Of a DNA stretch of 57,392 nt, positions 1-57,392 are shown piece after piece. Below the pieces are notes generated by a model. The model did no database searches. It saw only the letters and a list, made by a program, of their open reading frames with translations, and was not told the DNA's origin. The position numbers were made by a program, and so were the translations under genes. The stretch comes from Elsinoe ampelina (Eukaryota), in NCBI GenBank assembly GCA_010093995.1, contig ML992510.1:861127-918518 (forward strand), read 5' to 3'. Position 1 is the first letter of the stretch. Each line of letters starts with the position of its first letter.

Positions 1-1456
1 GGAGGGTGCCTGAATCGTGTGCGGTGTGTGGTGGGGTCGTGATCGTCAAAGATTGCGCGGATTAGAGCGAAAGATCGGTTCGTGCGAAGCTGGCAGTGGG
101 AGAGGAAAGATGGTAGATCTAAAGATGGGACAAGATTCATCAAAAGGGTAGCCCGGAAGTGGTTTATGACGGGCCGCAGAGTGATCGAGAGACGAGACGG
201 AGGGACAGCAACGGTGTACCGCCTTCTTAGGTAGTCTGTACCATCGTCCTTCAACAGCTGCCCGTGTCGCGGACCCAGACCAGCGGTAGCCCTGAAATGC
301 CACTTTGTGTCTGTTGGGATGCTTTTGGAACGTCTGATTGGCCCCCGGGATTGAGACGGCGTTGATGCGTTACCAAACTCCTGGCAAAGACTCGGGCAAC
401 TCCATCATCTGTCTCACTTTCGAATGCTGGTCTTGTATTGCCAGACCACCCTGCAACAAGCATCTTATCTCGGTGAGCAGAGACATGAAATCGGAAAGCT
501 AGTCTAAAGATGCCCGACCTGCGACTCCGTGTCGTCCGACTCGGGGTGCAGCCACGCCATCGTGGGTTCAGGCAATGGATCGACATTCCGAGATTTGGCT
601 CTCGACCTGGGCCCCAACTTCACTGTTTGAGGGGATATTTTGGGCAGCAATTGATCCGCGGAGGCTTGTTCTTTTTTCTTGACCACGGATATATTACTAC
701 AATAATAGATTTGATCTCTGGAAGAACGCAGGTTTCTCTTCAGCGCGTACAGCCGTGACAAGTCGGTGTGTTCTCAACAATCCTTTGCGACCCTCTATCC
801 TGGGCTGACTGCATGCGTGACTTCTTGTTCTGGAATCATTCTTCTGTCATCATTGGCTACGGCAGTGGTCCGGCGCACGCCGAGTCTATGTTGCGTGCAT
901 TAGCGCGGATGGATCGAAGAAGACCTCACGGGCCTGTCGACGCCATTTTCATTTCGCAGCCGAACATGCATGGATCCAGCTTGGACGAGAAACGCCATTC
1001 TTTCGGACACGACCGTCAGAAAATCATAGATTAAGTCCCACGAATCGTATGGTCACATCCCTCCGTGCTGAAAAAGGCTACAGTCCTGGATTGTACGAAG
1101 GGAAATTAGGTGTGTCTCCTGATCACGACCGTGTGAAATCTACAGGCCCATGTGGAGATTGACAAGGATCCCTGGTAGTCAGGGCCTCAAGACATGAGAC
1201 AACCATGGTCAGATCTCCTCGCTGAATCTTATCAACAAGCCTCTATGCGATCTCTGCCGTTAAACGACACGGTGACAAGAGTCAGTGGCCCTGTACAAAC
1301 CCTTGCCCATGATATCGACGGTCGATTCGTCCTCGGCCCAAGTTGCCTGAAGTGGTAGGTGTCCCTCTGACGTCACAGGTAACCTGTTCACTTTGAGCTT
1401 CACAAAGCGACGAGTGTGACAGACAATTTACCGTAGCACCCCAGGCTAAACTCATC

Positions 1457-2256
1457 ATGTCTGGTAAGATGAACACGTGTGTGTGCAGCGATAGGAACTG
1501 ACTCGATTCACAGCTCCACCTGTTGACTACTATGCCGCGCTGAACATCGACTCGAAAGCAACCCAACAGCAGATCAGAGATGCCTACAAGAAAGCAGCCC
1601 TAAAGCATCACCCAGACCGTGTACCTGCCGACAGTCCCGAGCGAGCAGCAAAGACGCGCAAGTTCCAGCAGATCAACGACGCGTACTATACTCTATCAGA
1701 CCCGACCAGGAGACGAGACTATGACAGCACACGATCAAATTTTGGTTTCGGAGGGTTTGGTGGTTTCGGTGGTGGACGAGCACCATCTGAAGAACCTGCA
1801 GATGAAGAGATACCAAGACCACATGCTAGCGAAGGCTTCCCCTGGTCAGCTTTTGGTTTCGGTGGACAAGCCAAGACCGAAGGAGATGCCCAACAGTTTA
1901 GCAACCAACAATTTGGCAGCGTATTTGAAGAGATGCTGAGGTAGGACAATCAACTAGGTATCTTGATGAGCGGCTAACAACTCTTCAGGGACGAAGGACT
2001 GGCTGAAGGAGAGAACAACACTCCTACCGGAAGATTCTGGTCTCTGGTTGGTACTGTCAGCGGAGGAGCCATCGGATTCATCGTTGCGAATGCTCCAGGC
2101 GCTATCGCTGGTGCAGTGGCTGGTAATCGTCTGGGTGCAGTTCGAGATAGTAAGGGGAAGAGTGTCTACTCCGTCTTCCAGGAGCTTGATCAGCCAGCCA
2201 AGATGCGCATACTCAGTGAGCTGGCTCAGAAGGTCTTTGCGCACGCCATCAGCTAG
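1457..2256 (+). CDS. DnaJ/Hsp40 J-domain protein (3 exons; introns 1464-1513, 1941-1988); missed by the ORF track
   Basis: Splicing gives MSAPPVDYYAALNIDSKATQQQIRDAYKKAALKHHPDRVP...KFQQINDAYYTLSDPTRRRDYD (J domain with HPD), then a G/F-rich stretch and a C-terminal glycine-zipper-like segment; GT-AG introns; TAG at 2254-2256. Confidence 0.9.
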
Positions 2257-2345
2257 GCTGCAACCCTCATGATTCACAATTCCTCTGGACGACAAAGTTT
2301 TGGTAGTCTTTCCTATTATACAGCCATCTATTCGGCGGACCTGAT

Positions 2346-3380
2346 CTACCGCTGCACTTTCTGGGTATCACGATCTAAAAGCGCCCTCGCAGCAATCAAT
2401 TCCGCCTCATCATATCCATCCCAACCAGACTCTCTCGCAGCTCCACGGCGCACCATCTCGCCAAGTTTCGATGTCGCCAGCTCATTCAACGACTCCACTG
2501 CCGGAACAGGAGGTGGTGCAAGATCTCCCGGCACGTCGAAACCGCCTGACGACTTCTGAGTCTTGGGTAACAACTCGAGCAATTTGCCGGATGTCTTTCC
2601 AAAATTAGCTTGAAGTAAAAAAAAACAGTAGATAGCACTCACCAGCTTCAATCCATAATACCCCCTTAGGTAGTCATCACAAAGCTCAATTGCCCTGCAA
2701 TACCTCCTCAAGCTCTGGCTGACCAACCTCGTCTTCTCCCCATTCGCCTCCACACTCTGTGCCCACATCCACTCAATCTCCCCCAGTCTAGCATGCACAT
2801 TCCACGCATTCGCCATCACCAGCAACACCTCCTCCCAAGCATACACCGCCTTCGCCCACTCCCCAATCTCCGCATACGTATCCCCCAATTCCGCCCACGC
2901 CTCCGCATCGACCGGACTCACATCCAGAATCTTCACCAACGCCTTGACCGCCTCCGTTTGCCTCCCCATACTCCTCAACAACGCCACCCTCCTCTTCCGC
3001 ACGTGCATATTCCCCGGGACCTCCGCGAGAATCTCCTCATACTGCTCCAACACCTCCTGCAACTGCTTGTCGTCCTTGGCCATGGCTTCCTGGTACAAGC
3101 CGCGGAGAGCCTGCACGCGCTCGTTGGTGGGGCCGAAGCGGGAGATGAGTTCTTCGAGGCAGAGGAAGGCGGATTCGTCGTCGCCTGTTTTGAGGCACGC
3201 GATGAGGAGGTTTTCGTAGGTTTGCCATTTTTCAGGGGTGTCGGAGGTGGTCAGGAGGGTGAGGGGCCAGGGCAGGCGGGAGGGCGTGAGGGAGGAGAGG
3301 AGTTTGGGTGCTTGTGAGGAGATGGAGAGGGTTTGGCGTGGGGAGAGGTGGGAGGGGGGTGTGAGGGTCGTGACGGACAT
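2346..3380 (-). CDS. EMC2: TPR protein, ER membrane complex subunit 2 (probable in-frame 48-nt intron 2595-2642)
   Basis: WQTYENLLIACL...RFGPTNERVQALRGLYQEA, DAEAWAELG, RYCRAIELCDDYLRGYYGLKL match EMC2/TTC35; GTGAGT...GCTAAT...AAG intron. Confidence 0.85.
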   Translation of the reverse strand: MSVTTLTPPSHLSPRQTLSISSQAPKLLSSLTPSRLPWPLTLLTTSDTPEKWQTYENLLIACLKTGDDESAFLCLEELISRFGPTNERVQALRGLYQEAMAKDDKQLQEVLEQYEEILAEVPGNMHVRKRRVALLRSMGRQTEAVKALVKILDVSPVDAEAWAELGDTYAEIGEWAKAVYAWEEVLLVMANAWNVHARLGEIEWMWAQSVEANGEKTRLVSQSLRRYCRAIELCDDYLRGYYGLKLVSAIYCFFLLQANFGKTSGKLLELLPKTQKSSGGFDVPGDLAPPPVPAVESLNELATSKLGEMVRRGAARESGWDGYDEAELIAARALLDRDTQKVQR

Positions 3381-3810
3381 GATGGTCGGTGGTGTGGTAA
3401 TTTATTGGAGTGATTATCGCATTGTGAGGTTGGAAAGGTCGATGGTTCAAGGTTGAGATTGATGTCGAGGTCGCGAAGTTGACAGCTGAGGTTGAAGTGA
3501 AGCTGTGGAGATCATCGTGGATCTTCCCGCACCGCCGCCGACGTGGGGTCGTTCAATAACGACATCTTCCTTTCGCGCTCCAATTGCTTGACAGCAGAAT
3601 TTAGACGACTGCTCGGACGACATTGAGTGTGCTTTTTCTTGATCACGGCCGGATGGACTGAGCAACCTCATGAAGCGCGATCGCATATCCATGATTCCAT
3701 GATGCATCACGACTATTTACACTGGACGACCGAGAAACCCTCCCCGCGTTGATACCGGGCACTAGTAAGAGTTACAGTATTCCAAGGGGGACACCTAAGG
3801 CGCCTATACC

Positions 3811-6800
3811 ATGTTCGAGAAGGATCTCTACGCCCTCATCCGGGGCCTACGCAATCACAAAGGCGCCGAAGCGGCTTATATCCAGTCCTCCCTCCAGGAA
3901 TGCCGCAAAGAAATCCGAGGGTCCGATATGGATCAAAAGGCCACCGCGCTTCTCAAGCTCATATACCTGGAGATGTTCGGTCACGACATGTCATGGGCGT
4001 CTTTCAATGTGCTGGAAGTCATGTCTTCGGCAAAGTACATTCAAAAGAGGGTGGGATATCTCGGAGCGGTACAGAGCTTCAGACCGGATACAGAAGTGCT
4101 GATGCTTGGGGAGAACTTGCTGAAGAAGGATCTTACAAGTCCACATCCTACAACGATTAGTCTGGCACTGGCGACGATACCGCACGTGGTCAACCCGAGC
4201 ATGGCGAACAGCTTATTACCTGATTTGCTACCACGATTGAGTCACTCGAGCCCGAATATCAGGAAGAAGACGATTGTGACACTGTACCGGCTGGCCTTAG
4301 TGTTTCCAGAGACTCTACGCTATGCTTGGCCGAAGATCAAGGAACGGTTAGCGGACGAAAATGAAGACCCGAGTGTCACAGCTGCGATCGTGAATGTGGT
4401 ATGCGAACTAGGATGGAGAAGACCGAGCGACTTTCTTCCGCTAGCACCGAGATTGTTCGAGCTACTTGTGCATGGTGGCAATAACTGGATGGCGATCAAG
4501 ATCATCAAGCTATTTGCAGTTTTGACGCCACTTGAGCCTAGATTGGTGAAGAAGCTCTTACCGCCCTTGACAAGCTTGATCAAGACAACACCGGCCATGA
4601 GTCTCCTCTACGAGTGCATCAATGGCATAATACAAGGCGGTATTCTGGATGGGTCTGAAGGCACAGTCGAAGGCGATGAGGTTGCCCGGTTATGCGTCAG
4701 CAAGTTGAGAGGCATGTTGGTCATTGAGGGAGATCCTAATCGTTAGTTGTTTGTCACAGCCGGGCGAAAATTGGTACTAACAAGAACAGTAAAATATGTG
4801 GCGCTGCTAGCGATGACACGCATCGTCAATTCGCATCCAGCACTTGTGTCTCAACACGCAGACGTCATACTCGAGTGTGTAGATGATCCAGACATCTCGA
4901 TACGCACTCGGGCACTGGAGCTCGTGGTCGGCATGGTTGATCCAACAAATCTGGTACCTACAGTTGAGCGACTATTGCGACAGCTGCGAGAATCTCAGCC
5001 GTCATCTGCGGCGAATGACTTGCAGAATGAAGGTCCACATCTGGAAGGCATCCAACCATCAGGAGAGATGGACGACGAAGAAGCTGCAGAATCACTACGA
5101 AGGCATGAGATTCGTACGAATCAGCTTCCGCCACTACCGGATGACTATCGAATCGCAGTGATCAACAAGATCCTCACGTTATGCTCACGTGATACATATG
5201 CCAATGTTAATGACTTTGACTGGTACATTGGCGTACTAGTCGAGCTTGTCAAGCATTGTCCAGTCTCGGATTCCTCCCCAGCCTCTTCCATTGGCACGGA
5301 GCTGTTGAATGTAGCTGTCCGTGTAAGGTCCATACGACCAGAAGCTGTGGCAGTAGCACAATCGCTACTACTCATCGAGCGGCGAGCAGACCTGTTCCCG
5401 TCATCCAGTACCTCGACTCTCTCCGTCTTGGGTCCATGTGCGTTCATAGCAGGCGAATATGCTACGCTTCTACCAGATCCGGATGGAGCTCTAACGTCCC
5501 TCACACATCCGACATCCTCCTCACTTCCAGCGGAAGTCCTCGCTCTCTTCCTTCAAGCTATCCCGAAGATCTTCGTCCGCCTCACATCGGCTCGCGAGCT
5601 CTGGACGACGCAAAAGAAGGCTCACACATCTCTCCTGTCCGCACGAATCGTTCATTTCCTCGAACCTCTGATCCTGCATCCAGATCTAGAAGTCCAGGAA
5701 CGTGCAGTCGAATATCTGGAATTGGTCCGACTTGCATCCGAGGCTGTGTCTACGTTCGAAGTCGACCCGAACGAAGAGTCTTACGAAGGTCCCCTCTTCC
5801 TCACTCAGGCACTCCCTGCTTTATTCTCTGGTCAAGAGCTCAATCCTGTGGCACCGGCGGCGATCCATAAAGTTCCCATCGACGACGCTCTCGACCTCGA
5901 TCAACCCATCAATGACAGTCTCCAGCTCCTTCTCTCCCAAGCCGACTTTGATGACTCTGACGCCACCGATGCAGAAGACGATACCTACCGCCTTTACCAC
6001 CAACGCCCTGTCAAATCCGCTGCTACAACAACCTCAGCCAGCACCACACTCGACATTCCCGACTCCATTTCAGCCCAACAATCCTACCAATCCCGCCCCC
6101 TCGACCCTACAGAAATGGCCCGCCTCAAAGCCGAACGCAAAGAACGCTACGCCAACGACCCCTTCTACATCGACCCGGACCGCGCCCGCTCCCGCGACCG
6201 CAGCTCCGGTCCCAGCGGCGCAAACACCGGCACCGTGACGCCCATCGGCGACATGGTGCGCCACCAAAACGGCGACGAGCTCGACCTCGAAAGCATCCCC
6301 GTCATGGAACTCAAGATCGACTCTTCCGACCAAGTCCGCCGGAGTTCAAAGCAGGACATGGCCCCGCGCAAACGCGTGGAGATCACAGGCGACGAAACCC
6401 TCGACGACCCTTCCCCTAGACCGGGAAGCAGTCCCCGCCGTCCCGCGCCCGGCTCTGCCCTCGCGCCACCAGAGCGGAAAGCAAGACGCGGCATGCTGGA
6501 GGTGGACAGCAGCGGCTTGTCTGCGCTGAGACTGGATGATGGACCGGGTGAGGGCGCGTTGGATTTCGAGCGTCGCCAGCGGGAGGAGGAGGAGATGGCT
6601 AGGGCGATGAAGGAGGTGGAGAGGTTGAGGTTGGAGATGCAGAGGCAGGCGGAGAGGGTGCATGGGGAGGAGACGGTGGTGAAGAGGAGGAGGAAGGGGA
6701 GGAGGGTGGAGGTTGGGGGTGGACCTGAGGCAGAGGGCGAGGGCCAGGGGCAGGGGCAAGGGCAAGGGGCGGGGGAGGGGAAGAAGGTTAGGAGGAAGAA

Positions 6801-6942
6801 GAAGAAGTCTGCGCCAGAGCAAGGGGAGAGGTCAGGGGAGGGCCTGGCAGGGGGAGACGTGGAAGTGCAAGGGGAGGTCAAGAAGGTGCGGAAGAAGAAA
6901 AAGCGACAGGTCAATCTGGATGATGAAGCGGGACCGGCGTGA
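3811..6942 (+). CDS. APL5: AP-3 adaptor complex delta subunit (intron 4742-4789)
   Basis: MFEKDLYALIRGLR, YLEMFGHDMSWASFNVLEVMSS, spliced GDPNLKYVALLA, DLEVQERA, ELNPVAP are AP-3 delta motifs; the intron joins ORFs 3811-4746 and 4747-6942. Confidence 0.93.
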
Positions 6943-7081
6943 AGGGTGAAATGAAGATTGCATAGCGGCATGGCGCACCTTTCCCAGTCCTCCTGCCCCT
7001 TGCTAAAACAGGCCATTGGCATCTCAAATCATGATGGTATAAGGTATATCCGACGCCCCCTTCCCTATCGCCTCTCCCGCA

Positions 7082-9543
7082 TCATTCCCCCGTGATCTCC
7101 GCCGTATGATCCCGTCTGATGCTCAACTCCTGGAACCCTTCTCCGTTCTCTATCACCAGCCCCCTTTCGTTGGCGAGATGCAGCAGCGCAATGAAGCAGT
7201 AACTCGTGCTGATGTCCTGCATTTGCTGCTTGGGGTAGACGTGTTGCAAATTGTTCATTACGTCGGTGAATTTCAATGTGCCGTCTTCACTCGTCGGAGC
7301 AGTGGGCGGTGGCGGTCGGTCGGGGTTGTCGGTGGCGGAGGGTTTCTTGATGTCGTCAGTAAGAATCTTTGCACATTGGTGGATGATGAGGAAAGACTTA
7401 CCTCCATCCCTAAGCCCCGCCACATCTCCTCTTTCAGCCGCCGTACGTCTACTTTCGTAGCTACACGGGCGTATTGCACGTACTCCGGTCTTGACCGCCG
7501 GCTTTGCATGATGAGTTGCGCGCCGAATGCCCCTTCTTGACTCCCTTGCTCTTCCATTGGTGGGACGAGCTCTTCTACTGCGTCAGCGAAAGTGTCTCCG
7601 TCATCTCCGCCTGCGCCACCGGGCATGGGCAGGCCGTCGTCTTGGAAGAAGTCGGCGCCGTAGTCCCCTGGGAGAACGTCTTCGGGGAGTGGTTCGGGAG
7701 CGTTGAGATCGTTGTTGGCCCAGTATTGCTCGTCCACGTCTGTGGATGTGGAGGGTTGTGTAGCTGATGAACGAGCGCGACGTGCACCGAGACGTGCTTT
7801 AGGCTTGAGGAACAGGGTGAGGAGAGAGCGCGAGTTGAAGTGCTTGTCGTCGGGTAGGAGATTGCGAGTTTTGCTACGCCATTGGGTTTTGGGTAAAGAG
7901 ATTGTGCTGTTGGATGTGGCTGGAGTGTAGAGGACGTCGGCGAGAGATTGTGTCATGGGCGAAAGAAAGTCGATCTCGAATGGCTCTTTCTCTTTCCGCT
8001 TGGCTGGGGCAGGGGATGGTTTGCTAAGGTCTTTGACCCGCCGGATCTTCCAGTGCTCAGGGCCAGCCCAGTTCTTTGCGAGTGCCGAATCAAAGTAGGA
8101 GAGTATGTTCGCCTGTTCATCTTGCGGACGGTGAACCAATGTGACACCATAAGAGGACTTGTTGTCAAAACCACCAACCGGACCGTCTTCTGATGAACCT
8201 TCGCCATCTTCTTGGATGGCTTCTGGTCGAGATTGTACGGCAATGTTGGCTTCCCGAGCCCAGACTTCGCCACCTTCGCCAAAGCCTGTGTCGGGTGGAA
8301 GATCGAAACCGCCTAGATCATCATCGAATTCAAGTGCATTGTCGTCGTCCAGAACGATACCTGATCGAGCGTCGTCATTGATATCGTTTGCCGCTGATTC
8401 CTGCTCCTTCTTCCAGTCTTCCGCAGCTTTGAGAAAAGGCAGATCAAGCCCACCAGCGCTGTTGCCGAGCTCAAACGTCTTCATGGATGGGCAGATGTCT
8501 TGACTATCAAGCGCTGCCAGATTCGGGAAGAACCGTGCACCCAGTGATGCTATATCCACAGGGGTATTATCGATCTGCGTGTCCGATCGTTCTCGCGTCG
8601 AAGGCTCTTTATCCTTTGCGTTCTGACCTTCTGAGAGCATGCTGTCTCGCCGGCTGTCCTCAAGCAGTTCTTCTTGCGCGTCATCGCTGCTGTCAAATAC
8701 GATGCGTCCAGTATTGTCGATGCAAAGATGATTGAGAAGTAGACCTTTTGCGCCACCTTCATCAAAATCTGCGGATGCTTTCTTGAATAAAGGATCCACC
8801 GAGAATTCCAGCTCCATCTTCTTCAATTGTAATTGCGCAAAGGACGAGGCAAGTGTGGCTTCAGCGGTCTTGCTAGTCTTCTTCTTTGTCCGCTTCTTGA
8901 CTCCATCTTCACCTTCCTCTTCCTCCTCGTCGCCTTCCTCGCCTTCGCCATCTCCCTTTGATTTCTTGTTGCCGCTATCTGCCAGACCACTGAGTAATTT
9001 CCCAGTCTCTGTCGCAACGCTGTCGACTCGGCTTGTATAGATCTTCACACACCCATCAAGTGTACAACTCGCTTTTTGAAAGTTCACACCATCTCCTTCC
9101 TTCAACAATGACATGTCGTGAAAATAATCAATCAGCGCAAAGTTCCAGGAATTTGTCGCGTTGATCTTGTTGTCCGTAGCCATCTTCATCCACTCCTCAA
9201 AGTTGGCCAGGATCGGTACTCTTTTCATAGGCGTGACTGCATTCCCACCCACAAAGACTTGGTCGCCATCTTGCGGCGTGTTAGGTCCTTCGCCTCCAAG
9301 TGATTTGCGTTTCCTCGTGGGTGTCGCTGCTGCTTTGATCGAATTCATTTGCGCTTCGTGAAATGCTTGTCGCGATTGTAATCGTTTCGCCTTTTCTTGC
9401 TTGTCATCATTAAGTGGTATCCTTGAAAATTCCGTCAGCTTCTCGCGCTCGACATGTGATGGCGCATGTTGTCCTTACTTAACCGGCGATTTGAATGGGC
9501 TAGGTTGAGCAGCAGATGCGGCGGGTGCTCGTACTCGAGGCAT
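7082..9543 (-). CDS. BRN1: Condensin kleisin subunit (barren/Cnd2/CAP-H); introns 9422-9478 and 7346-7401
   Basis: NFEEWMKMATDNKINATNSWNFALIDYF, NFQKASCTLDGCVKIYTSRVDSV, DPLFKKASADFDEGGAKGLLLN, WAGPEHWK, and C-terminal ISTSYCFIALLHLANERGL; spliced N-terminus MPRVRAP...SPVKIPLNDD. Confidence 0.93.
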
Positions 9544-10028
9544 AGTGCCTGCTGGAATGGCGAGATGACTACAGATGAAGTTTTACTGTCTGTATCCTCT
9601 CCAAAGTGGTTGTCGTCGTCGTCGCATGGACCAGAATGATCAGATTGTCCCGCCGCGATTCGAATTGTTTACTTTCGTACACATCACGGGACGGCCCGAG
9701 AAGCTTCGAATTAGGTTTGGGACACGGAGTGGAGTGCCACGCTAGCACGCGTACGGCAAGTTGCCTTACCTGATCTGCGCTAAGCTCATCGTCATTGCTT
9801 GGCTCGCTCGCATTTCAAGTTCCTGTCGTCTTGCTGCTCCACACTTTGTCACGTCTCAGCCACACTTCGCTTCACCTTCATTCGCATTCACGACATTCAC
9901 CGTAACCTATTTCGCTTTGCCTCCCGATCCTCGATCTTTGGAGTGGCCACGCGGGTGCCTAAACATGCACCTTGTCAATCCCATGTGCCATCTTTACGTT
10001 GCGACAACCATATCGATACCTACCACAC

Positions 10029-13000
10029 ATGGCAGCAGACGTGCTTGATCCGATAAGACTGGGGAGACATGGCGCGAGGAGGAGGAGAGAGCAGCGGTTC
10101 TCAGTCCGCGCTTTCTACCTCACTTGCTTCCTGTTCACCATCCTCGCGCTTGTGAGCTTCTGGCCCGAGAGAAGATGGGGCACCTTGACACAACCCGGCC
10201 ATGGAAGCCTACACACTCGGGATCTGGATGTCTTGACCAAGAGCGACGAGGAGTGCCGTCTTGTGCACAAGAAGGAGGTTACCGATAAGTGCGCATTCAT
10301 ACGAAAACATTGCCCGGATGAAGAGCCAGGGTTTCTAGCATACCTCGACCTGTACTACTGCAAATTGGCTGCAGTCAAGCCGATCGCGTTCATCATCATG
10401 ATGCTTTGGATGGGCATGCTGTTCAGCACTATTGGTATTGCGGCAAGCGACTTCTTTTGCATAAACCTCAGTACGATCGCGACACTTCTTGGTATGAGCG
10501 AGAGTCTAGCTGGTGTCACGTTTCTGGCCTTTGGAAACGGTAGTCCGGACGTCTTTTCGACCTTTGCAGCAATGAGCACAAACAGCAGCAGTCTGGCCAT
10601 TGGAGAATTGTTTGGTGCAGCTGGCTTCATTACGGCAGTAGTTGCAGGATCAATGGCTTTGGTCAGACCTTTCAAGGTCGCACGGAAAAGCTTCATTCGA
10701 GATGTGGGCTTCTTTGCTGTGGCTGCAGCATTCAGCATGGGATTCTTGTCAGATGGTAACCTTCACCTCTGGGAGTGCGCCGCAATGGTCTGCTACTATG
10801 TCTTTTATGTATGCATTGTTGTTATTTGGCATTGGTACATCACCCAACGAGTGCGCCGCAGAGAACGGAATGCGGCAGCGCGTGGCCATTACGCTGCACC
10901 AGGAGAGGAGCTCGACATTCAGGAAGAGTATCGAGACGATCCGGAAGAAACCTCGAGATCCCGACCGAGCATGTCACGAGGCGTCTCAGCGGAGGACTTT
11001 CGTCTGCTCGAGGACGGTGGCATTCCCCGGATCGAAGAGCCTGACATGGACGACCACGAAGAAATGCGAGATCGTTGGCTCGGTGAGATTCAAACGAATA
11101 TGCGCTTGAGCCGACCAAGTCGCGGGAGAAGCAATACCATAACGCCGGTACGACCGAGTTTGGTTGGAGCTCTCGAATTTCAGAGCATTTTACGCTCATT
11201 GAACAAGTCGAGAAACATCCAAACGATACCCATGCACGCTCGTCGCTACTCTGATGAGCCAATCTACACCACAGCACAACAACAAGAAACAATGTCAACA
11301 ATCTCGGCACCCACCCAAGAGACTCCTAGCACCGCCTCAAACCTCATCACACCTCGGTCAGCTCGACCATTGTTGTCTGCAGGGAGTGGCAGGACTCGCG
11401 CAGTCTCCGCGAATGACGCTGCAACTCTCCAGATTGACCCAAAGTTCTTGCAACACCACGCAAGGCAACCGCCTCCACTTGTTGAGATCCGTGAGGATGA
11501 TGATGGTCGCTTAATGCCTCCATCACCGACCAGTTCAAGCGCAACCAGGACACTGTCACCTCAGGGTATGACAACACCTTCAGATCGTAGCAGATCACCA
11601 GCCACGCCTCAGACTCGACCTAGGAGGGTGACGCCAGATTTGCTTGCGCCGCCACCGGAGAATTTACCACCTCTTCGTGTACAAATCACTCCAGAGATGC
11701 CAGCTATGGATGATCCACCATCACCGCGTTCAAAACGACCTCATTTACCAAGCTTGAGGATTCCTTCTGGAACGAGATCTCCTCGCGGCTCTAATCCACC
11801 ATCACCATTCCCAGCCTACCATGACACCCTTTCCTCGCCTAGCTCACGAGCACCTAGTCTGTACCTCCCACCTGCTAGCATTTCCGTAGAGTCTCAACCA
11901 TTCATGCCGGACGATGACCAGGAAATTGAGGATACAAGACCGCCCAAGTGGTGGCCGTCATCTATCGTTCCCTCACCAGCCGTGCTTGCTTCCACGTTGA
12001 TACCCACCCTGTATCACTGGAAGGGCAAATCTTGGTTTGAGTTGATACTCGGAGCGGTCGCAGCTCCAAGTGTCTTGCTGTTGACTTTGACATTACCTGT
12101 GGTGGATTCGGAACAAGATGAAGATGAGGACAATGACCCGCCAAAGGGAGCCCACATCAGCGTTACTAATTACGACGACAACGTGCCGCCGAAGCCAGCT
12201 GTGCAGATCCAACCTCCGATTGAGGACGGTCCGTCGAGTCCGAACAACCTGGGCACAGGAGCTGCAGGAGTCGCGGCAAAGACCGAACAACATCACCACC
12301 ACAATCGACCTGCACCTACTCCTCATGCTGGATCTGCTGGCGTCGAGATTCCCACCGCGAATCCCAAGGCGTGGAATCGCTGGCTGACCATAACACAACT
12401 CTACCTTTCCCCACTGATGATTGTCCTGATCATCTACACCCAATACCTTCCCCCAGACAGACACACGACCTACCGTTCCGTCCTCCTCCGACCAATCCTC
12501 ATCGCCCTTTTGGTGTCCACCGTCCTCCTCATCCCCCTCCTCCTGACCACCACTCCCGACCACCGCCCGAAAGCCTTCCTCCCCATCCTCTCCCTGGCTG
12601 GCTTCGTCGTCTCCATCGCCTGGATCTCCACCATCGCCTCTCAAGTCGTCGCCATCCTCAAAGCCTTTGCCATCATCCTCAACATGTCCCACGCCATCTT
12701 GGGGTTGACCGTCTTCGCAGTCGGCAACAGTCTCGGCGACCTCGTGGCTGATATCACCGTCGCTCGTCTCGGGTTTCCCGTCATGGCACTGAGTGCCTGC
12801 TTCGGTGGGCCGATGCTTAATATCCTGCTCGGGATTGGATTGAGTGGTTCGTGGATTTTGTTCCGCGGGGCGCAGAAGAAACACCTCAAGCACCCTGATC
12901 GGGAATGGAAGAGTGGCACGTATGAGATTGAGGTCGGAGATACGTTGATTGTGAGTGGAGTGACGCTGTTGGTGACGTTGGTGGGGTTGTTGGTTGCTGT

Positions 13001-13127
13001 GCCGTTGAATGGGTGGGTTATGGATAGGAAGATTGCGTATGTTCTCATTGCGTTGTGGTGTACGGGGACTTTGGTCAATGTTATCATGGAGGTGGTGGGG
13101 GTGGGTGGGAAGAAGCATGGGGAGTGA
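10029..13127 (+). CDS. Cation/Ca2+ exchanger (CCX/NCLX, Ecm27/Ycx1-like Na_Ca_ex family)
   Basis: Two alpha-repeat motifs, AGVTFLAFGNGSPDVFS and LGLTVFAVGNSLGDLVAD...ACFGGPMLN, two TM clusters and a long Pro/Ser loop; likely ATG at 10029 (MAADVLDP). Confidence 0.88.
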   Translation: MAADVLDPIRLGRHGARRRREQRFSVRAFYLTCFLFTILALVSFWPERRWGTLTQPGHGSLHTRDLDVLTKSDEECRLVHKKEVTDKCAFIRKHCPDEEPGFLAYLDLYYCKLAAVKPIAFIIMMLWMGMLFSTIGIAASDFFCINLSTIATLLGMSESLAGVTFLAFGNGSPDVFSTFAAMSTNSSSLAIGELFGAAGFITAVVAGSMALVRPFKVARKSFIRDVGFFAVAAAFSMGFLSDGNLHLWECAAMVCYYVFYVCIVVIWHWYITQRVRRRERNAAARGHYAAPGEELDIQEEYRDDPEETSRSRPSMSRGVSAEDFRLLEDGGIPRIEEPDMDDHEEMRDRWLGEIQTNMRLSRPSRGRSNTITPVRPSLVGALEFQSILRSLNKSRNIQTIPMHARRYSDEPIYTTAQQQETMSTISAPTQETPSTASNLITPRSARPLLSAGSGRTRAVSANDAATLQIDPKFLQHHARQPPPLVEIREDDDGRLMPPSPTSSSATRTLSPQGMTTPSDRSRSPATPQTRPRRVTPDLLAPPPENLPPLRVQITPEMPAMDDPPSPRSKRPHLPSLRIPSGTRSPRGSNPPSPFPAYHDTLSSPSSRAPSLYLPPASISVESQPFMPDDDQEIEDTRPPKWWPSSIVPSPAVLASTLIPTLYHWKGKSWFELILGAVAAPSVLLLTLTLPVVDSEQDEDEDNDPPKGAHISVTNYDDNVPPKPAVQIQPPIEDGPSSPNNLGTGAAGVAAKTEQHHHHNRPAPTPHAGSAGVEIPTANPKAWNRWLTITQLYLSPLMIVLIIYTQYLPPDRHTTYRSVLLRPILIALLVSTVLLIPLLLTTTPDHRPKAFLPILSLAGFVVSIAWISTIASQVVAILKAFAIILNMSHAILGLTVFAVGNSLGDLVADITVARLGFPVMALSACFGGPMLNILLGIGLSGSWILFRGAQKKHLKHPDREWKSGTYEIEVGDTLIVSGVTLLVTLVGLLVAVPLNGWVMDRKIAYVLIALWCTGTLVNVIMEVVGVGGKKHGE

Positions 13128-13491
13128 GCTGGTGGGAGTGAGAGTTGGCGATAGGGGGCTAGTGATGTACATAGATTGAAGGATGAGCACATATTTGACT
13201 TTGCACATCTGCTGCTATGTGACAGCATGTGGTAATCATGTTTGAAGCACAACCACATTCAACATAGCCGAGGCGGCATGAATGTTGCTATCCCCAGTGA
13301 GATGCTACCGTAAATGAATCCCCCCCCCCCGGAGTCCCAAGGCCCCACCAACAACGTGCCGGATCTCCTACTCCCCGCAATCCTCCCCCCAGATCACCGG
13401 CCGAGGGCCCTTTGTCCCCAACCCTGAGCTCAGCTTTCCCCCATCCTCCTCCAACCGGTCGGTCCCCAGCAGGGAGGAAGGGCTCAAGCAG

Positions 13492-16400
13492 ATGGCCGAC
13501 AAACCCACGTCCCCGGGAGTGGACGCGGCCGAGTCCCAAGACAAGAAGGCACCGAAAGAGAAGCGCTTCTTGTGCACGACTTGCCAGCGCACGTTTGCTA
13601 GGCTGGAACACCTCCAAGTAAGGATTGCGACAACCTCAAGTTTCCCGACCGATTCTGACCATAGTAGCGGCACGAGAGGACGCATACGAATGAGAAGCCT
13701 TTCCTGTGTAGGCAATGCGATCATAGATTTTCAAGAAGGTACGAATATACTCTTGCGACGTGGGCTGCCTCGACAATTGAGAGAAAAACACCGCGAAGAC
13801 TGCACATACCTACTAGCTTGTTCGAAAATGCAACCACGATCGCATATGCCCGCGGGGCATTAGTGCTAGGCTTCCAAGATGACGATAGCATGAGGAGGGA
13901 CTATACCACACCTATTGATGAAATCTGGTAGTATTTGCGAAAGACCCCAGCTATCCACCAAGTTATGCGACAGCCTTGATTATGCCGAACAATTGTGGTA
14001 GTACCTTCGAGGTGAAAATACCAACGCCAATACACCTGGTAGTACCTCAAGGCTACCTTAGTACCACCAGACCTACGCCAAGCATGCGACTCTCGACCTC
14101 ACGTGGCAATGTCTGGTAGTACCCAACTAACATCTTCCAGCGACCTCCTCACTCGACATGAGCGATTGTCACACAACGGTCAAAAGGTACCAGCACAGTC
14201 GGAAACGAACGGGACAGAAATGCAGCATGATACGAAGCCGAATAAGAGGAAGCGGACGTCATCGGTCATGACCATGCCAATACAACAGTCTCCTTCGCAG
14301 CAATTTCATGCACAGATGCCACCACCGAACATGGCAATGACACCTGGGGGACAGATGCCGATGATGGCGCCAATGGATACTCCAAGACCGTCTGTCGAGA
14401 ATGGCCATACTTACTCACTTGCCACATTGTCCATGGCGGCGGAGCATGCTGCGATGCAGGACTCATCCTATGTGCAACATCCAGAGATGCAATTGCACCA
14501 GGAAGTACTACCACAAGATCACCATCAAGGGCAAATGCAACAGCATGACATGAAATCCTTCGAGAGGCAACACTCCGGATTGCAGATGCAACAGGAAATA
14601 CTACCAGAAGATATGTCAATACAGGAGACCGATTTCGCGAATCACGATCCTTCTGGTAGGAATGATGCCCTCAGTGCCCACTATCCAGGGCTCGATTTTG
14701 AAGAATCGCTGGACAGTCTGGCTCACTTCATCGACAATGGGGCCCTCTCGAGCTATCATTTTGGGTCGATGATCTCAGCCGAGCAGCCAATGCCGTTCTT
14801 CTCCCCCTCGGAATCGCTTACTTATAGCGTTGAGCACATGCCGCCGATATTCAACAACAACCATCCCTCAGCGTACGATGAACAGGCGTCATTTTCACGT
14901 TTTGGATCACGATTGCCCTCGTTACAACCAGAAGAGAAGCCAGCTCACAGCCTACAACGCCCATTGCGGTCTCGTGGGATCGCAGATATATCTCTACAGG
15001 ATCGCGAAAGTATTATGCAAAAGCTGGCTCACTTTTCTGTCGCTCTACCACCCAACTTCGAGCTACCTAGCCGCCTAGCACTTTCGCGCTATGTAGCTGC
15101 TTACGTGAACGGTTTCCACGAACATCTACCCTTTCTTCATATACCGACCATGACGGCAGATAATACTGCCATAGAGCTTATCCTAGCGATGGCTGCTGTT
15201 GGTGCTCAATATTGCTTCGAAGGCGAGAAAGGGGTTGAACTCTTCAATGCTAGTCACGCGATCGCCGCCCATCGTATTAGGCGACGAGATGCCAGATTAG
15301 CCGTATTTGGACACGAAGAGTCTGATTCGTCCGACAAAATGACTGCATCCCGGCGTCAATCTGTGGCCATGGTACTACCAGGTCAAGACAGCACTGGTAG
15401 TACTTCTTCGCCGTATCAGCCCCATCCCAAGACCGGGCCATTAGGTCTGCCGGTCGAGGACGGCTTCGAGCTCCACAGAGAAAAGGATGATCTGGTATCG
15501 ACCGCACAAGCACTGCTCATTCTCATGGCCATGGCGACTTGGGCCAAGCACAAGGAGATCTTACGAGAGGCACTAGCCATCCAGAGTGTACTTGCCACCC
15601 TAGTGCGAGATGACGGCTTACGCGGAACGCCGCCAAAAGCCGATATAAGCTGGTCAGACTGGATACGATACGAAACTACGAAGCGCACCAAGTTCATCGT
15701 CTACTGTTTCTTCAATCTTCACGTCATTGTTTACAATATTCCACCTCTGTAAGTGCCATTGGGCAACGTCAACAGAGAGTGAGCTGACAGTTAACAGTAT
15801 CATGAACGCAGAGCTGCAGCTGCAACTCCCGTCTAGTGCCAGTGAGTTTCGTGCAGATACAGCAGCAAAGTGGGCCGAAGCACGACGTAGGAACCATACC
15901 GAGCCACTAGGATTTCAAGATGCCCTCGGAAAGTTGTTCGTGAGAGGCTGCCGGGAAGTGACGGAGCATTCAAGCTCGCTGTCCAACTACATCCTGATAC
16001 ATGCACTGATCCAACACATCTTTGTCATCCGGCAGAGTGTCAGATACAGGATGAATGGAGCTAGCGACCTCCTACCGGAAGATGTAGCCGCGTTGGAGCA
16101 AGCTCTGAAGAATTGGCAGCTTGGCTGGAGCCGGAACCCCGAGTCTTCTCTGGATCCGATGGACCCGAACGGGCCAGTAGCGTTCAACTCCACGGCTCTG
16201 CTGCGACTAGCATACATCCGTCTGAATGTCGATACTGGGCCCGGGCGAGCACTTGACACTAGGGATCCTATTCAGATTGCCAACGCGTTCCGAGAATCTC
16301 CAGCGTTGAAGAGGACACCGAAACTGGTTCGAGCAGTATTACATTCTGCCCATGCGCTTTCGATCCCAGTGAAGATTGGTATTCGGCTGGTGGCTGTCAC

Positions 16401-16737
16401 TCAGACATTCATCTGGTCGATCCAACATTCACTCTGCTCATTGGAGTGTGCTTTCTTACTCTCAAAATGGCTCGAAGCCATCTCCTCTCACAGCCCGGAT
16501 CCACCTGTCTCAGAAGATGAGCGCAGGATTGGACGAATCGTCCGAACAATGCTTGACGAGACCGAATTCAGTGTACCCAGTCACGTAGCGGTTGACAGTC
16601 CCGAGAGTTTCAAGCAGCTGAGCGCTGGTGTGCTCAGGGTATGGGCTACGATCTTCAGAGGTGCACAAACTTGGGCAATCGTGGATGTCATCGGCACATC
16701 CTTGAACATCTATGCGGACATGCTCGAGGCTGGCTGA
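13492..16737 (+). CDS. C2H2 zinc-finger transcription factor (Adr1/AmdX-type fingers) with a fungal-specific TF domain; introns 13618-13667, 13739-14140, 15749-15796
   Basis: Spliced fingers [52 protein letters not shown]; downstream YVNGFHEHLPFLHIPT and WIRYETTKRT...YNIPP are typical of Fungal_trans. Confidence 0.88.
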
Positions 16738-16814
16738 GTGGTATACAATTCTGCTACTGAAGCTCCTTCTTTCTGTCTTGCTATCTATCATGCTGTCAAG
16801 CACAGTCAAGATGC

Positions 16815-17930
16815 TCATTTCAGTGTCAAGTCCACTACTAGCTTTCCACCGCCTCCTTCGTGGTACTTCTCGACCAGCTCATTCAGCTTGTCGAGCGGAT
16901 AGGTCTGGAGTATCGACTTGATGTTGTGCTTGGCTGCGAATTCGACCGTCTCACGCAACGTCTTCGCAGTGCCGACAAGGCTGCCGATGATCTTGATATC
17001 CCGGAACACGATGTCCTGACAGGAGAACTGGAATCCTGCGGCTGGGAACGACACCACGACACAAGTACCGTGGTTCTTCACCAGCTTGATACCATAGTCG
17101 AATGCGCGCTGGCTCTCGGGCAATATCAGCACTGCGTCAACACCAGATTCGCCCCGCAGCGTCTTGCCATCCTCTTTACCCAACTCAGCCACCACATCCT
17201 CCCACTTTTGCGTCCTAGCATCGATCAACTTCGCTCCCGTCTGGAGACTCTCCGCCACCTTCAGCGGCCCATCACCAGCCTCTACACCAATGACCTTATA
17301 CCCCATCGCCTTTGCAAACTGCAAACCCAAATGTCCCAACCCACCACCACAACCCATAATCCCCACCCTCTGGCCCGGCTTCAACCCACACCTCTTCAGG
17401 GCATTATAAACCGTCACACCAGCACACATCATCGTCGCAGCCTGCGTATCCTCCATCCCCTCCGGCACCCTCGCCACCTGCCTATAATCCACAACCACAT
17501 ACTCCGCGAAACCCCCATCTTTGCTGATCCCATTACTCTTGCTCTTGGCACAGAACATCGAAAACCCCACCTCGTCACTATCCTCGTCCCCATGCTCGAG
17601 GCACTCCTCACACTCCCCACACGGCAGATACGACCGTCCAGGCACGCCGACGCGATCGCCTAGTTTGAGCGGACATGCCGACGAGGAGGGGATGGAGCAC
17701 ACCTCGCCGGCGAACTCATGGCATCCGATGTGTGGGAATTTGGGCGGTTGGGGAGGCATGTTGCCCTCTGCGATGACGAGGTCGGTGTGGCAGTAGGAGG
17801 CGGCGGTGACGCGGATCAGGATGTCGTAGGGTGAGGAGAGCGACGGGAGGGGCACGGTACGGAGGGTGTAGGGGGTGTTGTATGCGGTGAGGAAGTGGGC
17901 TTTCATTGTTTCGGGAAGGGAGGAGGACAT
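16815..17930 (-). CDS. Zinc-dependent medium-chain alcohol dehydrogenase (MDR, GroES-like)
   Basis: YCHTD, GCHEFAG, CGECEEC...FC zinc motif, MCAGVTVYNALK, GCGGGLGHLG Rossmann motif; likely start MSSSLPETMKA at 17930. Confidence 0.9.
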   Translation of the reverse strand: MSSSLPETMKAHFLTAYNTPYTLRTVPLPSLSSPYDILIRVTAASYCHTDLVIAEGNMPPQPPKFPHIGCHEFAGEVCSIPSSSACPLKLGDRVGVPGRSYLPCGECEECLEHGDEDSDEVGFSMFCAKSKSNGISKDGGFAEYVVVDYRQVARVPEGMEDTQAATMMCAGVTVYNALKRCGLKPGQRVGIMGCGGGLGHLGLQFAKAMGYKVIGVEAGDGPLKVAESLQTGAKLIDARTQKWEDVVAELGKEDGKTLRGESGVDAVLILPESQRAFDYGIKLVKNHGTCVVVSFPAAGFQFSCQDIVFRDIKIIGSLVGTAKTLRETVEFAAKHNIKSILQTYPLDKLNELVEKYHEGGGGKLVVDLTLK

Positions 17931-18374
17931 TGTGGCGGAGGTGTAGTGATAAGTGCGTAGTGGTCGTATAGAGTGATGCGGTAGTGCAGGGCACTGTAGC
18001 GTAGCTGATGGAATACACGACGTCCAAGACCCAATTCGTTGAAGCGGAAGAGATCCAAGTCGCAAACTTTTGGACATGTATGCTTTGGCACGAAGTGTCG
18101 AGCTGTCATCCAATCTACGTCGGTTCGATCGACAGCGACCCCGCGTTTTTGCGTGGTTTACTCTCCAAAAACCAACCCCTCACTTCCCCAAATCTCCAAC
18201 TTTGTGAAAGTCGAAGGTGTAGACGTTGAGTGAGACAACATCACGATGGTTTGTTTAGACATTTCTACCACCGACAGTATTTTTTCCAAATCATCTACTT
18301 TCTGGACATCGGTAGCTGTTTATCAGTGACATTTCTATACACAATCTTCGTGTACAATAGCAATAGTAGACAGA

Positions 18375-19466
18375 ATGGCAGACACCATCGCTTTCATTGG
18401 TATGAGAGGTCCTGTATGATCCTACATGCCCCGACTGATAGTTTCAGGCTTGGGAGTCATGGGCTACCCCATGGCAGTCAATCTGAGAAAGAAGATGCCT
18501 TCATCACACAAGCTTCTGATCTGCGACGTGAGCAAAGATGCCCTCGCCAGGTTCCAATCGGAGATGAAAGGCAGCGGCCCCATTGAAGTAGTATCAAACG
18601 GAGCAGAAGCCGTAGCACAAGCAGTAGGTTCCCCACGATACCTCATACCAGCAGAGCTGAGGCTCCACTAGGATCAAGTCTACACCATGCTCCCCGGGTC
18701 CGAAGCCGTCGAAGCCGTCTACCTCGACCCCTCAACAGGCATCATTCCTCGCGCCACGTCAATCCTCACCTCCAACCCCTCCCAACGTAAAATAATAGTA
18801 GAATGCGGCACCATCGAGACCTCCACGATCCTCAAAGTCGCCGAAGCAGCCTCGTCCGCCTCCTCCTCGCTCTCACCCCCAGACCGCCTCACCTTCGCCG
18901 ACGCCCCCGTCTCCGGCGGGCCCATGGGCGCGGAAAAAGGCACTCTGACTTTCATGGTGGGCGTGACGGCCAAACCCAGCTTCCCGGCGATCAAAGAGGT
19001 GCTCTCGACCATGGGGCCCGCGGACGCCATCTTTCTCTGCGGCGACGTGGGCGCGGGCACGGCGTTCAAGATCATCAACAACTACCTGTCTGCCATCACG
19101 TCGCTGGCGGCGTCGGAAGCGCTCAACATCGGCGCCAAGATGAACCTCGACCTCAAGCTGCTCACGGACGTGATCAACGTATCGGGAGGCCAGTGCTGGG
19201 TGACGAGCAAGAGTAACCCCGTGCCGGGGGTGCAGGAGAACGTGCCGAGTTCGAGGGGGTATGAGAATGGGTTCAGGATCGAGTTGTGCAAGAAGGTGTT
19301 GGGCATGGGGAGTCGGTTGGCGGAGATGGTGGGGGCGAGGACGGTCTTGGATAGGCCGACGTTGGAGGCGTTTGAGGAGGCCGCGGCGGATGAGAGGTAT
19401 AAGGGGAAGGATGCGAGGGTGGTGTATAAGTGGTTGAATGAGAGTGAGGTGAGGAGGAGTGAGTAG
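18375..19466 (+). CDS. Beta-hydroxyacid dehydrogenase (3-hydroxyisobutyrate dehydrogenase family), copy 1; introns 18400-18447, 18624-18671
   Basis: Spliced MADTIAFIGLGVMGYPMAVNL; DAPVSGGPMGAEKGTLTFMVG; catalytic KIINN. Confidence 0.88.
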
Positions 19467-19756
19467 ATAGGGTGGGGCTGGGGGAGGGGAGGAGAGTTTA
19501 CTCGCCTGAATTGCATGTTGTTCAAGAGGTTTCTATCTCGTCTGTGAAGAAAGCGTTGCAATGCCTGTTGTCTTCACGCAAGACATTCCACTCCGCCCGC
19601 GCTCTCAATCACACAATTCAGCTCCATTTAATCAATAGGATGTCGATTGCTGGTCGTATCATGTTAAAATCCCTTCCTGCAACACTAATTATCTATGATC
19701 TGTTCGTACCTGACGAATGATTACCCAGCTGCGAGGTTTATAAAAGACGTCATGAT

Positions 19757-19764
19757 TATATAAA
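19757..19764 (+). promoter_or_regulatory. TATA element upstream of the tRNA gene
   Basis: TATATAAA about 35-42 nt upstream of the mature tRNA 5' end, the expected position for Pol III TFIIIB binding. Confidence 0.5.
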
Positions 19765-19798
19765 TTATTTCACTGAGATTAAGATGAAAATTTGCACC

Positions 19799-19952
19799 AC
19801 CGATATAGCTCAGTGGGTAACTCCGAGATCCCCGATTTCAACTCATCATTCTGATTTTATGTAGATTGGTTAGAGCGTGTGGCTTTTAGTGGGGCCATTC
19901 TCCCCTATTCTATTATACCTCAAGGTTCAGAGTTCGACTCTCTGTATCGGTG
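19799..19952 (+). tRNA. tRNA-Lys(UUU) with two intervening sequences (19813-19864 in the D-loop; 19889-19916 at position 37/38)
   Basis: Acceptor ACCGATA/TATCGGT, D stem GCTC/GAGC, anticodon arm TGTGG-CT-TTT-A..A-CCTCA, variable loop AGGTT, T arm CAGAG-TTCGACT-CTCTG, discriminator G; 74 nt mature after removing both inserts. Confidence 0.88.
19813..19864 (+). other. Putative spliceosomal (GT-AG) intron inside the tRNA D-loop
   Basis: GTGGGT 5' end, CTGAT branch-like motif at 19851-19855, TTTTATGTAG 3' end; 52 nt, the same size class as mRNA introns in this window. Confidence 0.7.
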
Positions 19953-19956
19953 CTTC

Positions 19957-19961
19957 TTTTT
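19957..19961 (+). terminator. Pol III oligo-T terminator
   Basis: TTTTT 5 nt after the tRNA discriminator base. Confidence 0.7.
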
Positions 19962-20486
19962 GGTGGGAGGGGGTTTTCTTACCGAAAATTCCAAGTGTTG
20001 AGGTCGGAGGGACAGAAGGAAATTTGCTTGGTTCCATTTCACATTTCACGCTTCACCCTACCCGAATGACTTTATTACTTGAACGTCGATAGCATACACA
20101 GGGCTATAGTACTTCGGTTTAAACCTTGAATATGTTGAGTGTAAGGCTGTCAAATATGCAATGTCAAAGTGAGCAAATTTTTTATCCAGGTATAACTACA
20201 ACCACGTGTAGGCTTTAACATGAGAATGGCCCGAAGACGTAGACATCTCTACCATTCAGATTGGGGGTAGGGCCCCGCAGATCCCCATGCGAACGACATT
20301 CACCGGACCATGAATAGTACAGTCGTCTGTTCGATGAATTGTTAACCGACTCTGAATCCTATTTGCCGCTCATTACAGTAGTCGATTAACGCGCTATCTC
20401 ACGACATTACTTGACCGGCCCCAATCTTAGTTGAGAAATCGCGTCGCTACGCTCTGCTCAATCAGACGTAGCTTGCGACCCAATAC

Positions 20487-21526
20487 CTACTTCGAATCTG
20501 TCGTACCATTCGACTCAAGCTCTTGCTTCCAATTCTCGTTGCCGCCGAGATATCTGTAAACCACTCTCGAGTCCAAATCCTTGCAGTTCGGATCATTCAT
20601 CGCCTGAGTATAGGTATCCAGTCCTGCTTCACCAAGAACATTCTTACTGCCGACCCTCTTGGCCATGTCCAAAGCCAGATTAAAGTCCTTACGCATCAGC
20701 TGCACCTTGAAACCACCCGCATAACCTCTCGAGCTGGGTGCATTCTCCACCACCCCGGGACAAGGACAGAAGCCATCACAGATAGCATTCTGCGCAGTAC
20801 CAGCATTGTACACCTTCGCCAACACCCTCGGGTCAAGACCGCTCCTCATACCCATGTCAAGCGCCTCACTGCATGCTATCGCGATGATGCCGGACAGGTA
20901 ATTATTGCTCAACTTCGCGGCCAGACCAAAACTCGGTCCTCCGCAAGGGATGATCTGCTTGCCCATTAGGCGTAGCAGTTCTGTTATCCTCGGAATGTTG
21001 GGGTCGGACTCGGCGCATCCCAGGAAGAACGCGATCGTCCCTGCGACGGCGCCATTGACTCCTCCTGATACTGGCGCGTCGTAGAATGAGGCGCTGGGGT
21101 ATCGCTTGTTGATCTCCTCTTTCACTTGCAGGTTGGTTGCGGTATCGATTGTTGAGGTGTCGATGAGTAGTTTGTTCGATACGTCGGAGGCTAGGATACC
21201 CGTTTCTGGTGTGAGGTATACTGATCGTACATGTGCGCCTTCTGGGACCATGGTGAAGATGACATCCTGTGTTGGGTTAGTCTGGTTTTCGGAGCGTCAT
21301 GCAGACGACAGGACTGTTTGCTTACCGACTTGTCTGCCACATCCTTTGCATTTGCGCCGACCACTACTTTGTCCGGATACTGAGATGCTAGGTCTTGTAC
21401 CACATCTTTCGAAATGTCGAACACATGTATCCTGGTGTCTGCTGGTAGTTTCTTCGCAAGGTGGCCGGCCATAGGCTTGCCCATTAAACCAAGGCCGATG
21501 AAGCCGACTGTCTTGAATTCGGACAT
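20487..21526 (-). CDS. Beta-hydroxyacid dehydrogenase (3-hydroxyisobutyrate dehydrogenase family), copy 2; intron 21267-21325
   Basis: MSEFKTVGFIGLGLMGKPMAGHL; DAPVSGGVNGAVAGT; KLSNNY; GFKVQLMRKDF. Confidence 0.88.
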
Positions 21527-21905
21527 GATTACTGGCAGCACGTCTGCTAAGTCAGGATGCTAGTTTGCGAGCGTATAAGTTGGCGACAAGACAATTCTGT
21601 TTACCACGAGAATATTTCGCGAATCACTACTTGACGTAGGCCCCCTCTCACGACCGGGTTGGGGATTGGGGATTCCCCAATGCGACAATCCCCGCTGTTG
21701 GAGGCGTATTTAGTGCGGGGTACGGTACTAGGTATGGTGAATACCATCAACGTTCGCGATGCACCAGCCGGTCGGCTTTACTTCAGTCGACCCCTCGTAA
21801 TTCCTGGTACGACTACTTTGCCGACTTGCTTGAAGACGTACTCGACGGTGTAAAGACGACATCTCTGAGAAGCAGATTGAAGCATTACGCCATTCGCCTC
21901 CAACA

Positions 21906-22691
21906 ATGGCTCCGGCAACGACCGACAGCTTCGTCGCCGCCTCTTCCCAATTGACCTACGACGACGGCTGGGCTTCAATACAAAGGCTCTCTCCCGAGTT
22001 CTTCGCAGCAAGCCAACATCTTCTCTCTGTGCCAAAGAAGAAAGGTCATCTCACACCCAAGTTCCAGTCCCTCGTCCTCCTCTCCGTCTCATGCAATGCA
22101 ACACACATGTACCAACCCGGCACCCGGATCCACATACAGAACGCACTCGCAGCGGGAGCAACACGTGCCGAGATCGTCGAAGTCATAGAACTCACCTGCA
22201 CATTGGGCATCCACGCATGCAACATCGGCGTCCCCATCCTCGTTGAAGTGATGAAGGAAGAAGGCCTCTACGACTCCCACTCAATCGCCCAACTAGAGAA
22301 GAAGCTCGACCCAGAACGAGAACGACTAAAGGCCGACTTCACTCAGAAACGCGGCTACTGGCATCAATTCTGGGATGAATTCCTCTTCCTGGATCCGGAG
22401 TTCTTCGCCGCGTATCTCGAGCTGAGCAGCGTGCCCTGGACCAAGAATGTCGAGGGTGTTGGCGGACAAGGAGTGTTGAGTCCTAAGGAGAAGGAACTCA
22501 TCTACTGCGCGTTTGACACGGCGGCGACGCATCTGTACAAGCCTGGATTGAAGCTGCATATTAGGAATGTGTTCAAGTATGGGGGCACGCCCGAGGAGGT
22601 CATGGAGGTGATGGAGTTGGCAACGAGCTTAAGTCTGCACACTGCTAGTCAGACCGGGCCTGTGATAGAGGAGTTAACGAAGGGGAAATAG
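21906..22691 (+). CDS. Carboxymuconolactone decarboxylase/AhpD-like protein, two tandem CMD repeats, intronless
   Basis: Repeated motifs LTPKFQSLVLLSV...H...GTRIHIQNALAAGATRAEIVEV and LSPKEKELIYCAF...H...GLKLHIRNVFKYGGTPEEVMEV. Confidence 0.82.
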   Translation: MAPATTDSFVAASSQLTYDDGWASIQRLSPEFFAASQHLLSVPKKKGHLTPKFQSLVLLSVSCNATHMYQPGTRIHIQNALAAGATRAEIVEVIELTCTLGIHACNIGVPILVEVMKEEGLYDSHSIAQLEKKLDPERERLKADFTQKRGYWHQFWDEFLFLDPEFFAAYLELSSVPWTKNVEGVGGQGVLSPKEKELIYCAFDTAATHLYKPGLKLHIRNVFKYGGTPEEVMEVMELATSLSLHTASQTGPVIEELTKGK

Positions 22692-22755
22692 AGTGTGTCA
22701 CAACGAAGGAAATCTCCTTTCATGACTCCATTCACCAATCGCTGCTCTCCACTCC

Positions 22756-24336
22756 CTAAAACTGATACCTAAACCCCGGGCTCCTATCAGTAAACACCTC
22801 CCCCTCCGCCTCCTCCCTCCCCTCCCTCCACCCCTCCGCAATCATCCTATCCTTCCACGCCTCCCTCCGCGTATAAATCGCCCTAACCCCCCACCACCCA
22901 CACCACGCCAGCGCCAAACACCCCAAACTCCACGCATGGCCCAACGTAAACGCCGGCGCCGCCTTGCTGTAATAAATCTGCCCGGAAACCACGCCGCCAA
23001 CATTCGTCAACGTGAGCAAAATACCCACACTCCCCGCCCTCTTCCCATCCGGCGCGCAATTCCCGCTCAACCAAGCGATGTTAGTCCCCGTACACAGGAA
23101 ACAAGCCGTCGCGACGAGGTAAGTAGCCGCGTACTTTGCCGCCGCGGGGACAGGGCAGAGGAGGAGCGCGTACCCCGCCACCCCGAACGGGGCGACGACG
23201 ACCAGCGCCGCGAAACGCGCTCCGTACCGGTCCATCAGCCACGCGCCGATGGCGTAGACGATCGCGCCCCAGAGGTTCACGGGGATGACGAGGTACTGCG
23301 CCTGCACGACCGAGTACCCGAAGCCGTCGCGGATGATGATGGGGAGGAACGTGCCGAAGCCGTACAGGATGGTCACGACGCAGATCTGGATGGTGCCGTG
23401 GGCCCAGGACTTGATGTCCTTGGCCGCGAGCTTGATGTCTGCGCTGGAGGTGTGGCCGTCGCCGCCCGAGTAGGACTCGGCGATCTCGGCGCGGCGTTTC
23501 ATGAGGGATTTGTCCGCGGGCGTCAGGAAGTAGGCGGTTTGGTAGTCCTTGGGCACGAGGAAGACGCAGGCTCCTGCCCACAGCACGGTGAGGATGCCTT
23601 CGAGGATGTACAGCCAGCGCCAGCCTGGGTAGCCTGCTATGCCGTCCATGCGGAGGACGCCGTAGGCGATGAGGCCGCCGAAGGCGCCGGAGAGGGCGGA
23701 CGCGACGAAGAGGTAGGAGATGCGTACGGCGAGTTCGTGGCGGAGGTACCAGTTGCAGAGGAGGAGGGTCATCTGGGTGAGTTAGCTGATGTGATGGACA
23801 TGGTGGTTGATTGAACGTACGGCGGGGAAGAGGCAGCCTTCGAAGAATCCCAGGAGAATCCGGGTGATGAGGAGGCCGGCGAAGTTTTGGATGAAGCCGG
23901 TCGAGAGGCAGACGACGCCCCAGGAGAAGGTGATAAAGGGGATGACGCGGTTGAATTGGAGGCGTTTGACGAAGATGGAGGTGGGGAACTGGTGGTGGTG
24001 TTAATTTGGTCTTACTGGGAGAAGGGTTTGATATACTTCTGCTAGAATGTAAAAGATGTAAAAGACCGAGACGGCGATGTTGAGTTCTTGAGGTGCAAGA
24101 CCAATGTCACGTGTCATGCCCTGGGTGGCGGCGAAGCCGATATTGCCACGGTCCAGATAGCTGATCAGCATGAGAAGCATCATGACCGGAGCGATATGCA
24201 GGTCGAGCTTCCTGACAAGCGACTTCTCCCTTTTGACATACTCTGCATCTTCGGGTGAGAGAGAGTCAGAGGGCGAGTCGGCATACTCGCGGTACGCCTG
24301 CGGGTGCTTCTTCTCGATATCACTTGACGAGTCCAT
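22756..24336 (-). CDS. MFS transporter, anion:cation symporter (Dal5/Tna1-like); introns 23989-24036, 23773-23820
   Basis: LVRKLDLHIAP...SYLDRGNIG, LGFFEGCLFP, WY...ELAVRISYLF, GWRWLYILEG, KRA motifs. Confidence 0.88.
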
Positions 24337-25361
24337 GATGCTGATGCTCGAGCGATCAGCAGTGAAGAGTGGCCTTGGAGTATTTGTAGTGAGAATGAAG
24401 CAGAGATGCAGAATTGGAGAAGTAAGATGCCGTAGATCCTTTCACGTCGCCTATGCGGGCTGGACATGACGGATGTGCGCAGGGGATCCCACGCTGTTGG
24501 ATGGCACTGTCGATCGCGGTTGTACCACCAGCCTACGACGTGCCGTGTCGTTTCTCCAACACGCCACAATTTGAACATGTTCATGCAGGCGATGCATGGT
24601 GATCAACACGGATCTGGAGAGCCTTGGATGCACGACCTCACACGTTTGCATGCAGGAAGGGTATTGCCCGACCATGTGGAGCGACCAACACTGTGATGCT
24701 GTAGAATGTGGGAAGATCCAAGCACAAGGAAAGTGTGCCGACCAGCCATAGACGTGGCGAGTGTGAGACGTGGTACGAAAGAATTCATGTTGCGGGGAAG
24801 GCCTACCCTTGGAGGGGACAAGGGGGACTTGCTTTCGTGGGGGGATCACGTGGCAGACCAAGCAAGTCTTAGACATGCTTGTCGGCTTATTTCCCTTATT
24901 CCCAGGTCTTAGAAAGCATTTGGGGAAATATGCTGTAGAGTGCTTGATTTGATTGTCGATACTGTGACTATTTTCCGCCCGCCCCTTTCCCCAGTAGATT
25001 GCCGCCGGATAGTTAGATAAGATGCAATACTGCTACCAGAACAGAGAGCAACAGTCGCTGGTGGTAAATGAAAATCAAATAGCCTCCCCAATGCTTCATG
25101 CCGCGTCATCATAAGTCGTGAGAGGAAAAGAGTGGTGCCGGCTGGTAGTTATGTGGCCGTGTTGCGTCACATCCCTTACGGTCAGAAAGCCGGAGTAGAT
25201 GTGTCGGTAATTAGACGCAGGAACCAGCGAGAGAAGGCAGCGAGTTGTGATAGGATTCAAAGAGGGTTTTGAGGCCAGGGACATGAGGCACCAGTGCGAT
25301 CGATAGCTTGAGGGGCCACAGTCAAATACTGGTAGTATCCGGATGATGTAAAGTAGGGTTG

Positions 25362-26399
25362 TTATGAGACCTGCACCTGCTCTTCGTCCTCAGTGTCGAC
25401 CTGTTCATCTTTGACCATCTCCTCGCTCTTGCTTCTTGCTTCGACGGCGGCGTCATGACTCTCTTGCGTCGGGGTGAGCTGAGGTGGCTCTTCAGAGCTG
25501 ACAGTCTTTCTCCGCTTGCCCCTTGGTGCTGGCTCGAGTGGTAGGATCTCGTAGGTAGTCTCAACTGTGCTTCTGTAATTCTCCTTTTTGATGATGCGGC
25601 AATGCTGCCGATTCTCGATGGCGTTGACAACAGATGCGGGAAGATTATTACGAGAAACGGTATTGCGAGGTGAGAAAGGCACGCGCGGTGAAGCGGCGGA
25701 GGCGCTCCATGGTGTTTGTGGTTGAGCTGACATTGCGTAGGGGGACTGCACTGAGCGTGCACTCATGGGTGAGCGCACACTGTTGGCAGAGAAGGGTGAG
25801 TGTGGAACACGAGAGCCGTGAGGAGTCCTTGCAGAATTGGGTCGTGGAAGCCGAGGGTAGCTGTTGGCATTCGGGATCATGATGCGAGGCGACATGGGCT
25901 TCCGTCGTGAAGTGCTGGCGGTAGCAGGCGGGGATGGGGCAGTCTCAGCTGAGGAGCAGGTGTACGACGAGGTAGACGAGTCAGTCGAGAGATTCCTGGT
26001 GATGGGTGGGTGCTGCTTGGGCGTGGCCGACTTATCGTCCTCGGCCTGTGTAGCTGCTCCATGCTGCGTGAGGTCGCTCGCGCTGTCCGTGCTAGGAAAC
26101 CGTGAAAGGGTTCCGCAGCTATTTGGCGGGCTCATCATGCCTCCCGGGGATTTGGCCTGGGCGAGGAAGTTCATGTAAGACAGTGGCGGCGAGATGGGAG
26201 ATCTGCCAGAGTCCTGCCTCAAAATTTCCACCGGAGTGGCTGATAGAGGAGTTCGGATCTCAGAAGGGAAACAGGCAGAGTCGGCGGTCTGGAGGACAGG
26301 CCTTTTGGCTTTGGCGTTCATACCAGATGCGGCTGAAGTGGCAGCCGCAGTAGCAGCCATGGTGGCATTCGGCTCGGTCGTGGTCGTAGTAGTCGACAT
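25362..26399 (-). CDS. Ser/Thr/Pro-rich hypothetical protein
   Basis: Long open frame with coding-like composition, many SP/TP sites and a C-terminal PAPRGKRRK NLS-like motif; likely ATG at 26399 (MSTTTTT). Confidence 0.6.
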   Translation of the reverse strand: MSTTTTTTEPNATMAATAAATSAASGMNAKAKRPVLQTADSACFPSEIRTPLSATPVEILRQDSGRSPISPPLSYMNFLAQAKSPGGMMSPPNSCGTLSRFPSTDSASDLTQHGAATQAEDDKSATPKQHPPITRNLSTDSSTSSYTCSSAETAPSPPATASTSRRKPMSPRIMIPNANSYPRLPRPNSARTPHGSRVPHSPFSANSVRSPMSARSVQSPYAMSAQPQTPWSASAASPRVPFSPRNTVSRNNLPASVVNAIENRQHCRIIKKENYRSTVETTYEILPLEPAPRGKRRKTVSSEEPPQLTPTQESHDAAVEARSKSEEMVKDEQVDTEDEEQVQVS

Positions 26400-28566
26400 G
26401 ATTGAAATGAGAACCAGTTCTCTATCTCTATACCACCAAAGGAGAAGAGAAGAAAAGACCAGGACGACCACGTGGGTACAAGACGAGATGGAAAAAGGCA
26501 AGAAGTAGCAGAAAGCATGATAGATGTATAGCTTACCCCAGTCAGCTGGTGCCGCCGGGTGGAATGGTACAAGGAGCAGAGTAGCGTGTCGCTGCATGAC
26601 TACGGCGCGTAAATGCAGCAATGGGCAAGATGAGGCTTGATGTGGTTTGGACCGCTGACCATGTCCTCGACGCACGGAGAGCACCGAACCTAGTCCTGAT
26701 CAGATCAGAGAGCATGTGATTGGATCAGCAATGGATGTCCTGAAGGCAGGTTTAGACCTGTTTAGATCTCCCGCGCGTAGTGTAAGGGCAAGTATCGACC
26801 AATGAACGACGCTGTCCAACCGCCCATTGCTGGGTCTCTGCCAAATGCCCCTGTGCCACGAGGCTCTTCTGGTAGTTGATTGCCTGGATGAAGATGGTAC
26901 TTTGAATGTTTGTACCACGGATGAAGATGATGGTCGAGGGCGAATCGAGATGGAATTTGTGAGGATAGCAAAGGGGAAAGAGGTCGTCCTGCCCCAAACA
27001 TCCGGGAATTTCAGATTTTGGCTTTGTGTGCTTCCGTCCCAACTTCACCTGGTCCACGTCCTACCACAAGGACAACACATTCATTGCAATCAGGAACGTG
27101 ATGGTCGAGTCATTCTGCAGAAATTCGAATCAATCACACATTATTCCTCTGTAAAAAGGCACAACTGCATGATCCGAAAGGCATGCATGGTACTGTAGGC
27201 AAAAGTTAGCGCGCCCAGGGATCTGACCTCGACAGAGCCGGGAGGCAAGAGATGCGCTGGCCCCTCTTCTCTCGTCTATCCTTCACCGGTTGCCATCTAT
27301 TAGCACCTCCTCGTCTCATCCATCACCATCCATCTCTACGCGCTGTGTACCGAATATATCTTCAGCTGAAGACTCCAGCGTCAATCACCACCCGCTGTGG
27401 CTCCTGTCAACGTCAACAGCTGACGCGGTAGCACAACAGGAATACCTCATCTCTCGCAGGACTCCATGCGGCGTCACGCCCATGCCACCCCAGAATAGCC
27501 GTGCCACACACGTGCAGCGGGCGCCAGTCAATCCTCAGACCCAAAGTAGATCTCCAACAGAGGTCCATGAATCGGCATCGACTCCTGCCGTAGACCAGAC
27601 CAAACCAGGTCAAGCTCAAATCGCTTGTCCGTTATCCGCCACGCAAACGCAATAGACGAGCTCGAGCAGCCCACCGTCGTCGATGCAGCTAGTCCACCGA
27701 TCTCCTCCGTTCTGCGCCGTTCACTCCACGAGTCCACGGCGTCTCACCATGCACTCCTCCCGTGTGCTACCAGCCACAACCTCATAATCCCGCAGCTACA
27801 GCGCGGCGTCAAGGCTTGAGGCGTTCTTCACCGGTCAGCTAAACCCAACCTACCCCTCCAACGTCCCCTGCCAGCACACACCCTCATACAATCGACCGAC
27901 CGGTCAAATCCACTCTGCAGTATCGACCCGCATACCAAGCGCCCCCTCAGGGTCCAGTGCAGAAGCGACCCCCCATCTCCCCTGCACGACCACGGCGCGG
28001 GGCCCAGATAATCGACCCTCCAGTGGCGCGATCCCACAATGACACTGCGCTGGCCTTCGCTTGAGGTGTGGGTGTTTCTCTGCCTTTCATTTCGCGCTGG
28101 ACAGACGCGGCGTGTAGATCCCTGTGTTGTCACCTTCGCAATGAATGGACATGTGCTTGCAATGCGAGGACTGCATGCGAAGGCTCTGGAAATGCATGGC
28201 GTACCACACCATCTTGACGAGCAGACTTTCTTTCGAGTGGTTCCAGAGCGTTGCCCCTCTTTTTGATGACCAATAGACCGATGCTTGAGTCTGTCGGCGC
28301 TTTTGAACCGGTGAAAGACACGCGGTAGGTTGATCGTGGGTGGAGTCATTATCATTACTATCACTTGATCGCTCATCAAGACCAAGGTGAGTCTATGTAA
28401 GCGAGATATGGCGGGGCCTGGTCTCCTCTCGCTCTCTGAATGCATCTCCCGCTCTCGCTTTCCCTCCTTTTCTCTTCCGCCTTGATGTCCTCTCCTCAGA
28501 CACTGATGCTCCCATTCCTACCCTCACTCATCCCCTTCAACTTCCCCTTCCCTCACCCACGAGTGT

Positions 28567-29893
28567 TTACACAAACAACACAATCTCCCCCCTCTCATTC
28601 CTCCTCACCCTCAACTCCTTCCAAAGCTCCTTATCCCCGCTCTCGCGATCCCTCTCCTTCTCCGCTTCCCGCTCACGATGATACCGCTTCAACACCTTAT
28701 TAATACTCTGGCCCCTCTGACTCTCCTCCCCCTTCGTGATGAACCCCAAAAACATCTCCCCCGGATTCCCATACTTGACTAACTGTCCCCCACCGTTCGC
28801 CTCCCCGCTCGTCTTGCGGTACTCGATCGCCTTCTGCCCGTGCCCCTGCCCCTGCCCCTGCCCGTGTCCCCGGCGCGGCGTCCGGTCCTCGCTGCTACTA
28901 CTCCGACTCCTGCTGCGCTCCCTCCGCTTGACGAGACGGGTCTCCTCTTTCCGGCCCCCCCGGCGATCGTCGCCGTCTAGGCTTTCCCGGGTGTTGTGTT
29001 TGCTTCTCTTCAGCCCGCCCGAGGGGCTCACGCCGGCGACTTGGCGCTCGAGTTCTTCGACGGGTCGGGCGAGGAGGCGGGATAGACCGCCCGTGAGGCC
29101 CGAGTGGAGGGAGATTTTCTCTTCTTTGCGGTGCGAGGACGTGTCGAGTTCTTCGAGGTCGCGTTTGCGTTTCTTGTCGGATTTGCCTTCGCGGTCGCGC
29201 TCTCGGTGGCCGTCGCGGTCGTCGTGGCGGCATTTTTCTTTCTTTTGGCCCGAGGGGGCGGGGGTGAGGTACATTGCTTCTGGGATTTGCGATTGGGACT
29301 GGCTTTGGGAGTGGTTCTGGCTGCCTGCGTGTGGGACGAGGGAGGAGTAGGAGTCGTAGCGCTCCATCGTGGGTTGTAGGGGACCGGATCCGTAGCTGTA
29401 GCCGTGCCGTACGTAGTGGCTGTCGTCGCTGACGGTGCTGCGTGCCATGCCTGACTCGTCTTTGACCAGGAAGTCGTAGACGTTCGGCCCCTGTTGCTGA
29501 GGAGGAGAAGGAGCTTGAGGAGGTACATCGATAGTCGCGAGGGCGGTATCGCGCATCTCGGTGTCTTGCTGTGAGTCGTCCTCGACATAGGCTTTGCGAG
29601 GTATCATTGCGTCTGGTTGTGTAGGCTTGGACCTGGTCTGTTTCCTGTCCTTCTCTTTGTAGAATGTGCCTTCATACTTTTGCGCTTCCGATATACACGA
29701 TGTATGCGATTTGTACTCTGCGCCGTGAAAGGTGGTCATGCAATCTATACAGGTAAACTGCGCGCGGCGGCACGAGTTGCGATGCTTGTCGAGCTTGCCT
29801 TTGGTGAGGACGTCGCCGCAGCCCTGGGATTGAGTGAGTGCTTGGACAGGGCGAGAGAAGGCGATGACGAACCTCGCAAGAGAAGGACACCAT
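28567..29893 (-). CDS. LYAR-type zinc-finger nucleolar protein (intron 29824-29872)
   Basis: Spliced MVSFSCEGCGDVLTKGKLDKHRNSCRRAQFTCIDCMTTF...YKSHTSCISEAQKYEG is the LYAR double zinc finger; R/E/K-rich tail. Confidence 0.88.
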
Positions 29894-30629
29894 TTTTTAG
29901 CTGACCACAGATGCGATGCGTGTGATCAGGCTTGAAGGTCTGGGGAAGCCGTCACGAGTACAATCGATTCTGACGAATGATGTGGAGGGTCAGATGGATG
30001 GCCAGGCAGACGAGACAGGGATTGGCCTGGTAGCTAATAAAAGAATGATATTTGTATGGATGCGACTCTCACTCCCGCTGCAGTCGATGTTGTATGTTGT
30101 GTAGCTATTTTTCGCGATAGCTTTTTTTTTCTCAAGCCTCGCGTTGTGCCAGCAAAGCACAAGCCTGGCCCGCCCACCTTTTATCAGAGCTGTCGCCCGG
30201 CCGAAGCCCGCCAGATTGGATCGCCATCCTTCCCGCCAACTTTACTTGCGTAGCGCCGACCCCAGGCAGATCATCTGCAAGGGTCCTTTGGATCCTCCAT
30301 CCTGGTCATCTGTTGTGAGCGCTCACTGTCCTTCTTCTCAGACCTGACTATCACAAGAGCCTTTTCCTGTTCCTGTCGTTTCAGAAGCTACCTGCTGCTC
30401 TTCGTTGACCTGATGACGTTCGGTATCATGACTTGTGGGTCACTCTGGTAACAGACTTTTCTGGCGGACGTTCTCTTTGATAGTCAGTCATCCTTGACTG
30501 TTGGAAAGGTATGCTTCCATAACGCTGAAATTATGTTTGTGTAGCATCGAGTATTTGCATGTTAACCTCCACGGGTGTCACTGTTCAGAAGTCAGGAATC
30601 TCATCCACGTCACCGCCTTTCCGTGCAAC

Positions 30630-31346
30630 TTACCCTGAATCAATAACTGCCGGAAGGGCATCCTCATCAAACATTCGACCATTTTCCCCTGTCAACTTTT
30701 CCTTTTGAAGTTCGCTCATCTCTGCCTTTGCTTTCGCGGGCTTCGCATCGCCCTCGTCACTCTTGTCGTCCTTGGCTCCTTTACTGCTCTTACTGCCCTT
30801 TGTTTTCGCATCCTTTTCGTCTTCAGCACATCCACAGTCGTAGAAGTCGCCGATATTTGAGCAGTCAAAGATCTCCTTGTCCAAAGACTTGTTGACCTCA
30901 TTATGAACATGACATGCCCATGCTGCCGCCGTCGACCGAGTCGCGACCTGTGGTGGAAACTTGTCGATGATCTTTCTGAAATGCTGGGAGCATTCTCCAC
31001 AAGGGTATAGCCTCTGGAACAGATGGATGTATGCTTTTAGAGCGGCACTTTCCTCGCTTGTTGGCTTGTCCGGAAATCGCGCCATCGTGGTATGCAACAG
31101 CTTCCATGCAGCTCTTCCCAGTTCTGCCTTGGCCGTCTCATTCCCAAGTTTCGGCATAATAGCATTCCCTTGTAGATCGGCTCCTTGAAGCTTGACATCG
31201 TTTGCTGTTTTCGATCCGGTCGCCCGCATCTCCGGGACATTGTGTACTGGGGGCGCGGATTGAAACGTGGTGATTACAAGTAATACGAGGAAGACTGCTA
31301 GCAGTCCGAGCACCGCCATAGCTCTTTTGCTCCTGACAAGCGCCAT
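30630..31346 (-). CDS. ERV2: FAD-linked sulfhydryl oxidase, ER type
   Basis: N-terminal TM; ELGRAAWKLLHT, LYPCGECSQHF, CHVHNEVN, and the C-terminal YDCGC shuttle motif of Erv2. Confidence 0.9.
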   Translation of the reverse strand: MALVRSKRAMAVLGLLAVFLVLLVITTFQSAPPVHNVPEMRATGSKTANDVKLQGADLQGNAIMPKLGNETAKAELGRAAWKLLHTTMARFPDKPTSEESAALKAYIHLFQRLYPCGECSQHFRKIIDKFPPQVATRSTAAAWACHVHNEVNKSLDKEIFDCSNIGDFYDCGCAEDEKDAKTKGSKSSKGAKDDKSDEGDAKPAKAKAEMSELQKEKLTGENGRMFDEDALPAVIDSG

Positions 31347-31649
31347 GTTGCGGAAAGACTTTTCCGATCAATCATGTGCTGTTGACCATTTGACGGCAAG
31401 TGATGTTCTTGACAAAGAATATTTCAGGAGAAACAGTTGTCAAGAAACACAAGCCCCTACCAACATTTGAGTTCAGGGCGAGCTGCATGCGGCTATTTTG
31501 AGTAATTGACAATGCGGAGCTGCCGGGCGGTGAACAGCTGCCATATGCCTCGGCTTTGAGAAGATGCCCGTGAATTACATGTGCGAGTTCGAAGGGCAAT
31601 GTAACAATCTGTTTCTCACTACTGTGTCATAGGCATCTGATCGACGATC

Positions 31650-31922
31650 TTAGAGATTCATATTCCAAACACCTAGAAGCAGAGGGAGCAGACCAAGAAA
31701 ACCAATGGGCTCAGTGGGAAGAACCAGGGCGACGGCAAAGCCAATCATGCTGATGCCTACAATTATTGTAAATCCAAGGCATTGACCAAGAGTGATCTTC
31801 AGTGGAGTCATTGCCTTGTTCGTAGCAGCTTCAGCAAAGAAGGTGGCCAGGACAAACAAGTCATCGATGTTGGTGACGGCGAAGGTGCTGCATGCGACCC
31901 CAATCGCCTTGCCGAAGTCCAT
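31650..31922 (-). pseudogene. Truncated CadD-family cadmium-resistance transporter
   Basis: TFAVTNIDDLFVL, GQCLGF, IGFLGLLPLLLGV match the N-half of CadD; stop after 90 aa, and no second-half (GGDNI-type) motif is visible downstream. Confidence 0.65.
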
Positions 31923-32369
31923 GGCTCCAGAAGTGTCGTCCTGACTATGCTACACGACTATGGATAAGAAGCATTGTTGGCTGATGCGTGGAACTCAGTC
32001 AACGAGTTGTAATTGTCCATGCATCTTCGTTCTCACTCAACGACACCCTTGTTCTTCAAGTCCAAAGAAAGAGAAGTTTCTCGTGAAGTCAGACGGCTGA
32101 GGAGGGGGGCAAGCTCTGCGTCTCTCGGTATCCGATCGTGCGTGTACGAACCGGAGTGGCCATTAAATCATATCGTTGAGCTGACCAAATAACGCAGAAC
32201 AGGTATATAAGAAGTGAAGCAGGAGAGGCGACGTTCAAGGGGCCGGTCTGATGCGGAATCCTTGAAGCTCCCCGCCGCGGCATGCGGACCTCGGCTGTCC
32301 CACGTGAACGAGTCCTCAGATCACAAATGTCAAGGATGCCAGCACAAAAGATGCGCTGACATCTACAAC

Positions 32370-35300
32370 ATGTCCGGTGGTGGCAGGAAGCTTGCATCTT
32401 CAGCGACTGCAGAAGTTCAATTAGTACCTTCACTCAAGTCCTGCCTAGTCAATCTCCCATCGCCTTTAGTCTCTGTTCTTGCAAATGCCGACGCGGTAAG
32501 TATCCTTCCAGTGTCAATTGCAATTCACTAAGTTCGTAAGATAGCACAAAACGTAATAGTAGAAATTGGAGTGATCTCGGACAAGTCTCGATCGGACAAC
32601 AAGAATGCGCCCACTCGACCTGCTCTGTTCTTTGGCTGGACAGGGTTTCAAAGCCAGAGTCGGTTGACACCCGTGGTTGACAAGGATGGCATACAGGGAG
32701 CGCGGAGTCGACGGAAAGAGCAGGACGTGGGTGTCGTGGAGATCGATGCCGTCGCTGGACGAAAGTTGGGCATAGACGGTGGATCAAGAGTGACGGTCAC
32801 ACTACATGTCAATCCTCCAGAAGCGCATACAGTCAACATTGAACCGCTCACGGCAGACGACTGGGATATCTTGAATCAGCATGCTGAATTTCTCGAGCTC
32901 AACTTCCTGGCTCAAGTCAGAGTAGTGCAGAACCCAGCAGTCTCGAGCGACCCCATTGCACAGCAACCTATCATCCTACATCTCACAGCGACATCAACAA
33001 TCGCGGTCAAGGTAGTCAGCATTGATCCGCCCCTGGCCTCGTCACAGCCTTTTGTCAAAGTATCACCTGAAGCCGAGGTCATAGTGGCGCCGAAGTCCAG
33101 ACGGTCACAAGCTCAATCAGGCAGGACCGAGAACCGAAGCATCACTAGCAAGCGAAGCGCTGGCGGACGAAGTACCACTTCCGCTCGCCAACGGTCAATG
33201 CGCGAGGACGATGAACGCCGGAAGCCAACATTCCTACGACCACTGGATCGAAGTGTTTGTGCTGAATGGATTGATGAGGATGAGCCGAATTCTGCGGACG
33301 AAGGACTGCGAGTCTGGGTCAGCTCGCAGACAGCGTTATCAGCACCCCTGAAAGGAGTACAGTGGGTGACAGTATCCAAGGTCCGCGCCGCTGGTCTGGA
33401 GGAGCCGCAAAGCCCTCAAGGACAAACTCCCGAGCAAGACAAACCGGCGGTTTCGGTAGTTGCCCGTGTGTTTCAATGGGAGGATGCACCTGACAATCGA
33501 CATGCTCTGCTCTCATCAATGCTATGTTGCTCTCTGGGTTCTGTTGGTGTGGTAGGTGGACTGATCAAGATCGAGCCTGCACCAGCACAGATGCCCAGGA
33601 CTGCCTCGATCATGAAGCAGCTCCAGCCAGACGCCAACAAATCCGCTGCTAAGGAAGTCATTGTCAAGACACTCAAGATTTCGCCTTTCCTTGAGTCGTC
33701 TGGGTCCCAATCAACGAACCTGTCCTTTGGCGGACAGACCAAGGCAGAGCAGGAGAAGTCTGTCCAGAAGATTGTGTCACTTTTCGGTAGATCTGAAGAA
33801 GAGCACAGTCTATTCCACGGACCGTTGACGCACAGAATGATCCTGCCCGCAGAAGCCGGCAATAGTGCAAGTGAGAGATGGCCCGGGGGTATCCTCAGAT
33901 TCGACCCACCTCCACCATCTTCACAAGGAACTTCGCCTCAGCCTGCATCGTGGTTTCTCGGAGGGGAGCGTAAATTGGCCATCGAAGTTCTGCCTGCTAT
34001 CTCACGACCTACCGAATTAGCACAAGAAGCTGTAGGCTCCGAGCTCCCAGATCGACCTGAAATACTGGTCGGTGTGGATAACATCGTTTCTCAGGCACAG
34101 TCTGGTCTGCTACATTCCTCGTCCATCATGTTGACAGGCGGGCTGGGCTCGGGCAAGTCCTCCATCGCTGCATATGTCGTTCATACACTTCGGACAGAGT
34201 ATTTGTTTCACACTCTCTATTATCCATGCCGCAAGTTGATTACGGACGAGACCAGACTGTCTACGATCAAGGAGACACTGCAAAGACTCTTTGCTCGGGC
34301 TTCATGGGGAGCCAGACTTGGTGGAAAGTCACTGGTCGTTCTCGATGATATCGACAAGCTCTGCCCTGTGGAGACTGAGCTACAAGTCGGAAACGACAAC
34401 AGTCGAAGTCGTCAGATATCAGAATTGCTCTGCTCGACAGTGCGCAAATATTGCACACGCGAATCCGGTGTAGTGTTACTTGCAACAGCGCAAGCCAAAG
34501 AATCCGTCAACAACGTGGTGATTGGAGGTCATGTAGTCAGGGATATTCTGACCATCAAAGCTCCAAACAAAGACGGACGACGAAAGATACTAGAGAAGAT
34601 CATCGATCACAAACCCCCAACAACGACAAACGGCACCTCCGGCAGTCCCATCGCCCATCACAAACTCACGTCCTCAATCGACCACGCCTGGATGAACGGG
34701 TCCGACTCCTCCGCCCCCGCCTCCATAAACGGTGACACCACCTCCCCATCCCTCGACCTCCTCGACATCGCCGGCAAAACCGACGGCTACCACGCGGGCG
34801 ACCTCCACCTGCTCATCTCCCGGGCCCGCTCCGAATCCCTGATCCGCTCCATCGCCACCTCGCCCACCTCCCTGACCCCACCCCTCCTCACCCCCGACGA
34901 CTTCACCTCTGCCCTGAAAGGCTTCACCCCCGCCTCCCTCCGCAACGTTACGCTCCAATCCTCCACGGTCTCCTTCTCCTCTATCGGCGGCCTGGTGTCC
35001 ACCCGCCGCACCCTCCTCGAAACCCTGCAATACCCCACCACCTACGCCCCGATCTTCGCTTCCTGCCCCTTACGTCTCCGCTCCGGGCTCCTCCTCTACG
35101 GCTACCCAGGCTGCGGCAAAACGCTCCTCGCCTCGGCCGTAGCAGGCGAATGCGGGCTCAACTTCATCAGCGTCAAAGGGCCCGAGATCCTGAACAAATA
35201 CATCGGCGCGTCCGAGAAATCCGTGCGGGACCTCTTCGACCGCGCCGAAGCCGCGCGGCCCTGCGTCTTGTTCTTCGACGAATTCGACTCCATCGCTCCC

Positions 35301-36134
35301 AAACGCGGGCACGATTCCACGGGCGTCACGGATCGGGTGGTCAACCAGCTCCTGACGCAGATGGATGGCGCCGAGGGCTTGTCCGGGGTGTACGTCCTCG
35401 CTGCCACGAGCAGGCCGGATTTGATCGACCCTGCGCTGTTGAGGCCGGGGAGGTTGGATAAGAGTTTGCTGTGCGGGATGCCGGATGAGGCGGAGAGGAG
35501 GGATATTCTGGGGAGGGTGAGTGGGAAGTTGAGGCTGGAGGGGGGGATGGAGGGGGAGGGGGGCAGGGGGTTGGATGAGGTTGCGAGGAGGACGGAGGGG
35601 TATAGTGGGGCGGATTTGCAGGCGGTTATGTATAATGCGCATTTGGAGGCTATTCATGATGTGTTGGGGCCGGAGGAGGTGGAGGGGTTGGGGAAGAGGG
35701 GGGAGGGGAAGGAGGGAGGGGGGGTAGGGAGGAGGGATTTTACCTTCTTTAGGATGGGGGAGGAGAGGGAGGAGAGGAAGGATAGTCCTGCGTGGGCGAA
35801 GGAGAGAGGGGAGATTGCGGCGCGACTGCAGGCGATGGAAGCGGCGAGGAGGAAGGCGAGGGAGATGAGGAGGAAGGCGGCGGGGGATGGGATGGGGTAT
35901 GGGATTGGCAAGGGGGAGGGTTTGAATGGTGGAGCGGATGGGGATAAGGGGAAGGAACCGGTGATTGCGTGGCGGCATATGGAGAAAAGCTTGGGGGAGA
36001 CGAGGCCGAGTTTGAGTGAGAAGGAGAGGAGGAGGCTGGAGAGGGTGTACAGGGAGTTTGTGTCTGGCAGGAGCGGGGAGATGAAGGATGGGACGCAGGG
36101 CACGGAGGTAGGTGGAAGGACGAGCTTGATGTAG
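32370..36134 (+). CDS. PEX1: Peroxisomal AAA ATPase (intron 32496-32540)
   Basis: LKSCLVNLP, VNIEPLTADDWDIL (Pex1 N domain), D1 GGLGSGKS, D2 CPLRLRSGLLLYGYPGCGKT, PKRGHDSTGVTDRVVNQ, end VGGRTSLM. Confidence 0.95.
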
Positions 36135-36292
36135 GAGAATGATTCATTAGGAATAGATGAGTTCCAACTCCTTAGTGTATGTTGCCGGTTCCTGTTTATA
36201 GGTTTTGGAGATTTCGTAATGTCCTTTCGATGCGCCTGGTATTCATGCTATGCTTGGGTCCGTGTACCCTGATTCTGTCGATTTCGTGTTGT

Positions 36293-36756
36293 TTATTTGC
36301 CTTCTGGCCGGCCGTGATGTGTCTCCCACCACTTCTCGGTCAACTTGTTTGGCTGGACTCAGTCAGCATGAGACTTGTCATTCGATACATGTACGACTTA
36401 CATATTCTGGATGCGGCTTCTGGTCGGAAACGTTGTTCTTGTAGTGCTCGGATGGCAAACCTCTACCGTTTATCTGGTTGGGCTCATTTAGCTTCGAGTT
36501 GCCTATCAAGTGTCAGCGGCAAGAGTACTTACTGGCTTGGTCCGACGTCTTTTTCAGATGTACCTCGTGGTGTCGCTACACCTGGAGTGTGCTTGGTGGT
36601 GCCTCCTCCGGCAGACCAGCGGTCTTCGATCTGCTTGACACCTGGTGTTACCATAGGGTTGAGCTTCGCGGCTGAGCTGCGAGGGATGATGAAGTAGGCG
36701 GCGAGGCCTGTAGCGCCGGCAATGGCGAGGTTACGTCGGTTGAATGGACCGCTCAT
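36293..36756 (-). CDS. Small 3-exon hypothetical protein with an N-terminal hydrophobic segment
   Basis: Two GT-AG introns with CTGAC branch sites give MSGPFNRRNLAIAGATGLAAYF...TPGVKQIEDRWSAGGG...TPRGNSKLNEP...DQKPHPEYPNKLTEKWWETHHGRPEGK*. Confidence 0.65.
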
Positions 36757-37422
36757 TGTTGGATTACAGTGGTGTGGTTGTGAGGGATGATTGTGGTAGG
36801 TATTGGGGTAGAGAGATTGAGCGGTAAGAGATGAATAGAGAATAGGAAAGGAAAAAGCGAGACTCTAGAGTACCTCACTCTGCTCATGCTGTGATGCAGA
36901 TGCAGCTCAGTTTACCAAAATGACGACATGATCAAGATCTTCATTGTTCGGGCCTGGATCCGGGGCCGATCTGATCTTTTTGGCGTGGAGAGATCGTTCC
37001 ACGATGTCACTGGCGCTTTTAAGGTTGACGATTGGGTCCGATGAGAGACCGCAAATCGTAGGAGGCGTGAGATTTGTTAGTTTCTGGCATGTACCGTGTC
37101 GTGTTGATGTTGGATGTAAAGTTGGACATTTTCTCACATGTAAATTTCACATGTGATTGAGCGGGATGCGGCGGGAGATGCAAGTCGAAGCGGCACGGCA
37201 AGCAGCTTGACAGTGAGAGTGAGCTGTTGAGCCGCAAGCCAGGGGGAAACTCCTTTGCTGTCCTTGGCAGAATCTTGATGAAGACCTCCTCGTTCAACAT
37301 TTCTTGGACACGCGACCTGCTTTATGCCATTCTCTTCTGTCGCTCCCTAATCACCACTCAGCAGTAGCTTCCCACTATCTCTTTCACATTGCTTGACTCC
37401 TTCAAAACCCCGGCAATGAGAG

Positions 37423-38853
37423 ATGGATGGAGACCCAGCTGTCGAGGATGAGCTGGACTCGTTCAGTCTATTCCTGCCCCTGCCCTTTCGAGTCGGCTTG
37501 ATCATCGTGCTTGGTGAGTCAATGTGAAGGCAAAAGTGAGACCAGTGCTGATGATTGGAAGGCATCTGGGCATGGGGTCTCAACCTGCACTACCTTCGAG
37601 CAATCCGCATTGTACGACGGAACCAACGAAGCATCAAAGCGGTGGACACTGACAAACGCAGGACGTACCTTCCTTGATACGATACCCAAGCCGTTCATCA
37701 CCTACCGAGCCAACCCATCATCTCTCCACTTACCGCCTTGCGACGCTGCTCACAATCCCTCTCGCCGCCTGCCTCCTCCTCTTCTGGACCCTCACTCGTG
37801 GCGATTCGGAAGCTGCAGTCGCCTGGGAAATACTGCCGAACATATACCTTCTTCTTCTCGTCATCGCTTTCGCCATACCCTTCCAGTTTGCGTCTCGATC
37901 TGGTCGGTATCGAACTCTTGCGACACTCCGGCGCATTTCCGTTGGAGGAATAGCGGAGGCGCAAGATGGGAAGTTCGGGGATATCCTGCTGGCTGATGCC
38001 TTGACATCGTATGCAAAGGTGCTTGGAGACCTCTTTGTGTCGCTGTGCATGTTCTTCACACCAGGAAAGAGCTCGACTGGAAGGCCGGATAGAAACTGCG
38101 GTGGGCAATATCTGGTGCCCTTTGTGATTGCCATACCCAGCATGATTCGGCTTCGCCAGTGCTTGATCGAGTATCTGAGGGTGAAAAGAGCGAATGAGAA
38201 GACAGGGACGATTGGACCGCAGGGATGGGGTGGCCAGCATCTGGCGAATGCTCTAAAGTACAGCACCGCTTTCCCAGTGATCATCTTGAGTGCGCTCCAG
38301 CGTGGTTACGATCCGGCGAAGATCCACATGTCGGAGGCCGGGCTCTTCAGGCTATGGTAAGTGAGCCGACAGTGAGTCTCGTCGCATGCTAACCGTCGAC
38401 AGGCTCTTCTTCGTGTTCCTCAACTCGTTCTATTCCTTCTACTGGGATGTGGCGAAAGATTGGGACCTCTCGCTCTTTTCATCAGCTCGTGAGCGCAACG
38501 ATCCAGAACATCCGTTCGGTCTTCGCAAGCATCGGTATTTCCATGTCCACGAGATCTACTATACCGTCATCTTCATCGATTTGATGTTGCGATGTACCTG
38601 GAGCTTCAAGCTATCGCCTCACCTAGACCACTTTAACGACCTCGAAGGTGGAATATTCCTTATGGAGGCATTAGAAGTCTTCCGAAGGTGGATCTGGATT
38701 TTCTTTCGTGTGGAAACAGAGTGGGGTGAGTAAAATGACATGTGATGCGACGGCGAAGTGATGGCTGACCATGCGACAGTGCGGAATCACAAAGGCCCGG
38801 CGCCAACAGATGTGCTGCTCAACGACATTACCACGCCCTACGACGACGATTGA
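37423..38853 (+). CDS. ERD1: EXS-domain protein (ER protein retention), 5 exons
   Basis: Spliced LPFRVGLIIVLG/IWAWGLNLHYL, FGDILLADALTSYAKV, RLRQCLIEY, HLANALKYS, YSFYWDVAKDWDL, EVFRRWIWIFFRVETEW; no SPX domain. Confidence 0.87.
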
Positions 38854-39941
38854 GCGAGGTAAACAAGACTCTCTTTGTAATTCTGATAGCGTTCAAGCGA
38901 AAGACGTGGTGCGATACCACCAGATACACCCTCACCAATGCATACCTCCTTGCCTTCATCCTGCACAAGTGCCCACCCAGGTCCTACAAAGTATATATTC
39001 CAATCTACCCCTGTCCTCCCCCAACGAAATTCAGAGGACCGTCCGAAGTACTCTCAGAGTCGGACGCGTGTGGTCTGGTCGCAACGCGCACGCAACGGGA
39101 TGTTGCCGCACCGCGATTTGAAATTCGTCAAACCTCCGCAGTCATAAAAGACACGGTTGCGATCACGTTCGTCGCATGTAATATGGTTTGGGGGCAGTCA
39201 CGGCAAGCAGGGTGACGATCTGTGAGTCTTGGTCGGTTCAGGTGCTCTTTTTGCCTTTTGAAGGGGAGAGGGTGGATGTTGGTGTTGGCGTGGGATTGGG
39301 AGAGAAGCGGTGGGGGGATGATGTTGTCGATGGGGGGCGGAGGGAGGGGCGGAGAATGGGCGGGCATAGGCTTGGTATGGCCTGCGTGGGAGCGGGGGAA
39401 AAGGGGTTTTGGGTTCGAGTTCGGGTTGGGTCGAAACTTTTTGATTCGAGAACGCCATACGCCTTACTGCGATCTATGGCATATATGGCGGCGCTGCCGA
39501 TGAGATGGTCGACAACAAGGAAAGCGTCGCACATAATCAAGCCGGAGAGCAGCTAATACGTCCAGCGAAATGGGTGTCCTCTTCTCCGCCCAACTTACCA
39601 CACCGTATTCCACTCAAAACGCTATGAACCGTGGCATGGCAGTACTGTCATTTCCCAGTCTTGGTATGCGCGGGTCAATAAGTTGAGGTTGCTTCCAGCC
39701 GCACGCCGCGCGGAACATCGTGCATGTCACCTGCATGCGTCTGGCGCTGCCCACCCGGGGCTGAGCGAGACGGTCACACGAGTCTTGGTCTTTTCTCGAA
39801 ACTGGTCTTGCCTTCTTTACACTTCCCCTTGGTCCTACTGCGTATTTGTCGGTGGCGGCGGCGGAGGCATCAGTCGCCTGTGCTACAGATTGCAAACAAC
39901 TTGGAACTCCTCCTCACAATACTGTGTGACCACGAACAATC

Positions 39942-42794
39942 ATGGCCTCGCGTACAATACGATCAACAGGCGATTTCACCATCGCCGTGGTGTGTGCCCT
40001 GCCGTGCGAGATGGCCGCTGTTCTCGCAATGCTCGACGAAGAATACAAGGATGTACACGCCCCATCCAATGACGACAATCGTTACAATTTCGGTCGCATA
40101 GGCTGCCACAACATTATTATCGTGTGCTTGCCTGCTGGATCCATTGGAAAGTCCAACGCCGCTGTCGCCGCCGAGTCACTCAAGAGAAGCTTCCCCATCG
40201 ACTTTGCACTTCTAGCCGGCGTAGGGGGTGGCGTACCTAGTCAAATATTCGACATCAGATTAGGCGATGTTGTGATCAGCCAGCCCTATGGCAAGGATGG
40301 TGGGCTTGTACAGTGGGACTTCGGCAAAAGAGAGACGGGGAATACCTTTAGACGAACTGGGGCACTCAACAGCCCTTCCAGGAAGGTTCTCAACACGCTT
40401 TCTGCATTGCAGACTAGGCATGCACTGCAGGGCGATTCCCTCAGCGAGCATCTAGAACATGCGAAGAGGGGATACCGAAACATCCAAGCGCTCTTCTCAC
40501 CTCCCAAGAATGAGCCAGATGAGCTATACGAAGCAACTTATGAGCATCCTGGCGGCCAGACATGCACTCTGTGCACCAAGAGCAGATTGGTAGAACGTCC
40601 TACTCGGACTAAACGAGGACCCGCCCTGTTCTACGGACTGATCGCTTCAGGCGATCAAGTCATGAAAGACGCTCTTGTTAGGGATAGCATTGCAAGAGAT
40701 GAGGATATTATGTGTTTCGAAATGAAGGCTGCTGGCGTCGCAACCGCCATACCATGTCTCGTCATTCGTGGCATATGTGATTATGCCGATTCTCACAAAG
40801 CAAAGGCGTGGCAACCATACGCGGCCGCTACTGCAGCTGCCTTAGCCAGAGAATACTTGCTGTTCTTGCAGCCGAGCCCTCGTATTTATGAGTCGGCTTC
40901 CCCATCCTTTTCCCAAGTCAGCTCCAGGTCTCGGCCCATGGCTTCTCGCCGTGATACACCGTCTAGCGCGAGTACCAGAATGGAAGACAACCCACGGCCC
41001 CGGTCGCCCGATCCACCACCATACGACGAGGTACTCATACCGCATCGACACCGTGTCCCACTTGATCAGAGTCCGGTGGAGCTCTCGGCTGCAGCACTTC
41101 CAAGGCACATCTCCAACAACTCGGGTGCTGGAACTCGTGCACGTTTGAGTCCCGGTGCGCGTGGGAACCAGTCTTCATTAGTGCCACCGAGGCGACCCCG
41201 CCCTCAGAATGGAAGCCCTGCAGTGGCGAACCTTGCGGTGGATCAGGATCTGCTGGCGACCATGAAACAGCCGTCGGAAAGTGACGATCGGCACCAGGAT
41301 CTATACACTTGGACCACATGCCCGTGGATCAAAGCGGCCAGGTTTAGGAGTCTTGGGACACTGCAGGAGCTGTGGAAATGCGGTGCAGTTGCTCTTGTAT
41401 CAATGACCGTCACGAGGAGATAATCTGCATTGTTCTGAGGAACGGAGACGTGCAGATGGCTGACTGGCTGCTCAAAGTCAAACCTGACTACCTCCGCAAG
41501 AGGCCTTATCCAACCGAGGAGCTGTTGGCCTTTGCAGTCCGTACTAGTTGTCAAGTCCAGATGATCGAGCTCTTGATACGCCATGGTGCCGATTTCGATG
41601 CATATATTCAGGATACAGGCCGGAAACCGCTGCACCTCGCTTGCGAATCCGGCAATATTGAAGCCGCCGAGCTGTTCCTGGGTCTGGGTGTCAATGTGAA
41701 TGAACGGAGAAGGCGGCATGACGGATCAGCCTTGCATCTTGCGCTGTACTCCAAAGATGCCGAGCTGGTCGAACTTCTTATCGATCATGGAGCTGACGTC
41801 GATCTTAACATTTCGCATCACGCCCACCAGGAAGCCCTCAAGGCCAGAGGAACTCCTACCGACAAGACTGAGTCCTGCCAAACAGAATATCTCGACGCAA
41901 AGGGGTTTCCTACCTCTAAGAATGTTGGGATTGCGACTGACATTGGGGAAGTCACACCACTGTCTATAGCGATCAGCTGTAACGATGTTGCTTCTATGAT
42001 GCTTCTGGTGCGTTCTGGCGCAAGCCTTGGCTGGTACGGATTCAATTATGATAAAATGGAGCGGGTCGACTACTGGGAAGGGGACGATCACTGGGAAGGG
42101 AACAATTACTTTCAACAGCTATCTGCGATGGGTCTTGCTGTATATTACGATAAAGCGGAAGCTGTTGAGGCTCTACACAAGCATGGCGTGTCAATCAGTG
42201 GGCGCTGCAGTCAAGGACAAACACCGCTCTCGATTGCCACACTGAGAAGAAATCACGTCATGATTGCATGGCTGCTTGAGAGGGGCGCAGATCCGTCCGT
42301 CCTCTGTGACAATTCGAATTCGAAGACAGGGCATACATGGACAAGTTTTACACATGGCAACGATCTTCCATGATTCTAGCGCGCTGAAAGCACTGATCCG
42401 TGCAGGCGTGTCCCTGGACTTGCTGGACAGCAGAGGAGAGACCCTGTTTCACGTTGGCTTCAGCTGGAGAAACAAACGCCCCGGGAGCCTGCAACATTCA
42501 AAAGACTTCGAGATGCTGCAGTTGTTACTTGACAGAGGAGCTGATATCAATGCGAAGATGGCGAATGGCCATACGGTTCTTTCTGATGCTGTCAGGGACT
42601 TCGATCACGACACTGCGAGAGATGTTGAATGGCTCCTTGCCCGTGGTGCTGACCCAATGCAGGTGGAGATGCCGCATCACTTGCTGGAGAGAATCGCTTT
42701 CTACACTATGAGTAAGAGTATCAGGCTGGTCATGAAAGCACAGAAGGGTAGTTCGAGCAACATACCCAAAATTGAGGGAAGTACCACGAGCTGA
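39942..42794 (+). pseudogene. PNP_UDP_1 (nucleoside phosphorylase-like) plus ankyrin-repeat gene, split over three frames
   Basis: DFTIAVVCALPCEMAA, GVGGGVP, DIRLGDVVIS, IRGICDYADSHK...WQPYAA (fungal Pfs domain); ankyrin motifs GRKPLHLAC, GSALHLA, GQTPLSIA, LLDRGADIN; frame changes near 41385 and 42330. Confidence 0.72.
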
Positions 42795-43118
42795 TGTACT
42801 AACCCCGTCCATTTCTCGCAGTACTGACTCTTCGAATCGTACGTCTTTGGACAAGCCGAGCCCGTCCCATGCAACAGCGGTCGACATTCATTAGTGATCT
42901 TGCCGTTGAGGGCGCATGGAAGATCTAAGTTGCTCGTGTCGCAAACGTCGAAGCAAGTCCCGTGGTCCGACCTGAAATCATGGTCAATGATGAACGACGA
43001 CATTGCAAGCTTTCGCATAGAGAAAGTATGCTCGAGTGCACGCAACGAGACCTCCAAGAGCTTCTGCCACCAGAATGCAATACCTCTGCTAATGAACCTT
43101 TCATTCGCTTACTTCGGC

Positions 43119-43799
43119 TCATGCTCTTATTTGGTCTTGGTATCGTTTGAGCTCCTCAATAGCCAACCTCGTCGCCTCCACAATCACCTTCCACTCCGTA
43201 GCATGTATCCTCTCCTCCAACTCCTCCACCCCTTCCCCCTTCTTGATCTCCACCTCCCTCACCAATATCGGCGGACCCATGTCCACTTCCGGTATGACAT
43301 GATGCACCATGACCCCTGTCCCCTCCACCTCCCCCTTCTGAAACGCCTCATGCGCCCTCTCAATCGCGTGCGTCCCGTTGAACATGCCCGGCAGTGCAGG
43401 GTGGAGGTTAATCACCGGCACACCCGCGTCTTTCAGCGGACTCAGAAACGTCGGCGCGAGGATATGCATCCATCCCGCACAGACCACAATATCCGGTTTG
43501 TCTTCGAGGACCAGCTTCGCGAGGTCCTTGTCGTACTCTTCCCGTGCCTCGTTGAACTTCCCCTCTGCGCCAGCGGGGTCGGGGAAGCGCTTCTTGTACG
43601 CGACGAGATTATGGTAAGCGGTAGGGATGGAGGCTTTCTCAGCTCGTTGCAGACCGAAGGCGCTTTTGCGATTGGAAATCACGCGGACGATTTGTGCGTT
43701 GGGGAGGGAGGGGGTATTGGTTGCGTCGATGAGGGCTTGGAGGTTGCTGCCGCCGCCTGAGATGAGGACTGTGATGCGCGCCGGGGATGGGGAGGACAT
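43119..43799 (-). CDS. ADE8: Phosphoribosylglycinamide (GAR) formyltransferase
   Basis: ITVLISGGGSNLQALID, CAGWMHIL, INLHPALPG, GVMVHHVIPEVDMG, RIHATE; likely ATG at 43799. Confidence 0.93.
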   Translation of the reverse strand: MSSPSPARITVLISGGGSNLQALIDATNTPSLPNAQIVRVISNRKSAFGLQRAEKASIPTAYHNLVAYKKRFPDPAGAEGKFNEAREEYDKDLAKLVLEDKPDIVVCAGWMHILAPTFLSPLKDAGVPVINLHPALPGMFNGTHAIERAHEAFQKGEVEGTGVMVHHVIPEVDMGPPILVREVEIKKGEGVEELEERIHATEWKVIVEATRLAIEELKRYQDQIRA

Positions 43800-44149
43800 G
43801 GTCGGGCTGGGTAGGGACCAATGCGCGGTTGCGCAGAGGTGGTGGGTGAGTGTTTCGCGGTTTGTGGTGGGCTTTACATTTTTTTCTCGAATGGATGGTG
43901 GGGAGGGAAAGTGACGTCCGCAGTTGAGGCCTGCTGTGCGGGAGAGTGGGTTGCCAAGAGAAGTTGCCGTCGAGAGGCGGCGAGGTGATGATGTATTTGA
44001 ATGCATTTCTAAGCCGAATCTGATTTTGTGTATATTTGTCCTCACTCAAGGCAAAGGTTGTGCAGCATCTCTGGAGTTCTGGTTAGACGGTGTCATACTA
44101 AAATTCGTGGATATCATGACAGCACGATAGATCCCATCTTCACATCACC

Positions 44150-47100
44150 ATGGCTTCATCCGAGCAATCTCCGGAGGCCAAAGAGCTCTCCTTGATCGGC
44201 AAGGTTGAGCTCAGGATTGCACTAGCAGACACGGACGAGAAGCTGCAAAGTAGCTTGAAGACGTACCTGGCCCCTCTACTGCTCAAACTCGCCTCGCCAC
44301 ATGCAAGTGTCAGGAACAAGGTCATCTCAGTATGCAGTCACATCAACACTCGGATTAAGCCAGATACGATCAAGTTACCGGTCCAGGCGCTAGTAGAGCA
44401 GTTCAGGGCGCAGAATAATGTCCCTCTCATCCGGCACTTCGATTTGTCCTACATCCACAAGGGCGTCCCCCGTCTGTCAGCAGTAGAGAAGGCCGAGCTC
44501 TTTCCCGTCATCATCAAAGGCATTGCTTCAAGTGGAAAGACTTCACCGGAGCATGCCTCCCAAGTGATGAATCTGGTTTTCCAGCTGGTGGAGTACTTCA
44601 ACTTTCCGAGCAGAGGCACTGAGCAGGACGCCCAATTGAGAGCAAAGCTGGAGCTAAGCGACGAGGATGCATCGTATCTTGCGTCGTGGTTCGGCAAGCT
44701 TCTCCTCTTCGTTCCGATCAAGAAGGCTCAAGGTCAGAAGCCATCATGTCCAGGGCTGACGCAAGACGAGTACTCTTTTCTGGCTTTACAGGACAAGGGA
44801 GACACATGGACGCCTGGTTCAGGAACGGGATTGAATCTGACGCAAACGAAGGCAAAAGTGGCGAAGTTATTGGCAAGCGGAATCTTCACGGACAAGGAGC
44901 GATTCTTCCCTGCATTGTTTGCTTCGGCAGATCCAGCCTCGGCGATCTCGGACGCTGGTGAGGACATGATGAAGCGGACGGTACCGAACACAGACTTTGA
45001 AGACTCAGAACTCGTTAGGGAGCTTTTTGTGTACTTTTTCGGTCAAGATGATGTGAAGGGGCGACAGAAGGCGAGAGCTCCACTGCGCTTGAAGATTCTG
45101 GGACTGCTTTCGAAGTCTTTGGCGAGCACTACCTTCACAACCGAGATCATCAAAATGGTGGATGAAGGATTGACAAATCCAAATCAGAGCGGTGGACCAG
45201 ACGCCATGGACATAAACCCTCCGTCTTCCTTCGCAGCAGTACAGCAGATCTCCTCGCAGCTCTCATCCTCATCGAGCAGCAAATCGAAAGGTGGTCTCGA
45301 ACTTGCCAAATTCAGAGCCGCCTTGTTTTCGTATATCAACTTTGTCGCACGACACGGCAAGCAGGAGTCTCTACATGCCATCGCTCCAAGAGTGCTTACT
45401 CGATTGCGAGACTTTGTCGAAGAACAAGGCTGGCCGAAAGCAGCCTCGGTTACGTCGCAGCAGGAGCTCGAATCCAGAGGGTATGCTTACGAGGTCATCG
45501 GTCTTCTTGCAAAGGCTGGACCACCTGATCTTGTGATTGAGCCGAACCTTGACGCCCTCCGCTGGCTGTTCAGATCACTTGCGTACGACAAATCGAGCAG
45601 CGCTCTAATTGTCAGTATCGAAGGTGCACTATCCACAGTCTTGACTGCATTCTCGAGGAAGCCGATTCCGCAGGGGACGGCACAAGCACTCGAGCAATTA
45701 CTTCTCACACAGATGCAAGAGTCCGCAGAAGCAGCAAAGGATCCCGAAAGCGATCGTCGGAGCACCAGATATGTGGCTGTCCGGTTTGCGAACAGGTGCT
45801 TACCATTCTCCTCGGTCCGAGCGAGGGGTATCGATCTGCTTGCTGTAGGCGCTGGCCTCAACGACCGACCAGAAGTGATAGAGGAAGGTCAGCGAGGCTT
45901 GAGTCCATATTGGTACCGCATGCTCAACGGATCACTCTCGGAGTCTGACAGCCTAGTCTTCCCGAAATTCGAGGAGCTTATGCGATTTGTCTTCCATGAG
46001 CTATCGTATGGTGGACAAACAGTCTCGGAAGATCTACCTTTCTCAACACTGATCGATCATCTACGGGAAGCGCAAGGCAGTGTCTTTGCTGACGCCATCC
46101 TCTTCTGCCGCCTGATCCTGCTCAATGAGATTCTTCATCCTGGTTCTTCGGGCACTACAACTGCAGATAGTGAATGGGAGCGCAAACTCAATGTCTCCGT
46201 CGATACTGATGTTGAAATCCGGAGCAAAGTCAGAGATGCGCTACGGAATAATAGCAGTCCTTTCGTGGAACTACTATTAGCTGCATTCGCCGACCCGGTC
46301 ACCTCAAAACTTCCCTTACCACCTTCTTCGAGCGCAGCAGAAGTGCCTGACATGTTTGTTGACTTCTGCGCTATCCTACCAGACGAGCTTGTCGGTAAAG
46401 TCGCACCGCAGTACAAGCTGCTTCTGCCAAACATACTTTCCAACAATCATGCCTTGCGAACGAAATCAGCGCGAGCCTTTGGTATCCTCGCTTCACATCC
46501 AGTCTCGCAGAAGCATGGGGCAGAAGTACAGCAGCAGCTGTCAAGTCTGGTCGAGAAGGTCAGCATCTACGAGAAAGCCGTGGGAGCACCTGCGAATCAA
46601 GTTCACGGTGCAACATCGGCACTGGCATACTACTACAGCAGGTACTGCTTACGATCCAGCTCTACGTATTTCACGGGCGAAGACACCTTTAAGACCTACT
46701 TCAGCTACATCACCACCATGCTTACCTCAGTCAACGACAAGGAGCTTAAGAAAGCCGCCTTCACAGCAATTGGAGAACTCAGTCTCTACCAAGTCATCAA
46801 GCCCGAGTCATTCAAAGACCTCGACGCACTCAAGAGGATCATCGATGCAATCGCCGACTTTGCAAAGACAGGCGATGAGCAAGCCGCCATCGCCCTGGGT
46901 CGCATCGCAACCATCTTGCCCGAACCCGAGAACACAGAAGCATTCAAACCATCAAAGTCCACAACCACCGAACCACCACCTTTGACTTCCCCCTCAGATC
47001 TCCTTCCCCACATCTTCACCCGCCTGCATGCCCTCCATGAGATCCGCACCGCCGAATCCCACTTTTCCGTCGGCGAAGCTCTCACCACACTCGCCGTCTC

Positions 47101-50100
47101 CTGGACCTCCACCGCCCTCGCCACCACCCTCGACATCCCCGCCACCCCACCCCCCTCCCCTCCCCGCACACACATCCTCCTCACCCTCCTCGCGCAAACC
47201 CTCCGCGACACCACCACCACCAAGCCCTCCCTCCGCAAGGCCTCGGTAATCTGGCTCCTCTGCCTGGTCCAATTCTGCGGGCACCTCCCACCAGTCCAAA
47301 CCCAACTCCCCTCCTGCCAACAAGCATTCAAACGCTGCCTCGTGGACCGCGACGACCTGGTCCAAGAAACGGCCTCGCGCGGCCTCGGCCTCGTCTACGA
47401 AAAAGGCACCCCCTCACTCCGCCAAGATCTCGTCCGCGACCTCATGTCCTCCTTCTCAGACAGCAAGTCGCGCACGGCGGCGAGCAACCTCGCGGGGTCA
47501 GTGGGGGACGAGACGCAGCTTTTCGAACCTGGCGCCCTGCCCACGGGCAGCGGGGAGAGCGTCTCCACCTACCGGGACATCATGAACCTGGCGAGCGAAG
47601 TGGGCGATTCGTCGCTGGTGTACCGCTTCATGAGCCTGGCGGCCAGCAACGCGGTGTGGTCGTCGCGGGCGGCGTTTGGACGGTTCGGGCTGACGGATGT
47701 GCTGGCCGGGAAGAACGGGAACGGGGTGGGGGATTACCTCGCGGAAAACCCGAGGGTGTTTGTCAGTCTGTACAGGTATAGGTTTGATCCGAACGAGGGT
47801 GTCAGGCGGTCGATGCAGGGGATTTGGAACTCGTTGGTGAAGGACGGCGGCAAGACGGTGGAGGCGCATTTCGAGGGCATCGTGGAGGATTTGCTGGGTA
47901 ACATCCTGGGCAAGGAGTGGCGCACGAGGCAGGCTTGTTGTGCTGCGCTGGCGGATCTGGTGCAGGGGAGGGGGTTGGAGAGGTATGAACCGTACTTGGA
48001 GAGGATTTGGGAGAGGTGTTTCCGCGTGCTGGATGATATCAAGGAGTCGGTCCGCGCTGCTGCGGCGGGGTTGGCGAGGACGTTGACGGGGATTTTGACG
48101 AGGACGTTGGAGGCGGATTCCTCTGCGGCTGCGGGGGGGAATGCAGGGAAGATGTTGAGGCATGTGTTGCCTTTTCTACTCAGTCCGTCGGGGATGGAAA
48201 GTGGTGCCAAGGAGGTGCAGGTGTTTGCTGTGAGCTCGCTGCTGGATATCGTGAAGAAGGCATCGGCCAGTGCACTCAGGGAGTTTATCCCGGAGTTGGT
48301 GGAGAGGTTGCTAGGTTTGATCGGGGGGATGGAACACGAAGCCGTCGAGTACATCCGGTTGAACGCGAAGAAATACGATGTCACAGAGCAGAAGATCGAT
48401 GACATGAGGCTTTCCTCTGTCAGGGCAAGTCCGGTGATGGAAGCGATCGAGCGCTGTCTGGACTTAGTGGACGAGGAGACCATGGGCAAACTTGCGCCAA
48501 GGATCGAGGGGGCGATGAAAAGTGCAATCGCTTTGCCCAGTAAGGTTGCATGTAGTCGAGTGCTGGTCACGCTGGCCACGAGAGGCAACTTTGTCTTCAA
48601 GCCGTGGGCAGATGGGTTCTGCAAGACACTGGAGAAGAGCGTGCTCGATCGTAACGATACCGTGGCGTCATCGTATGCGACTGCGATGGGGTACGTGGCT
48701 AGATTGGCCTCGGATGGACAAGTGCTGAGGGTGTTTGCTTTTGCGAGGAAGCTGTACTTTGAGAGCGAAGGGGATAGAGATGCAGCGGTGCCGAGGAGGG
48801 CAATGACGAGTGGAGATATCGTCAAAGCTGTGAGCAAGCATGCCACTGACCGGTTCAACGCGGTGGCTGCGGACGTGTTGCCGTTTGTCTTCGTGGCGAA
48901 GCATGATACTCACGAGACCGTAAAGGGACTATTCCGTGATGTCTGGGACGATCACGTGGGTGGCAGCAGGGCGGTATCACTATACCTTCGCGAGATCATC
49001 GATCTGGCAGGCGGGCAGTTGGATTCACCACAATGGGCGATCAAGCATACAGCTGCAAGAGCTGTCGCCGCTGCGGTCGTCGCCGTCTCCGGTCTAGGGA
49101 TTGATGAGACCACGGGCCAGACAGTGTGGGGTCCGTTGGAGAAAGCACTCGCGGCCAAAACATGGGACGGAAAGGAGGTGGTGTTGGAGGCATTGGTCAA
49201 GTTTGTGGAGACTGGCGACAAGTTTTGGGGAAGCAGAGACGACGTCAAGGCGACGATCACCAAGGTGAGTGATGTGCGTGATCTACGATGTGCCGGATCG
49301 TCGACGAAAGGAAGCTCGATAAATCGTGGCTGGATGCATCCGTGTCTAGTCTGGCCACGGTCCCGGCTGGAGGGTTCGCTTCGACTGTTGACCGAAATGT
49401 GGTGCCGACACGGCTACTTGATCCATGTGGATATCTTAGCACGTGGCTCTCATGCACAAGCTCGTGTGACGGGGGTCGCACATGGGCGGTACCTGCGGAA
49501 TGGAGGGGGACAAGCTCTGAGAAGCACGTGCTGACAATGGCCATGCAGGTGTCGATCCGGGAAGCAAAACGCCAAAATGCTGCCTACCGAAAACATGCAG
49601 TGCCGAGTTTGGGCAAAGTGGCATTGGCACGCAGGGATATTGATATGAGCGATACAGTCTACGAAGTTGTGCTGCCGATTCTGGAAGAGGCGCTCGATAA
49701 GATCAAGGACGACGCCGACGCCATGGACGTGGATGGGCAGGGTCCAGGAAAGTCGGATCTGTAAGTTGACTCATGGCTGCTCATTAATTGAGATTGAGTT
49801 GGGCCCACCTCGCTTGGGGAACGCTTGCTGACGACCGTGTGTTCGCAACAGTCACCAAGCCATTTTGACAGGGTGCATCAAAGCCATGACGGATTCAGTA
49901 ATTGCACCACCAGTAAAGGAGTTGGGGGCGGCGGGTGCATCGAAAATAGCACGGGTTCTTCGTTGCTTGAGAAAGGTACAAGGTGATGGTAACGTAAAGG
50001 CTGAGCTAGGAGCCGGTGTGGCGGGTGCGATCAAAGAGTCGGTTCTCAAGCTGGTGCCACTTGCGGAAGGCGTTGACGAGCCCACAGTGGCCAGCGAGAT

Positions 50101-50128
50101 TGCGGAGCTCCAACGGAGAATGGTGTAA
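44150..50128 (+). CDS. ECM29: Proteasome adaptor/scaffold (introns 49265-49548, 49761-49851)
   Basis: ELSLIGKVELRIALA...LKTYLAPLLLKLASPH, SLVYRFMSLA...WSSRAAFGRFG, LYRYRFDPN, WRTRQAC, LDDIKESVR, AKTWDGKE; HEAT-like, about 1870 aa. Confidence 0.92.
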
Positions 50129-52978
50129 CGGGTAGATTATGCAGCTGCTGACGGATCATGGAAGATGCACACCTCAATTCTACTCATCGAATTTTTAGGT
50201 GCAATAATAATTGCATGGTCCTGAGGTGTGGAGCGAAAGAGGAAAGTCGATTTGTCGAGGGATGCGCCAAGGGAGGTGGCCCCTCTTCCCGCCCCAGCAG
50301 TCCCGAGCCAGCCACGAGTCGAGGCAGGAGCATTGCCGTGTTCCCACGTGGCCGTCGCGTGGTGATGACGCCTTGGGGGATGCCCATCCATGCACAATGA
50401 CTTGATTTTGCTGCTGAACTGTAAATAGCCTCGAGCGCGCGCCGGCGTGGACGGTCGGTCGACGTGACCATGTTGGGCAGTCTCAGCGGCTGCACGATGT
50501 TGTAACGGGCAGCAACAATTCGCTCTTTCGACTGGGTTCCTGACACGAGTAGATCACGACCCACCCGGTCGACGTTGCGCTGTACTGAGGCGGTGTGTAT
50601 CACAATCATAGCACCTGCCTATGCTGTGAAGATGCCATGCGCTCCGTGCAAGCCACGGGAGAGGACAATCTGCTCACTCAACGCTGGCATGACCGGGTGA
50701 TTGGAGGCCTCGCGAGATTGAGTAGCAGGCCTCGAAAAGGGGTCTCGTGGGCAGCCAGTGATCATCGACAGGGATGATTCGTCTTTGCACCCCCAACGAC
50801 TGGGAAATAGATTTGACGCACGCAATTTTGGCGAGTCGTGCATAGGCGAGAAAGCCCATGAGTTGGCTTCTCCCTCGGTAGCTAGCAACTGCCGTGTGAG
50901 TGAGCAGTGGCAGCTGTGGAGCCGACTGCAGGGAGACAATCTGCCGGTGCATACGCCTTGGACGCTTTTGTGCAACCCCGTTCGTGGAAACGAACGAGTC
51001 CAGAGTGTGCTCGACGATGGTTGATACCAAAGAGCGGCTCGGTTGGAGGCCGCGATCGTCTGGTGGCCGTCGGTGGACCACTACGCTGGAATGCATCAGC
51101 CCTAAACCGTGCGACGACGTCTTTTCACCGCCGATCAGCGTTCGTCCCTTTGTTCGAGACCGTTTCTGACGACACAAGGAAGAAAGAAGCCGTGCGCAGA
51201 TCGCATTTTGTTCTTCAACCGTCTGCAACGAAGATGGTGTTCTATGCATGTGCTGTACTACCTTGCCCGAGCGATCAAACGTCGTCTCGTCAATTTCCCC
51301 GCTATTCACGTCGCTTGTAGGCCATCATTTAGCAGATTACGCGCGCGAGTGGACATTGGCCAGCAGACAGCAAATTAGTGTGTGTGTGTACGAGGTGTGA
51401 ATCGGGATCTTGCTCGTATGGGTTAGGGGTGACCTTTCTCAAGAGGATCGTGTGGCTGCCAGAAGTGATATCATCCCCCTGTGCTCTTGCACAGTATACA
51501 TGTCTCCGACGCCGCTCATTTACAAGCCGTCCCAAGGGGCCGGAACTGCCGAGTGTCGAGAGAGTCGAGGAGAATAGAAGATTGTTGTTTCCAACAATGG
51601 CCACGGAAAGGCTAAAGTTAGCTCGGATTATACCTCGGATTACTATCGAGAAGAGTTGTACAGTAGTCGACCGTTGATGCCCTGGATTTCCACGGCTCAC
51701 GGATGGTGCTTCCGCGCGCGCCACGAGTGTGTGAGAAGACGAACAGAGTTCGGCTGCCACGAGGTGTGTGGCCCCACCGGACGATGCCATGTCTTGTAAT
51801 CGTCGCGGTGGACATGTTTTGGCACGACGTCAGTTGCACAGATGTAGAGGAGATGAGATGGATGATGGGCGACACGTTGTCACATAGATGGAATTCGGAT
51901 CTTGCCAGGCATGACCAAATCCGCTCTCGTCACACCTGTCCCGACCATCTGTTGACTGATACAAAAGCGCCAAGCACATCCATGGCAAGTTCCTCTCACC
52001 AGACCAGCGGTGCTGCTGACGTCCAGAAAAAAGTCTGATGGTGTCGACGAGTACTGTACCACTTTGACAAGGTTTGCAGCTAATAAAGCGGTGGCCTCGC
52101 CCACGCAGCCACGCTCTGATCCGCCAACAATCATGGCCGCCGAAAAAGAAACAGAGACACGTCTTATTTTCGCTCAATAATAATCGCACGCCGGTGATCC
52201 CCCCTGCGCGATGACATGTCGTGCATTTTTCGAGAAGGCTGCCTCTTCGACGAGACCCACGCAGGCCGTTAGCTGACTAGTCTGGTACACTACGCAAGTA
52301 CCATGGCTACTGTAATGCTGGTGATCCGATCATCCCTCGTGCGTTGACGTTGCCCGACGACGTGCGCTGTATCTTTTGGCAGTGCTCAGTGCTTTCATCA
52401 GTCGGTGCTGTAAGGTACCTTGCGGTCCAGTCCTCCCCTCGCAGGCTCTCACACACCGGCCCGCCTCTTTCCTCATCTCAACTGATGACGCTAAACCGGC
52501 CTCCCAACCTTGATCGTGTCTTCTCGTTAGACTCGTTTCCTGCAGCGCCCGGGCGGTGCGCCATGCCATGCCTTCTGCTCTCCCATGTCCATGCCCCCGT
52601 TCCTGTTCTTCGGGACGGCACGTACAAAAACGTCAACATGGTCCATCACCAGGGCCTTCCTGTACCTGCTCCCGAAGCCCGTACCCGATTGTGAGCGCCT
52701 GTCTGCAAACTGCCCTCGCCGTCATTTCTTCGCTACTGTCTCGTTAAAGACTGGCCCCGTCGCCTCTCTCGCCCCAAAAGCCTCCAAAAGAGCCCGCGAG
52801 AACCGCCAGCCCGCCCCAATCGCCCTTCGTCGCTAAACTTTGCCCAAAAGTCCAAAAAACAACACCCGCTGCTGATCTAAACTCACAATTAGCCCACGCT
52901 TTTCACCTCGAACAATACAGACTTGGCAGGTCACATTTGATCTGCCCACTGTCAATTTCATATGTGGTCAAAGTACAA

Positions 52979-55404
52979 ATGCAGAGGCGTCGCTCCCAAC
53001 GATCAGATTCGGATACAAACCTTCCAGCCCTGGCACCGAGAGCTTCACAGTCTTCAGCCGGCCAGTCTTCGAGAGACTCGCGACAAGCTACTTCATCCCG
53101 CCCTCGTTCCTCACACCGGTCGAGGGCTGGTTGCTGGTGAGTAGTCATTCCGCGGAGATTCCTCCGGATCGACCATGGCCATTGGGCTGACCGTATTGCC
53201 TACAGGACATGTAGAACGAGAAAGGCAAATACTGCATTTGTCCGAGCCTTCTCCGCACTCACGCTGACGCTTCTACTACAGGTGAAATGTGATGAAGTAC
53301 ATCCAAGATGCGGAGTGAGTAGCCTTCTACCGCTTCACCGCTGCTTGTCCACAGACGCTGATCAATCCTCGCAGCCATGTACACGTCTCTCAAAAGACTG
53401 TGACTGGGAGCAGCGTTGGAAGTTTGACGACTCGACCCGCAGCACCCAGGAAAAGTTCAGCAATGTCAACACTTCGGGTAACGCCGTATGGGACCGTGAG
53501 TCTCCCCATCACTGTTTCACAACAGCCCAGTCGACTCGCAATTAGCTTTCCCATGTCGGACATGCCTCCTGACCTTTATAGCCGCTGTACCCCGAAGCGC
53601 TGGCCAACCCGAATCCCCGTCGGTTTCCAGACGGGACAGTCTACCCTCCTTTGGCGACCTCACCACCGACGAAGACCGCGAGAGAAAGGCCGAAACTCGC
53701 GCCCCCGGCACCTACAATGTCATCGTCAACCCCAACAGCTTCTCACGAATGCCAGAGTATGCCTCATCGACCGATCAGTCGAGGCGGACCAGTGTGCAGT
53801 CTGTCCAGAGCAGCTTCAGCAGTCAGGTGTCGGATGCAGGTCGACTCGTCCTACCCAACGATCCCAATACAGTTGTCCTCACACGCTTCGAGGATGCTGC
53901 AGCGTCACTGCCGAGCTTCCTCGCCGGCACTTCAGCGGACCGTCGACAGAGTCTTCCTGGACAATTTCAGAGACTAGACATATCCACGGCTAGTCCTGAG
54001 CGTACCATGCGAGCCCCTGCACCTATCGTACAAGACGCAGACAATGACGAACAACTCATTCGACATTATGAGCAATTCATCGCACCTCGAATACTACCGA
54101 CGTCCCCACACATCCATCAATACGGTCTTCAAGATCCCATAGTGCTAGAGTCGAGGAGATTTCTACCTGTATGTTGATGTATCACAAATACTCGGCTGCA
54201 CGCACTCACCATGCCTAGCTTCACCACGCGATATGCGCCATTACATTATTAAGCTTGCATTACCAAGGTATTGCTCGTTGGGAGGACGCGTTGGAACGCG
54301 AGGGGATAGCTACGCGATCGCTAGCGCGCAGCTTGCGTTCTGAAGAAGACTTGAATAGTGATGGAGTGCTCTATCTTCACTTCCTACTACTGGTGTACGA
54401 CATTTGCAATCCTCTAAACGACGAAAACATGTGGTACCAGCACATGCAGCAATTACGTCGAATAGGCGTGAATCGAAATCAGGCACTGGACACGAATACG
54501 GACATCTATTGGCAAGTAGTCGGATTCGCATTGTTGTTGGACATACAAGCAGCCTTTTCAGGAAGAGATACTAGAGGACTGGCAGCTGCACACGCAGCAG
54601 GAGAGCTGATGCCCGTATTACCACCTCCTATTGCGCCCATGCCACCATCGTCACCAATCCATCGACAGGAAGTTGAGATGATGGTGCCTCTAATCAACTT
54701 TGCGCGGGAGATCATGTTTGTCACCACACGATTAAGCCAGCTTTCTCTACGATCCAGAGAAGAATCGACAGATCCGGAACTTCGTCAACAAGCCATTGCC
54801 GCCAAACAGCAAGCCATTGGTCAATTTCAAACAGACCTGTGGGCTGCATGGAATCAGTTCTATCCCTCATTCCTTCCACGAGACGATCCGAGGGCGGGTC
54901 TCATGCTGTCTAACAGGCTGAGACAGCTTTTTGAAACTGTACGCTGATAAAAGTGCATGACTTCGGCACCCCTTTGCTAACACGGTTCAGGCCTATCTCT
55001 TCCATTGCATCAATATCATCTATTCCAGCACTAGCATGTTTCCCGGTCAAGCGTTTTCGAATCCATCCCTATCAGGAGAAGTCGCACGGCATTGCCGGCA
55101 TATTCTTGCACTGGCTCAGACAGTAGTGCAGACCGGACTTTGGGGACGACCGCCTCTCGTCTTTGCGGTATTCCTTGCCGGCGTGGCCACTCCAGAAGCC
55201 GAGATCAAGACTGCAGCGATTCATATCATTCAAGAATTCGAGCGAAATGCATTCAACAAGAACGTCCGGAAGGCGAGAGACCTGTTATTGATTGTATGCG
55301 AGGAGCAGAGACAGCGTATCATACACGGCGGAAGAGCTGAAGAGGTAGACTGGTTACAACTGGCGCGGTCACGGCAGATGGATATGGTAGACTTTGGTCT
55401 TTGA
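52979..55404 (+). CDS. Zn(II)2Cys6 transcription factor with a C-terminal fungal TF domain (about 7 exons)
   Basis: Splicing 53137-53205, 53225-53281 (GC-AG) and 53315-53374 yields RSRAGCWTCRTRKVKCDEVHPRCGPCTRLSKDCDW; later HFLLLVYDIC, VFAVFLAG, end VDWL...MVDFGL. Confidence 0.85.
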
Positions 55405-56094
55405 AAGAGTTCTTGCATACGCACTGATTGACGAGATATGGGCATGACTGCGTGTCGTCTTTTTGACGACATGTCAAAGTTTCACGATGAGCGACTTCCA
55501 CCAAAGCATAGCGAGGTTTGCAGATTTCTGGACAAGACCAGGCAAAATTTACGAGATCGATTTGAGCAATCCACCAAGGCGGATGTAGGCACATTGGCAG
55601 AAGCACGTACGAGGATGCTACGCATATCTGCATGCAACATGCAACAATACTATCCATTCCGTTCGTCTGAACCAAGCATGAGTCCAGCTTCGTAATCCGT
55701 TGGCCGAGGCAGTCTGTCGACCCCTGACCCTTCCCGCTCCCAAGACCACCACGATATCTGCCATACCGCACTGCGGCACAATCATGCTTGAAAGACGTAT
55801 ACAGACGGGTCACAAATGCCGATGCATCTACATCATGAGGCAGCCGTTCAGGCAGGAGAGACTAGGCATGACTCGACTGCGTGGCCGGGATCACCATTTC
55901 AACATCACAATTACTGTTTGCATGCAAAACAGACCGCTTTCGTCAACGTGAAAGATTCGTACAATTCTACTCAGCCTGCTGGTTCCCAAGATGCCGTCTC
56001 CGTGTCTTGCCACGAATGTAAATGCATCGCCTGCTGATGGGGAGGCTACCCACTCCATTTGTTCTGCCGTGGCTATAAAAAACAAACTCGGCAC

Positions 56095-56236
56095 TGTTGT
56101 AACTGGCAAATCGGATCGAGAGACGTGTGTTTTATTCAGAGAGTTACAATAACCAATTTATCTACTATGCGTACGCTGACTTATTAGTACTAGTTCTTTA
56201 GTACTAGAGAAGCTATACTAGCCTTCTATTATAACA
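56095..56236 (-). repeat. Putative 142-bp LTR
   Basis: Begins TGTTGTAA and ends TTATAACA (terminal inverted repeat with one CpA>TpA change); flanked directly by a minus-strand polypurine tract AGAGAGGGAG at 56237-56246. Confidence 0.65.
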
Positions 56237-57392
56237 CTCCCTCTCTAGTATAGATTATTAAAGCTAGAGAACTGTCCTATTATATGTAAGTAAAGTAATT
56301 AACTTATTACTTTATATCTTTATAATTGCTTATAATTGTTAGTGTTAGCTAATTATTAGTAAGAATTTACTATTAGTTTAGCTTATAATTGCTAGTAATA
56401 ATAGTAACTATTAATAATAGCTAGGTAGCTATTATTTATATAAATAGACTAGCTTATAAGTCTTAATTAAGGAGATATAAGTATCTAACTAGCCTCTTTA
56501 TAATCTTTCCTTTCTTTATTATACTTATAGTATTAGCCTTTTCTTTTATATAACACTTTTACCTTCTTACTATACTATATTAATAATACTTATAATATAA
56601 GCGCTATAGTATAGTAATAGCTAGGTATTAGTAGTATTACTACTAGTGCTAGTACTCTAAGTAGTCTACTAGGTAGCAGAGGTAGTAGTAAGAAGAGAAA
56701 TTCTCTATTAAGGTTACCTAGTACTTCTAATATTAATTATAATACTACTATAAGACTAATTACTTATCTTAATACTCTTAGTAAGTAGCTATAAAGCATT
56801 AATAGTATAAGCTAATATTAATAGCCTAATTAACTTAGACTTTAACTTAATAGTTAGCTAATATAATCTAGAATACTCTCCTTAGGCTTAGAATAATTAG
56901 TTATTATAACTATACTAACTTATATCCTATCTAGAGGTTTATAGTAGTCTAGGCCTTTAGTACCTATAGTATATATCTAGTAGTTACTAATCCTATTCTA
57001 GTTAAGGATCTAACTAAGTAAGTTAATCTTACTAGATCTACTAACTACTCTAGTAGAGTAGTCTACTATAGCACTAATTACTATACTAAGTATTAGGGAT
57101 CTAACCCTAGTAATAATTAAAGTAAGAGCAGGGGTAGTAAGTTTAGTAAGTATATTACTTTACCTAGTTAGCTTAATAAAACCTATACTTACTATACTTA
57201 TAGTAACTAATATACTAGATATTCCTTAGCTAACTATACTCTAACTCTAAGGCCTATTAGCTCTTCTAAACCTATAAGGACTCTAAGTAGCTTAAGAGTT
57301 ATTACCTAGCCTATTCTATATAGCCTAATATACCTACTAATAGAGCTTCTAAGGTCTATCTCTTTTAGTAGTACTTTGCCTTAGAGGTTCTT
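56095..57392 (-). mobile_element. RIP-degraded LTR retrotransposon (3' end; continues beyond the window)
   Basis: Abrupt shift to AT-rich DNA full of TpA (TAG/CTA/TAA) and nearly lacking CpA/TpG; no ORFs; PPT plus LTR at the left edge. Confidence 0.8.

Follow-up and report, generated by a model that had tools for sequence, protein, structure and literature searches.

Sequence reading and ARAGORN analysis placed a tRNA-Lys(UUU) gene at 19799-19952 on the + strand of the window, i.e. the whole 57,392 nt stretch of Elsinoe ampelina DNA that was analysed (GCA_010093995.1, contig ML992510.1, 861,127-918,518 of the forward strand). The gene is split by two inserts, one of 52 nt (19813-19864) and one of 28 nt (19889-19916), and its body was read from the sequence as running from A1 at 19799 to the discriminator base G73 at 19952. 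In the ARAGORN cloverleaf obtained without the inserts, exon 1 (19799..19812) comprises the 5′ strand of the acceptor stem (ACCGATA), positions 8-9, the 5′ strand of the D-stem (GCTC) and A14. The 52 nt insert (19813..19864) follows in the D-loop, between positions 14 and 15; it opens with GTGGGT, carries CTGAT at 19851-19855 with the A at 19854, and closes with TAG. Exon 2 (19865..19888) holds the remainder of the D-loop (ATTGGTTA), the 3′ strand of the D-stem (GAGC), G26, the 5′ strand of the anticodon stem (TGTGG) and the loop bases CTTTTA with the anticodon UUU. The 28 nt insert (19889..19916) lies at position 37/38 and was identified as a canonical tRNA intron by the ARAGORN intron call and by the fold, in which its 5′ end is predicted to pair with the anticodon stem and loop. 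Exon 3 (19917..19952) was also delimited by ARAGORN and contains A38, the 3′ strand of the anticodon stem (CCTCA), a variable loop of 5 nt (AGGTT, with U48), the T arm, the 3′ strand of the acceptor stem and G73. All of these features are on the + strand. The gene, its D-loop insert, the boundaries 19813-19864, the GTGGGT start, the CTGAT with its A 10 nt from the end and the terminal TAG had all been given in an earlier note made from the letters alone, and every coordinate in it was exact.

A TATA element and a T5 terminator were also part of that description, and both are present on the + strand. Two TATA-like elements, at 19739-19745 and at 19757-19765, lie 60 to 34 nt upstream of the first tRNA position and probably serve as upstream promoter elements of the tRNA gene, and a T5 run at 19957-19961 is the expected Pol III stop. 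Within the gene, TAGCTCAGTGG at 19806..19816 (+) is A-box-like when read against the A-box consensus; its last four bases are the first four of the insert (GTGG). The T arm (19928-19944, +) is perfect and includes the B-box-like GAGTTCGACTC at 19930-19940. The 21 stem pairs are intact save for a U29-U41 mismatch. The CCTCA strand that gives rise to this mismatch recurs in 16 of the 130 related matches listed from metagenome contigs, so the mismatch is a family trait rather than decay. Broken stems or a lost promoter or terminator, as expected of a decayed pseudogene, were not found, the A-box-like element, the B-box-like element and the T5 run all being present. The locus is also transcribed, with RNA contigs covering 19800-20115 and 19800-20182. 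A thermodynamic fold of the full precursor kept the acceptor stem (pair probabilities 0.89-1.0) and did not form the D and T stems. It was given no weight, since tRNA sequences without their modifications are often folded wrongly by predictions of this kind.

The tRNA locus is flanked by two dehydrogenase-like genes, which, at the DNA level, do not form a recent inverted duplication, and only short, chance-quality repeat matches were found around it. Elsewhere in the window, a Pfam match to a fungal-specific transcription factor domain was obtained, and an alcohol-dehydrogenase-like protein groups among Ascomycota clusters. The condensin subunit 2 encoded in the window shares 95% identity with the Elsinoe batatas protein and 88% with its counterpart in Sphaceloma murrayae, which places the window in an Elsinoe-like, plant-pathogenic fungus of the Dothideomycetes. 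No other tRNA was found in the 57-kb window by ARAGORN in default and intron modes.

Standard searches of the intact window did not reveal the gene. ARAGORN in default mode called no tRNA, Rfam reported none at the gathering score, and the sole result of an E-value search for the locus was a 14.7-bit partial tRNA match. The intron mode of ARAGORN proposed a tRNA-Asn with an 80-nt 'intron' on the intact sequence, which was rejected as spurious. Removal of 19813-19864 in silico led ARAGORN to call tRNA-Lys(ttt), now with an intron of 28 nt at the canonical site, and removal of both inserts gave a clean 75-nt tRNA-Lys(ttt). The prediction that tRNA finders would miss the gene was thus correct for ARAGORN and Rfam, and in the comparison with and without 19813-19864 the tRNA-Lys(ttt) call appeared only after removal. 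The 'complete cloverleaf' broken by a D-loop insert, as the earlier note had put it, is restored once that insert is taken out, except that the second insert at 37/38 (19889-19916), which the note did not mention, must go as well. As for tRNAscan-SE, its description in PMC8450103 states that non-canonical introns are sought in archaeal mode only, with BHB models.

The D-loop insert has the signals of a U2-type GT-AG intron. Its GTGGGT fits the 5′ site pattern GTRNGY, its CTGAT fits the branch pattern CTRAY, and 10 nt after the branch A at 19854 it ends in TAG, which fits YAG. For comparison with local introns, RNA contigs verified two introns of neighbouring mRNAs by skipping them, at 18400-18447 and 18624-18671, each of 48 nt; the intron that had been said to end at 18447 is therefore real. 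One verified intron reads GTATGA...CTGAT with 9 nt after the branch A, and the other GTAGGT...CTGAG with 11 nt after it. A screen for segments whose removal restores an open reading frame yielded 12 candidates, eight of which we judged to be plausible introns, with lengths of 46-91 nt, CTRAC motifs mostly 9-10 nt from the end, and 5′ sites that are mostly GTAAGT or GTGAGT. The length of the insert (52 nt) compares with 48 and 48 nt for the verified introns and with 46-59 nt for most candidates. The resemblance to local mRNA introns that had been claimed for the insert thus holds against two verified neighbours, which are 48 nt long and carry CTGAT or CTGAG with the A 9 or 11 nt from the end.

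The frequency of such segments was determined with a strict joint test, applied on both strands to GT..AG segments of 45-60 nt, which required GTRNGY, YAG and a CTRAY whose A lies 8-12 nt from the end. It was passed by 11 of the 6,946 segments in the window, real introns and the 19813-19864 insert included. A looser pattern was not enriched in the window, with 25 and 19 occurrences on the two strands where random sequence would give about 25, so it is the precise spacing and the precise restoration of the D-loop that make the case strong, rather than the motifs by themselves. Two D-loop-like copies border the insert, AGTGGGTA to its left and AGATTGGTTA to its right, and these supply its terminal GT, and perhaps its AG, at no statistical cost. 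The two copies AGTGGGTA and AGATTGGTTA do not figure in the account of the earlier note. Folding of the insert was unexceptional against shuffled sequences (z = +1.04), Rfam gave no match for it, and no second copy of it was found in the 57-kb window or in the at least 120 metagenome loci fetched for comparison.

Owing to these two flanking copies, nine cut registers restore a D-loop when read from the sequence, and they lead to four different products. Only the GT..AG register places A at position 15, opposite U48; the others all lead to G15:U48. The related tRNA-Lys(UUU) genes listed, 92 distinct ones, have G:C as their 15:48 pair in 89 cases and A:U, G:A and A:C in one case each, with G15:U48 in none of the 92, which upholds the argument, advanced before these genes were compared, that A at 15 is the base that matches U48. 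Exact excision of 19813-19864 therefore restores both the ARAGORN call of tRNA-Lys(ttt) and the A15:U48 pair. A structural rule thus selects the very register that has splice-site ends. This supports the view that the insert is an exact GT...AG unit; removal of the unit would not follow from the register alone.

RNA assemblies were available from several runs. Two of them, X1 and X2, are RNA, as their contigs are spliced at both neighbouring mRNA introns and sequencing adapters are present. Contigs over the locus extend from 19800 to 20115 in X1, from 19800 to 20182 in X2 and from 19823 to 20130 in a third run, X7. These contigs show 0 differences from the window and no joint, retain both inserts where they cover them, and read through the T5 run. 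The locus is transcribed, and an unspliced, 3′-extended precursor exists; the earlier note had reckoned with an untranscribed locus, which the contigs from 19800 onwards dispel. The X1 and X2 contigs, from two studies, start at the same base, 19800, with no loose end and 1 nt inside the predicted RNase P site. The shared start is a weak hint that 19800 is a true RNA end, and it fits a + strand, 5′-processed precursor. Contig depth in X1 was 242.7 at the tRNA locus against 86.8 and 171.9 for the neighbours, figures that cannot be used to rank expression. The flanking segments 19714-19799 and 20183-20350 have no cover in X1 and X2, from which no conclusion was drawn.

The joint 19812/19865 expected of a spliced product was absent from the X1, X2 and X7 contigs, and contigs drop rare variants and short tips. 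In the same runs the neighbouring mRNA introns are removed from the contigs. Ordinary RNA-seq captures mature tRNAs poorly, and all that would set a spliced molecule apart from its unspliced counterpart is a 5′ tip of 13 nt, which, in our view, may well be dropped in assembly; the missing spliced form is for that reason weak evidence.

The 3′ extension in the contigs spans 19953..20183 (+), with ends at 20115 (X1), 20130 (X7) and 20182 (X2), and the X2 contig stops within a T6 run at 20178-20183. Part of the extension, 19983-20118, matches a contig of a related organism (run X6) with 11 changed letters and 2 gaps, the stretch 19983-20037 being identical; the X6 contig is 219 nt long and extends about 80 nt upstream of 19983. 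No Rfam family was matched by the extension at E values up to 10, its fold is ordinary against shuffles (z = -0.47), and C or D boxes of a snoRNA are absent from its + strand.

A pattern of 18 nt taken from the D-stem and anticodon arm, i.e. the core of exon 2, retrieved at least 120 metagenome loci with at least 130 tRNA-Lys(UUU) matches, and the exact 24-nt sequence of the T arm and acceptor had 0 matches in the metagenome collection. Among the 130 related matches listed, 36 carry an intron at the canonical site and 0 carry a D-loop insert. At 19 of the 130 matches listed, ARAGORN did not return a tRNA-Lys. On our reading, nine of these failures are due to a misplaced canonical intron, six are matches cut by contig ends, three are degenerate tRNA-like repeats (L003, L045 and L114), and one, L033, has a non-canonical interruption, the only one of its kind among the 130 matches listed. 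L033 is a tRNA-Lys(UUU) gene with intact stems and a T5 run and without a canonical intron. Its insert of 50 nt lies between T-loop positions 59 and 60 and reads GTACGT...AACTAAC...CAG, with 11 nt after the branch A. The locus was found through the tRNA pattern and the ARAGORN failure, and was not selected by splice signals. The earlier note had suggested looking for other tRNAs with GT-AG inserts, and L033, with a textbook GT...ACTAAC...CAG in its T-loop, is one.

A splice-and-rescan search was also carried out, in which 1,520 intron-like segments were removed one by one from 142,555 nt (the window and the fetched loci) and ARAGORN was rerun. It returned 69 junction-spanning calls. On our reading of these 69 calls, a hidden tRNA was uncovered in the 142,555 nt only by the window insert, listed at two overlapping registers (19813-19864 and 19817-19873), and by the L033 insert. 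The remaining junction-spanning calls were discarded: either their junction fell among the last few bases of a tRNA that is intact, or they fused neighbouring tRNAs.

From these data we conclude that 19813-19864 is a real, precisely bounded sequence of spliceosomal type inside an expressed tRNA gene. The best-supported reading of the locus, unproven and to which we give a probability of about 45%, is that of a live nuclear tRNA-Lys(UUU) gene with two kinds of intron, in which the 52-nt insert is removed by the spliceosome. The 28-nt insert at 37/38 would be a tRNA intron of the ordinary kind, which the tRNA splicing endonuclease cuts, and the 52-nt insert an intron of mRNA type (U2 GT-AG), which most likely entered by reverse splicing or by the intron-gain processes known in Dothideomycetes. 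Pol III would transcribe the gene from its A and B boxes, the A box being completed by the GTGG of the insert; the 5′ end would be trimmed by RNase P; the spliceosome would then excise exactly 19813-19864 in the nucleus; and endonuclease and ligase would finally take out the canonical intron 19889-19916. The identity of the polymerase, the removal by the spliceosome and the order of the steps are what we infer.

Several lines of evidence count for removal by the spliceosome: the fit to local introns, the rarity of such segments (11 of 6,946) and the A15:U48 register; the intact stems, the transcription and the contig starts at 19800; and L033 together with the precedents in U6, other snRNAs and rDNA. 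The lack of a BHB motif, the unremarkable fold and the lack of an Rfam match make other removal routes unlikely. On the other side, the contigs keep the insert unspliced while neighbouring mRNA introns are removed, which counts weakly against it. Also to be counted against it are the terminal GT/AG that come partly free from the D-loop-like copies, the random frequency of the loose intron pattern, the D-loop insert in 0 of the 130 related matches listed, and the 5′ exon of only 14 nt, which is base-paired in two stems. Pol III transcripts are not the usual substrate of the spliceosome, and the transcript is probably made by Pol III, which counts against it too, as does the possible existence of other intact Lys(UUU) genes.

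The rival that deserves most attention supposes a disabled gene: intron-type sequence landed in one copy of tRNA-Lys(UUU), the transcripts are dead ends awaiting nuclear decay, and other Lys(UUU) genes do the decoding. We regard this as rather unlikely, though it agrees with the contigs, where only unspliced, 3′-extended RNA is seen, and with the 24-nt T-arm and acceptor search, which indicates that the sequence of this copy is not widespread in the metagenome collection. It also agrees with the treatment in PMC4090602 of D- and T-arm insertions in eukaryotes, which usually occur in one of many synonymous copies and are taken as pseudogenes. Against it stand, though not decisively since a young pseudogene would share these traits, the intactness of the stems, the terminator, the canonical intron and every splice signal, the A15:U48 pair, which is an allowed one, and the equally intact second case, L033. 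Group I or II self-splicing can be dismissed on the length of 52 nt, which is far too short, together with the absent Rfam match and the fold z of +1.04.

Another possibility, which we consider improbable, is that the tRNA-shaped part provides a Pol III promoter and a 5′-processing handle for a longer RNA, spanning 19799 to about 20115-20183 (some 320-385 nt), which would function without being spliced, as in tRNA-led dicistronic or leader-promoted genes. This would account for contigs of three runs that extend 160-230 nt beyond T5, one of them stopping in the T6 run, and for the match of 19983-20118 to the contig of the related organism (11 changed letters, 2 gaps). However, the extension lacks an Rfam match (E = 10), a notable fold (z = -0.47) and + strand C/D boxes; a bare promoter would not need intact stems in the acceptor, anticodon and T arms, or an anticodon-loop intron; and read-through of a weak T5 stop is a simpler account of the extension. 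The least probable alternative, and a very improbable one, is removal of the D-loop insert by the tRNA splicing endonuclease and ligase. The fungal enzyme finds the places to cut by measuring from the mature domain in the direction of the anticodon loop, and the 52-nt insert is at 14/15, in contrast to the 28-nt insert 19889-19916, which occupies the endonuclease position 37/38. A BHB motif does not form at any 52-nt register, those that restore a D-loop included: in the best one, 3 of 4 central pairs form and the helices on either side have 0-1 bp. The insert is also unstructured. Moreover, its signals match those of spliceosomal introns, which the endonuclease model does not predict. In favour of the endonuclease are the need of the same pre-tRNA for this enzyme at its canonical intron and the existence in some eukaryotes, such as Cyanidioschyzon and nucleomorphs, of ectopic D-arm and T-arm introns that are excised (PMC4090602).

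Returning to removal by the spliceosome, the window insert in the D-loop and the L033 insert in the T-loop both sit in elbow loops, which are exposed in the folded tRNA and are, in our opinion, plausible targets of reverse splicing. Two cases, a D-loop one in an Elsinoe-like fungus and a T-loop one in the unrelated L033, are the ground for a broader and tentative proposal, to which we give somewhat less than even odds: in fungi as well as in other eukaryotes, spliceosomal introns may colonise the elbow loops of tRNA genes transcribed by Pol III, and may be spliced out of them.

Textbooks treat spliceosomal and tRNA introns as unrelated systems with separate substrates. A search of full-text literature turned up no description of spliceosomal introns in tRNA genes; most subscription journals lie outside its coverage, hence this is no proof of absence. 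Eukaryotic tRNA introns are described as sitting at 37/38 in PMC4090602, where the exceptions named with D- or T-arm introns are nucleomorphs and Cyanidioschyzon, and where BHB motifs matter. The ectopic tRNA introns of Cyanidioschyzon merolae and of cryptophyte and chlorarachniophyte nucleomorphs, as presented in PMC4090602 and PMC3728597, resemble the tRNA-Lys insert in their D- or T-arm position and in the occasional company of a canonical intron. They differ from it in being 3-24 nt long (nucleomorphs) or dependent on a BHB, whereas the tRNA-Lys insert has 52 nt, no BHB, and GT, branch and AG signals.

Closer parallels come from other non-coding RNA genes. Spliceosomal introns are known in U6 (a Pol III gene), in U1, U2 and U5 snRNAs and in ascomycete rDNA, with reverse splicing discussed as their origin, and the list in PMC5855946 of hosts for non-mRNA spliceosomal introns names no tRNA. 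The U6 introns of fission yeast and other fungi (Tani and Ohshima 1989, 1991, via PMC5855946) are likewise GT-AG, branch-point introns in a short, structured Pol III non-coding RNA gene; according to PMC5855946 they are thought to have entered by reverse splicing, and their presence is species-specific. In contrast to U6, the host here is a tRNA, not known to touch the spliceosome's active site, and the 5′ exon has only 14 nt. The tRNA-Lys precursor also carries an endonuclease-type intron, and its D-loop insert is known from its signals, whereas splicing has been demonstrated for U6. The introns of ascomycete rDNA and of U1, U2 and U5 (Bhattacharya et al. 2000; Takahashi et al. 1993, 1996, via PMC5855946) are similar in being of spliceosomal type in non-mRNA hosts, some of which are not transcribed by Pol II, and differ in host RNA and polymerase. 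In Dothideomycetes, new spliceosomal introns arise from introner-like elements (PMC4457414). These belong to the same fungal class and are a source of introns at new positions; unlike them, being multi-copy and in protein-coding genes (PMC4457414), the insert has no second copy in the 57-kb window or the fetched loci (at least 120).

If the tRNA-Lys insert is indeed removed by the spliceosome, a tRNA would join the short list of non-mRNA hosts of spliceosomal introns, here beside an intron of endonuclease type, and one small RNA would need two unrelated splicing machines. A tRNA in need of both would be a natural test of how a Pol III transcript is spliced when its first exon has 14 nt. It would also bear on how introns spread, by reverse splicing into exposed loops of abundant RNAs versus as mobile introns. 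Since eukaryotic tRNA finders do not seek such inserts, a genome may seem to lack a tRNA species that it has. Should the reading hold, some pre-tRNAs would have to be processed by the spliceosome as well as by the tRNA endonuclease, and such genes would be silently lost in standard annotation.

The tRNA-Lys(UUU) gene (window 19799-19952, plus strand) sits between two 3-hydroxyisobutyrate-dehydrogenase-like genes (18230-19466, plus strand; 20487-21296, minus strand), with Pfam NAD_binding_2 and NAD_binding_11 domains and both pointing toward the tRNA in a convergent arrangement. No long DNA repeat common to the two genes was found, which rules out a recent inverted duplication; they are therefore old paralogues.

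RNA contigs extend 160-230 nt past the T5 stop of the tRNA (window 19953-20183), one of them ending inside a T6 run. A contig from a related organism aligned to window 19983-20118 with 11 letters changed and 2 gaps, and was identical throughout 19983-20037. An Rfam search of the 3′ extension gave no match and its folding revealed nothing unusual; it may represent read-through or an RNA of no known kind.

The 5′ end of the canonical intron (window 19889-19916) is predicted to pair with the anticodon stem and loop, as is usual in eukaryotic pre-tRNAs. This intron starts with GTGGGG, close to the GTGGGT at the start of the D-loop insert.

Of the 130 tRNA-Lys(UUU) matches listed, 16 have TGTGG facing CCTCA in the anticodon stem, which leaves a U29-U41 mismatch (metagenome loci L004, L009, L018, L019, L020, L030, L033, L034, L037, L044, L061, L067, L074, L090, L096 and L108). 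Because it recurs, and is accompanied by a canonical intron in 12 of these 16 listed matches, we conclude that the mismatch is a trait conserved in one lineage of tRNA-Lys(UUU).

The tRNA-Lys(UUU) gene of L033 (about 305-439, minus strand) has a T5 run and unbroken stems. Its T-loop is interrupted between positions 59 and 60 by a 50-nt insert (329-378, minus strand), whose splice signals, GTACGT, AACTAAC and CAG, have the textbook form. Degenerate tRNA-Lys-like units were found within repetitive AT-rich DNA at L003, L045 and L114, the last with two partial copies in tandem, and look like tRNA-derived repeats of a eukaryote.
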